Under the pieces are notes generated by a model that made no database searches, was not told the origin of the DNA, and saw only the letters and a program-made list of their open reading frames with translations. Below, in pieces: positions 1-64,000 of a stretch of DNA of 64,000 bases. The position numbers and the translations under genes were made by a program. Each line of letters starts with the position of its first letter. Within the stretch, counting starts at the first letter, position 1. Source of the DNA: Perkinsus olseni (taxonomy: Eukaryota); the NCBI GenBank assembly GCA_013115125.1, contig JABANN010000023.1:1-64000 (forward strand), written 5' to 3'.

Positions 1-168
1 GAGACCAACGCCATCTCTGGTATCATCATTGTTGGTGCTATGCAGCAGCTCTCTGCTTGCGGTGTCTTCGCTCGGATTTGTGCCATCTTGGGTACCTTCG
101 CTGCCGGCTTCAATATCTTCGGTGGTTTCTGGATCACCAAGCGCATGCTCGCCATGTTCCACCGATAA
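1..168 (+). CDS. NNT: NAD(P) transhydrogenase, C-terminal end of the alpha-type membrane domain (partial, 5' truncated)
   Basis: Frame 1 reads ETNAISGIIIVGAMQQL...AAGFNIFGGFWITKRMLAMFHR*, matching the PntA C-terminal TNAISG and NIFGGFxxTxRMLxMF motifs; TAA at 166-168. Confidence 0.92.
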   Translation, partial: ETNAISGIIIVGAMQQLSACGVFARICAILGTFAAGFNIFGGFWITKRMLAMFHR

Positions 169-1021
169 ACGTTGTTGACTCAACAGCTATCCAAGGCTTT
201 ATTGTCTGGGCTCTATTTAGTGTTGAGAGCCTCTTAACGTGGAGGCTTCCCTTCGACCTTTGGATTGTTCTTCACAACTCTACCAATCTCGAAGGTGATA
301 ACTGAACTACCATTTTTTGAATGGCCCTCTGAGGGCTCTACTTGTTGTACAGTCGATTGTTGGATGCGTGCATTAGCTACTATCCTTTACGGCATAAAAT
401 TATTGTTCCTGACAGCCGGAATCCTTCAAACAAATACAATCTATTCCTGTTGTGTTCCAAAAGATTGAATGTTGGGAACTCAAACAGGCACATCACTAGC
501 GACACTCATCTGACTCGCCTCGGTAAGCACGTCTGCTTGGAGATGTTCCCCGTATTGTGTTTGGCACACCACTCTGTCGGTCTGAGCTAGCTACGAGTGT
601 CAGCCCATTGTAGGACCCTTGTGCGCGGTCTGAGCTTTCGGCCTAACAAGCTGTGATGCTCTGATCACTTACTGTTGCGAGTGTACCAATTTGTTTTTGG
701 CCGCTGAGTCCAGATGATAGCTCAGTCCTGTGGTGCCTTGAGTTTGGCGCGCGAAGGCAATGAACTGTATGGTTCACTCCCTACTAAGAATTAAATGAGT
801 GTCGGATGTCTGTAGTGGCCTGTCTGATCAAACTACTATTTCTGGTTTAATCAGATCAGTTTCCGATGCCGGACTTGAAACCCAACACACACTCATCCGC
901 CAGAGATCACCGATAGGAATCATGGTCACCACAACGCTCGAACAGCTTCAATCTCTTCTGCCTTCTCGGTTGAAAAGCCTCGATAGAACTGGTCATCGGA
1001 ACAGTCATAAATCACTTTAAA

Positions 1022-3311
1022 TTAATCGCGAATTGTTCCGATTCGCCGTACCTGTGGTTTGTGCTTGGAGCCTCCGGCAGGTTGCTTGTCAGCACGGCTA
1101 CGCACTGGCGAGGACATTGCTTGCTTTGCCTTGGTCAGAACGGACACTTCCTTTTCCAGTCGGAGTCGATGCTCACTTTCTTTTTCATACCTGATAGCCG
1201 TCCTAAATGAAGTTCCTTCACCCGATGAGCTCAACTCAGCGATCAGCTTTCGGCCTTCCCCCACAAGCGTGTCTCTCTGCTGTTCAACTTGCTCCAGTTG
1301 CTCTCGTAGGCCTGTCATCTTCTCTTGCAGGTCTGAATCTATGAGGCCCCTATATATCGCCGGTGGACAGCAGACCTCACTTTCCTCTACAAGTTTCATA
1401 ATTTCATTTTTCCATTGCCGTTCTTTGGCTTTATACTCATCACTTTCATTTCTCAGCTGATCTCGTTCAGCCTTCGCCTGCAAGTATCTTGAGGTCGACT
1501 CATGTACACCTCAGCACAGCCGCATCGCCGTACCGTCGTTCGAGCATAGATCGCTCCGCTGCTTGGGCTTCAAGGTCTGCCTTCAACTGAGCATGGTCGG
1601 AGCACAGGCCATCATACTGGTGCTGTACAGAGCACTGTAAGGGACACGGCAGAAATGCGAGTAGAAAGCCTCACATCTGCCCTCTCGCACGCCATTCTTA
1701 TTTGGTCATATTTCGCCTCAGCGGTCGTTGCTCGTTTCGTCAACACTTCTACCTCTCTAAGGTGCCTGCAGAGCATCCAGTGGTTTCTCAGCTCCTGAGC
1801 GCGCATTACTCCTGTTTCTCCACTTCTAGGCGAGAGCATCGCCGTTGGGCGAGGGTGAGGAGCTGTTTCGTCGTCGTCAACTCCTCGACTAGGATCTTGG
1901 AGCCTGAGCGAGGTTGTGGCTCTAGGAGTGCCCAGTGGACCCTTCACACCGGTAACTGTTGTGCTCTCATCCACCACCAACTCTGGAGCCTTGCCCGACA
2001 CGTTAGTCATGAAAAGGCCAGTGCCGGGCGAGGGCGCCATCACCAAGCGCTTGGACATCGTCAACGTGCTCAGGAATAGCGACCCCGGCTTTCGAGCTCC
2101 GGCCGATAATGACGATTTATTGTCTCGTCGCAAACACAACAGTAAGATTGCATGATTCAACATCAACATGGCAGCTGGACGAGGACTTAGCCTCTGCAGC
2201 GTCACCCAATCGGTCTTCAGAGTTCGACTTTTCAACCGCTACTATTGCACCTAAGGGACACTACACACTGAGAGACAGCGTCGCTGGCAGAGCATGTACC
2301 TTGCTCGGTAGTGGCATTACACGCTCGATGTCCAGTGACCTCACAGCAGCCTTGTGCCTTCTCCACTGTTGATGCATCGGTTCCATCATGAGCATCGATA
2401 ACTATGTTCCGGTTGATCACCTTTGAGGGTGTTTAGAAACTCAGCCCGAGCAGCCCTGATCCACCTTGCCCTCGAGGATACTCCGGATTCTTTGCAACTC
2501 CACCAGCAGTTTCTCCAGCAAATCTGCGGTCCTTGAGCATCCATCTCGAGACTCTTCAACTCGCTGCCCTCCCCAGGCCGTAGACGAGGCCTGCACTGAG
2601 TGGCCCCAGCAGAGTTCCGCCTCCCTCCCTACCTCACGAGAAGCCTTGTTCTCCTGATGCTGTGCCGACACTCTGTGGTCTCCTCCGCTCCGGAAGGCCC
2701 GCCTGATCACATTCTAGCACGGCTTGCATCGTCGTAGCGGAGACAGAGCTAGCCCCACTGTGAGCGCTGCCACTAGGGTGCTCCAGAGGCTCTTCCTCTT
2801 CGCAGGTTGGGGACTGTGCCGAAGGGCGCGGAGTTCCTCGCTGGCCTCCCTCTCGAGTATCTCATCCAACCGGTCGAAGATACGGTAGAAGGCTGCTAGG
2901 TCAACCTTGCCCTGCCGAGCGTCTTCTTCACAGCCCCTAGACAGACAACAGGAGCGGTCAGGGGTAGGCTTTGGTGATGCTGCTTACGCTTCCTGAAGAG
3001 CTCTCGGAACGTTCACTGCGAGGTTGAGGGCCGGGTAGTCGCCCATGATGGCTTCACAAGCCCGGAGGACACCACCGGTGTTGAGGTACCCTGCGGGGCC
3101 GGGAATGGCCCAGTTGATACTGCTGCCCTCACTACCGAGCCCAGAATCATCAACCTCGTGGAAGGCCGTCTCGATGGTACCCTCTGCTGCCCCAGCGTCC
3201 CCGGCCTGACACGGCTCATGAGTCCAGTGGCGGTGGTGCAGAGGGATATCGAAGATCTACCTGGGTGCCGCCGGCCACGCTTGTCGTGGCCCCCGGTCGA
3301 CGTATTGTCAT
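1022..3311 (-). CDS. Hypothetical multi-exon protein with C-terminal coiled coil
   Basis: Chain of exons flanked by GT-AG introns. Probable start MTIRRPGATTSVAGGTQ at 3311; last exon is heptad-rich (LREQLEQVEQQRDTL...). No family recognised. Confidence 0.55.
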
Positions 3312-3426
3312 TGACAGTACACCCTAGGCTGATGATCACCACTGAATGGTGACGCCTGTCACCGAGGCATCACCGCCGAAGCACTCGAACACAACGCAAA
3401 ATATGGAATTGTCAACTTCGTTAGCA

Positions 3427-4228
3427 TCACATGAGCGTGCAGTCCCTGGCCGGCACGTCTCCAGCGATGAGGGGACGATCGGGTATCTGACAGGCCCCAG
3501 CGAGCGGGCTGAGGATGAGCGAGCAACCCCACCTTGCACCCTGGGGGCAAGGACTCGTTCTCCCAAGGGTCCACGTCGATCGTGGCCGTGAAGATTTTCA
3601 CAGGCTTGCAGGGACACTGCTTCCTGCACTTCACCGCTTCGATATCAGACAAGACCTTCCAAGACCAACATCGGAACACTTGGGAAGCTTCCCTTCCACC
3701 CACGTGCCAGGAGGACTCCGGTACACTGCCAAAAATTGTGTGTCGGCCGTCGAGATGGTCCTGGCGGGCCAGGGTTATGAAGAACTGACTGCAGTTGGTG
3801 TTGAAGCCCGTGTTGGCCATGGAGACGACGCCCTTCCTGTCATGCGAGAGGTGAGAACATATCTCGTCCGGGAAGGGAGCTCCGTAGATGCTCTCGCCGC
3901 CCTTCGGCAGAACCATCTGGGAGTTCCCTAAGACAATCAACTCGTCACTGAAAAGATACTCCTGTCTCACCTCGAGCGGTAGTGCTGCCGCCCAGGGCCG
4001 TTCCGAAAGGGTCGGGGTCACCAGTCTGGCAAAGGGAGCCCTTGATGACCCGATGGAATATGCACCTAGAAGAAGCTGCCGGGCATATCGGGCCCGATGC
4101 TGCTGCCATTACCCGTCGTAGTAGCCGTGCCTGCAGAGCTCTACGAAGTTGCGACAGGCCTTGGGGGCTTCGTTCAGGTATAAGTTTATCTTCAGGACCC
4201 CATGGGTTGTGTTCAACGTCACCGTCAT
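3427..4228 (-). CDS. Cyclophilin-type peptidyl-prolyl isomerase (PPIL3/PPIL1-like) ending in CaaX (CTLM)
   Basis: Spliced: [56 protein letters not shown]...[13 protein letters not shown]...[35 protein letters not shown]...ARDCTLM*. Confidence 0.92.
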
Positions 4229-4508
4229 GAGAAGGGTTAGGAGTAAGATGGCTACAGAGGAACGCATGGGAGCCCAGCATTCTCCAAAGCTGCGCTTCTT
4301 CAGCTGTCAGTCCTGGATAAGACCGTCACGTACCATCTCTTTCGTATTAAACAACGCAAGTAGCAGCAAAAGATGCGCAATGATCGTCGTTTATGGCGGG
4401 AGTGACGGCTTAGCCGACTTATCCCAATAACCGCGTGTGGGGTCAACAAAAAGTTCCTTCGGGCAGATGGGTGTCTAAAACGGTATGGTGACCGCCATCA
4501 TCATCGCA

Positions 4509-5517
4509 CTAGATGGCCTGGCGGCAGGCCTTCAGAGCGTCTAAGTAGTACCTGAGGGAAGGCAATCACTGCTGAGACCACTATGAAGGTCTGGGGACTC
4601 ACTGGCAATGGGCAGCCTCCACAGCTTGCTCCATGCACTGGTTGAGTTGATCTTGCTGGACTTGGCACACGTTACCGGAGCTCTGAAGTAATCGACGCCA
4701 TCCACATGCAACATCACTCTGTTTTAACTACTTGGTTGACTGCCTGTTGTTGTTGCTGTTGTTGTTGTGGCGGAGGAGCAGCAGGGGCGGGTTCGCCCTC
4801 GTGTCTGTGGACGACTTCGGTCTGCCTCGGCCCAACCACCGCATCGACTGCTCTGTTAGCCATCGAGAAGCCAACCCCAGTGGCCATACCTGATCATCAC
4901 AAGGTGAGCGCAGCAGCTCGGCGTCGGTGGCGTGCCCTTACCGGACATCATCGACCCAGCGAGGCCGCTCATCATCCCTCCACCACCCTGCGCTGGGGCT
5001 GGTGGTGGGGCATGCTGGGCAGGGGCAGGGGCGGGGGCTGCGCGAGGCTGGGGTGGGGGAGCGGAGTGCCTTGGCGGGGCAGCAGCTGGTCTACGACCGA
5101 ACCAACCACCTGAATCAACCTCAGATTCGTCCGACCAACAGCTCGGATCGGCAATGAACTTCTGTCGTCAAGGCATCTTGATGCTCTTATGATGCATAGG
5201 AAGCATTAGCCCCTACTCAGGAAGCTGAACTCGAAGTCGATTCTAAAATTGGTTCTCTCGTGTAACATGCGGCTCCACAATCATTTCCGAGTTTGAAAAT
5301 CACTGGGGGTGTTCAATGGACCTGTTCTGATTTTTAGGAGGGCTCCCAGACTTGAATTCAGCGTGTAAGAGACGAGCTTGGAAGCGCTCTTGAAACTTAG
5401 TAGCGGCAGCAGACTATCGAACACCCTCCCTGTTATGAGTATCTTACCTCCACTACTGCTACTGGGGGACGGAGACCGGCGAGGGCCGGAGGAGCGGGCA
5501 CTACTGCGTCGAGGCAT
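4509..5517 (-). CDS. CHCHD2/CHCHD10/Mic17-like mitochondrial twin CX9C protein
   Basis: MPRRSSARSS start, Pro/Ala-rich linker, GGGMMSGLAGSMMSGMATGVGFSMANRAVDAVVG hydrophobic segment, then C-X9-C...C-X9-C (CQVQQDQLNQC, CQYYLDALKAC) before TAG. Confidence 0.9.
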
Positions 5518-5907
5518 TAGGTGTCTACGAGTGTCACCAAACTGAGTGTTGTCCTTGATAGAAACAACGACGGATGTATTCGACCCGAACTTGGAGACGG
5601 CACCATCGCTCCACCACCGTTCGCGCTCCCTAGGCCTTGAGGTGTCTTTTCTGGAGCGCTCGTCGGGTAGGTGTCACCCACCACTTGTCCTTTCATTTAG
5701 TGAAGACATAGGTTGCTTCACCGGAGCACCCAGCGCCTTCTTCAAACTATCACAACCCTAGCTTGTGCTAATGCGCCCGGCTGGGAGCACCCGACACTTG
5801 CAATTCTTGCACTTCCCTAACGCTCATGACGGCTCACAATTAGCGGTTAACACGACTTAGGTGACGGTAACTCATCCTCTCGAGTTTCATTTTCCACCCA
5901 TTACTCC

Positions 5908-7702
5908 ATGCTCGCCAGAGCCATCGCGTCCAGTGCCCACTGGGTCCGTCCCTTGTCAACAGCTGCAGTATCCTCCTGCTTTCGAAACGCCGGCGCCTTA
6001 CCGGAGCCTATGAGACCAATAAGGTCGGCTCAGGACTAGTCCTGTGACTGGTCTACTGTTCTTCTCAGAATCCGTGGCCGAAGCGGCATCCCTATGAGTG
6101 AGGAGAAGACCTTCCCTGAGTACATGTCCTGCGCCACCCCTGGGGCGCCTTTGGTACGCTACCTGGCCCGCTTGTTTTGTATGGTTGGTGGCGTTAGGTG
6201 CTCTCGCCTGTCGCCGAGGGTCATGAGGATATGGACTTGGACGACTGGGCTAAGGCAGTGAAGGCTGAGCTAGATCATAATCTGGCCAAGTAGGGAGCCC
6301 AGCGTTGCGCTGCCCTCCCCCTGGTAGGGTCGGTGGTGCAGGTACGGCGCCATCTATTTTACTTCCGTACCTGAGCTCCACACGCCGCAGGACTTGGCCA
6401 TGCTCATGAGGAGCTTGAAGTGAGTTGTTGTTGCTGCTGCTTCCGGGACGAGCGGTATCATTCTCGTCAGGTACAGGCTGCACGAAGACAGTCACTACCA
6501 GCAGATGATGGCTGCTAGGTCCATGACAAGTACCTTCCTTCTCGTCACTTCCGTCTCCTCATTACTTCCATCATTTGCAGGTACTAAGCTTTCGGACGTC
6601 GTCCGTACGGCCTCAGATGAGCCTCCTGAGTATGCCATTGAACCTCACTCAGAGTACCACACCGCTGGGTGAGATCATTACCGCTGCTGTTGAACTTGGT
6701 GAGGTAGTTGACGTACCTTCAGACTCCCTCACAAGATCGCGTTGTTTGCTCATGGTCAAGTGCCTGACTATGGTGGGGAGTGGATGGTTGTTGACACACG
6801 ACGGGTTATGGAGGACCTCGATAAGGCGGTTGTGAGGAAATTTGATGAGCTCGGTAATAAATTATTCGGTAGGCCTCGGGTGCAGTTTTGTGTACTTTGT
6901 AGGAGCATGTTATAAGGTCTTCTACGAGTCCAGGGACAACAGTGTCATTGGGTAGTTGCTGGGATACGTTGGTGGCGCATGATTTACCATTGTTGTGGTA
7001 TAGATACAACAACTGGCAGACTAATATTAATTGTGACAAGGGCAAGGTTGAGGAGTACCTGAAAGTCCGAGGCTACGACTGGAAGTGGAGTAAGCCTGTT
7101 GTGCGTAGTGGTACTGACATGATGAATCTTGACAGATGATGATGATTCGCTCGAGTACTGGAAGGTTTACCCGGCCATAGTCCCTCATCCGGTCACCGGC
7201 GAGAGGTGCTGGTTCAATCAAATCCACGCTCAACACAAAAGCTTTTACTACTCCCATCCGAAGTAGGGGAGAGTGACGGCTGATCGCGTCTCGGTTCTGA
7301 TGGTACCGCCTGCAGGTACCGTGACATGCCGAGGGATAGCGATCGATTCCCTGTCAATACTACCTATGGCGATGGTAGTGAGATTGAGCCACACGTAAGA
7401 GTCCTTGGGGGTTATTGATGGTTTATCGGCTGGCGACCTCGGCCTTGTCGAGGATACGTCTCTGCTATCTGTATCGGTGTCAGGTGCTCTCACATATTCG
7501 TTCCATTATCTGGAGGAACTGTCATGCAGCTCCCCTTCGTACTGGTGCACTACTGGTACAGGACAACTACCTCACACTACACGGGAGGTAATAATAGTGG
7601 TAACAGTGTCTTTGAAGCGACTCTTCATGTTTGCTCAGGATGGACTATGATGGTCATAAGTTCCCGAAAAGGGAAGTCAGCGTTAGCGTCACTTACAGTT
7701 GA
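5908..7702 (+). CDS. TauD/TfdA-family Fe(II)/2-oxoglutarate dioxygenase (SyrP/DdaC/clavaminate synthase-like) with possible mitochondrial presequence
   Basis: Spliced motifs KYGAIYF, RTASDEPPEYAIEPHSEY (HxE), LPHKIALF...GGEW..VD, AIVPHPVTGERCWFNQIH, TTYGDGSEI, VDNYLTLHGR. N-terminus MLARAIASSAHWVRPLSTAA. Confidence 0.88.
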
Positions 7703-8052
7703 GAAGGTCTATCAACTGTGATGCTACCGATGCATAGGTGATGGTTGCAGTTACTGGTGGCTTGGTTAGTTTTGGTCGTGGCAGGTACTATTATTGTAGT
7801 ATCGTAAACTGCTGCTGCTGCTGCTCAGAATTTGATTACTACAACGGCCGAGTTGAAGCCGGTAAAAAACAACAATAGTAGACTTTCTACCGTTCCCCTC
7901 TTCCGCTGATGTCTGGGTAGTTCATAAGTTCAACTTTGGTAATTTCATTATGCATATTACGTTTCAAACAAAGGGCCTGTGTTGAGCTTGAGTGCGAATT
8001 TATGGTTTCTGTTGATACCAACTTTTCCGCAACTGATGTCCTTCAGCTTTGA

Positions 8053-10501
8053 ATGCCCGGTCGGCTACCTGCTCCTCATCGAGTGACAAGGCCTGATGGG
8101 AAGACATCTTCAGTGCTGTTTGGTCGACTGAGGAAGCCTCCCGCTCCTGAGCCCCTGGGAGAATCTACGGGAGTCCGGCTGAGGGGTGGGAGTCTCAGCT
8201 CAGTTGTTGCCAGAGGGCAGTGATGGCTGCTGTTTTAGTACCCCCAACGAGGTACGCTAATGATGTTGGCAGATTCACGAGGATTGACAGTAGAGATCAT
8301 TACCAGGACGTCTCACTTGTAAGAGGCTGCTCTGTACCGGTGTAGAGAACTGCCGAGTGATCAGATGAATTCACTACAGTTGGAGACGTTTATAGGAGAC
8401 CTTGGCCATCGCCAGAAAAAGGGACAAGTCGTGGACGTTGATGAGGAGTGGTCTCGAGTTTTGGCACGAATGAGGAATCTAGGTGAGTGGCTTGATGTTT
8501 TTCCTAGAGTGGAAGAGTTTTTGATAGGCCCATCGGTATCGGCAGTGTCGATGGTGAGGTTGGTCAAGCATCTGTCAGTGTGCAAGCGATTGCCTCCTGC
8601 CGAGGACGTACTTGGGGTCTTCGAAGCGTGTCTTCTGGTTGACAGCACTATGGACTACTCTTCGCAGTGGTTCAGTCTGGGGACGTTGAGCAGGTAATTA
8701 ACGGGGAGCTAGTCAAGGGCCTTTCGTTGAGTTAGGACGTGTTGGTGATGGGAATGTTAGCGTATCTGCGGTTGTGAGATAATTCCGTTATCTCCAAAGA
8801 ATCTCAAAAAAATTTTATTGTAATAAGAGGGATTAGTTGCGAAGATACTGAAGCACGTGGAGCGGTCCATGACGTAGAAAGTTGTTCGGCAATGTTCAGT
8901 GTGTTCTCTTGGCAATGGGATTGTAGCATAAAATTTCATCTGCTCGATTTGCCGTGCTTCTCCGGGTAGGTTCAGCTTGCATCTGTCCAAGTTGTGTTCG
9001 TCCTTCTCGCGTGAGTCGAGCGGTTTGAAGGAAAGCCAGACGAGGATGCTCAACTCTGGCACGATCGATCGTGTATCACGCTGAGGGTGATGCGGTGGTC
9101 GTAGTGTTTTACTTTCGCTGCAGATTGCCCACGTGATCGAGGTGAAGATAAGAGAGCACATGACGAGTAGCACTGGCAAGAGGCTCCCTCTCAAACCTAG
9201 GTGACAGTGAGTACGAGTACGGTGAGATGTTATGTACTGCATCAGGACAGTGTCCAAGTTGTGTCTGGCGATGGCCCAGTTGCAGAGATGGAGGGACCTT
9301 GAGGCTTGGCGTGCTCTCATGCTGCTCATCACGGCCTGTGTTAGGGATGTGGATCAGGAGCATGTGAGATCGTACCGTTTTGGTTGGGGACCGAGGTCTA
9401 GGTCATCGACGGGGTGTTGTTCCCCTTCTTACTAGTATAGTATTGATGGTCTCATGATCGAACCACTCTCATCAGTGGTTGCAAGAAGCTTGCTCTCTGT
9501 GCTTGACCTGAGTAGATAGAGATTAGTACATGTGAGTGCACTGTATAGGGTTGGTATGGCTAGGAAACGGTACGCTAGGTAGCGCACGGTTAGTGCTACT
9601 GCTCAGATACAACACTGTACTTACGCGATATACCGTCTATTATCCCAAGTACCGGAGGGAACTTCTATGGAGGAGTTGGCAGCCCATGCAGTTGATGTCA
9701 ATGAGCAGCTGGCGAACCAGGCGAGAGCATTGCTACCTATGGCCAAGCATCCACGTAACCTTATGAACATACTCGTATCGTGTGACAGGACGACTAAGGT
9801 AGCTCGGCGAAGGGGGTTTGTTCGGAGACTGCCCGACCATCGTGCGTTGATCCCCGACGCCTGCGTGGACGAACTTGCCAAAACCGCATCAGGCTTTTAT
9901 TCCCTGTTGCTCGGTCTTCTCTCACTCTTTCGCTTCGAGTGCGGTGAACGTGTACAACGCGACTGGCAAAAGGTGTAGAGTTTGGTAGTCTAGCTCATAC
10001 TCGTATTGAGGGCGTTAGAGTCGAGGAAGCCTTGGTGTTTGCGCAGTGATGTGTTACTACAGGTTGCTTTCCTGAGGTGGAGTATACTGGGCCAAAGCCG
10101 TGATGTCCGCCTGTTGGTGGAGGCCTCGCGGAAGATACTAGCTGCTGCTGAGGATGGTACGGCAAGTGCTGCTCAACTTCCAACGCTCTCCACGGTCCAT
10201 CTCCTTCAGAGTGGGATACGATATTTGCCGAGTGCAGCGGCATGGACGTCTATCGGGTGGCAACTGTACTACTGCCACACGATGAGCTCGGCGATAGTCT
10301 CACAAGAAGTAGGTGGATATCTGGCGGAGCGAAGCGTATCATGTTATTCTATTTTCAGTGTTGAGATTGGCCTGGCTCCGAGCGATGAGGGAAGGGCCGA
10401 AGCCGCCTGGTAGTGTTATGCGGCGAGTGGCGAGTATATTATCGTTGGAGGACGAGCTGAAGGACTCTCCCCTGCATGTTTCTGAGCATTCACAAGTCTG
10501 A
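8053..10501 (+). CDS. Hypothetical multi-exon alpha-helical protein
   Basis: Series of Leu-rich exon-like ORFs (8365-8697, 9232-9435, 9667-9978, 10006-10501) separated by GT-AG introns; no recognisable family; boundaries approximate. Confidence 0.5.
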
Positions 10502-10651
10502 CGTTTCTTGGAAGCAACAGACGTTGGGTTCGAACCGGCGTCTTGTTCTCCCGGAAGGCGGTTGCATTAATGGTGATTGTTATCGTTAGTACCGGTTGGT
10601 AGCGGTTTAGTGTACAAACAGTTTAGTGTCAATTTTAGTTTTGTTTCCGCC

Positions 10652-11878
10652 ATGGACCGGCGACGAGCTGTGAGGAGGCGGGTTGGCTTCCTGTGTAAAG
10701 TGATCAGCAGGAGCTCGAGGAGGGTGAAGGAGGATGATCGAAAGTACCTAAGTGAGGAGGTATGTGTTGTGAGATGCTCTCTGTAGGAACCCCTTGGCCA
10801 CCTTAGACGTGGAAGCTTTCCTTGCAGGCATCAATGAGTTGGATGAGTTCTCGGCGACTGAGATGTAGTAGTAGTGCATAGCTTGCCCTTCCTAGTACTG
10901 GAAGTTCGGCTGTCAGCTACTCGGCAGGGGACGGGTGTAAGGTGTATGTGGGTGGACTGGATGATGCCTGCCATTTCGATGAGCTTCGATCGCGGCGGGT
11001 TGGTACTATCATTAACTGTGCCGGAGCTCAGTGTAGGGTGGGATCGTCGCTGGTGGGTGCCTGTTCACTGCCGTGTGCTTTAGGCGCACTTGCACGTCTG
11101 CAGGCTGATGTGGTTGGTGGGCCGAACCCTTATAAGGATGTCCGCTTTCAAGAAGAGTGCTACAAGGAGAAGTTAGATGATAATATCGAGTAGGCGTATC
11201 TTAGCGAGCTGTGTTATGCACGCATCGGCCTAAGATACCTGTCCATTGCTGCTGAGGATATGCCCCGATACCCCATCGAGAGGCACTTCAAAGAGGTCCG
11301 TGGTGGAAACTGGAAATCCCCCGTCCATGCCATTCGCTCAGGTATCGGAATGCTTAGACCGAGCCGTCACTGCCGGTCATTCCGTGTTGATCCACTGCAT
11401 GCAGGGCTTTAATAGAAGCTGTGTGTTGCTCTGCGCATGGCTTTGCGGGGGTATCCGAGGACCTAAAATGGTGAAGTTGTGGTATTCGCCTTCGCTAGGG
11501 AAAGTTGCTGCCCTTTAGAGCCTGTGCGAAGCAGTGGAACTGCTGGCGTCTCGAAGGCGGCATGTCCTTAGCAACCGGGGGTTCCTGGCCAAGCTGGTCG
11601 ATGTCTATTGGCCCCCTAACGTAGAGGAGATCAAGTGCAGTGTTGGTAATAATGCCGGTGCTGGGATTCGAACCTGGGTGGTTCATAATGTGCTCCCAGG
11701 TCCTCGTATTGACCTCTATGAGCAGATGAGGGATGCCCCGGTCCATCTAGTGGGGGAAGTTAAAGAGTGTGCCACGGCAGAGCCAGTGCTGGTGGGACCG
11801 TCTCCTTCCGATAAGAAGCCTCTCTCGAGGTTTGCACAGAGTCGAAGGATGAGGAGGGAGCTCAGGGAGGACAGCTGA
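10652..11878 (+). CDS. Dual-specificity protein phosphatase
   Basis: YVGGLDDA...VGTIINCA, AAEDMPRYPI, catalytic loop VLIHCMQGFNRS (HCxxGxxR), RRRHVLSNRGFLAKL. Confidence 0.92.
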
Positions 11879-12366
11879 GAGGCTACTACGCCTGGGGGAC
11901 AATAAACAGTGCGGCTAGCGGGGGAGTCACGCAGCCGATCCAGCGGAGGAGTGGTATAAGTCCGAGCGTGCTCAAACTTTGTGGCGGCACTCACCTTGAG
12001 GGTTTGTAACGTATGTTTCTTGACGTATCTGGTGACCGTGGTAGTGTTGTGGCCTCCAGAATAATGGAGGGTCTGGGATTCGAACCTGCGTCGTTCCTTG
12101 TTAGGTTGTAAAGGTGTTTTTCATTTAAGATATGTCTGCTCTGAAGGTTTTCGAGGCAGCTCCCGACGCTACTGGTTTCGATAACAGCCAGCCGGTCTCC
12201 CTCCACAACATGATACCGGTAGAATCCTATACTCGATTCATGTGGTGTTAAATAACCCTTGTTAGGCCCCCTACGACTCCCCTGCTTTGATATCGAGACA
12301 GCAGAGATTGTATGATCAGAATGCTATGGTATTCATTATAACTAGAAACAAGAATGACAATACAGT

Positions 12367-13010
12367 ATGCTACCGGTAAGGGTCCGTTACGGTAGGAGTG
12401 GTACTAAATTGTGCCATATCAGTGCGAAGTTTTCAAGTCCCGGGGTATTTGACAAGGAGCAGCCGATCGAGGCTTACTGGATGGACTTTGTTAAATATAA
12501 GGATCCTGAGATGAGCGAGGAGAAGTGCAGGTCAGATCTCATCTGGATTGAGAAGAAAATGGCCTACGGAATTTCCGCTACGCCGACGAGCACTCCGTAG
12601 GTTGGGGAGAGGCCGGCGACGGGGAGGTAATTGCTGCTGCTGTCCTTCAGGAATCGTTTGAAACTGCATTTGGTGGCCCTCCCGTCGAGAGATGTGTTCC
12701 TTACTGTTGATAAGGACGGTCGTCCGAGGGCTGAGACGCAGTACAAAGGCAAAACTGTTTACTTGCTCAGGTAGGGGGTCGGCGGTCGTCTGGGATGTGC
12801 TGATTCCTCTTTGCACTCCTTCAGGATCTACGTAGAAGCCAAAGAGAATCTCATTGGTGTGCCCACCGTGAAGTGGGTGAATGTTCACTGCCTTGACCCT
12901 GAGACTGGACGAGAGGTAGCAGCAGCAGAAGCAGCGGTTTCGGGGCTCTGGTCTTAGAACGGTCTGTGCTGTTGTGCTTAGATTGTTGAGAAGATAAAGC
13001 CTTAAGAGTC
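12367..13010 (+). CDS. Hypothetical protein (exon-like segments; model uncertain)
   Basis: Several open segments separated by apparent GT-AG introns; no homology recognised. Confidence 0.3.
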
Positions 13011-13165
13011 GGGAAGAGGCTGATACCCATCTCGTCTACCTTGACTTGACTGTAGTGTACCTTCAGTTTCACATCCGGCTCTGCATCCGAGTTGAGAGTG
13101 CTGCTGAAATTGTGATGGTGGATTCTCGCGCGCCACGATATTATGAAGGTTATTGCTTTCTTTCT

Positions 13166-14430
13166 ATGATCATGGAGGGTGATGCCGGACGCGTTAACGA
13201 TGATAGACCCAAGACGGGTCCGCTTTTGGACAGCCCTTCGGGAATGACAACTCGATCGAGCAGCCCGGCAATGCCCAGGGCCGGCTATCGAGTGGTGGAG
13301 GTATCTGGTCGGCCCTTCGCGATTGAAATGTCGTGGTTGCGGCCTTATGAAGCGTCCAAGCTTTACAGAACGCTGGCTGAGCAGGAGGGAGGGGTCGCGG
13401 AGATTGTCTCGGATACTGTGTTGTTTGGAATTGTTGTCGAGTGGCTCCGGACGGGCGTGGTGGAGCTGCCACCTGAGGTCAGGGAAGAGGATGTTGAAGC
13501 GGAGTTTGAGTACTACGGGCGTGCGGAGGGGGTCTCTGGAAGTTACTGGTGGTTCTGTTTAGTTTCCTTGGGTTGCCTTATCCGTCATCTACGAGTGTTT
13601 GCAGAGAGACTCTTGATCTCGAGACTATGCGGTATGCGTTAAAGGACATGGTCCACCGAGCAGTGGATGATGCTGATGACTACTGCAAGGTTGGAAGGGC
13701 CTTCTTTTGGTGATGAGGGTCGGATTGGTGTTGATCAGGAGAATCATGAGGTCGATTCGGAGCTGGTGGTACTCGTTATTGTGCGGGAGGTTGTGGAGCG
13801 GGCGGTTACAACTTCCCATTGGGTTGGTATCAGCATGGCCGATCTCCCTAAGCGCCTGTGGGAGGTAGTAGAAAGGCAGCTCGATGGTATAGGGCTCGTC
13901 TGCATATCCCAAGGTCTTCGGTTCTATCCTCGCGTCCGGTATTTTGGACGTCCTCTGTTCCCAGGTGCTGCACTCGGTCACCCGGGAAGCCAGCGAGGTG
14001 ATTGCAGATCGGATAAGCGACACTCTCAGCTCCGTGTATGGCCTCAAAATAAAATCTGTCAAGTACCCGCTGATGTACACTCAAACAGCCTTTCGTCGCA
14101 TCTGTTGCTCAGGCTCGACTTTCGTCCGTTCGAGGAGGACCCGGGAGCCTCTACGCAGTGCGATTGTTGCGGTTGTGAAGTCGGCCGAGACTCCAACGTA
14201 AGCACCCCTACTCGTTAGAGGATATCGATTCTAGACGCTCTCTTCAGTGGAGCGAAAACATGTCCGGTGGAGATGTTGAGGCGGAGCGAAGCCGCGACCG
14301 GTGCGACAGGCGGACGATCGAGGCGAATCAGCGAGACAGGTTTAATGCCCCTCCGTTTGAGGAGACGATGGACTGGTGTTACGCCTGTCTGCACAAGTTT
14401 TACCCTGCAGTCAGCATCGAGCTGTGCTGA
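13166..14430 (+). CDS. BTB/POZ (KCTD/T1-type) domain protein
   Basis: VVEVSGRPFAIEMSWLRPYEASKL...SDTVLFGIVVEWLRTGVVELPPEVREEDVEAEFEYYG fits the T1/BTB pattern (VxGxxF...FxxILxxLRxG...EAEYY). Confidence 0.8.
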
Positions 14431-14792
14431 GAAAATGAATCAGAACGTATTATAACATTCAAAGGCTGGAGGCCACTACACCATCGCTACTACCCTTTTT
14501 TTCGTGTATTCACTCGGCAGTAGTGACAGTCCGTCGTATGCAGTGACCTTGTTTTCTTTATCAGCTGATGAACCTTTTGATGAGGTACCATAACACCCCC
14601 TCATTGTCCATTCACTAACATTTTCCTTTTACCCGCACTGTTAGTACTAGTAGTAAATGGTCCTGGGCGCTGGGTAGTGTCACCTTATTGCAACCGTATC
14701 AGTTCTGCCCCGTTCCAATGTTTGAATTAAGTTCACCATTGCTCGGTCGAGGAGGTATCTTTCATGCGAGGATACGGACGACAGAGGCTTTC

Positions 14793-17159
14793 ATGCTTCG
14801 AGCGGTGAAATATGAGGCCCGCTTGAAACAGTAGCACACACGAGGCGGGGGAGGGCTCAGACGGGTATTAGCGGTGTAAGGTACGCTATCAACAAGCACA
14901 ACAGGAGGTTTAGGAGCTGGGCCCAGCAGCGGGTTCGACAATACCGTCTCGCAACGGTGGGGGTCGGGAGAGTCTGACAAGCGTTGACTTTAGTGAAGCG
15001 CCGCGATCAGCGTTGGCGAGGTTCGAGATGATACTCTCGTCCTCCAGGCGGTAACGATAACAACAGATCCAGGGTTGATGGATGCAGCGTACCTCGCGGC
15101 TGCTATACAGAAGGCAGCGTCTCTGAGGAAGCATGATGTTGTGCTGTGGAGGGGATTTACTGGACGACTGATGGAGCTGATAGAGGAGATACCTCCTGAG
15201 CATATAGGGTAGTAGAAGGGGGCTGATGGAACCGTTACAAGATGCACCTTCCCTCAAACCGTAACGCTGCTGTCACGCCTCTCGTGGTGGTGTTGCCTTT
15301 GGAGTGTCGACACTCGAGTGGAGGGGGCCTTCGATAATATACTACTTGGTAGGTGATAGTTGATTCAATACAGGCGGCAGCACTGATGACCGCGCGCCAC
15401 GAAATTCGAGATTATCGGGGATCATCGGTTGGTGGAAGTAGGTACGTCCTCTGGGGTTACGGCAAGGCCTTGTACCTCCCGTCCAACGCTAAGGAGGTTT
15501 ATCTAGCACTCTTCGATCGGGCCCGGATGCTGTTGCCCCAGCTCTCCAGTCACGCCATAATGGCAACCCTGTGGACGATGAAGCGGGTCCAAATACAGCC
15601 AGTAGTGGTCTGAGGGTCGGCCCCGCAGGTCTGCTTCCACCCACTTCCTGCTCAGCATAAGTCAGATCTGATGGAGTTCGCTAAGCACGTCATGGAGAGG
15701 AGGGACAGTATACGACCGACGGACTTCTGCAAAGTACTCGTCTCTGTCGTCCGGGTAGTGTATCTGATTGAGTGTGGTCAGATTGCCAACTGCCTTGCGT
15801 TCTTTGGTACTGGCAAGCACAACAGCGGCTTTAGGAAGCAGTTTTCGGAGGCAGCTCGGAGCAAGTATGATGAGGAACTCTTCGCTCAAGGGTTCAGGGC
15901 AGTTGTCAGCCCTACCGCCATGTACTGTCCGGGTCGTTTGATCGGGGGTGATCGGGGGTGATCGGGGGTGATGGCTACTCAGGTATACACTGTGGAACGA
16001 CACAATGCGGACCTACGTCTTGGAGCGGTACTAGGGGGAGCAGGGGGCGTCGGGTGTTGAGTACGAGGCAGGTTTCGGAGGGTCCAACAGACAGCTCGGC
16101 CCAATCACCTTCATGCAGCCTACCTCGCCGCGGTCATCTGCCGAGTTCACAACCCTGGGGTATGGTTGAGCGTGTCGTTGACCATCCCCTGGATGGCCTT
16201 GAATGTCTCAGGTTTGGTTCGATTTGTCCCTGCCGTGTCGCCAGTTCTACACTCGTCTGTCTATGCGCCACATACCGTAATTTCCGCAACTCTCGTCTTG
16301 TGCATCCTTCGACCTTAGATACGGCAATATCAAACCAGGCCCGCTTCATCAAGACGTCTCTAACCACCTAGCGGAGCTGCAAGTGACTCATAGAAACTCC
16401 TTCCGTTGGGGTAGTCTGCGGTCTCGAGTGATGAATCGAGAGAGGGGCTGTCTTCAGGGCCCTTCGCTATCGACATTGGCATCGAGTCCAAGGAAGTACA
16501 CGACTCCGAGGAGTTTGGCGATGATCGGAAGAAGTGCATTTTCATCGACGGCCCGACACAGTTTTACTTCGGGACGAATGAGTAGCTTCATCACCGGCAG
16601 TCGTCAGAGGGTCGTAGTCGACCTCTTCCGACAGTTACCTCGAATCGGTGAAGATGTACCACTCCACCCTCTCATCACTTGGATGGATGGTCTATAGGCT
16701 ACACTGGATGGAGTGGTCCCAGACGTAATAGAGGGGGATGCCGGGCAGCAGCTCACACCGTTGTGAACTTGATACTATGAAGGACACAAGAGCCAGCTTC
16801 GAGTAGTCAACCGTAACTGCGAGGTTCTGCGTCGCTCCGCTGTTGTTGATTTTTCGGTTGCCTCAGTTATGATCCAGAAGGGGGTGGTAAAGCGGCGCGG
16901 TTGGATATCCTGCGGCGGATCGTGGACTCGTATTCGGCATCCGGTCGGTCAGCTGTTCTCAGTAGTATCCTCACGCTAACTGGTCAGATACGCTACTGGA
17001 CGGTGAGAGTCGTGAGATTGGCCGGAAGGACCTGAAAAGGTTCAAGTAGGTATCTTTTGCGCTGCGCACCGGCGATCCCCTGCCGTGGTTAGGTGGTTGA
17101 AGAGGGAGATGGCAGAGAAGGCCTCGGCCCCCGCCCAAGACATCGAGTTTGCCCTTTGA
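14793..17159 (+). CDS. RAP-domain helical-repeat RNA-binding protein (probably organellar)
   Basis: Helical repeats (IPPEHIGYVLWGYGK, LSSHAIMATLWTMKR, IRPTDFCK) followed by a RAP-like domain (GPFAIDIG...CIFIDGPTQFY...KMYHSTLSSLGWMVYRLHWMEW). Ends approximate. Confidence 0.82.
15941..15970 (+). repeat. 10-bp tandem repeat (ATCGGGGGTG)x3 within an intron
   Basis: Three exact consecutive copies read directly. Confidence 0.9.
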
Positions 17160-17689
17160 GTGCGCTAAGGGCCCCCATGCTTGTACGTGATGAGTGTTTC
17201 TTCGTGGTTTCTGGACTCCAGTCGGGCGGAGTGATACTGTTAATGGGAAGTGGCAACACACCGTTAGTTACGAGTGGTGACGGTTGTCAGGAGAGGGTTT
17301 GGTCGTCCCTCAGGCGAAGGGCAGTGAAAGCATTGTAAACCGTGCCGTTCTTCGAAGCATCTCCGTGTAGTGTACTTCGAGTCGAGCTGCTCGCGTTCGG
17401 TCGACCGTAGACGGGTCCCACCGCCGTTGATGATAGATGGTGAAGCATCTTCTTGATACCCGCGACCTCGCACAGTCGATTTCTATGACGGACGGTCTTG
17501 AGCACTTCACGCCTCTTGAGGGTCCCTCGGGAACTTGCGTGCTCCGCGCTATGACTGTCCCTGGCAGCCGCGGCCAGTCCCTCAAGAGACCCGCCAACTG
17601 CCTTGCGGCAACTATCGTTCTCAGGTTTTTGTTTTTCTTCGTCCTCTCCTTTGTGAGCACCACCTTCCCTTATCTGCTACAGCTACACT

Positions 17690-18595
17690 ATGAGAAAGTC
17701 CTTTAGAATTGCAGTCCATGGCCGAGTCAAGAACACTTTCCTCCATTTTGTTGGTGACGACAACGGCAACGATGATATCACCGGTCGCCCTAGGAGTCTC
17801 AGTTGCCCATCCATCCACTGCAAGGCCTTGACCAAGCCCACTACTATGATGCTGCGGAAGGTGCCCAAGGCTTGCTCGGCGGAATCTCTGACGACTGTCT
17901 TGAACGAGAGAGGGTTCTCTGGTCTCTACGACTTTATTTATGTTCCTCTCGACTTCAAGACTCGCCAATCTACCGGTTTTGCTTTCATCAACCTCTGTAC
18001 CGAAGAAGTCGCCCAATCTTTCGTCGGCAACTTCCACCTCACCAAAATCGCCAACAGAACCATCAAGGTCTGTCCAGCTCGCGTCCAAGGACTCCGTGCC
18101 AACGTCGAGCACTTCAAGAACAATCCGGTTAACTTTGCCGCCGAGCCTTTCAGACCGAAACTCTTCCAACTGGGTACTGGCCGCGCCCTCCCCTTCCCCA
18201 AGCCCGACTGCTGCTCTCTGCAGGCTCCTCCGAGCCCCACCACTAGCAGTACTACAGCTACTCTTGTGTCGGAGTACGGTCACAGTGTCCAGCCTGAAAA
18301 TCAGGTTGGTGAGCGTATGCTCTTTATTGGGGGTCTCCATGCGAGAACTACGGCCAAGTCCATTCTCGAGGTCATCCCTAATGCTGTCGATGTCTACGTC
18401 CCAGTCCACAGTGAGACTGGTTGCTCTAGGGGTTTTGCTTACGTCAAGCTCGCAAGCTCCCATGATGTTAATAGATTCCTCAACTCGGACAACACCATCA
18501 TCGACGGTAAAACCGTTGGCTTTCGTCCCTTCCGAGGTCGCGAGTGCAGAGACTCGGTCCTCGCCGATCGTATGCAGCCAGTGACGGCAAGTTGA
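17690..18595 (+). CDS. Intronless Mei2-like RNA-binding protein (Mei2-type RRM plus a canonical RRM)
   Basis: TTMMLRKVP...LYDFIYVPLDFKTRQSTGFAFINL...ARVQGL is the Mei2 C-terminal RRM signature; second RRM LFIGGL...SRGFAYV. Confidence 0.9.
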   Translation: MRKSFRIAVHGRVKNTFLHFVGDDNGNDDITGRPRSLSCPSIHCKALTKPTTMMLRKVPKACSAESLTTVLNERGFSGLYDFIYVPLDFKTRQSTGFAFINLCTEEVAQSFVGNFHLTKIANRTIKVCPARVQGLRANVEHFKNNPVNFAAEPFRPKLFQLGTGRALPFPKPDCCSLQAPPSPTTSSTTATLVSEYGHSVQPENQVGERMLFIGGLHARTTAKSILEVIPNAVDVYVPVHSETGCSRGFAYVKLASSHDVNRFLNSDNTIIDGKTVGFRPFRGRECRDSVLADRMQPVTAS

Positions 18596-19489
18596 GCCGC
18601 GGTTGTAGATCAAGTAGATGTAGCCCAAGCACCAGCGGCCGTTCGGCTGGCGACCACGATCATCTCCTCTATAACTGGTGCATGGGCTGCATCGCTTCGT
18701 TGTAGTTACTTTTTGTTTTTGGTTACCCTCACATCAACCCGATACCCGGTGAGAGTGCCTTCTCTGTGTGGCTCGGTCATACTCTTATTATTCTTGTTAA
18801 CCTGTATAAACTAGTCCCTCATTCGATTCAATGACTCATCGGCATCCCCGTTTCCGTCGTACCGTCCATCGTGATTATCTCCAACAATACTCTGGTATTA
18901 AAATATCGGTTCGTCCAACCTGTTACCATTTCCCTGTTCTCCCTCTCCTTCGTTACTATTTCGTGTATTGGCCCGTGGTGGCATTTCTGACTATTATGAT
19001 GATACGCAACGTTCTGTTGTAGAAGTACTGTCCTTTATTATTTTCCTTTCCTGATTGTGAATAATATTTTTCCTTCAACTCTTATTTCTGTCACCAACGG
19101 CGGTTCCTCTTGCCCGCCAAGTCTTGCCGCTTCGAGTGTCGATAATGGTGCTGCTGCTAGCAGCTAATATCTTTCCTGTCCTCCGACCGAGTTTCTCCCC
19201 ACAACTTCTCCTAGTGGTTCTATGTTGCATCCAAATGCTCTACTATTACTTCATGCTCGACGAACTCTTCCCACGGTCCTCAGTTGTGCTCAGCCGAGGC
19301 GACTGACTGTGGAAGATTCTAACGATTTCGTTGCTGATGGGATTTGTTGACCATCCCGTACGGGAAGTGTCAGTTTCAATGATATTGCGTGATAGTAGTC
19401 AGATGAACGTACACGACACAGGCAGCAATAGAAAAGTCACACACACCGTAGAGTTCATGCAAATGCCACACTGAGAAAAACCTGGGATA

Positions 19490-20615
19490 GAAGCATTCAA
19501 TCTCCCTTCTTGTCGGAGGTTCACCTGTAGTGTTCCTCCAGGCGGAACTCCTTCAGCGACGCAAAGCTCATGCATGCTTTCGCCGCCCTCGGGCGATATC
19601 TCCGTACGGGAGCATTCAATCTTGGCGTTAACGCCCGTCCAAGGTCGTTGGGAGATCTCCTTCAGTGCTGGATGCTCGGCTCGGATGACTTGCTCGAATA
19701 CCTGACCGTGTCCTCGAGAAGGCCTTGTCCACTCGAAGCACCTCGTGAACTGTCCAGGAGCTCAGCACTGCCCGCTTCCAGCTCTCCTCGCCCGAACGGA
19801 CGTCCAAGACTACGGGGTACACACCTTCGTCCTCGGCAATCGCATCGAACCTGATACGAGGATCTTGTGAGAAGTCGAAGTTGTGGTATGACTCTCCTGT
19901 GAGGTTCGGCAGAGGGCCATCCGCCCGGTGTTTGTCTATCCATAATTCGAACTGATCCATAGGGATGTACCGCTGGTTACGGCCCTGTATAAACTCATGG
20001 TCAACATAAGATTCCACATAAGCATGCAGGGAGTCCTCGTCCAACTCGGAGCCCTCGAGGTCACCCCTTCTCTGAGGTCGAGCAGATGGTCTTGTTACTA
20101 GTAGCCTGGAGATGGGCTCACGAGATTCTTCTCGGCGGTCTGCTTAGCCTCGACCGTACCCATGTACTGCATCGGTATCAGTACGGGGTTGCAGGCCGTG
20201 TTGGCCTGTAGCTTTGCCTCCAACTTTAAGTGACTCTTAATAGCGTCTACGAGGTCCCTACGACTGGACATGGACACCGAGTCATCCCACCACAGCCTAC
20301 CAGCGAGAGACCCGCCCATCCTCGTCGAGGTCGCAGAGGAGGACGAGGAGATCGGCCCAGTCCGCTGGGTCGCCTGAAGAGCAGTTGGGAGACTCACGAT
20401 GGCTGCAGCTCACCCGAGTGCATCACACGACGCAACGCCAAGCAGTTGTAGAGGTTTGGGCCCTCCTCCGGACCCCCGGCGATACGCAGGATCCTGTCCG
20501 CTAGTTGCGACCCCGCCAGATGGCCCAATTGGAGCACCTCCAGGGCCATGGACTTCCCTGAGACCACCAGCGCACCGCCGCAGCAGCTGGAGGCTTTCTT
20601 CACCACTTGACCCAT
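19490..20615 (-). CDS. Putative N-acylated EF-hand protein with C-terminal ubiquitin-like segment (3' end uncertain)
   Basis: Start MGQVVKKASSCC; spliced EF-hand loop DLDEDGRVSR|WD; C-terminal region with ubiquitin-fold-like pattern. Confidence 0.6.
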
Positions 20616-21238
20616 CCCGGTGACTGTTTATAACGGTCATGATGAGGCGGTACAGCTGAGGCTTCGAGAGCGAGTTTATAACCTATTTATTAGTAGTGAT
20701 AAAGAACGAGATGGTTCATACCGAATCTTCCCCTCCTCGTAGAGCTGCCTCCAGTATTGATACGACCACTTCGTCCCGGCCCTGACTGCTCAGCTGCGAT
20801 AGCCTTCCACGGTAAAGGAGCCTCTCTCGTCTGTCCAGAGCATCAATCATCACCCATCCGTCCCGTACCGCACCTTTCCTCAAACGACAGCGCGCGTATG
20901 GTTGTAGCGGTGGCCAAGGACTCGTGCCCTGAGCCTGGACGACCACTGGCAGGACATGCGTTACCCATTCGAAAACGGCCCTGCTCTCCCGCCCTTAGCA
21001 GCTGACTAGCGCAACATGATGATGATAATGATGATTAATGAGTTCATAGAGAATGGTTCAAGAGGCTACAATTGACGTTAGGTTACTATTCTCAGGAGAA
21101 GAGGAGGCAGCAGCGCTGCTGTCGATAGTACGCCGGAAGATGATCGGAAGGAATGGTACAGTGAGGGTGATGGCCTTCACGGAAGAATGTTACGGAGTCG
21201 TGGAATGTGCGTGGCTTGCTGCTGCTGCTGCTGCTGCT

Positions 21239-24200
21239 TCAGTGTGCTTTACGATGCCATGCCGACCGCCCCTTCCCTCCAGTATTCCAACCGCCGTCCC
21301 CTCCCCCATGATGGTCCCAACCACCACTACCACCTCGACCACCCGGATCGGACCAAGCATTCACCGCCTGGACCATGGACCTGAGAAGAGGCCAATGCCA
21401 TAGCCCAAGGGGCGCTTAGACTTACCCGGAGTCGATGGGAGCCTCTCCCAAAGAGCCACCGCTCTTAGGAGTCCTTCGGCGTCTTGCAACGATACTCCTA
21501 GATCTGCTCTCACTGTCACTGCCCGTCCGTCGCCGCCTACCACGCCCTCCTCTGGGCGATGACCGCGACTTGTCCGGACTCCGGTAGTACATCCTATTCC
21601 TCTCACGGTCCTCATTCCTCCGTCGAGGAGGAGGCGTGCGACTGTGGGACGATCTTGCCCGAGTCGATGCCCCTCCGCCTGATCTTGCCGCGCTCCCAGC
21701 CCGCCGGACAGCCTCCCGAGGGTCTCGAGGAGGCTCCGAAGACGACGGCCCTTCCCCATGATGAAGAGACTGTGGCGCGCTACCGTCCGGAGGAGGTGCC
21801 AACATAGGAGTACCACACCTCTGCCGGATCAGGGCAGTAAGCTGGACAATAGCCCGGACGTCGGCCTCGCTGAGGGCCACCTCCGGGACCTGAAGAGCAC
21901 CCAGGACTTGGGGGTGTTGAGGACGCACCATCGACAGCTGCTGCTGCTGTTGCAGAAGAGGGACTGTAGGTTGTTGTTGTTGTTGAGGCCTTTGGGGTTC
22001 GCTCATGGCCGCTGGGGACATCTCCGGATTGCTCGGGGCGTAGCCCAAGCCGCTGGCCGGGGAGGCGAGGACGCTCATCTCGCTGGTGGCGCCTTGCACG
22101 CCCGCCGGGCTACCCGCGGTGCCCTCCGATTGCTGCACTACTGCTGGTGATGGTGCTGGCGAGCCCAACGACCCTGTACTCGGTCTATTGCTCCAGGACG
22201 GATCGCGGGCCGCTGCTACAGCTGCGGCACGGGCTACCATGGGTGACATCTGGGGAGGGGGTCGGTCCGCCTGCTGGGCGGCAACCCTTGCCGGACTTGG
22301 CCCTCGTGTACCCTCGCCTGCTGCAGGCGAGGACGCTGACAACGGCCTCGTCCGCTTCTGAGTGGCGGCCGAAGTGGGACGGGCCGGCTCGGTAGTAGTG
22401 GTGTGATGGTGGAGGTACTGGTCGTAGCTCGAGGTCCAGTTACGAGCAGGTTGCGGTCGAGGTGCGGTAGGGGCCCAGGCAGCAGACCCTCCCCGATGCC
22501 AATCTCCTCCTCCACCCTTCTTAGCCCACTCAGCTCCTTTATACTTCCAGTCCCCTCCTCCCTTGTGGCCTCCCCACTCTCCTCCTCCCTTGTAGTGCTG
22601 CTGCCCTTGACTCCACTTCGTACCGGACTTATGATGATGATACTGCTGCCATCGGGAACCCGACCCTTTCTGAGACGCTGAGGTGGACGATGGCCCAGAG
22701 AGCATCTGGGAGTGCATGTAGGAGATGTAGTCGGGGTGCTGCGCCAAGCGAGGGAGGGCTTCGAAAGGCAGGTATATCTGACCAGCGTCGGACCCTACGA
22801 CCGAGGCTCCCCCTTCTCCCAGTACTACCTTCATGATTCCCTGAGCTCTCCGCTCGGGCTCGGTGTCCCCCAGCAGGCCACGGAGGCCGACTCTATCTGA
22901 ACATGCTGTGGTGGTGAGAGGACCCCGGAGTTGACGAAGGGCCCTACTGCTGTCACCAGAGTGAGGTACGGCATCTCGCCACGTCGGTAGCTCGGCATCC
23001 AGCTGGGCTTCAACGTCCGAGATCAGCACTCCCACGCCTCCTGCAAATCCTTGGCCGCGCGACTCGAAATTGAGGCGGACCTGGCCGCCGATGCAGGTGA
23101 GAGGCAGCAGCAGCAGCAGCCAAGGGGCAGACTTACAGTAGTGATGACGTGCCTCCGAAGTTGCACGGAGGGGTCGTCCTCGGACCCCCTGCCCTCATCG
23201 TTCGCTTTGGCGTTTTCTAAAGCGGCCGCTGCTTGATTAATTTCGTGTTGATTATGAAGGACCTAGTAGGAAGCCAACTGGGGCAGCTGCAGCTGGGCGC
23301 CGTTATCCACGTACGTGCTCGGGCTGCTGGGCAGTGAGGAGGTTGGAGGCCGCCTGTTGGTAAGTGACATGGCGAGCCCAAGGGACCGCGAGGAGGGTCT
23401 GCGCTTCGCTACACTTGTTGCACACTTGTCGCGACGAGAAGCTTGGATACACAGTGAAGCAGGAGGGGCAGTACCCCGACGGAAAACCTGAGGGGGCCAG
23501 TGGGAGGAGGACGCCGACGCCAAGAGGACTTACAGACACTGGCCGCCTGGCCTTGCCGCGATCCACCAACTACCCAGTGGTCGGGGCCGACGTGAGCGAA
23601 CCGGTTACACGACATGGACACCTGAGGAGGGCAATGGCTGCCATGAGGACGGCCTGGAGAACTAACCTTGAGGGGCTCCCAGTTGGTCTGGGCGTCGCCT
23701 GCAAATCTGAGGAACTCGGCATACTCCGGTGGCACTGGTATCTCGAAGCCTGCTATCGGTATGGGGGTATGAGGGCTGTTGGGGACGGGAGGGTAGAATG
23801 CCTGACAAGGGCGAGGGGAGAGTACTGTGGACGCTGGAGGGGAAGTCGACCGACCAGACGACTAGCATGGACTAGGGTGCTCCGACCAGAGCCTTTGAGA
23901 CCGTAGTAGAGGAGAGAGTGGGTGTCTGCTGATGCCAACTTGATGTGGGGTGGTAGTAGCGGCAGGCTGCCCTCCCCATGAGGGGTCGCTGAGGACGGAG
24001 GGGCATAGCGGCAGCGAGGGGTGTAGCAGTTATTATTACCATTGACATAGATGAGGGCGTACTGCATCTTGCCAGTATTCTCATCAGTCATCGTGGCAAC
24101 CGTAGTGTAGCTACAGCCGAGGCTGCCGTGGAGGAGGCCATTGGGGGCCGGAGGGCGACCAGCGATAACGCAGAGGTACTGAGAGGCGAGGGGTCACGGG

Positions 24201-24616
24201 ATCCTCTTCCCTAGCAAGCATACCCCGAGGCAAAGGGTTTGGGTCCTGGCCTGCTCCTTTAGGAAGGCGTTGGTCGACGCTGAGAGGCCGAAGAGGCAGA
24301 GGCCTGCAGAAGAGGCGTCCTCGAGGGCAGGGGGGGGGGCACCTCAACCTACCGCTGTACTCCTCGTCAAGGACTCCGGCGATGAGCTCGACATCCTCCG
24401 GCCGGGCTTCCCCCTCCTCAGAAGCTATCAACGCCTTAGCCCAGGCTATGGCGGTCTCGATAGAGCAGCCCACGGGCTTCACACACAGCATGAAGGTGTC
24501 GGCGCGGTGGTGCAACTGTCGGACATTAGTAGAGGGGACCCGAGGGAAGGAGGGCTTACCGTAGGGACCTTCCCGGTCGGCATAGGGTAGCTAACACTCG
24601 CTATCTTGGCGTCCAT
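21239..24616 (-). CDS. Degenerate RluA-like pseudouridine synthase domain protein with Cys motifs and long low-complexity/RS-rich tail
   Basis: Spliced: FMLCVKPVG...AGVLDEEYS|GLCLFGLS...CLG|YLCVIAGRP...FEIPVPPEYAEFL, then CPSC...CNKC, G/K/W-rich, Q-rich and RS-rich segments. Confidence 0.6.
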
Positions 24617-24690
24617 GACATCAGCGGGAGCCTTGGCATCAGCATCAACCCTACACCCAGGATACTACCACCAATCGAGGCTGGCACGAC

Positions 24691-27600
24691 TTACTCCTTC
24701 TCAGCCTTGGCCTTTTTGCTTTTCTTGTGCTTCAGCTTCTTCCCTTCGTGCTTCTTCTTCCTCTTGCGTCGCTTAGCTGCGGCCTCCTCCTCCTCATCCT
24801 CCTCGACCTCCTCATCCTCGTCGCTTGACTCCCCCAAAGCCTTCAGCGCACTCCGCCTCCGTTTGCCTGGCACCAACCTCTGCGGCACCCCACTACCACC
24901 ATGGCTAAGCCTACCTGGCTTCTCAGACAGGTCGTCCAGAGGCTCCGAGGTGTCCGCCCGCTCCTCCGCCGCCGGGGCCTGCTCCCGAGCAGAGGACTTC
25001 GGCGACTTCATCGGTGCGTCCTCTCCAGCCACCTCCGCCTTGGTCTCGCTGCCCTTCTTGACCTTACCCGACTTGGGCGTCCTCGGACCTACCAAAGCAT
25101 AAGCCCACAGCCTAAAGCCCCCTGCAGGCTCTCCTACCCTCAGCAGCCGTCCGACTGCGCTTCTTCTTAGGCGTTTGGTGTGCAATACTCTGGTCGGCTA
25201 TCTCGTCCTCGATATCCGGGGTATCCTCCTCCTCCTCACCCTCCGAGAACAGGTCTACCGATTCAGGCATGCCCAAGATCGATGATTCCCGTTGGCTACT
25301 ACTCTTTAAGGGTCGGCCCCTTCCCCTCTTCTTCCCGCCCTTGGCCTTGCTTGCCTTTGGCGTAGAGGCCTTCTTCCGTCCTCCCTTCTCACTGCCGATC
25401 ATACTGCCATCCACCTCTCCGCCCTCCTTGGCGTCCTTAGCCTTCTTCAAAGATCGCTTTCCCTTAGCACTAGTCTTGCTCTTATGATGAGTACCCTCCT
25501 GCTTGGCCTCGACCGGCGTCCCCTTCTTTGGTGTCGCTGCAGAAGCCTTCACCGCCTGCCCAACGATAGAAGAAACTCGGCAACAGCCCGGCTAGCCTAC
25601 CTTGGCCGACTCTTCCTTCTTAGTCGCCACCTTCTCCTCCTTAACTGGGGCCTTGGGAGACTGAGGACATCCGTCAGGTCCCCTCTCCGGCGACCTCTAC
25701 TACCTCTCCCTGTTCCTTTTTCTGCTGACGGTGCTTAGCAGCCAGCATGGCCTGCTTCCTGGCCTGCATCCTCGACTTCGCCTTGGGCCTCGCAGTGCTC
25801 ACTCGTGGATGCTCCAATGCCTAACAGCGAGGAACTCATGACCCGCAAGCTTCGACCTAAGATACCCACCGTATGCGATATAGCGGTAACCCCAGCAGCC
25901 GCTGCCGCCGTGCTCACTGTAGGGTCTACCCCTCCAGCGACAGCAGCACTGGCTTGGGCGGGAGGGGTGGAGGGAGCGGCCTGCCACAGAGCGTGAAGAC
26001 ATCGCACGGAGGACACCCTAGCCCTACTACCGGCAAGGAGGTGATGTCAGGCATCATCGGCGGGGCCGGGGATACAGTAGGGGCGGTCGAGGGCCCCTCC
26101 GCCTCCCCTGGCTGCCGTGCTGCCGCTGCTATCAGCTCCTCCTGCCTCTTGGCCCGCATGTCCGTGTAGAAGGTAGTCCGTGCCCTCTTCCTCCGAGCAT
26201 CCGTCAGACTCACCGATGTACTCGACCATCGACTGCCCTCCTTCCGGGCCATCGCCTTCATCTCCTCAGGCACCTACCACCGTAATAAAGCCCTGCCCAG
26301 TGGTGACGCGCAGTACCTCTAGCAGTCGAGAGGCGGGCTCCCAGTCCCCCAGCTGGACGTCTGCACCCTTCCACTTCACGTAGTACCTAATCAAAGGTGA
26401 TGCCCAATCCCAAAGGTCCAGGACCAACGCCTACCGGTCCTTGGGCTCATCCCAGTCAAGGAGGCACTCGACAGCATCAACGCTGACTTGGACAGTGCTG
26501 TCCTCCTCCGACTGCCCCGGAGGAGGGCTCGAGCTGCTGATACTCTCCGACCCCTGCTCCGGATACTCCCTCGTCACACTAGAGGAAGATCTATCAGGGC
26601 TGGAGTTGGGCATGAGGGCCGGCGGCGATTGTCGACTACTGCTGCCTTTCCGGCTGCCACCCTTGGTGGATGGACGAGGCACCCCTGGGGGAGAGGACCC
26701 CTCCCCTGCCACAACGGCATGGCTCTGGGTGTCCATCACCCAGTCACAGGGGTCCTCGCAGGACTTCCCAGGGAGCTCGGAACAGACGAAGATCTGATCA
26801 CGCCCCTCCTTAGCCTTGGCAAGCTCGGCTGAGATCATCCGCCACCTCCTGCAACAGTCGCACTGCACCCAGCTGTTCATCAGACTACTCGGGGACTCGG
26901 GCGATGGGGCCGGCTTGGTCTTAGGCGTCGAGGTAGTCGCCTTACGTGGTCTCCCAACCTTACCGCTCCGACCGGCCGCAGCTCCCTTAGTAGGAGGGGC
27001 CTTGGGCTTCACCGCTGCCCCGACTGCTGACTTCTTACCACCACTCGCTGCTGTCGCCCGCTTCCCAGGTAATAGTTCGGGAGCCTTCTTCGTCGTTTGG
27101 GCCTCGGACTTCACGTAAATGTTGTCCTCAGCCTTTTCCCCAACTCCCGTCGAGGAGGTCTCCGCTTGCTTCGACTCACCAACCTTCTGAGCACCTGCGC
27201 CCCCTTCCACTAATATCAGTGGCAACAGTTCGACAGCGTCCAGCATAGAGGTTATCCAATCGCATGGGTCCTCGCATGTAGTGGCCACGAAGGAGCTGCA
27301 AGTGACTCTAAGTGGTGTCTCCTCCTCCTCCTTGCCGTCCGGGGACCGAGGCCTCAGTCGCCACTTCCCACACTCCGAGCATCGGACGAACTCTCCGCCA
27401 GTAGCGGAAGCCTCTCTGTACCGCACCACCGAGCCGTCCTTCAACCGCTTCATTCCCTTCTGCCGCAGATCCCTGTCGGATGTACCCTCATACCCGTCGA
27501 CCTCGGACTTCTCTACCTCGTCATAGGGCTGCCTAGGCTTCCATACAGGACCCTCTACCGCCGGTGCCTCCTCCGCCACTACGCCCTCCTCACCCTCTTC

Positions 27601-28170
27601 GGTCGGCTCATCCACAGCAGCTGCTTCTGAAGGCTTCTCGTCGTCCTCCTTCAACTTTAACACAGATACTGGTACCTCCTCTTCCGCCGTTGGCAACTCG
27701 ACCATGTCCGGGTCCACCCCCAGTAAGGCCAGCATCAACCTCTGATTCTCATCTCCCGTGTCCAGACCAACTGGAGGGCTGCTCACCGGAGCCGGACTGA
27801 CCGAAGGCTCAGGTCGTGGCGGCGGTCGTGAAGACAACTGCAGATTCGCTAAGTTCTTGACCAGTGCGGAGGCACCGGACGAGGCTGCAGGGGAAGGGGG
27901 ACCTCCAGGAGACTTCCCTTCGCCCATCTGAGCTGCCCTTTCCAGGGGAGGTACCATCACCCCCGCTGACGCTTCTTCTAAGACGTTAGTGGACAGCAAG
28001 GAGGGACTGTAGCGGCTCTCGACAGAAGCTTCCGGCGATGACCCCTGCAGCGCCTCCATGCTCTCGTCTACTGTCATCGAAGGCCCCTCCGTTGCTGGTT
28101 GAGCATCCACTGGAGGAGGGTTGGGCGTCGGTGAGGGTGGCGGTTCGGCGCCGCCACTGTCATTACTCAT
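24691..28170 (-). CDS. Chromatin-reader protein: two CW-type zinc fingers, chromodomain, AT-hook-like motifs, K/E-rich tail
   Basis: FVRCSECGKWR...TCEDPCD and WVQCDCCRRWR...SCEDPCD (zf-CW); VECLLDWDEPKDR|YYVKWKGADVQLGDWEPASRL (chromo); KVGRPRK and RGRGRPLK (AT-hook-like). Confidence 0.82.
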
Positions 28171-28292
28171 ATACCACAGAACTGAAGGAAGCCTAAGACC
28201 CCCTCCTCCCCCAACCCAACAACCACCCCCAACAACAAGAGGAACCATACAAATGTTGCCTTTAATGTACTAGATCAACGTAAGCAGTACTC

Positions 28293-31200
28293 CTACGGCC
28301 GTCGGCGACCAGAGGGTTTGGCTGCTGCCTTCGCCTTCTCCACCAACTCCGATGCAGCTATCAGTGAGTAGTCGCCCGTGACAGTAGGTTTGTAGTAAAG
28401 CTCATTGTCCCTCCAGTACACCGACCCCACCGTCCCAAACTTGTACACTTGCCGACCGTCTACCCGCATGCCCGGCTTCTGTACCAAAGCCACGTCCGGT
28501 GCCAAGTCGTTGAGGACGTCTCCTAAGTGGACGGCAACGGCGTGGGAGCTCAAGCCAGTGGCCATCTCCGGCGGGAGGCCATCGTCAGCTCGGCCGTTGG
28601 GGTCCTGAGAGTCACGCATAAATCGGGACTGGGAGGCTCTCCCCTTTACCTTCCGGGTCTGGTCCGATTCCTCCTCAGCCGACACACTACCGTCGATGAC
28701 GAGGCTGTCCTCTCTTCCAGTGAGGGCCCGTCGGATGAGGTAGAGGCCTTGGATGAGGGCATGGCAGGTGGAGCCTGACTCGGCCACAGGGCCCAACAAT
28801 GACCTCCACCCCTGATACCACTGGAGGACCTGAGCCCAATATATCCCATCCCAAGCCGTCCCGCCCGCCTCAAGTACCTCTTCGAAGCAAACACCACTTC
28901 TCTGTTTGAGCCACTTCCTCAGCGCCCCTACCCAGGCATCGGTCATGAGGGCGTCACCTAGCAGCTTGCTGCAGGCTGCTGTCGGTACTAACCCTTCCTT
29001 TGCCCAGGTGACACACTCCTGGATGAGGTCGCCCTAGAAGGGAAGGCGTGCCCTACTCAACCCCAGCTGGCCTGTCGCTGACCTACATGCTCCTGATTGG
29101 CCGGGTTTACTTGGACACGTCTCAGCTTGTCTCCTAGGTCTCCGCACATCCTCAACTGCAACTGTTTATAGTCGCTACTCGGCAGAGTCCCCTTCCACTC
29201 TGAAGAAGGAGAGAGAGTAGCCAACACCCACACAGCCGCTTCGACCTACCTTTGAGGTTGGCCGGTAGTTGGTCCGGTCTCGAGGACAGCAGAGGCCGAA
29301 TATGATCGGACACCAACAGCGTCCACGAGCCATCGGGGATAACCCCCCGTAGGGGCTTGACCAAGGTGTACCTAACCACGGAAGTGTGCAGTCGAGGACG
29401 CGAAGCTTCGGTGACTACAGTAGGTTCGGGGATGTCCTCGAAATCCTGTCCGTAAGAGTTGGTAACACTGCTCGAGAGAAGAGGGCGTTGTACCTGGTAA
29501 GGCTATGACGAGCCGCGGGTCCTAGGAAGGTAGTACACGTAAGGCGAGGAGACCTGGCGGAGGGAATCCAGTAGGTCCACCAGCGTGGTCAGGGACGAGG
29601 TGTTGGAACATAGCCGTTGGAGGTGGGGGCAGACCACAGAACAGAGGAATCTATCAATCGCCCATGCACGACCTGAATAGGTTTACCTCCTACCTATCGA
29701 CATCCGCATCCTCGAGGATGACATCCTGGACGAGGAGACCGAGCACCAGATTGAACCTGAGATTATTCATCTCTCCTCGCTATACAGGAAGTCTTCGATT
29801 ACTCCTCCGCCGTAGTGGCCCTTGAGAGCTCCTTCTGTCCCAGGGCGCTTGCGGCTGCTAGCAAGGCCGCATCCCCGTCCACTCGGTACCACACCCTCCC
29901 CCGATCTGCGTACTGCTCCCTAAGCCTAGAGGAGGCCTCGGAAAGGTCGGCCACGCTGTGACAACCGAGCAACGTCGAGCGCAACTAAGGAGGCGGTCGA
30001 TAGTCGGTGGCCTGGTGCGATGGAGTCCTACTTCCCCTTCTAAAGCGGTAGTGGCGTTGATGTCCTCTTCGATAGCCTCCTTGCTGGGGAGAGCATCCTC
30101 CTCTTCGCTACGATGCAGGGAAGCTTCTATAGCAGCCTTACGCCGAACCTGTCCGACCTCCACTGAGTCAAGTCAGAGTGAGCCTAAGATACTACCAAAT
30201 CATCCACCTTCTCCTGCTGCATCTTCAACATCTCCACAGCGTTGTGTCTCAACTCTGCCAAATGGACCGGCCCCTCCGACCTTTCCCGGGCCGCTGTCAC
30301 CGCTGCCCCGAGGTCCCCAACGACCTGCGGCCCCGAAGGGCCCGTCATATCGATCACTCTAGAAGGGAGGGGAGCTGAGCACATCACCGATCCTCAGCGT
30401 CCGACAAAACTCAGTAGCACTTCTACCTGGCGCCTGATGAGGGACATCACCAAAGGCAACAGACTTCGACGCCGTCTTCCGCTGAGCATCCCTGTACTTC
30501 CTAGAACCCTTCTTCCATCCTTCGCTCCTCTCCCTCTCGGGCTCAACCTGAACGGCGAGGACATGTCACACTGTCACGCAGACGAGCGTACTGCCGGCTC
30601 CTCCGCTAGGTTGATGATATCGAGAGCGTTTGCTCCCTTGACACGAGTGGCTACTTTTCGGCCGAACAAATCCTGGTTGATCTGAGATCCAGTCGGTGGA
30701 TAACCTCCCAGACCCTCCTCAGGGACCGGTCACCTGCTCACCAGACTCCTGTAGGGCCTCGTTCTTCCGCCGAACCTTCACTTCGATCGGGTTGGCAATG
30801 CCTTGCTCGTTCTTACCAAGGCCACCACCCTTGAACCCCATCTTAGCCAGCATAGAGAAACCGATGCCGTACCTGCCGTTGTACCATCTTTCCCTACTTC
30901 TGTAAGTCCTTCCCCTACTACTTCGACTTCATCTCAGACTTAGTCATGTAGTTAATGGACTTACCGCCCTCCGCAGGCTCTTCCATGCCCTGCTTTAAAT
31001 CGAACTTCGGGTCGAACGAAGGCCCCACCTAGCAGCAACAACGTCGGCAGTCAGCAGACAGTCGGTCGGCCTACCACTGGTTTCTCTTCTTCTACCCGAT
31101 CGCCCTCTTCATCGGAGGCCGGCTGCTTAGGTTGATTCGCGCCAAGGACAAAACTGACCTTAGGTGCCCCCGCAGCTGTTCCCTGAGCCAATGCAACTAC

Positions 31201-31478
31201 GCCCAATCAGTCCAGGCTCTCCACTACCTTGCCCCGTCGCCTTCTCATCGGTGACCCCAGCCCAGTGTGCTCGAGGCCTGAGTAAACACTGCACAACCCC
31301 TTATGCTAAACCTCGCCGTACTTTCTAAGATCTCTGGGTCGTAGTCCTCAGGACTGCTGCTGTCCATAGTAAAGCGGCCCTCCTCTTCTCCGCCAGAGGA
31401 CGAACCATCATCATCACTATCATACTCACCTATCAAGGCAAGCCCCTTCCGCCGACGGGTGCGGATTTGGCCGAACAT
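28293..31478 (-). CDS. TFIP11: Tuftelin-interacting protein 11 / Ntr1-like spliceosome disassembly factor (G-patch + GCFC)
   Basis: G-patch [35 protein letters not shown]-terminal [15 protein letters not shown] and DGRQVYKFG motifs; N-terminal acidic region. Confidence 0.85.
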
Positions 31479-32513
31479 CGACGGCCACTGGGGCTCTAAC
31501 TGACAGCACTGGAGGCTATTGGCAGGTACTTCAACGCAAGCTGCTGATAATGAGGAAAGGAGGACAGTGTCCATTGGGGTTGGTGGTGACCCTATCCCAC
31601 CCTACAGGGGTGGAGGCACCGTCTGCAATACGATCTGTTGGCTAGTGTAGTCAGCCATGGCTACTCGGTGGCAAGGACCCCGGCTCTTAGAGCCTCTTAC
31701 TGGAAGAGCCGGTGGACCAAAGCATTATCTCCGGCGGTCTGTCCACGGCCGTTACCAGTCCCTTCTGGGCTCTCACATGGTCTTTACCTGCTAGTAGGCT
31801 ACAAGCTTATGAGCCTGCCGAGGACGCATCATCGAGAGTACACGGTATCGAAGCACCGAGGAGGCGGCGGCCTCTACTGCATGCAAGGGCAATGGAGCGC
31901 GGGCAGGTGCTGAAGTCCACATAGACGGCTGCGCGATTTATCCAACTCCTGCATGGTTCAACCTCAGCAGCCAAAAGATTCCCTATCATGAGTGGCCTCC
32001 AATGCTCCCGAGCATACCCTCCTGGACTCCACCAACGATGTCCTTCACATTACTCTAACGGGTTGTCAACCGCCGCCACAAGCTCCTCCGTGCACCTAAG
32101 AACGACAGGGTGACGGGTGACCCTTCCACGGCCTACTGTGTAGCCCTCAGCATTCACCCAAAGACAACAAGTAGAACGAAAGAAGCTTCCCGAAGGAGGG
32201 ATGCATCTCAAACGGAAGGAACGCCTCCTCAGCTTCGTCGCCACAGTAATCGATATTCTTGCGCTGTAGCAGTTGCTGCGCCCCATGCGCATGCGTGCAA
32301 GTTACATGAGAATAGAACCCGGTCGAGTGTACCTCTGAGGGTGGCCTAGTATCAGCATCTACCCCCCGCTCACCAGCAAGGCTGATACGTACCAAAGAGG
32401 CCCACATCCCTCTCAGCCCTTCGGGGGATACACCCACTGGCGGCCGGGGGTACCGTCAACGCTTTGGACGCTGAGGTCGCCGGATTTGTTGTAGATAGGG
32501 CTTGTCCTATGGT

Positions 32514-34041
32514 ATGCATACTCTCTTCATCTTCCTATTAACCCTTCCATTGAGGGCCGCCATCAACCCCGGATGCTTCCCTCCCTCTTCCGGCTTCACC
32601 GAAGCCGATTGTTGTCATCCTGAGCCCTTCGGCAACCCCTCATGCTGGGACAGCCTAGGCCACACGTACTCCCAGTGCTGTCTACCACTCCGTCCTCCCC
32701 CTGCCGACTGCCTGGCTAGGGCTGAGGGGTTGGGCCCAGCCCTGCAGCAGGCCCCTTGGTGGGTCCGGATGGAGGCCTGTTGTCGGAGCCCGAGTGCACA
32801 GGAGTGCTGGGGAAAGGACACAACGCCTTTACTCGACCACACCACGGGAGAGGTAGTCCAGCCAGGGTACACGGTTGAATACGTTAAGTGCTGTCTTGGG
32901 GAAGTGTCCTCGCTGGGAACTGCGGAAAGGTTCGCTAGAGGTGTCAGAAAGGACCTCGAGCCGTGGTTGGGATACAGACAGGCCATCGGCCCATCCCCAG
33001 AGGAGGATCCCCATAGGTGCCTCTATCGTATACGTAACGATACCATCCGCCACTGTAATTTCATCAGCAAGAACTTCTGGGAGACTATGCAAGCTGCCAA
33101 TACCGCCATTCACGCTCTGGCGGCCCTGACTGTTCTTCCCGATCTGAATGTATACGTAGCAGCCTACGAGCTCGAGCCCCCCAACCCCCCAAGAGGGCCC
33201 TATCCTAATCTGCTGTTCGTCTCCCGGCTGTCCGAAAGGTTCACTGCCACAAGGCGGCAAGGGCTAGTCCTGCCGGTGTGGTCTCTGTTCGGAAGGCTGG
33301 GCTGGGAGATGCCGTTGGCGTTGGAGCGGGCCGCGGTCCCGTGGGAACGGAAAATACCCAAGCTCTTCTGGAGAGGAACTTTCGATGGTAATAGATATAG
33401 CAGTGGATTAGTTGGGGAAGGAGTGGTATGGGCAAATGTTTCATTTGAGGAACATTTGTCCCGCGTGTTCATCGGGACAGACGACTGGCAGTTGTATTCT
33501 CGGGCAAGGCTAGTACTGCTTGGCCAGGAGTATCCTAGGTTGATCGATGCAAGATTCACTGGGGTTGCAGAAACAGCCGCTCGAGTAGAGGCCGAGGTGC
33601 GCCAGCTGGGACTATTGGCTGATCGCCACGTCCCTATGGTGGAGCAGGTAGTGATGCGAGTATCCAAGGTCGAAGCTAGTGCTGTATCTTTAGCTCAAGT
33701 ATCGGTATCATATTGACCTGGATGGCTCTGCCAATAGCGAACGATTCCTCTGGTTGTGCCAGACAGAGACCACGGTCTTCAGAGTCCACCCACGGCCCAT
33801 GTACCACTACGCCGACAGTCCTGCCATCGACCTACAGCCATGGGTCGACTATGTCCCGGTAAGGCCGGACCTGTCCGACTTGGTCCCCCTGCTGCTGCGT
33901 TTGGACGAGGGCCGGGCTAGGGCTATGGCCCAGAGTATGGCGAGGAAGGCTAAGAAGTGGATGACGGCACTGGCTGCCCACCGGGCTCTATTGGCTGCGA
34001 TGCGGGAGATAAGTGGTATGCAGGATACGCATGGTTCATGA
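32514..34041 (+). CDS. Glycosyltransferase family 90 (CAP10/KDELC/POGLUT-like), secretory pathway
   Basis: Signal peptide MHTLFIFLLTLPLRA; VPWERKIPKLFWRGT, RARLVLLG...LIDARFT, KYRYHIDLDG, LQPWVDYVPVRPDLSDL. Confidence 0.88.
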
Positions 34042-34143
34042 TAACCGAGCTGTCGCCGCCAAGGACTTGTCTTTCTTGTCCCTGGCCTGTGTCGTGTTTT
34101 GAGTACTCAACTTTGCTGGGCCGTCGATGCCAATGCGGAATTC

Positions 34144-36275
34144 ATGTTAAATTCATGTCGAACCTTCGTGCTACTACTACCGCTACTGTTGGCGCAGGGA
34201 TCAGAGGACAGAGGCCAGGAGATGGCCAGAGTGGCTGGTGGCAGACTCCACTGCCGGGTGGACCTCCCGGAGTGGGCCGACTACCACCGGGTAGTGCGGC
34301 CAAGGGGGGGGGGCGTCCGCTGAGGCCTCATCGATGTAGGTTTACCGTAGAGCGGAGGAGCAGATCTTCACCCCTTGGGACGAAGAAGAGGCCGAGCAGG
34401 AAGCCGACCTGGGTATGGTCATAGCGGTGGAACTAGCCGATCGACTCAGAGCTATCATCATGCGCAACGTCACCAGGTGAGGGGGCCAGGCATTGCTACT
34501 GTGGGCTTCCCAGGTAGTAGCTGCGGACCTAGGCTTTGTACACTGGATCTCAGCGTGCTGTCTCCCACTGGGGTATTGACCGACCCACATGACAGAATAA
34601 CCTTCCCACCCAGGATACTCCCACCCTGTCGGGCCAAAACTCCATCCTCAGGGTGCTGGAGTGCAACGTGGGCGTCATCGCCGGCTTCCATCTGCTCGCC
34701 AAGAGGCTCTCTCTGCACGCTTCGTCCCTCCCTGACCAACGCCGTGCCTACCGGCTCCGGCAGCTGGCTATGATATTCATATTCACTCTGAGGAACGCGG
34801 TCCGGATACCCCCGGCGAGCGAGAAGGAGTGGGGGACCAGCAAGGACGAGATCGTTCGATCCATCCACACCCTGCGACTTAGTCTACCGTCAGACGTACC
34901 AACCCCCGTGGCTGTGGACCATGACCTCCGCACGGGGATGAGGGTCGGTATTGTTAGCATCTGTGCATACCCTGAGGACTCACCGATCTTGCTGAGGAGG
35001 GTCACCCCAGCCAACAGGGAGGCCTACACCTCTCGGCACGGCTATCGGGACCTCATGCACTTGGAGAAGCCTCTGGGGCCCGAGGTCCATGTCCAGCACA
35101 GCAAGTTGTGGCTGATGGCCCAGTACGTGAAGGCAGGGGAGTTCGACTGGCTTGTGTGGATGGACTGCGATTCTATCATAATGAACATGACACGAACTAT
35201 TGACAGCATCGTAGTGCAGTATACTCAGAAAGCAGTGCAGAGTGGGGGGTCCTTAGAGGAAGTGCATGATTACTCGGGTCTGTGGGTGGACACCTTCAAC
35301 CCTGGTAATCTTATTAAGATCACGCAGGAGGAGAGGAGGCTGTCCTTCGAAGCTGGGCAGCTTCCCTCGGGGTCATGGGCTGAGCTGGCTTCGACGAGCA
35401 GCTCCGTTAGGGGCCACTTCGGCCCCGGCGTGGCTTTGGATGGATCGGCGGACGGGGAGGAGATCCAGTGGGCCAATGGCGCGTTGTGGCGTCGTGTGGA
35501 GGAGGTGGGGGCCTGCTCCTGCGGCCCGCTCCTCACCTACTCCCTGGCCGACTATCCACTACGGTCTCTCGGGAAAGGCTGCTCCGCTAGGTGTTCGGGA
35601 AGGAGTGGTATGACTAAGCGTGTGCGCATACCCAGACGCTGCTCCAATACAACCTGCGATGTTGACTTGGACAAGTCTATTGATATCCTCATAACCGAGG
35701 AGGGCTGGGGCCTCTCTAGCGCCAACTGGATCGTTCGAGGCAGCAGCCTCAGCAGCTACAGGCTCCTCATGGACGCCTTCCGTACCGCTCACGATCGGCT
35801 GCCCCTTTTTGGCGACCAGGACGCCCTTATCTGGCACTTGACCATGGGGACCGCTACCGACCTCACGCACTCCGGCGGCCGGCCCTCCTTCCATCCGCGG
35901 GCCAGGGTGATCCCTCAGGGCACCATCAATGCCTATGATGCTCTCAACGCTCATTACATGGCGTGTGAGGCCGTCGACGGTCCCTCTGGCCACCTCCTGG
36001 TCACCTTCCCAGGGTGCCGCGACTACCGGGCCTGCAACCCCCTCTTCGCGGTGGCCCATTCCTATTCAATCGGCACGCTGGTCTACGACCGAGACAACTG
36101 GGCTCACGTGCGGGTGTTGGGGCCTGGGGAGAGGGCAGTGGAAATGTTCGAGAGGGGAGAGGATGATGCTAGTATTACCGTGATGAATCGTCAGAAGCCC
36201 CCCGCCCCTCTGGAGGAGGGGGGCATGTGCCCCGTCTCCTATCCGATCCATGCAGTGAACCAGTGTGCCGTATGA
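34144..36275 (+). CDS. Glycosyltransferase family 34 (GMA12/MNN10-like)
   Basis: Signal peptide MLNSCRTFVLLLPLLLAQG; NREAYTSRHGY, HSKLWLM...FDWLVWMDCDSIIMNM (DxD), ILITEEGWGLSSANWIVR, GDQDALI, VIPQGTINAY. Confidence 0.85.
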
Positions 36276-36356
36276 GCTGCTTTCCTTTGCCTGGAGAGGG
36301 CTCGGCGTTGGGCAGTCTAGGTCTGCGTATAGGGTGTTGTCATTGATCATCTTCGC

Positions 36357-37270
36357 ATGAAGCCTTCTCCTCCCGACGACGTGAATCCAGTGACCGCCAA
36401 GGAAGCAGTAGAATGGGCAGTGGCGTTGTTGAGGGCGGCCGGCCTGGTAGGTCTCCTCTTCCCTACTAGCGAGATCTACCGTCCCAGGTCGAAGTGGACA
36501 TTTCTCATTTCCGCTGCCTTCGAGATTCATCCGAAGCCTCCGCAACAGCAGCAGCAGCCAGAGGAGAAGATATCCTTCGCAGTGCGTGCCGTCTAGCGGC
36601 GGGAGGAGGGTCCCCACAGGACTACCTCTCGGGCCTGGGCTACCCTCGACTGGAGCACCTGGGGTCCTCCGGACCCGCCTCGGACCTGGAGGCGATGCGG
36701 GCGGTGCTGTGGATGGTGTTTAACGAAGCCACTGGCCTGCGGAAGAGGGCAGAGTCGACTTGTACGCCTCGTCTGCCGCGGGTAATACGCCTGCTGCTGG
36801 GATTGAACCCACAACCTCCGAAGTCGGGGTTGACGGCAGTTGAGCGGCCGTCAGCTAGACCATCTTATTCCGTTGGCTCCGACCCATTGCACGCAATACT
36901 GCAGGCTGCGAATGAATTAGCTTGGTTGGATCGTGAGAGCGCCTCGATAGCAGCGGCCCTGACGAGGGTCGACTACCGAAGCCCAGCCACCATGCCCAGT
37001 GAAAAAGCTGTGAAAATCCTCAATCCGAAAATCGCCGGTTCCGTGGGGCAGTACCGAGAGGAGATAACCAAACTAGTGCATCTTGCGGCCTGCGAGGTTA
37101 AGTTCTGTGACTGGCTACGGTCCACAACAGTCTACAGGACCGAGGGGACCGCAGCGCCGGAGGTGGTGGTGGTAGGTGGGCAGTTAGTGGTTCCGGTAAA
37201 GGCTCTTCGACCAGGTACAGGATACCCCAGGAGAGCAGCATCTCCGGGCCCTGGAGGAGGAGGCGGATAG
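36357..37270 (+). CDS. Hypothetical protein (weak resemblance to TEDC1-like proteins)
   Basis: Overlapping ORFs joined by a short intron; YLSGLGYPRLEHL...AMRAVLWMV only weakly resembles the TEDC1 region. Confidence 0.45.
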
Positions 37271-37422
37271 TCTGCTTGAAGAGTGCATGTGTATACTGTC
37301 CAGTCCACCCTTTGGCCTGCATCTCCAGAAGGTTGGGGTGTACGAGCCCTGATGACCTTGGTCGTCGTGTTGTCAATGGAGGGGGGGCCTGTCGGCTTCT
37401 GTGGGTAGTATACTATCATCGT

Positions 37423-40400
37423 ATGAGCACCCCTGACTCGAGGAGGGTGAAAATAGTAGTATCGCCTCTGAGTGTGCCACACTCGGCAGCTCGTCGGCCA
37501 TCCAAGGTCGATGATGGGGAAGGGCGGAAGGTGAGGGCCTCCCATCCTTCCCGAGATACCATAGGCCGTTGCTGATGTTGGTCAGACGTCCCTCGTGAGC
37601 CTGCCGGAGAAGCGAGTCCTCCAACCGAGCTCTGTAGAGAACATAGCAGAGAGCTTGTCGTCGGTATCGAAGAAGCCCTGCGTACGAGGGGGAAGCGACG
37701 CCCCACTGGAGGGAGAGAACGTCGCTGAGCTAAGGGCGGAGATTGGGAGGTTACAGGAGAGGATAGCCTGGATGGCGTCGACGGCGGGTCCAGAGGCGAA
37801 CAGTGGCCTTCGATTGGCTGACATGCAGGAGGAGCTGCGGCAGGAGAGAGAGAACAGTGGCAAACTGAAGGTAGTCGTAGTGGGGGTGGGTGGGGGTGCT
37901 GGAAGGTGGCGATAGGTCAAGATGGAGAGGTTGGAGAGGAGGGTGGCGGACTCGGATAGACTGCAAGCCGCCTTGGAGGCTGCCAGGGAAGAGGCCGGGG
38001 CCTCCAGGGAACAAGTGGCGGTAGCATGACCACAAGGCTGCGTGCGTCTAGGAGGAGGGGGCCCTTGATCAGGCCCTGGAGTTGAGGATAGCATCGTATG
38101 AGGACCATGACCGTACCTTGGCGGCCCTTACCAAGATGAATCAGGAACTAGATCAGCGGGCTACCGAGGCTGCCAAGGAGACGGAGGCTGTGAGAGAGGT
38201 AGGACCCACCTTCAGGCAAGGGGGGAGGGCAGCGGTGCCGTGGTAGGCTTATGAAGAGAAGCTGGCGTCGTTGGAGGAGGAGCTGAGGGATCTTCGAGTG
38301 AGTTCAAAGGAGTCGGACAAGGGCCTGAGGAATGAGTTCGAAGGGGCAGCGGCTGAGTCGAAGCAGCTGGCTGCACGGCTGGAGAAAGAGCAACGAGTAG
38401 TACTGGCCATGTGCCACTCGTCATTGCACTGCCCATGACTGCCTGATAGATGATGATTTTCGCAGTCTTTAATGGTGACTGTAGTAGCATTCAGCTCTTC
38501 ACTGTGACTCCTTCCCACCCTCACGGATCTTGGACGAGCCTCTCGAGAAGCCTTGGGGTCTCCTCAGGCACATGTAGAGGAGCTTGAGAGGATGGAGGCC
38601 ACGATGGCTGAGGCTAGGGAGGCCTCAGAGGAGACGGTCAGGGGCCTTACCACCGACTTGAACCATCTCAAGGCCCAGTGCGAGGACATGGACGCTAGGT
38701 TGATGGAGAAGGAAGAGGTAGTAGTGGCAGCGTAGGGAGAGGAGTATCGGAAGTGTCGGGTGCCTTTAAAGGAGCATAAGCGGAGCGTGGCGGACCTGCA
38801 GAGGTTGCTGAGAGAATCTGAGGCTCGGTTCGAAGAGGCTAGGGTGTCGCTAGCCAGGGCGGAGGCTCTCGCAGAGGTGGGCCTCTGGTCGCGGGGGATA
38901 GTGAGAAGGGAATGGATCGTTCAGAAGGAGTCTGGTATGCTCCTCGAGATGGAGGCAATGAAGGCGGCCCTGCTGGAGAAAACTGCCCGCCTTAGGCGGA
39001 GCGAAGCTGATGTTACTGCACTGCGAGCTCAGTTGGAGGCGGTGAAGGAGGACGGCGAAATGAAAGAGGAAGGAAGGAAGAGAAGGAGGACTGCCACGGT
39101 GGGTGGGCAGGGAGAGGGCAGTTGCAGTAGTACTAGATGGAATCGTAGTGTGCGGAGTTGTTGCTTCTTATGGCACCTGCGCGTTACCTCCCAAACCCTG
39201 CATGAAAGGCGGCCGCTCTGTCAACTCCTGAGCAGGCTAATCTGATAAGGAAAATGAGGGATGAGTTCACTTGTCGCCTGCGGGACCTCAGCCGCCTCGA
39301 AGCCGCAAGGATCTGCCTTCTGCCTTCAGGGTCCTGTCGACAGCGCAGCAGAGTTGGTTGACCAGTCCACAGCGACTGAGGGAGCTGAGTGGGCTCTTAT
39401 GGTCAATGCTTCGTGTAACACTACCCTGCCTGAGGAGAGGCCTCTGGCGAGTGCGGAGACACAGGAGGAGGGGAAGTGGCGGGCGGAAGTCGATAGCCTG
39501 ACCATCGCTCTGAAGAAGTGCAGAGGGAAGCTAACAGCAGCGAGGGAGGAAGGTGACAGGCTCGCAGCCCTTTTGGAGGAGGGGAAGGAGAGGGCTGAGG
39601 TGTTTATGAAACAGCGTGAGGGGGAGCGGAGAGGCATGCAGATGATGGTCGATGACCTCGAGGAGGAGCTGAGGAGGTATAAGTACAGTCTGGCTGAGAG
39701 GGAGGCTACGGAGATCACCGCGCTCGCCGAAGCTATCCTCAATGACGCCACTGGTACCGCCGTCACAATGGCAGTGGCGAGGGAGATGGGGAAGGCCAGC
39801 GAAGGACTGAGGATGGGGTTGGAGGAGGTGCGGACGAGATGGTGCGAAGAGGAGCGCCTCAGGCGCTGTGTTGAGGTAGCTAGGGGGTCCTTCCAGTAGG
39901 CTGACTCCAGTACTACTGTTATCAGGAGAGCAACAGACGGCTGGCTGCAGCGATGGAGGAAACGAGAGAAGAGGTGGTCCAGGTACTGTAGGTGCTCGTC
40001 GTAGCCCGTAGCTACCGTATTTTCTGTCAATCGCCTCCCCCAGGTCCGACGGCAGAGTGAGGATCTTAGGGGAGCCCTCGAAAGCGTGGAGCAGGAGCGG
40101 GAGCATATAGCGATGGTCGTCAGCTGGGGAGGGGTAACTGACTTCCCCATGGCTGGTGCTGGTCAGGTCAAGGCGGAGGAGGCGGTGGCGATGAATCGGC
40201 TGGACGAGGCTGTGCGGAGGCTCGAGATGGAGCGGGATGAGGTGGAGGACAAGTGGGCTGAGACGGAGGAGTCGATGCAGCGAGAAATGGAGGTGAGGGT
40301 GGCTCTGAGGGAGGATTGGGAGTGTTGTCAACCTCAGGACATGGGGGAGGAGCTAGCTCATTGGCAAGGCCGTGCGGAGGATGCGGAAGGGAGGCTGGCG

Positions 40401-43400
40401 GAGGAAGTCCAGAAGGCCGAGGAGGCTGCTGCCGCTGCTGCCAAGCGCCATGGGGAGGAGCTGCAGGTGGGGCTGGCTCATAGTCCCGGGTTGGGATGGG
40501 GAGGGGTTAGGTGTACGAGAAACAGCTTCGAGACCTGATCGAACAGATGTCCACGCTGGAGGCCTCCGCTAGTGATACGGCAAGAGGGTTGATGAGGGAG
40601 CTGGAGGCGGCCAGGCTGGAGGGCAATGATGTCAGCCAGTGCTTGATAAACCAACGACAGGTGCCGCCGCGAGTGTGCCTTACAATAGGGGAGGGGTCAG
40701 TGCATTCAGGGCTACGAGAGGATGATGGCTGAGATGGCGGAGAGGGTAGGGGAAGCAGAGGAGAAGCTTGCTGTTTCGGAGGCGACTGTGGAGGAGACGA
40801 GGGCGGAGCTGGCGGCTCGGGAAGAGGCACTGGCTGAGTTGATCCAGGTTGGGTGGATGGGGGAATACTACCGCCCATGCGGCACTCGTGTGATAGGAGA
40901 AGGAAGAGGCCGTGAAGGGCCTAGAAGAGCAGCTAGCGATCTCTAGGGGAGATGCAGTCAGGGAGGTAGGGGGTTTGGGGAAGGGGCGGGGGAGGAGATT
41001 GGGTCCTTTAGGTAGAGGAGTTGCAGAGGGCTCTGAATGAGGAGAGGGAGAGGCACTCGGAACAAGCCCAAGTGAGCCATCGGCCCCGCCGCCGCCGCTC
41101 CTGCTGCTGCTGCTTGGACTGCCCCCCCGCTCTTCACGCAGACGAGCGAGCGACACATAGATTCTTTGGAGCGGCAAGTGGAGCAGGCTAGGGTTGGTTA
41201 TGAGAAACACATAGAAGAGGTACCCAACCGGTGGGGTCCTCCGCCTCCACCGTCCATCCAAGTAGATGAAGAACTACCTGAGCGAGATGGAGAGTGAGCA
41301 CGAAGTCGAGATAGCGAGGATTGGCAAGGAGGCTATCATGGAGCACGATGAGCTCATAGAGGTGATTAGGGGAAGGAGTGGTATGGTGGTACTCCAACTT
41401 CCCTTCAGTCCTTCAATGCCCGCATAGCGCAACTACAGGAGGAGGTTGACGAAGGGAAGGCGCAGGTTGGTTGGAGGCACCACCGTCACGAGGCAGCCCT
41501 CTCTCACAGATTGAGTCGCTGAAAAAGGATTCGGCAGTACTGATGGAATCGATGAAGGAAGCAGCCCGTAGCGAAGCCACCAGAATCAGCGAGGTACCTC
41601 CCGCCTCGTCCTCGGCACTCTCATCGCCCTCCTCAGGAGTACGAGAGAAAGATAGAGACCCTGAGCACCGACCTTGCCAGTGCTCGGAAGGAGGTGAGTC
41701 TGCATCGCTTCGGTGGGCCTTTGGACGTCGTTACGTTAGCTGGCTGAGGTCCAGGAAGAGGCGACGAGTCGCATAGAAGAGGCCAGAGCGGAGGCCGAGA
41801 AGGTGAGGCAGGTTTTTTCGGGAGAGCAAGCTGCCCTTGTGTCAGAGGATTTTCGAGAGAGAGGCTGAGCATAGGGAACAGCTGCACAAGATGGAGGAGG
41901 CTGCGAGGACCCGGGTGGATGAGGTAGCGGGCTTCGTCAGGCCAGCCCATGGGGCATGGCAGCTTGTTCTTATAGAAGGACAGGGAGGCCGAGCTGGTCA
42001 GGGGAGAACTGCAGAAGACGATAGCGCGGCTGTTCGAGGAGAAGGAGGCACTCTCGGAGGTGGTGGTGGTGAGGGGAATCTTTGCTGTGCGTAATGGCAG
42101 GTGGGGCAGGTCCATGCTCGGACGGAGGCCATGTTGGAGCGACAGATGGAGGAGGTGACTTGCCGAGAGCCAGAGTCGACCTCAGGATATGTCCGCACAG
42201 GAGAGCTCGAAGGCCAGCAGCGACCGTGCGCAGCTGGTGGTCTCCAATACCGCCCTCCTAGCGGACACTAAGGCCCAGTACCAAATGGCGATAGATGAGG
42301 CGGAGGAGAGACTGAAGGGGGCGGTGGCCAGGGCTGAGAAAGCCGAACAGGAGTTAGACCAGCAGAGGACAGAAGCTGGTGGGAAGAGTGCTGTTCATGT
42401 CTGATCGGGCTGCACGCATGCACATGCTCATGCGTGCGCCGTCTCTCGGGTGTTGCCCGACACTGAGCTCCTCGTCCGAACGGCAGCTTGTTTTTTCAGA
42501 GCGGACTTTGGGCCACCTACGGTCGGACGCCGACGCTCGAGTAAAGGACCTCAGTGCAGCCCTCGAGGAGCAGAAGTAGTAGTACAGCGGCTGCGGAGAT
42601 CGATGGCCCCATGAATCGGTCAGGGCCAAGACCGCGGCTATAGAGAAGCAGGCGGCATCTATGCGGGCGGAGTTAGCTCGAGTGAAGTCCTCCATTGGTG
42701 ATGCTGTTAGGGGAGCTGAAAAGGGATGGGAGGTCGCTGTAGGCGTATCTTCGACCTTACTTGGATGCGACTACCTTCGACATTAGATACGTAACCTAGT
42801 CGAGTTGCCAGAGCGGTACAAGGCAACTTACGATGACTTCCTTCAAGCCAAGGTGCGGATAGAGGAGCTCACCAAGGAGCTGGCGGAGGGGCATAAGCAG
42901 CAGAACCGCCTCGAAGAGAGGATAAAGAGGTGGGTGACACCGCAACCATTAGAGGTGGGCGACAGTACGGTCTAGTACGGAGTACAGTACGGGTAGTACG
43001 AGTACGGCTCCGTACCCGTACTACCCGTCGCAGCGGTTCCCAAGTACCGTACTAGTACGCCGTACTTGAAGTACGGCGTAATTCAATACACGTATGCGTT
43101 ATTTAATATATTTAATACGTACTAGTTCTCCGTACCCGTACTAGGTTGACAGTTTGAAACGTACTCCGTACCGTACTTTCCTTGATCCCAGTACGGTTGC
43201 CCAACTCTAGCAACCATGACCGATGGGGTTTGCTCGTCAGGCTGCAGTCAGGGAAGCTGTCGCCGTCCGATGAGAGGACCGAGTCCACCGCGCGACAACT
43301 CCGGTACGAAATACGGCAGCTGAAGGACCAGTACGCTGACCTTGCCACGCGGAACATCGACTTCAAGAGGATGGCGGCTGAGGCGCGATGCGAGGCCGTC

Positions 43401-44114
43401 CAAAGTGCCAAGTGAGGGAGGCTCGACGTGGCGTCGGTGGGCAGGGGTGGTGGGGGTAGGTTGATTGTAACGTATAAGAGAGAGAAGGATGCGGCCGTTC
43501 TCGAGAAGGAAGAAGCCCTGGCGGGCCTGGGCAAGGCGGAGAGGAAAAGGTGGGTGGGTGCTGATAGCTAGTCGACTACTGTCCACGGTAGGGCGCCTCT
43601 GCGGACGGGAGACCCGCAAGGGCCGAAGGGGGAGAGCTCATCGCCTCCTCCTCCTCTGCCGCCAAAGCAACCGGCTAGGAGAGCGAACCCGCCTGTGAAG
43701 TCTGCTCTGAAGAAGCCTTCTCCGGAGCCAGCTGAGGGAAAGAAGAGACCACAGGCAGCAGCTGCACCGGAGAGGCGACGGGTGGGTGCTGCCTCGCTGT
43801 GTGCCTGGACATTGCGATGATCGTGCCAGGCAAAAGCGAAGCAGGAGAGAAGCCCGCCTCCATCAGCAGTGAGGATGGGAGATGGCCCGTCGGTGGAGCC
43901 GAGTGAGGGCAGCAGCAGCAGCAGCAGCTTCCGTAAGCTCACTCCGGAGAAGGCAGGAGCCAAGCGGAGTGCCGCTGCACCAATGCAAAAAGGTGGGCAG
44001 GCATTCTTCATGACGGTCGGACCGGCACCCATTCTGTTGCTGTCTGATGCATCAGACCCACTCCCGAGCAAGCGAAGGATATCGATGTCGCCAGAGGACT
44101 GCAAGCAGCAGTGA
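37423..44114 (+). CDS. Very large multi-exon coiled-coil protein with SP/TP-rich head and tail and C-terminal CaaX (CKQQ)
   Basis: Start MSTPDSRRVKIVVSPLS; dozens of E/R/A/L heptad-rich exons separated by short introns; tail RKLTPEK...PSKRRISMSPEDCKQQ*. Confidence 0.75.
42950..43209. mobile_element. hAT-superfamily-like MITE (260 bp) inserted in an intron
   Basis: 19-bp TIRs TAGAGGTGGGCGACAGTAC and (reverse complement of right end) TAGAGTTGGGCAACCGTAC, 16/19 identical. Exact 8-bp TSD GCAACCAT at 42942-42949 and 43210-43217. Internal GTAC/AGTACGG subterminal repeats. Confidence 0.92.
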
Positions 44115-44350
44115 TCATGCTGCATCCTCCACCTCCTCCTCTTCCAAGTTCATCCCTGTAAACTGTATGTAATTAATCCATCAATTGCATGAATCAACCT
44201 ACGTACACATAAGAGGGCCGATAACTCTCTTTCTACCAAACTCGCCCTCGCGTTAAGTGTGGGCCTCTGGGATCTCCACAATCGTCATCAGGCCTCCCTT
44301 TTGCCCGGACCCCTTCCCGTCCGGTATCTCAACATCACCTCCGCCAGTAG

Positions 44351-46473
44351 ATGTGCGTCGACAGCGTCGGAACAGCAGCAGCAGCAGCAGCGGCAGCCGA
44401 GGCCGCCGCCGCTGCCACGTGAGGGTTTGGTGCAATCAGGTGGGGCACTCCCGTGGTCAGGTCCTCGGACGCCACAACCGCTAAGCAGTCCGCCAACGCT
44501 ACCCATACGCGGCGAGTTGGCCTACTGTCATTGACGGCGATCGCCTACTTTAACGTCTCTGGCGGTAGGAATGCTCCCGGATCCTTCGCGAGCTTCCTGG
44601 TAGCTCCTCCTCCGACTCGCTGCCTGCTGTGCTATCAGGTCCCTTCGGTTCTGAGGACATTTTTTCTACCGGAGGCCCTCTGCTGGGCATCATTGGTATT
44701 TTCGCAGCCCTTATATTATGGTAAGACTCTGCCCTAACCGCTCGGTATCTCACCCCCCCCCTCCTAGGTCCCTTCCGATGTCCTTCATGACGGCAGAGCT
44801 GTCCAGTACCTTCCCTAGTAACGGTGGATACTCGATATGGGTGGGTCCAACATCACCACTACTACCACTCTTCCACCAACTTGCAGGTGAAAGTTGCCCT
44901 GGGCAACTTCTGGGCCTTCCAGCAGATGTACTGGTCGTGGGTAGCGGCAGCAGTAGACGCCTCCGTCTTCCCGGTAGGAGGAGGAAGGGGAGGTTGGTTG
45001 ATACCCGGTACGCTCGTCAGGTTCTCATCTACGATACAGTAGCCCATCTCACGCCCACCACCCTGGGTGCTCTCCACTGGGCTGCTGCATGGCCGATCAA
45101 GGCAGCCATCAGCGCCCTCTTGACCGTCCCCATGCTCTTCCCTATGGAGATAACGGGCTTCGGTAATCCACCTGTAACACTGACGGTGGGTCGTAAGGCT
45201 CAACTCCCAGTGGTCTAATTTATGCTACTTTCACTGCTTCAACGTCTCTCACGTTGTGATTCAGGCATGATGCTCATGACCATCTTCATTCTCCTACCAT
45301 TTGCTGTCATCGTTTTCTGGGGTCTGTTCAAGGTGATGACACTTCTCGACTTCTCGCCCTCCTTCCACCCGTCGTTCTCAGGCCGACCTCTCAGTCTTGG
45401 GGCAGACCCGACCAATTGGAGAGATAGAGTGGCTCGAGTGGGCAGTAGTCTGTTTTTGGAGGATGACCGGAGTACCACTCCATGGCAGCATCGCCCCTCT
45501 GACCACCGTGCTCAGATGAACGCGGTGTCCACTGTGGCCGGGGAGATCAAAAACCCACAGAAGACGGTCATCAGAGCCTGCCTGTGGTGCATGGTCATCG
45601 TTACTTTACAGCACATAACAGTCCTCGGCGTCGCTGCTGGGCTGGAGGGTGACAACTGGAAGGTGCGTGGGTCGAAGCAGGGAGCGCTTCCTCTCCCTGT
45701 GTTATGTTCAGAACTGGAGTGATGGGTCCCTTGCCATCATCACGAGAGACGCCTTCGGGCCCGTGATGGGGGTGTGGGTGGTCATCACAGCAGTAGTGGC
45801 GAGTGCTGGCCAGTACATGGCCGACATCCTCGAAGCCAGCTACCTCCTATTCGGTCGGGAACAGCGGCGGCATGAGCACTCGGATGCCCTTCACAGGTAT
45901 GTCGCGGTATGGCCTCACTCCCAGCTGGTTTGGGAAGGTCAACAGCCGCTTCAAGACGCCGTGGAACGGCATCTTTTTCCAACTCCTCATCGTCTCGTGT
46001 CTGGTAAGTTTATTATCATCATCCGCGCCGCACTTCTGCGCGTGTCGCCAGGTGGCAGCCGACTTTACTGCCATCCTCGCCATCAATTCGTTCGTAAGTT
46101 GCCTCGCAGCCCTCCTCCAGTTCGTCTCCTTCCTGGTCTTGAGGTGGTCTCGGCCAGAACTGGTGAGCCCTCCACCCGCCGCCCTTGCCATCATGACCCC
46201 CCTCAGGATCGGCCCTTCAAAGTCCCCATCGCGTCGTTCTGGCTCATCGCCCTTCTCACTCTGCCAGCCCTAGCCTACGGCTGTGTTGTCGCGGTCGTGA
46301 CCCTCATGCATGGGTGGCTGCCCCTTATACTGAATTCTATCATATTCTCTATCGGCCTCCTATCGGGCTACTTCGCCCTCTGGCATGCCAACAGGACTGG
46401 ACGACTGCATGACTGGGAAGTGGAGGTCGACTGCGATAACGACGACGTCCGAGCCCGTGTGCCCTCCGAGTGA
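44351..46473 (+). CDS. APC-superfamily polyamine/amino-acid transporter (PUT/RMV1/POT1-like), paralog 1
   Basis: VGLLSLTAIAYFNVSG|GPFGSED...[57 protein letters not shown]. Confidence 0.9.
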
Positions 46474-47362
46474 AGGCGTTGCGAAGATGGTGGAAGATTT
46501 CGTTTTACCACACATGCAACTGTACTTAGGAAATGTTTAGTCGCAGCACATTGACAGCTTTTGCTTGTCTGAACAGATTTTTTTGCAGGAATGTTGTTAC
46601 CTAGTGCCGCTACGCTTCGTGTAAACGATAATTTCAAGCTCATTTGTTTCGTTCGCGCAGTGATCGTAGCTTGTCCAACTCGATGGGTGACAGCCGACGC
46701 GCGTCGTGCAGAGGAACGTGGCGAATAAACCACGTACAGGAAGATGTAAACAGGAAGCTTCAATCGCACTCATTCACCCGTTGCTAATATGACCGAGTTT
46801 TTTTATAAATACCATCAACGTCAGTGGTGAATACACGCATGTACTACTGAGTAGAACCCGGCAGACTGTACGCAACAATATTTAATGCCGACAAGATCTC
46901 GTCGGAGATGGAGAGGGCTGATGTATTCTATCAGCATGCCTGGAGGCTTCAGGAGCAGCCAGTAACTGCCGCTTTAATGAACCGACTGTGATCGTAATTG
47001 CGGACGTGGATAGAAAGGAAGAGGCCGTTCATTTGTAATCGTTGAACGAACACGAAAACAGCACCCTACTACAGCGCAATCGCCACTGCGGAGGCATTAA
47101 GCTCGCGACAGTCGGTGGGGCACTCGACGCGAGACGACACCGGAGAGGGGCGATGCGGCCCTCTTCAACTATTTCCCAGAATTATTGATTATCACCCTCG
47201 AAGTATCGCAATTGACCAACGAGCAATCATCAGCAAAGATTGTGGCGAAACTGTGTGATGATTATGATGAGGAAACGTAAGAGGATTCTTCCTAGGTAAC
47301 GACATGAACAGTAATAGGCAGTAGTACTAGTATGAACACGATGATCATTACGATGGACATTG

Positions 47363-47392
<30 letters not shown>
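47363..47392 (+). repeat. (GAC)10 microsatellite
   Basis: Perfect trinucleotide run in the spacer between convergent transporter genes. Confidence 0.9.
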
Positions 47393-47393
<1 letters not shown>

Positions 47394-47592
47394 TTGGTAA
47401 GGCGTCCTCGAGTGCTACGGCCAACGAAGTGCAGGGGGGAGTAAATGGGAAGTGGTACAACAACTTTTACAACCGTTGGGAATAAATCTCCTCATTAAAT
47501 GGTAGCGGTTTAGTAATCGAGGATAAATAAAACGGAAATAAAGACATCCCACCGTTCATACCACATCTTCCCCGCTTGACTCTGATGAGCCA

Positions 47593-49710
47593 TTACACAT
47601 TCACTGCCTGAAGCGAGGTCTCGGGCTCGCCTTTGGACGGAAGCTCCTTCTCCTCGATGGCACCTTCCGCATGGGGAGAGTCGGCAGTCTCGGTACGAAC
47701 CTCTTCTTGGTCGAGACCGGCGTCGAAGCCGTCCTCCCAGTTTTGTTTTATTCCAAGCTTCTCAGAGTGTTTAACGGCAAGCCAACCTAGTGGGACGCCA
47801 AGGACTAAAACGACACAGTTGAGGATGAGGGTGAACTTGTCGGCGATGAAGGAAGCTATGACAACGAACGTGCCGAAGACAATACACGGCGAGAGAACAA
47901 CCAACAACCACCAGAAGGACTTCACCGGGATCTTGAAGGGTCTCTCCTGAGAAAAAACGGTCATGATTTTCTATTTCCGGAGGACAACCTACCAAGTCCG
48001 ACTGGGACCACCTCAGCTTGAGTAAAGCGAATAGTTCCAATAAAGCCGACAAGCAAGACATGAAAGAGTCAACGGATAAGATTGCGTTGAAATCGAAGGA
48101 TACCTGATAGAGCAGCAGCATGACAGCGCTGCGGGGGAGGGGGTGAGGTTCTCACCAGAGCGCAGATGATGACCAACTGGAAGAACATGGCAAACCACGG
48201 AGTACGGTAGTGGTGATGAAGATAACCGAACCATTTCGGGGCGAGGCCAGCACGGGCCATACCTATGAGGGAAGGACATCAAGCGAGCCGCAGCCACCGG
48301 GGGATTACCGCAAATCTGGTAGCTATCTTCGAGGAGCTCAGCTACGTACTGGCCAGCACTGCCAACGATAGCAGCAGCGACCAACCACCAACCGAACCAG
48401 TCACCGAAGGCACGTTTGGCGACTCCGGAGAGCGCACCGGCTTCCCAGTTCTGAGATCGAAAAGAACATGGAACCCCCACCGGAGGGAACGGAGACGCGA
48501 GCCCACCTGCCAGTTGTCACCATCGATGCCCGCAGCAGTAGAGAGAACAAGGAAGTACTGCAGCGTGCAGACAGCCATACACCCAAGGAGCGCTCGGATG
48601 ACGGTATAAGAGGGACGTTTGGTCTCGCCAGCCACAGTGGAAACACAGTCGACCTGATAATGACGAAGGGTAGGGGAGGGAGATGATGAGGCGAGTTATT
48701 ATTACGCCAGCCATGTTCCAGAAGCAGACGATGGCCCAATTGACCCAATCGATTTCGTTCACTGGGAGCGCCTCACCCAAGACGCTAAGATCGGCCTGAA
48801 GAGAGTAGTTGGGAAAGTGAGCAGGGAAGGAAGGAAGACATACCTTGGTGAGGCCCCAGATGATGAAGACAACGAAAGGAATGAGTACGAAGGCAGACAT
48901 TTGCAGGAGTCCTGAGGATGAGCACGCGTACGGCAGTCAACGCTGGGTGGGAATGGAGGACTCACCAACTCCTGTTATTTTGATGGAGAAGAGCATTGGT
49001 ATAGTGAAGATCACACAGATGACTGCTTTAAACAGCCAAGCCAGACCAGCTGACATGGCACCGAACGTATCCGGTGCCACACTGCTGATAGTCTGGAAAA
49101 TGATGACCTGACAGGAGGGAGGGGGGTGGGTTCCAAGTACGAAGAGGATTGTTATTACGGGATAGACAGCATTGTCTACAACGCCGCTGACCCAGGACCA
49201 GTAGGATTCCTGCACACCCCAGAACTTCCCGAAGGCGGCTTTCACCTGCACGGTATGAGAGGAATAAGGCAGATTATGGCAGTAATAGGAGGACTCACCC
49301 AAAGAGAGTAACCACCATTATACGGAAAAGCACTCGACAACTCAGCGGTCATGAACGATAAAGGTATGGACCTGAAGATACTCATGGAAGAAGCCAGTAC
49401 GATGATGCTGTTGTTGTTGTGGTATTGTTATTATTACCAACAGAATAGACCCATAACCATTCCTATGATACCCCAGAGGGGCCCACCGGCTGAATACATC
49501 TCTTCAGAGCCAAATGGGCCTCCGGAAACATTGAAGAAAGCTATGGCACCAAGCGAGAAAACCCCAATGGTCCTCAGATTAGTGAATGAACCGGGCTTGA
49601 GATCTTCGGAGGAGCTGAAAGGGAGTGGCAAGAAATCAGTTGCAGTCGGTGTTGTAGCATAAAATTTACCTAGTGGAGGGGAGTGATGCTGGAGACACTG
49701 CGCTGGTCAT
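47593..49710 (-). CDS. APC-superfamily polyamine/amino-acid transporter (PUT/RMV1-like), paralog 2
   Basis: MTSAVSPASLPST|SSEDLK...[23 protein letters not shown]...[28 protein letters not shown]...VAGETKRP...ERPFKIP. Confidence 0.92.
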
Positions 49711-49722
49711 TTTTAACGAACG

Positions 49723-49749
49723 TTAAGACGGTTCCCAGACGTAGAACAT
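49723..49749 (-). promoter_or_regulatory. Upstream ORF MFYVWEPS* in the leader of transporter paralog 2
   Basis: ATG TTC TAC GTC TGG GAA CCG TCT TAA, ending 12 nt before the main ATG (49710) and starting 12 nt downstream of a pyrimidine-tract/CAG acceptor (49762-49764). Confidence 0.8.
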
Positions 49750-49920
49750 GCACGATCAATGCTGAAAGAAAAAGGATAACGATGATAGTATTCCCCATAC
49801 CACACCTTCCCGAACACATCCCAAAACTGAGGGTCGGGAAACCGAAGAAAACGATGATGAGCGGGACTGGTAGATAAGCGAACAGAGCCCGTGAAACTGA
49901 CGACGTGTAGAAGATACTCC

Positions 49921-52028
49921 TCACACGGCATTGTTCGCAACAGACGTAATGACAGTGTCACCATCATCATAGCTGGCTCGACCTTCCCCTTCGGACCTTC
50001 CCGGGCTTGGGTGGCCGGCGCCAAGAGAGTCGCTGCGGAAGTTGTCTTCGCAGTCGAAGCCGACCTTCCACATTTGGTCATCGAAGCCCAGCTTGTCCGA
50101 ATGCCGTACAGCGAGCCAACCGAGGACAAGGCCTATGGCAAGGGCTGCACAGTTCAAACCGAAAGTCAACCATCCAGCGATGAAGGAAACAACAACAACG
50201 AAGCCACCATACACCAAGGGAGGCGTCATGACAGCCAGGACGCCCCAAAAGGACTTGATGGGGATACGGTAAGGGCGATCCTGAGAAGGTTTGAGTTGCA
50301 TGAAAGAAGCACGAGTGAGCGGAAGATACTACCATGTCGGGCTCGGACCAACGTAACTTGAGGAGAGAGAAAAACTCAAGCAAGTTGGACATGCAGGCCA
50401 TGAACGAATCCACGGAAAGAATTGTGTTGAAGTCAAATGAGACCTGACGGATGACAATGAGGAGGTGAAGAGATGGTACTACGAGGGTACTACTACCAAG
50501 ACACAGATAACGATGACTTGGAAGATGATGGCCACCCATGGGGTCCTGTAGGTGGGGTGAAGGTATCCAAACCATTTGGGAGCCAACCCAAAACGTGCCA
50601 TGCCTGAGTCAACCTCGGATGCCTGCACGACGAACAGCACCATTATTACCGCAGATCTGATAGCTATCTTCGAGGAGCTCGGCAACGAACTGACCGGCAC
50701 TCCCCACAATGGAGGCAGCCACGAGCCACCACCCAAACCATGTTCCAAAGGCGCGTTTGGCGACGCCCGAGAGCGATCCAGCTTCCCAATTCTGAGGAAA
50801 AAGGCACCTACAAGCTCACCAGCCGACCGTACACAGTGACGGAGTACCTGCCAGTTATCCCCATCCACTCCGGCCGCTGTGGCGAGAACCAGGAAGTACT
50901 GTAGGAATGCTATGATGACACAACCGAGCAAGGCGAGAATGACCGTTTTCTCAGGGCGTTTGACTTCCCCTGCGACGGTAGAAACACAGTCAACCTGAAG
51001 ATATAAAGTTCGTAGTTTATTGCGAGAAGACTGATCCGCCTACCCCTGAGAAGTTCCAAAAGCACACTATGGCCCAGTTGATCCAGTCTATGTCCCCCAA
51101 AGGCTTGCTCTCTCCTAGGACAGTCAGATCTGCTTTAGTGAGACCCCAAATGATAAAGACGACAAAAGGTATGGAAACGAATATGGACATTTGTAGAAGA
51201 CCTGAAGAGGAGAGGTCCGCTACGAGTAGGGGGAGTTGTGGTAGGAGTATTACCATATCCTGTAATTTTTATGGAGAATAACATCGGTACACTAAACGTT
51301 ATACACATGACCGCTTTGACCAACCATTGCAGACCAGCAGACATTGCACCAAAGGACTCGGGTGCAACGCTACTTATGGTTTCGAAAATGATGACCTGAT
51401 GGGAGGGAGGGGGAGGTGGATTCCAAGTACGGAGGAAATTGTTATTACGGGATAGACAGCATTGTCTACAACGCCGCTGACCCAGGACCAGTAGGATTCC
51501 TGCACACCCCAGAACTTCCCGAAGGCGGCCTTTACCTGCACGGTATGAGAGGAATAAGGCAGATTATGGTACTGATAGGAGGACTCACCCAAAGAGAGTA
51601 ACCACCATTATACGGAAAAGCACTCGACAACTCAGCGGTCATGAAAGACATTGGCACGGACCTGGGAAGACATCATTTCGACGGTTTACTTGGATAGTCA
51701 TGCTACTTACCAACATAACAGACCTAAAACCATTCCTATGATACCCCAGAGGGGACCACCGGAGGAAAACATTTCTTCAGAACCAAATGGGCCTGAAGAC
51801 GCCTGTGTAAGTTCTGCTACTGACTACCCTGTTAATACTACTACCTCCGGACACATTAAAGAACGCTACAGCACCAAGTGAGAAGACTCCGATGGTTCTA
51901 ACCTTCGTGAAGGCACCCTTCAGATCTTCACTGGACCTGGGTTCGGGCGATTTAGGACGTGGAATGGCATATCCCTACTACTACCTAGTGGAGGAGGGGA
52001 GTGATACTGGGGACGCGGCGCTGGTCAT
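49921..52028 (-). CDS. APC-superfamily polyamine/amino-acid transporter (PUT/RMV1-like), paralog 3
   Basis: [14 protein letters not shown]|...[23 protein letters not shown]...[10 protein letters not shown]...[10 protein letters not shown]; tandem paralog of 47593-49710. Confidence 0.92.
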
Positions 52029-52037
52029 CTCTTAGGG

Positions 52038-52064
52038 TTAAGATGGTTCCCAGACGTAGAACAT
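52038..52064 (-). promoter_or_regulatory. Upstream ORF MFYVWEPS* in the leader of transporter paralog 3
   Basis: ATG TTC TAC GTC TGG GAA CCA TCT TAA, ending 9 nt before the main ATG (52028) and starting 18 nt downstream of a pyrimidine-tract/CAG acceptor (52083-52085). Confidence 0.8.
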
Positions 52065-52915
52065 GCACAGACAACAAGGCAGCTGAAAAGGCACCAAATG
52101 ACAACAACAATGAGAGTGGAAGCTCACACACAAGGACCTCCTCCTGGACCACCACCAAGCTCGATTCAGGGCGGTAGGGAAGACGGCCTATCACCTCTTC
52201 TATGAGGGTACTGCCTTCATAGGGTTACACTTATTAGCGCTAGGGGACACAAGCTCAGTGTAGTCCACTGGGTGATGCGATCCTAAGGGTTAGATTCTGC
52301 GCATCAGGAGGGGGTCACTGGTAACACAGAGATGCTGTCCCGTTAGCTATATGACGAGATGTGCGGGTGGACCAGAGTGCATGGCCCCGCCCTGATAGAG
52401 GACGGAATTCACGCTTAAGGAACGACACGGTTCGAGTAGGTCCTTGAAAAATATAAAAAAGCTCTTCTTTAAGACTAGTTCCTCTGAGTGAGGTTTCGAC
52501 CCCCATCGGGCGATCCTTAACGGTAGAGATACCTTGGTACCTTGGCTCCACACGATAGCGCATCGGTTTGTACCAACTTTGGAGAGAGAGGACAGTCACC
52601 GAAGACCCAGAGTAATGTTGGAACTACTCTCATGTGTCTAATCATTCAAGTAAGCCTCGCGTCCACAATCAAACAAGGGACCAAACGAGACTTCGGTCGG
52701 CCTGCGGTCGTGACCGTTGTGACGACGGTGCGAGTCCACTGTCGCCTCCCTCCCTAGAATGACTTATAAAACACAACAGGTTGACATGTCCCGTACACTT
52801 ATATCTTCTGCTGTAGGGAAACCAATCACGAGCCGGATAAAATAAGAGCGACTGCAGAAGGAATGATGACAACGACCATAGTCGGACATCGAACCAGCAA
52901 CAGCAACTAACACAT

Positions 52916-53533
52916 TTATCGGAACCTCTTGAGCTGGAGGGTCTGGCGTCTCTTCCAGTTGGCGGTCTTCGAGGGGCGGACCTTGGTACCGAAGTGGGAA
53001 CCACGCTTGTGGATACCACGGCTCTTGCGACCAGCGCTGGTGAGACCGCGGAGCTCACGATGCTTCATGGTGTTGTGAGCGATCCAGTTCATGCGGGGGT
53101 CGTTACGGATGGCGTTGTGCATGGGATCGACCATGATGACCTCGAAGAACTTGAACTGAGCGTCCTGACCAACCCAGTAGGAGTTGAGGACGCGGAGAGA
53201 ACCGCAGCGGCGACCAACACGCTCCTCAGCGATGGCGCGGAGGGACTTGGTAGACTTCTGCTTGTTGACACCCTGGTGGACGGGCTTACCGTAGACGATA
53301 CCCTTGGAGACGCGCTTCTTACGGTCACCCCTGCGGATGCGGACGCGGTAGATGACAACACCCTGCTTGGCCTTGTAACCGAGACGACGGGCCTTGTCGG
53401 GGCGAGTGGCCTTAGAGGCGCGATGGACAGCGGGGAGCTGACGGAACTCCCAGTTCCTGACGCGAATCAAGAAGCGCATCACATCGGACTGCTTCTTGTT
53501 CCAGATCTCAGAGAGGTACTTGTAGGCTCCCAT
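52916..53533 (-). CDS. RPL15: 60S ribosomal protein L15 (eL15), intronless CDS
   Basis: [26 protein letters not shown]...[15 protein letters not shown]...[12 protein letters not shown]...[11 protein letters not shown]. Confidence 0.98.
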
Positions 53534-53910
53534 TATTACAGATAGAAGATTGGGGTGACTTACTCCAAGGAAGAGAACAGCCAACGAACGCCACCAAATC
53601 GATCAAACGCAATAGCGATAATTTCGTGGCGCGTGACGCTAGTTGTCGGGTTTAACTGAGGAGCTACTCCTCACTGAAGGAACGGTAAGGACTCCCCTCT
53701 TGAAGGTTTGCTTCGAGGAGCAACTCCTAGGCTGTAGGGCCGCTGTTTCGGATTCGTTTTTTCACGACGATTTTCAGCAACTGAATCGTTCGGGGTGGGG
53801 GAGGGAGGAACCAATTACTACGAAATTCCGAGTCGATTGTGGAACCACTTTTTACGAGTTTTATAGAAGGAGACAAGCTTCGAGCTCTAAAGCCTTTGCA
53901 GGGCGACCGA

Positions 53911-56715
53911 ATGGCTGTTGGGTTGAGTACCGGTGAATTAAAAAACCAGAAGCTCTTCAACAACCAGCCATCGCAGCAGTTCCCCTTCTACTGTTCCCGG
54001 GGACATTGGCCCCCCTATCTGTTCTCATGACGTTACGTGACCAAATAAAGAGGACCATAATAAGCCTGTGGGGCCCCTCTACGAGTAGCGCGTCAGTACA
54101 GTGAAAGGCTTAGGTATAATGATCGTATTTACCCCGACTTCCAGTCGGTCAAGAAACGCCATGAAGAACGGTATAAGGCCGAACCTTTAACCTTGGACAC
54201 TCTCATGTAGCGGACGGGCCCTCTATTGCTGTCAGGGATGCCACCCCTCAGGCACCTTTGCAATCAGAACAACCCTGACTTCTCGATCGAGAAGGCGGAG
54301 GACCGGCCCGTCCCGGGTTTCAAATTGTAGGCCGAACAGGGGCAAAGTCACTGGAGAAAATAGTCCCGCTTCAGGGCTCACCCGCCCAAGTCGTTCCGAG
54401 GCTTCGTGTCACCAACGGTAATCGATCGGAAGACCCTAGTGTCCCAGCAGCTCCGTTGTTAGGATCCCGTGGATTACTACGGCCCCCAACTGTGGGAGGC
54501 CTTCAGGACGGAGATCAACTCGCTACTACTCTACGATCGTGAGCAGCAGCCCAACCCTACCTCATTTCAATAACACTTTCGCCTCAGCGAGCTACTACAC
54601 CTTCCCCGGTGGTCGGTACGGGACAGCAAGAGCGCTAAAGGAACGGAACTTAAGATTCCTCAACGGTTACAGTCTAGGCGAGCTTTGCCATATTGTAGGC
54701 CACGAGTGCGCACGATCTAGGGAAAAGTTGGTATGTTTAGGTTCAGCTGGCCATAGATAAGGAGATACTCGCTTACGGTAAGAGCGGCTCCGTTGTACCG
54801 TTCAAAGTGAGTTCGAAGGCCGAGAAGGACGCCAACGCCAGTAAGCCCTTCCTTCGGGTGAACCCTCTTCGACTGCCGCTCACCGTAGGGGATAAGAAGC
54901 CTACATTTGCGGGGCATCGCCGGCAGGTCCCCGTTAAGGAGGGATCGGAGCACAGTCGTCGGGACACCACGGTGAGTTGCCGTACTCTCGAGTAGAGGAG
55001 CATCGCTGCTGTCAGGATTCCTCGGGGGACCATGGATCGAGCTCTGACCACAGCAGCTCGTCACACCTCTCGCCGCGGAGCGAATCGACTAGGGAGGACT
55101 TCATAGCCACCTGGGGCCGGCTGCGAGAGGTCCTTTATACCCTATTAACGTAGGCCTATGGCTGGTGACCTAGGCACATATGGCCCTGTCAGGAGCACCG
55201 AGTGGAAGCATCGCATACTACTACTGTCCAACCTCAAGAACGAAATACGGCGTCACTTCGGTGGTGTTGTCCTAAGCGAGACGGCTCTGGGCCACACCAA
55301 GCTGATTGACATGGTGAGATAGCGCTCCGTTCTCCCTTCTTCCGGACTACCACCCTCGTCAGGTCCAAGATCCGAAGCTCACTGATCTGGTCTTCGTTGA
55401 CTGGCGCCGCAACAACCCTGTCCTCAAATTAGAGGCGGGGGCGACGCTTCACAAGCCCAATGTTGCCTCTGTTACCATGGCTACTCGTAAGGGGGCTCCA
55501 GTGAAGCTCTCCCGGGACCACACTCTCCCAGCTCATCGAGCCTCTACGATGAGCATCACACCAGAAAGGACAGCCTCCGGGAGTAGAACTGCAGGAGGCT
55601 CCACGACCAAGACGGTGTCGTCTGGAGATCAGCCCCCTTGCACGGCTACGGGAGGCCAAGAGCAGCAGCAGCAGCAGCCTTCCCCGGCCATATGGTTGAA
55701 GAATACCTTCCTGCAGTACTCCCACCATCGAGCCCTTGTGTGCGGAAATTGTGTTCCTCGACAGGTATGCGGATTCTGAGGAAGTGGAGGCCCTTGAGAA
55801 GTCCCGACGTGTCAAAACAGCCCCAGACGAGTACATCCTCTCTACGGCAGATCGCGCAATAGCAGATCTCCATATCAACCAGTAGTGCTCATCTCTTTCG
55901 ACCTCTGCGCTGCTCGTAGCCTTGTTGCTATAGCTACCAAGTCACGCCACTGGACTTCCCTCTGGTACCACCAGCGACCACTGAGACAGACTACGACCTC
56001 ACCAATGGGGACTCTGTCGGAACGGCGGGAACGGCCCCACCTGGACTGGAGGCCCAAGCTGCCGCCCCTCTGTCCCCGCTGGCCCACCCTGTCAATGAGG
56101 TCTCCGATGCTATCGCCACCTTTGGCTCCAGCACTGAGCTCCACGAGACCTTGCCGGACCTCGAACTACTCCTTGCGCAGCTGGAAAGTGACAACTCTTC
56201 CGGTCGAGGAAAGTGAGTCACCTCGTCCGAGAGCCCGCGAGGATGGCCTTCCCTTGCAGGGTTCTCAATGCGAGTGCCGCTGAGTTCGTGCCGATGCGCT
56301 CCCAGACGCCTCGGCCACCGCCAGACACCTTCATGCAAAGTTTGTTGCTCACGAGTGGCTCCAACTTCCATCAGCCCCCCACACCAGCTGCAGCAGAAGC
56401 ACCATCGCTAGGTGATTCCGCTTTCCCTCGTCTGATTGTAGTCTGCCCTGTGAAGGTCCCCCGATAACCCCTGGTGGGGTACTACTCTCGCAGGCAATAG
56501 AAGCAGAAGCCTACCCGTGGATTAGTCGAACGCCAGGAGGGTGTACGGTCGGCACTCTACTGGATGCATGCGGTTCTCCCACGGGAGTGATGGCCGCTGA
56601 AAGCTGCGAAGAAGTCCTTAGATCCCCTCTTAGGGTGAGCTAGTCCGCTCAAGTTGCCTCTGCATCGGTTCATGATTCAGCAGGTCCCCCCTCATCACGG
56701 ATGACCTCTGGCTGA
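53911..56715 (+). CDS. OHA + LOTUS (OST-HTH) RNA-binding protein with PAM2 motif
   Basis: IISL|YNDRIYP, GFVSPT|DPVDYY, FPGGRYGTARALK...YSLGELCHI|VQLAI (OHA); LLLSNLKNEIRRHFGGVVLSETALGHTKLIDM (LOTUS); VLNASAAEFVP (PAM2). 3' end approximate. Confidence 0.85.
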
Positions 56716-58323
56716 ACTCCACCATGGCGCCTCGTATATAAATATATCAGTATCCTCCCCAATGTTTCTGGCTAGATGAACGGAATATTCGAATTAAGTG
56801 CTGCTGCTGCTGCATTGGTGTGAGCAGCAGTAAAATCGATTCTTATGCATCGTGTGTTTTCTGATTCCCCGATCGGCGATTATCAATATTACGTTAGAGA
56901 TCGAATTCATTTCTCGGAGGCTTTCGATGAGTTCGACGGCTTTTTGTTCTTTCATTGCATAATTACGTGCATTCTCACAACTCGCGGTTCGCCGCCGCCG
57001 CAGTTTGTGCCATCATCTTTCTGTTCGCTCCTCATCACCATCATCGTCATTTGTGTATTGCTCAGTCTCTACTAACTCTATCGATACTCCTTTTCAATGT
57101 GGCGGTTACATCACGCCATTCATCATCAGAGATACTCATTTTTTTACTTACACGACGGCAGGCTTCTCCGCGCGAATGTCGAGTCTGCGTCTAATGTATC
57201 GATACACTACTCCTTCCTTTGCTCCGTGTGTTATCTTGAAAAGCTGCCTGAGCGGCAGGTGATGCTTTCTCTTATTTCTCTTGTTATTGTGCGTCGTTGA
57301 TTCTTGGCACATATCTTTCATTATCATTGCCATTTTCATGCCCAATCGGGTATCCGTGCCAATTTCGGTACTAAGAGTGTGAAGTCTTCATTAATCCATG
57401 CAATTCCTGGTCCTCTCGTCGTTGAGTTGACGAAGTGCATTGAGGAAACCCGAGCTCTGTGCTTCGAGGGAACAGAATCACTGGAAAGGGTTCACGTTTG
57501 AATCCGACGTTTGGGTCGACACACGCAGTGGTCCTCATCGATGTGCCAGCATACAGTCGTCGAACATAGCAACCTTGTGAGCCGCTCGTACTTTACTTCG
57601 CTAACTTGCCTACCTCTGCTGACGGTTAGCAGCTGATCTCTTTGAGGATCTTTCACCTCCTATACCGGGCCTGGCTGATTGGGATAACCGAATGATTCGG
57701 TTTTTGATTCGAGGATCTTAACTATGCCACGTAGTATTACTGTAAAGCAAGCGACTGATGTCAGTGAGACAAGGACCGACATGGCCCTTGCGAGAGGCGC
57801 CGAGTGGGGATCGAACGGTTCATAGCCATCTTCACTCAGCTGTAACTCTGGAACACGACATAACCATGGGCGGTCTATCATTCCGCACCATTCGGCACCT
57901 CACCCCCGCGTGTTCACTCGCCTGACGAAGAGTGCGCGTGATTTGACGTTGGGACGCACAAAGAGCAAATGCGCACAAAGAGCAAATGTGGAGTCCGAAC
58001 TCCGGATTTAGGGTACGTAGCAGCGATGGAAGTGCACTATGAATCAATACAGTGTAGCTATTCGAGACAGGGCTAACAAAAGGTTGAATGGATCTCGAGG
58101 GCATGATGTGATCCATAGCGTTATCAGCATCTCAATGTACCACGTATACTCATGCCCGCTAGTACAAGGCCTGCATAATGCAGAAGTTGGTGTCCCCATA
58201 GTCACGCGGACGTCTTGACGTTCTTGACGTGTGTGCCGCCGATGGGACGACTGTGTACCGTCGAGGATAATGGTCAGATAACCCTTCACTTTATCAGTGT
58301 CTTATCACGCGCTTCCTTCTGGA

Positions 58324-59421
58324 ATGCTGGTAGAAACTTCCCTCCTTGCCCTCAGCTTACATCTGAGTACAGGACGCCTACCCAAACACGTCGTAGATTT
58401 CCCTATAAAGATTGGGGACGACCGTGCATTGGTGGACCTCACCTTCGACAAGCAAGTTGTCAGGCTTGTCCCTGATACTGCTGGTTTCAATACGTTCGTC
58501 CTCTACAAGAAAGCGTTCTCCAAGACCCAATGCGAGCACTTCGCCGCTGGTTGCTATGAGTGCCCCCATGACAGCTGCGCCCCTATCAGCAAGACAAACA
58601 TTACCGTCACTTTCGCTGATAACTCCTCCTTCGTTTACTTCAACAGTTTCGCCGACCTGACTGTCAAACTAGGTAATGGAACTGAGATTATCGTCGAGGG
58701 CTACGACATCGGCGTCGTGAAAGATTACTCGCCCAAGAACATGCCTCCATCCCCTATACTTGGGTTGCATAGGGAACCGGGGTTTTCTCGCCAAGAGCAT
58801 TCTTTCATTCATCAGCTGGTCCGGAACTCCGAAGGGGCGATCAGGAGGTTAGCTTTCTCGATAACATATCCAAGGACCTCTGATGAGGTTGGGCACTTGA
58901 CCGCCGGTGGGGATCCTGACCCAGCCTGGCATGCTCCTTTCATTACCCTGCATCAGCGTGATGACAGAGCATGGACATTGGGGATTGATGAGGTTGGTTA
59001 TCGCGGTGATGGCAAGAGTGAACCAGTGACTATCAAGAAGGGGAGGGTGCTGTTCGACTCTGGCGCCACCGTCATTATCGGCCCCCATGATGAAGCCAAC
59101 AAAGTCCTAAACTTCATCGCCAAGTTCGTCGAGTTCAAAGGCAGCGATGTCTTGAAGATCATCGATTGCTCTGATATTCCCAAGTTACCTGAGGTGTGGT
59201 TCGATATCCAGGCGGACGACGAAGAGGCTTTAACCACGAGGGTTTTTATTGAGGGGCGTGACTATGTGCTTCACTCGGGTGGCAAGTGCTACATAAGCAT
59301 TACCGGCGGTGATCTCAGTGCGGTTGGTGTAAGATGGATGCTCGGGGCCCCGCTTTTTAAGGGGCATTTTGTACAGTTCACTTATGACGTGGAATCGATA
59401 GGATTCGCCAAAAAACACTAA
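58324..59421 (+). CDS. Secreted pepsin-like (A1) aspartic protease, intronless, with atypical first catalytic motif
   Basis: Signal-like MLVETSLLALSLHLSTG; LVPDTAG and LFDSGAT motifs, ILGL, WMLGAPLFKGHFVQF, SIGFA. Confidence 0.88.
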   Translation: MLVETSLLALSLHLSTGRLPKHVVDFPIKIGDDRALVDLTFDKQVVRLVPDTAGFNTFVLYKKAFSKTQCEHFAAGCYECPHDSCAPISKTNITVTFADNSSFVYFNSFADLTVKLGNGTEIIVEGYDIGVVKDYSPKNMPPSPILGLHREPGFSRQEHSFIHQLVRNSEGAIRRLAFSITYPRTSDEVGHLTAGGDPDPAWHAPFITLHQRDDRAWTLGIDEVGYRGDGKSEPVTIKKGRVLFDSGATVIIGPHDEANKVLNFIAKFVEFKGSDVLKIIDCSDIPKLPEVWFDIQADDEEALTTRVFIEGRDYVLHSGGKCYISITGGDLSAVGVRWMLGAPLFKGHFVQFTYDVESIGFAKKH

Positions 59422-59542
59422 CTCTTTTTCCAGCTCACGGATAAGTTCGGGTCGCAGATTCTCATTGAACGGTTAAACTCCTTTCAGCCAATGGATCTCT
59501 TCCTTATTCCGTTATACATCCTTTTCGAACTTTCTATCAGCC

Positions 59543-61088
59543 TCATCTCAGGCTTGCGTTCTTCAAAAGTTCATCGTTTTCGAACCAATCGTAGAAATAT
59601 CGTATCTCGAAAGCATGCCACTCGTCCGAGTCTAATTCAATAGAGGTTGTCAACGTTATTATCGCCAAGCGATTCAACCACTGGGTAGCTCCAGTCTTGC
59701 AGCACCAGCAGCCTCTCCAGGTTGGATCGTCCTCAGAGGAATGGAAAACTTTTCTAGTCAGTTTTCGGCTTGTTTTCATTCAAGGCCAATCGTTAGGTTT
59801 AGAATCCTATTGCACGGGGAGTCCTTGGCACCAACTACCCACAGGCAAAATGTTCCGGTGCTCGAAGTCAAGGACAGTACTACAGCCAACTGCACCCACC
59901 CCCTGCGGTAGCAGGAACGCTGCCACCACTCCCACTAGGGTACAACACAGTCCAATAACACTCAGAAACATTGCAATAAACATGCAAGTCACTCGTTCTT
60001 CTTAGGAGGAGGATGGACTGCCTCTGGGAAGGGTGGTCGGTAGTAAATCTTCAACCCACCCTCGGGAGGCGACCAATTCCAACAACCGGATGACTTACCG
60101 CGGGCAGCAACATTCGACCTGCAGAGGCGTGGGCGAAGCGTTCATACATGAGGATGGTCCCCACCACCTGATGCGCATGCCATTCCAAAACTCATCTCCG
60201 CGTATCTTTCCTTCGAAAGGCATCGTCCTAGTGAGGGAGGAGAACATGCTTCCACAGGAAACTCAGATTCCGAATTATTCTGCTCATAACGAGTGATAGC
60301 TCGAGAAAGTACGAACGATTGGCACTGAAAGATGCTCACTTGAAGTAGGCTGGTACGGTCGGGATGAAGGAGAGGCCGCTGGGACCCGGACAAGGGCTTT
60401 TCTCACGAGATCGCCAGAACGTGGAGTAAAGGCCGAAGAAAGGTACCGTGGCTGCTGTCTCGATCAGTGTCCTCTCCCTGAGTAAGGTGCATGAGTTCTC
60501 TTCGGTCGCCAACAGCACAGAAGGACTTACTCGTGAGGACGATCTGCGAACTCAGAGAAGAATTCGACGTCGCAATTGTGGTAGAGCGGCCATCGCTTGC
60601 GGTACACCTCTTGATAGGCCCTCTTCGTGTAGGGGAGCTTGGTCCTGCAGGAAAGCAATCAACCAGCCACATGCTCAGCATACTCGTCAAGTGGCTATCT
60701 TCGGACACGGGAGGGCTTCTTAGCGGACAGATGCCGCCATGCGAGAGAGTACGCCGCCCTCCAAAAATCCACCCTTTGCGAGGAATGAAGATACCCTACG
60801 GAATCTGCGATATGTTATGGGAGCGGTTAGGCGATCCAATACGAGAATACAGCACAGGCTTCCTGTCCTCCCCTCGCACGATCCATCGACGACCATACCT
60901 GACAAAGGCATGAGATACATTACCCAGTGACTGCAGCAACGGGCAATTGAACGCTCCTCGTCGTTTCGAGTGACGAAGGTTTTCGAGACTGTCTCGTTCC
61001 ACTGCCCTCACCGCATGTCGGTATCCATTGGTTTGATCATACCCCTGATGGCCTTACCATCTCCCACATGACGGCGACTCAAGGCCAT
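59543..61088 (-). CDS. Hypothetical multi-exon protein
   Basis: Repeated GT-AG intron boundaries and open segments (e.g. TKLPYTKRAYQEVYRKRWPLYHNCDVEFF; IELDSDEWHAFEIRYFYDWFEND); frame not fully resolved. Confidence 0.4.
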
Positions 61089-61192
61089 GGGTGATGAAAC
61101 TTCGGCTGGGCGGCGCTGGCTACTCGCTTCCACTCAACACAAAATGCGATGAAGGCAAACTGTATTCGTCAATTCCACAACACTAGTAAAAG

Positions 61193-63093
61193 TCAATCTC
61201 GATGCGACGAGGACTCGATATTCGAGGGGGCCTGCTCTCCACCAGACTGCCCGTCCGAGGACACCGGAGGTCCGTCGTTATTCTTCTCACCCAGAAGCGC
61301 ATCCATCATAACCTAAAAGACAGGTGTGCCGCCCTTCACGAATGGAGACCTACTTGCCGGGCCGAGATGGCCATTGCTGCCTCGGCCACAGCGTCCTCCA
61401 CTTCTTGCGGCCTTTCGGTCTCCTTTATACTCCACAGCTGCAGCAAGTGGGGACCACCCCTGAACAGATGACGCCCGATGGCTCCACTCAGACGACAGAC
61501 GAACTCACCGTCGGCCAAGACTCAGCAGGGAGGCCTCGAACTCGGCCCAAGCCCCCGCTGGCAGCAGGGCTACTTGATCGCGTTGCTGCGCACCATCGAA
61601 TAGAAGTATCAAGTCCACCACGTCTGGCCGGTATGCTTGCTGGGGAGGAAACATCCTAAAGGGGACTACTGAAGAGAAGGCCTGTGCTGCAATGGTTCTG
61701 TTTACTTTATCATGGCGAAGCTCTTCGTCTTGAACAACCACAAGTCGATCCCCTCTCTAATTCTAACCACCCTTCCCGTCCACTTGACGGTCCTGTACTT
61801 GTACTTCTCGTCAAATGCTTTCACACTGTGGAGCGGGTTGCCAAGGTACGCCCTGACAGAGGACAAGGCTCGTCAGCTTGCCAAGGAGGGGCCGTCATCC
61901 ACCTGTCTCCACAGTCACTGAGGAAGTCCTTCCAAGTAACATCAATATCGGGTCCTCGGGGTATCATAGCCGGCTGCATCACGCCAGAGGAACGCGCCAT
62001 GTAGAATACGCCGATCACCCCAACGAGTGCCAAGAGAATAACAACGTATCTGATGGTGAGCAGCCACCATGACCAAACTCGATAACATAGCGGGTGTGTC
62101 CGGAGCATCCGCCCTCGAGTCGAACGGCAATCTATCTCCGGAGGACATTTCAGTCTGCTGCTGATGATGCAAGCCTTGAAGTGGCATGCCAGCGTTGAAG
62201 TTGCTGAAGGGATGCCAGAATGAGAACCCCTCTCCGTGTCGCTACTTTCTCGCCAAAACCACAGCACAGTGGCCGATGCGGAAGGTGAGGACATCGTTCT
62301 TGAAGTTGGTGGGTAGGGATATCTTCGACCGGGAGCCGACCTTATTGAGGCAGCTGGGGCAGCGGTGGACGGTATCCTTCAGTAAAGGCCATATCACTGA
62401 GAGGGAGAACATACTCGACCGGGGCCTTCACCATTCGGTTCGGGAAATCACAAAGACTATATCACAATAGGAATTTTGATGAAGGACTCCTTATAGCTTA
62501 TGAGAGCCGAGACATTCACTGGTAATCTAACAAGGGCTCCTTACAGCGGATATCCGACAAGTCGGGAGGGAAGGTAATGTAGTGAAGACAATAATATTAA
62601 TTATTAACGGTACCAACATTCCACCACATCGTCGTGACTAGCATGCACTAACTGTTATACAACCACCCTGCTGCGATACTAACCAATAGTCGAGAGCCGT
62701 GATCAGGCCCGTATGAACAGAAGGCCCCTACCTGGCAAAACACACACAGATAACCACTGGAGGACTAGTATTAGAAGGAGCGCCAGGAGGTAGGATACAA
62801 CGGACGGCTCGTGTGTCACGAAGGTAGTGATGTCCGCCCGGCAAAACGGGCATCGGCAGTTCACAGGCCTGAGGCAAAAGTAGAGTGCCGCACCGGTAGC
62901 TCTGAGACAAGGGTACGTACGACATGTCAAAGACAGGCCGCTTCTCTCCATCCGTACTCGACGCTGAAGACAGCGTCTCCGTGCCGGATTCACCGTCCAT
63001 CTCGACGTCGCCCTCCTCAGCGACCGCTGGCAGTGTGGGCACTTGGCGATACGTGTGGGCCTCCTTCCGACGCTGGCTGAACGCCCCCGTCAT
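61193..63093 (-). CDS. LITAF-like zinc-ribbon membrane protein with C-terminal extension
   Basis: PVNCRCPFCRADITTFVTHEPSVVSYLLALLLILVLQWLSVCVLP|VIWPLLKDTVHRCPSCLNKVG (CxxC - hydrophobic - HxCxxC), followed by a TM helix and a further domain. Confidence 0.88.
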
Positions 63094-63301
63094 TCGTACA
63101 GACTTTAAAATGTGAACCTTTCGGAGTCCTTGGCCGTCTGCGGATGCACAGCCACGCTCGAGCCCGCCCATCCCGACCAACCCACACTCTACAGGAACTT
63201 GAGTCGACATGACCGAGTTCGCCTGTCTCGTGCCCAAAGTGAAAATAATAATCGTCAAAAAGGATCAGCAACTACAGAATTCCCGCAATCTCGTCAGCAA
63301 A

Positions 63302-63797
63302 TCATCGTGGACACCCCGCAGCGATACCGTTGTACCGCGTCCGCTCCGCTGGCGTCAATAGCGACCACACGGCCGCCACATTCCGGGAGAAGTGATCCTC
63401 ACTCTCCGGGCCACCGTGAAGGAGACATCGAGCGCAATTACACACAAGGCGAGGATGGAACTCCTCACCCAGAAGCCTCTCGCCAGGCACCGTTACAGAT
63501 ATACCTGAGCAGCATTGACGACGACGCGGAGGGTGCAGCCGGCCCTTATCTACCTAGAGGACCGCCACGATCGCGCGTCTCTGTGCTGGGCGAGGTTCGC
63601 ATGAAGTTGGCCCGGGGGCACTGGACTCGTCGGACATGATGGCAAGCGACTCTGAGCCTCACCATGGCCAGTGTTGCCTCGATCGAATCACGACCGGAGT
63701 ACTGCACGCTGATGTCCTGAGGCGACGGTGTGGCAGCAAAGGGCGAGGAGTCTTCCACAAAAAACAAATTCCAAGATCTTTGTTTTCGCTGGTCCAT
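63302..63797 (-). CDS. Small hypothetical protein with a partial HMG-box-like C-terminus
   Basis: Last exon HFSRNVAAVWSLLTPAERTRYNGIAA resembles HMG-box helices 2-3; upstream splicing uncertain. Confidence 0.35.
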
Positions 63798-64000
63798 CGG
63801 TAATGCTCCAACCTCGGCGGTACACGGGACGTCACACGAATTGTTCGGCTCTTCCCCAGATGATAATCATAACCGGGTGGAGGAGGGAGTTCCGCCCGTA
63901 GTGCCAGAGGTGCGTTGCTGCGGGAAATTCACTATTTTTCGGGAATTTTATTAAAAAAACCATGAGGAAAAATATGTCCTTTTAGTTGGTAAGTCTATCT

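Follow-up and report, generated by a model that had tools for sequence, protein, structure and literature searches.

Two tandem genes of Perkinsus olseni that encode putative polyamine transporters are each preceded by the same eight-codon upstream open reading frame (uORF), MFYVWEPS*, which places Pro-Ser directly before the stop codon. Based on analysis of the 64,000-nt stretch of DNA that contains both genes (the window), we propose, with a probability of roughly 0.45, that the uORF is an independently evolved, polyamine- and eIF5A-sensitive gate on PUT-type transporters that would work like the uORF of the fungal transporter HOL1. The original prediction for this locus was of a convergent polyamine sensor, which we consider a coherent first interpretation that is partly supported overall.

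Tandem transporter genes of P. olseni

The models of the two transporter genes, referred to here as gene A and gene B, were read off the sequence, and the locus also includes a third paralog and a ribosomal protein gene.

49921..52028, minus strand: gene A, 12 exons, 514 aa, PUT-like APC transporter
47593..49710, minus strand: gene B, 12 exons, 512 aa, PUT-like APC transporter
44352..46540, plus strand: third, divergent paralog, located by tblastn (229/474 residues identical to A; N-terminus matches P0115)
52916..53533, minus strand: ribosomal protein L15e gene, intronless, upstream neighbour (Pfam PF00827, E 1.5e-87)

The complete gene A protein is contained, letter for letter, within the public P. 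olseni model P0103, which also contains residues 15-512 of gene B. Public P. olseni models are wrongly fused at this locus, with A and B joined in one model and L15e, A and B joined in another. In RNA runs X1 and X2, joints were seen for 11/11 introns of gene B, and joints for at least 4 of the 11 introns of gene A were present among the 15/20 joints listed. The L15e gene lies outside the element and bounds the intergenic region. The third paralog is without the MFYVWEPS* uORF, and the 160 nt upstream of it contain no ATG. Orthologues of A and B are XP_002780387/8 in P. marinus and FOL47_000610/612 in P. chesapeaki.

The same uORF lies upstream of both genes

Each main ATG is preceded by a uORF, a short island of identity that surrounds it and a spacer that separates it from the coding sequence.

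52038..52064, minus strand: uORF of gene A, MFYVWEPS*, 8 codons plus TAA
49723..49749, minus strand: uORF of gene B, MFYVWEPS*, 8 codons plus TAA
52037..52068, minus strand: 32-nt island of gene A, GTGC + uORF + C (repeat family D7, 97%)
49722..49753, minus strand: 32-nt island of gene B, GTGC + uORF + C (repeat family D7)
52029..52037, minus strand: spacer of gene A, 9 nt, with a second in-frame TAA and two AG dinucleotides
49711..49722, minus strand: spacer of gene B, 12 nt

The pattern ATGTTCTACGTCTGGGAACC[G/A]TCTTAA occurs exactly twice in the window, both times on the minus strand (49749..49723 and 52064..52038), and matched 0/100 dinucleotide shuffles. As originally predicted, the two copies are identical at 26/27 nt, and the sole change, CCG/CCA, is synonymous (Pro); both end in GAA CC[G/A] TCT TAA. 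The islands are identical at 31/32 positions, with the GTGC 5' of the AUG and the C 3' of the TAA common to both. In contrast, identity between A and B falls to 49/132 (37%) in the region 5' of the island, to 4/8 plus an indel in the spacers, to 37/44 with a 3-nt indel in coding exon 1 and to 17/48 (35%) in intron 1, which bears out the earlier claim that the GTGC context was kept while the leader, spacer and first coding exon diverged further. The identity of the uORF is remarkable against these non-coding flanks but not against the best-conserved coding stretches, as 40/499 nine-codon windows in the A/B coding sequence reach at least 26/27 identity, all of them within or beside a gene-conversion tract. 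Among the short ORFs of the window, 10/1005 (~1%) end in PS, which is the chance rate.

In both leaders, the uORF AUG is the first, and only, ATG 5' of the main ATG. Each uORF shares its reading frame with the main ATG (AUG-to-AUG distances of 36 and 39 nt), and the gene A spacer region reads TAA CCC TAA GAG ATG, which includes the second in-frame stop that had been noted in the original prediction. U occupies both -3 and +4 around the uORF AUG, a candidate weak start, and around the main AUGs -3 is A or G and +4 is A. An RNA-structure reading of the island was rejected: it folds no better than shuffles (z +0.3 to +0.8) and has no match in Rfam.

The duplication predates the split of P. olseni and P. 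marinus

In a tree of the transporters, A falls together with P. marinus P0002 (100/99), and P. marinus P0104 joins B (100/98). Each paralog is therefore joined to its own P. marinus protein, which indicates that the duplication predates the olseni/marinus speciation. The copies of P. chesapeaki fall next to each other in this tree.

The A/B locus undergoes gene conversion: one tract of 254 nt, at 93% identity, includes an intron. Four-fold sites are identical between A and B at 19/20 positions in codons 80-120 and at 12/21 in codons 0-40, and they approach saturation in codons 200-480. A recent conversion tract across the uORF region is made less likely by the spacer and intron 1, neither of which can be aligned. 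Taken together, the alignments and the tree support the view that the uORF is an island of constraint between paralogs that are older than the split of the two species. The comparison consists of two paralog sequences of one genome. Only one synonymous change separates the copies, and peptide-level and nucleotide-level constraint are therefore inseparable; under neutrality, about 1/4 of changes would be synonymous. As a counterpoint, the 5' exons are already high in synonymous identity, as the value for codons 0-40 indicates.

The uORF is retained in spliced-leader mRNA

The original prediction also held that a pyrimidine tract and CAG upstream of each uORF mark a splice acceptor, which would place the uORF in the mature mRNA.

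49762..49763, minus strand: trans-splice acceptor AG of gene B, from RNA contigs with a spliced-leader tail
52083..52084, minus strand: putative trans-splice acceptor AG of gene A, from the pyrimidine tract and CAG, 18 nt 5' of the uORF AUG

For gene B, contigs from X1 and X2 run colinearly from exon 1 through the spacer and the uORF to 49763 and then enter a spliced-leader tail. The contig stretch that carries the uORF is colinear from 49670 to 49763 (joint 49614->49670, side 94). The loose ends at 49763 comprise 10 letters in X1 and 4 letters followed by sequencing adapter in X2, and their reverse complement, once the genomic AG is added, is identical to the final 12 nt of PmaSL1, the sequence of which is printed in PMC3101222. 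Gene B thus displays Perkinsus spliced-leader trans-splicing, in which the 21/22-nt PmaSL is joined at an AG acceptor, and its mature leader consists of the spliced leader, 12 nt and the uORF. Because the spliced-leader tail is joined 12 nt 5' of the uORF AUG, the uORF supplies the first AUG in the mature transcript. These RNA contigs define the true 5' end of gene B. A micro-intron that excises the uORF stop was considered and rejected for gene B, the contigs being colinear across 49670-49763.

For gene A, sequencing depth falls from 8.96 to 0.58 in X1 and from 270 to 23.9 in X2 between the bins 51857-52073 and 52074-52290, a drop that fits coverage of about 10-11 nt in the latter bin. No loose end was present at the gene A acceptor among the 8/26 loose ends listed. 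The presence of the uORF in mature, spliced-leader-capped mRNA is therefore supported directly for gene B and, for gene A, by the fall in depth. Behind a 22-nt spliced leader, the uORF would lie 34 nt from the cap in gene B and about 40 nt from it in gene A. The AG dinucleotides just 5' of the gene A main ATG might serve as acceptors that skip the uORF. The best explanation of the locus is that A and B are tandem genes of P. olseni with separately trans-spliced mRNAs, which for gene A follows from the fall in depth at its putative acceptor.

The transporters are homologues of plant PUT/RMV1-type proteins

HOL1 is an MFS protein, and the original prediction, which made the same point, had set the Perkinsus transporters apart from that class as carriers of the PUT/RMV1 type. 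Both parts of this assignment agree with our searches. The A and B proteins have an APC-type permease domain over their whole length: P0001 carries PF13520 (AA_permease_2)/PF00324 in precomputed Pfam annotation, as do P0002 and the cluster of P0104. Single exons gave colinear weak AA_permease_2 matches, and the Pfam matches include no major-facilitator family, the family of HOL1-type transporters. An exhaustive phmmer search of 1.84 billion representatives returned, within its best 150 matches, P0165 ('polyamine transporter RMV1-like / PUT1', E 3.2e-60) and P0188 ('probable polyamine transporter At3g13620', E 3.2e-54), both names being automatic annotations. When P0001 was aligned with P0165 by BLASTP, 131/399 residues were identical (33%, E 2e-69, 9 gap positions), and the blocks VSGG.FG.E, TAE..FP.NGGY..WV and ST.AGE were common to both. 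In the ESM Atlas, a 'Polyamine transporter PUT1' cluster ranks second among named clusters (0.98, 221/256).

The NCBIfam models for LAT, CAT and basic amino acid/polyamine antiporters reached only E 1e-11 to 4e-11, compared to 3e-60 and 3e-54 for the PUT-named proteins, a comparison built on the automatic names of those proteins. No NCBIfam subfamily scored above its cut-off (the best, TIGR00909, reached 102 bits where 557 are required), and a sequence search of the PDB gave 0 matches, with no solved relative. Public names of relatives are generic ('amino acid transporter' or hypothetical), with 2/20 of those looked up by name carrying a polyamine name. Unlike the exhaustive phmmer search, word-based protein searches with a 58-aa exon and with an alignment of 30 relatives reached no named polyamine transporter. 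Taken together, these findings support the assignment of the A and B proteins as homologues of plant PUT/RMV1-type polyamine transporters with a putative polyamine substrate. Homology to the plant PUT/LAT proteins (RMV1/PUT3, PUT1, At3g13620) extends over the full length of the main ORFs, but identity is only 29-33% and the plant names are automatic. Among the literature matches listed for this subject, no title or abstract beginning described a uORF in a plant PUT gene, and the available portion of the tomato Put paper PMC9952195 contained no usable motif text.

Comparison with known polyamine-responsive uORFs

Pro-Ser-stop is a documented hallmark of polyamine-responsive uORFs in the available text of PMC11550727, PMC10855120 and PMC2811004, which matches the earlier statement that this ending mediates polyamine feedback. 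According to excerpts of PMC11550727 and PMC2811004, such polyamine-sensing switches occur in fungi, plants and animals. The HOL1 uORF, MLLLPS* in S. cerevisiae and also present in other fungi, has a conserved PS*, is passed by leaky scanning and shows impaired peptide release in response to polyamines (Vindu et al., 2021, as described in the accessible parts of PMC11550727 and PMC10855120). The Perkinsus uORF is likewise a very short Pro-Ser-stop uORF 5' of a polyamine importer, a putative one in this case; the transporter is proposed to be expressed through leaky scanning past the uORF, and the proposed block is eIF5A-assisted release that becomes impaired at PS* when polyamines are high. 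In contrast to HOL1, the Perkinsus carrier is an AA_permease_2 protein that is homologous to plant PUTs and is not a HOL1 relative, its mRNA is trans-spliced to a spliced leader, and the peptide cores are unrelated (FYVWE in Perkinsus and LLL in HOL1), with only M and PS in common. The spacer from the Perkinsus uORF to the main AUG is only 9-12 nt. We conclude that the A/B uORF is at most HOL1-like in its working and is not a member of the HOL1/MFS transporter type.

As described in excerpts of PMC2811004, the small uORF of plant AdoMetDC ends in Pro-Ser, a penultimate proline is near-universal in AdoMetDC uORFs, and the vertebrate AdoMetDC uORF is MAGDIS*. These uORFs resemble the Perkinsus uORF in being cap-proximal and short, with a polyamine-dependent termination stall, proposed for Perkinsus, that occludes downstream initiation. 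Unlike the Perkinsus uORF, they control a biosynthetic enzyme instead of a transporter and have no homology to MFYVWEPS, and the plant small uORF greatly exceeds it in length and is overlapped by another, tiny uORF. The upstream conserved coding region (uCC) of animal ODC-homolog (antizyme-inhibitor-type) mRNAs also ends in Pro-Ser, in six phyla, according to the available text of PMC2811004, and is likewise a conserved upstream coding region, with a weak start such as is proposed for Perkinsus (PMC2811004 and PMC11550727, in part). Polyamine-induced pausing and ribosome queuing in the uCC raise upstream initiation, for which a counterpart is proposed in Perkinsus; however, the uCC uses a near-cognate start, is far longer and pauses during elongation at PPW, whereas the Perkinsus uORF has an AUG and 8 codons. 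Of the termination contexts in yeast, C at +4 is the weakest whichever of the three stop codons is used, according to the accessible part of PMC4748822, and a C occupies +4 of the uORF stop in both A and B.

We also searched more distant homologues in one metagenome scan, which returned 80 homologous loci, mostly on long, intron-free, bacterial-looking contigs at 30-34% identity and few of them transcript-like. Most of these loci are bacterial or non-alveolate; 16 were read by eye and the 78 with a leader of at least 60 nt were scanned by script. A degenerate uORF pattern matched 0/80 loci. Any PS* uORF was found in 1/78 (MPS*, in L074), which is chance level, and L002, a dinoflagellate-type transcript that bears a spliced leader, has a different uORF, MNWRLP*. 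Conservation of PS* was seen between paralogs A and B of one genome (two sequences).

A proposed gate on transporter translation and its alternatives

In its specific form, which we hold more tentatively still, our proposal is that Perkinsozoa independently evolved a minimal polyamine/eIF5A sensor, in which an 8-codon Pro-Ser-UAA-C uORF, the first AUG behind the spliced leader, gates PUT-type importers through a stalled ribosome that sits on the main AUG. The uORF start would be weak (U at -3, U at +4), and many scanning subunits would bypass it and go on to translate the transporter. A ribosome that does translate the uORF would terminate on Pro-Ser-UAA-C, presumably a slow, eIF5A-assisted context. 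When polyamines are high, release would be delayed, and the parked 80S would cover or abut the main AUG and block later scanning subunits. Queuing may add to initiation at the uORF, and the 11 downstream introns suggest that nonsense-mediated decay could possibly be triggered as well. The predicted outcome is a polyamine-replete cell with lower uptake capacity.

The same constraint and mRNA evidence applies to a uORF that functions without sensing polyamines: it would damp translation constitutively or answer to a different cue, for example a further cationic substrate of the carrier, amino-acid supply or general initiation stringency, and the PS ending would be incidental. A first AUG whose stop lies 9-12 nt from the main AUG would inhibit regardless of the peptide, chance alone gives 10/1005 short ORFs a PS ending, and the generic names of the carriers leave the substrate only putative. 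We nevertheless consider this reading somewhat less likely than a polyamine-sensitive gate: an incidental peptide needs no retention of 8 codons, GTGC and the +4 C beside a drifting spacer, and the coincidence of PS* with PUT homology, together with the recurrence of PS* in polyamine-pathway uORFs (PMC2811004 and PMC11550727, available text), is left unexplained. It is clearly less probable that the 32 nt are a nucleic-acid element, such as a trans-splicing enhancer, an RNA-binding-protein site or a DNA promoter element, with the ORF as a by-product. Conservation does reach 4 nt 5' of the AUG and 1 nt 3' of the stop, 6/7 synonymous-capable positions are unchanged, which is somewhat above what pure peptide selection needs, and two sequences cannot separate peptide from nucleotide constraint. 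On the other hand, the edges of the island almost exactly match the start- and stop-codon contexts, the frame, AUG and stop are intact in both copies, the lone change sits at a third codon position, and the island has no stable or common fold and no Rfam match.

A lack of function, with the identity left over from gene conversion or chance between tandem paralogs, is quite improbable. Conversion is known at the locus from the 254-nt tract over an intron and the 19/20 four-fold sites in codons 80-120, and the P. chesapeaki copies cluster together. Yet a tract that accounts for the uORF would span about 32 nt and end exactly at its context nucleotides, next to a spacer with an indel and several substitutions and near an upstream region (49/132) and an intron 1 (17/48) that have diverged. 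We regard as very improbable a role of the uORF as an N-terminal extension through stop-codon readthrough, which the shared frame in both copies (36 and 39 nt AUG to AUG) would permit and the C at +4 would favour, UAA-C being leaky (PMC4748822, in part). A second in-frame stop, TAA-G, intervenes in the gene A spacer, the spacer 'codons' are not conserved, and the B orthologues of P. marinus and P. chesapeaki retain the N-terminus MTSA..SP.SLPS, starting at the annotated ATG.

Significance of the proposed uORF switch

Consistent with the original claim that no such uORF had been described in this lineage, titles and abstract beginnings revealed no description for Perkinsus and no relevant work on uORF control in the genus, with subscription papers and supplements outside the search. 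Among the matches listed for Perkinsus polyamine literature, titles indicated nothing on transporter control, subscription papers again lying outside the search. The P. marinus orthologue accessions are not mentioned in the searchable literature, and PMC5009743 names Perkinsus only in a reference on mitochondrial frameshifting.

The identification of fused public gene models and the RNA-defined 5' end of gene B are useful regardless of the function of the uORF. If the proposed polyamine-sensitive gate is true, it would add an alveolate to the opisthokonts and plants that use the Pro-Ser-stop polyamine switch, and another, unrelated class of importer to its targets. Such an extension would argue that termination after Pro-Ser, slow and eIF5A-assisted, is inherent to eukaryotic ribosomes in general and has been recruited repeatedly in evolution, and 'PS-stop' would represent a convergent, near-universal eukaryotic solution to polyamine sensing, here on an APC-type carrier. 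The uORF would be the first metabolite-sensing uORF described in the Perkinsozoa lineage and a rare documented case of gene-specific translational control where all mRNAs receive the same spliced leader. Furthermore, it would provide a first point of access to polyamine homeostasis in a parasite of molluscs (clams) that has economic importance.

A conserved uORF precedes each of two tandem transporter genes

The minus strand carries, in order, a ribosomal protein L15e gene and two intron-rich tandem APC-type paralogs, gene A and gene B, each of which is preceded by a uORF encoding MFYVWEPS*. This uORF occurs exactly twice in the window, and its pattern had no match in 100 shuffles.

Features of the locus (coordinates, strand, description)
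53533-52916, minus: ribosomal protein L15e gene, intronless (Pfam PF00827, E 1.5e-87)
52064-52038, minus: uORF MFYVWEPS* of gene A, 27 nt
52028-49921, minus: gene A main ORF, 12 exons, 514 aa (exon model read from sequence)
49749-49723, minus: uORF MFYVWEPS* of gene B, 27 nt
49710-47593, minus: gene B main ORF, 12 exons, 512 aa (exon model read from sequence)
about 44.35-46.5 kb, plus: third, divergent paralog (229/474 identical to gene A)

A single base differs between the uORF copies (CCA versus CCG, both proline). Alignment of the leaders revealed a 32-nt island, composed of GTGC, the uORF and a following C, that is identical at 31/32 positions, whereas identity falls to 49/132 in the upstream 132 nt, to 4/8 plus an indel in the spacer before the main ATG (9 nt in gene A, 12 nt in gene B) and to 37/44 with a 3-nt indel in coding exon 1; intron 1 is identical at 17/48 positions. 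The original prediction had claimed both the synonymous difference and the retention of GTGC amid more diverged flanks, and all of its descriptive statements proved correct. From acceptor to main ATG, the uORF AUG is the sole ATG in either leader; it has U at -3 and +4, against a purine at -3 and A at +4 for the main AUGs. Both copies keep a UAA-C stop context. The third paralog lacks any ATG in the 160 nt upstream; its poly-alanine N-terminus is encoded by copies of the CAG/GCA repeat family D4 (44352-44407), runs of which lie at 43895-44407 and 55642-55679.

The proteins of genes A and B are identical at 375/518 aligned columns. All 15 RNA joints listed, of 20 on 47300-53800 in the spliced contigs of runs X1 and X2, match modelled introns; among these, 11/11 introns of gene B and 4/11 of gene A are backed. 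An intron at 51793-51844, at GG|PFG codons, is found in gene A and is absent from gene B (read from sequence only), and another at 48796-48843, after ...LTK, is found in gene B and absent from gene A (among the listed RNA joints).

Genes A and B are related to plant polyamine transporters

Single exons gave weak, colinear matches to AA_permease_2 and AA_permease, and full-length orthologues matched PF13520/PF00324. No NCBIfam subfamily came near its cut-off, no solved structure was related by sequence, and two word-based protein searches returned generic names only. Exhaustive phmmer recovered 5116 proteins at E <= 1e-3, of which 419 reached E <= 1e-30; of 20 relatives from the best 150 that were checked by name, 2 carried polyamine-transporter names, with the other 18 unnamed or generic. 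These two, both automatically annotated, are P0165 from date palm ('polyamine transporter RMV1-like / PUT1', E 3.2e-60) and P0188 from Impatiens ('probable polyamine transporter At3g13620', E 3.2e-54). BLASTP of P0001, a P. chesapeaki relative, against P0165 gave 131/399 identical residues (E 2e-69, 9 gap positions), and in the ESM Atlas a streptophyte 'Polyamine transporter PUT1' cluster ranked second among named clusters (0.98). The LAT, CAT and basic amino acid/polyamine antiporter models, in comparison, score 1e-11 to 4e-11. Taken together, these matches make genes A and B homologues of the plant PUT group. They bear out the resemblance to PUT/RMV1-type carriers originally proposed, with polyamines as the putative substrate of both proteins.

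P0103, a public P. olseni protein, contains the gene A protein letter for letter plus gene B residues 15-512. In P. marinus, an adjacent pair comprises P0002 (385/450 identical to A) and P0104 (464/518 identical to B), and P. chesapeaki contributes P0001 and P0003. A maximum-likelihood tree of 11 rows grouped A with P0002 (100/99) and B with P0104 (100/98), which places the duplication before the olseni/marinus split. Unlike the copies of those two species, the P. chesapeaki tandem copies P0001 and P0003 pair inside the B clade (99/97), which suggests that they evolved in concert or duplicated separately.

The uORF is present in the spliced-leader mRNA of gene B and probably in that of gene A

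The original prediction placed each uORF downstream of a splice acceptor, within the mature mRNA. For gene B, X1 and X2 contigs across the joint 49614->49670 have 94 colinear letters on their short side, up to 49763, which indicates that exon 1, spacer and uORF are unbroken in RNA. From 49763 on, contigs of both runs carry non-genomic letters (10 in X1; 4 in X2, then sequencing adapter), which, reverse-complemented and joined to the genomic AG, equal the last 12 nt of the Perkinsus spliced leader PmaSL1 as given in PMC3101222. The mature gene B leader therefore consists of the spliced leader (22 nt), 12 nt, the uORF, 12 nt and the main AUG. The SL tail ahead of gene B also makes it a separate mRNA, so the fusion of A and B in P0103, which omits gene B exon 1, is wrong. 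Another public P. olseni model, P0111, merges L15e, A and B (47593-53533, minus).

For gene A, depth drops across the boundary of bin 52074-52290 from 8.96 to 0.58 (X1) and from 270 to 23.9 (X2), as expected of transcripts whose ends lie about 10-11 nt inside this bin, where AG 52084-52083 is the predicted acceptor; no loose end of gene A was among the 8/26 listed. The claim is thus confirmed by SL-tailed contigs for gene B and is backed indirectly, by the depth drop, for gene A. Two AG dinucleotides lie 2-5 nt ahead of the main ATG in the gene A spacer (52029-52033, minus), and there are none in the gene B spacer; those of gene A could serve as alternative SL acceptors yielding uORF-free mRNA.

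Between L15e and gene A (52092-52751), X2 contigs occur at low depth (~7) and may represent unprocessed precursor RNA or DNA carry-over. The L15e contig in X2 stops at 53583 (minus), running straight into adapter letters without an SL tail, and pyrimidine-rich sequence lies directly downstream of 53583; this may be where the L15e mRNA begins, with no trans-splicing.

Conservation of the uORF and of known polyamine switches

At 4-fold degenerate sites, genes A and B are identical at 86/191 positions overall (12/21 in codons 0-40, 19/20 in 80-120 and ~20-30% in 200-480). Of 499 windows of nine codons, 40 reach an identity of 26/27 or more, and all 40 lie in or beside a tract (51411-51664 versus 49121-49374; 254 nt, 93% identity, whole intron included) that we identify as recent gene conversion and that accounts for codons 80-120. 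In conservation the uORF equals the best coding stretches and far exceeds its non-coding neighbours.

Among 80 metagenome loci sampled for distant homologues, mostly bacterial-looking, none had the degenerate uORF pattern. A PS* uORF of any kind was found in 1/78 loci with a leader of at least 60 nt (MPS*, L074), in agreement with the chance rate of Pro-Ser endings among short ORFs of the window (10/1005, ~1%). The sole clearly alveolate transcript of the sample, metatranscriptome contig L002 (1-110), encodes a homologue 40% identical; its first 7 letters are the end of the dinoflagellate spliced leader, and a 6-codon uORF, MNWRLP*, lies 58 nt ahead of its main ATG. The proline-stop ending of this single case could be chance.

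According to a review, the uORF of the fungal polyamine importer HOL1 has a conserved PS* motif, permits expression at low polyamines through leaky scanning and, at high polyamines, causes impaired release at PS* and queuing (PMC11550727); its peptide, MLLLPS*, acts in an eIF5A-dependent manner (PMC10855120). Pro-Ser endings are also described for the plant AdoMetDC small uORF and, across six animal phyla, for the uCC of ODC-homolog mRNAs; a proline in the penultimate position is almost universal in AdoMetDC uORFs, and a ribosome that stalls as it finishes the cap-proximal MAGDIS uORF occludes initiation (PMC2811004). In yeast, termination at each of the three stop codons is weaker when C stands at +4 (PMC4748822). 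By analogy, the P. olseni uORF would share the motif and logic of the HOL1, AdoMetDC and ODC-homolog elements, but on an unrelated carrier family and in a new lineage.

A candidate polyamine gate

A putatively leaky uORF start, Pro-Ser-UAA-C and a short spacer fit one gate model. Some ribosomes would bypass the uORF start; termination at Pro-Ser-UAA-C would be slow and polyamine-sensitive; and the footprint of a parked ribosome would reach the main AUG 9-12 nt downstream, blocking later scanning subunits. Nonsense-mediated decay may contribute as well, given eleven exon junctions downstream. We assign a probability of about 0.45 to a HOL1-like polyamine/eIF5A gate, and the interpretation originally offered, with polyamine sensing as its putative core, is coherent and partly supported.

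Purifying selection is the most probable explanation of the uORF identity. A functional uORF that answers to another signal, or to no specific one, is a less probable reading that still deserves weight. With one synonymous change, peptide-level and nucleotide-level constraint are indistinguishable; that the island is a nucleic-acid element seems improbable, with no stable RNA fold predicted (z +0.3 to +0.8) and no Rfam family matched anywhere in the window. Slightly less probable again is identity left over from conversion or chance: conversion between A and B is documented by the 254-nt tract, but since the adjoining spacer and intron 1 are not homogenised, a tract of ~32 nt would be required whose ends fall precisely on the start and stop contexts. 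The main ATG is in frame with the uORF in both genes, and the second in-frame TAA that the original prediction noted in the spacer is present in gene A; we consider a readthrough extension of the transporter very unlikely.

Among the titles and abstract openings listed for Perkinsus uORFs, Perkinsus polyamines and polyamine-transporter uORFs, no published description of such a switch was found, and no publication mentioning the P. marinus orthologue accession numbers was found. If the polyamine gate is real, P. olseni would extend the logic of the HOL1, AdoMetDC and ODC-homolog switches to a new lineage and to unrelated carriers.
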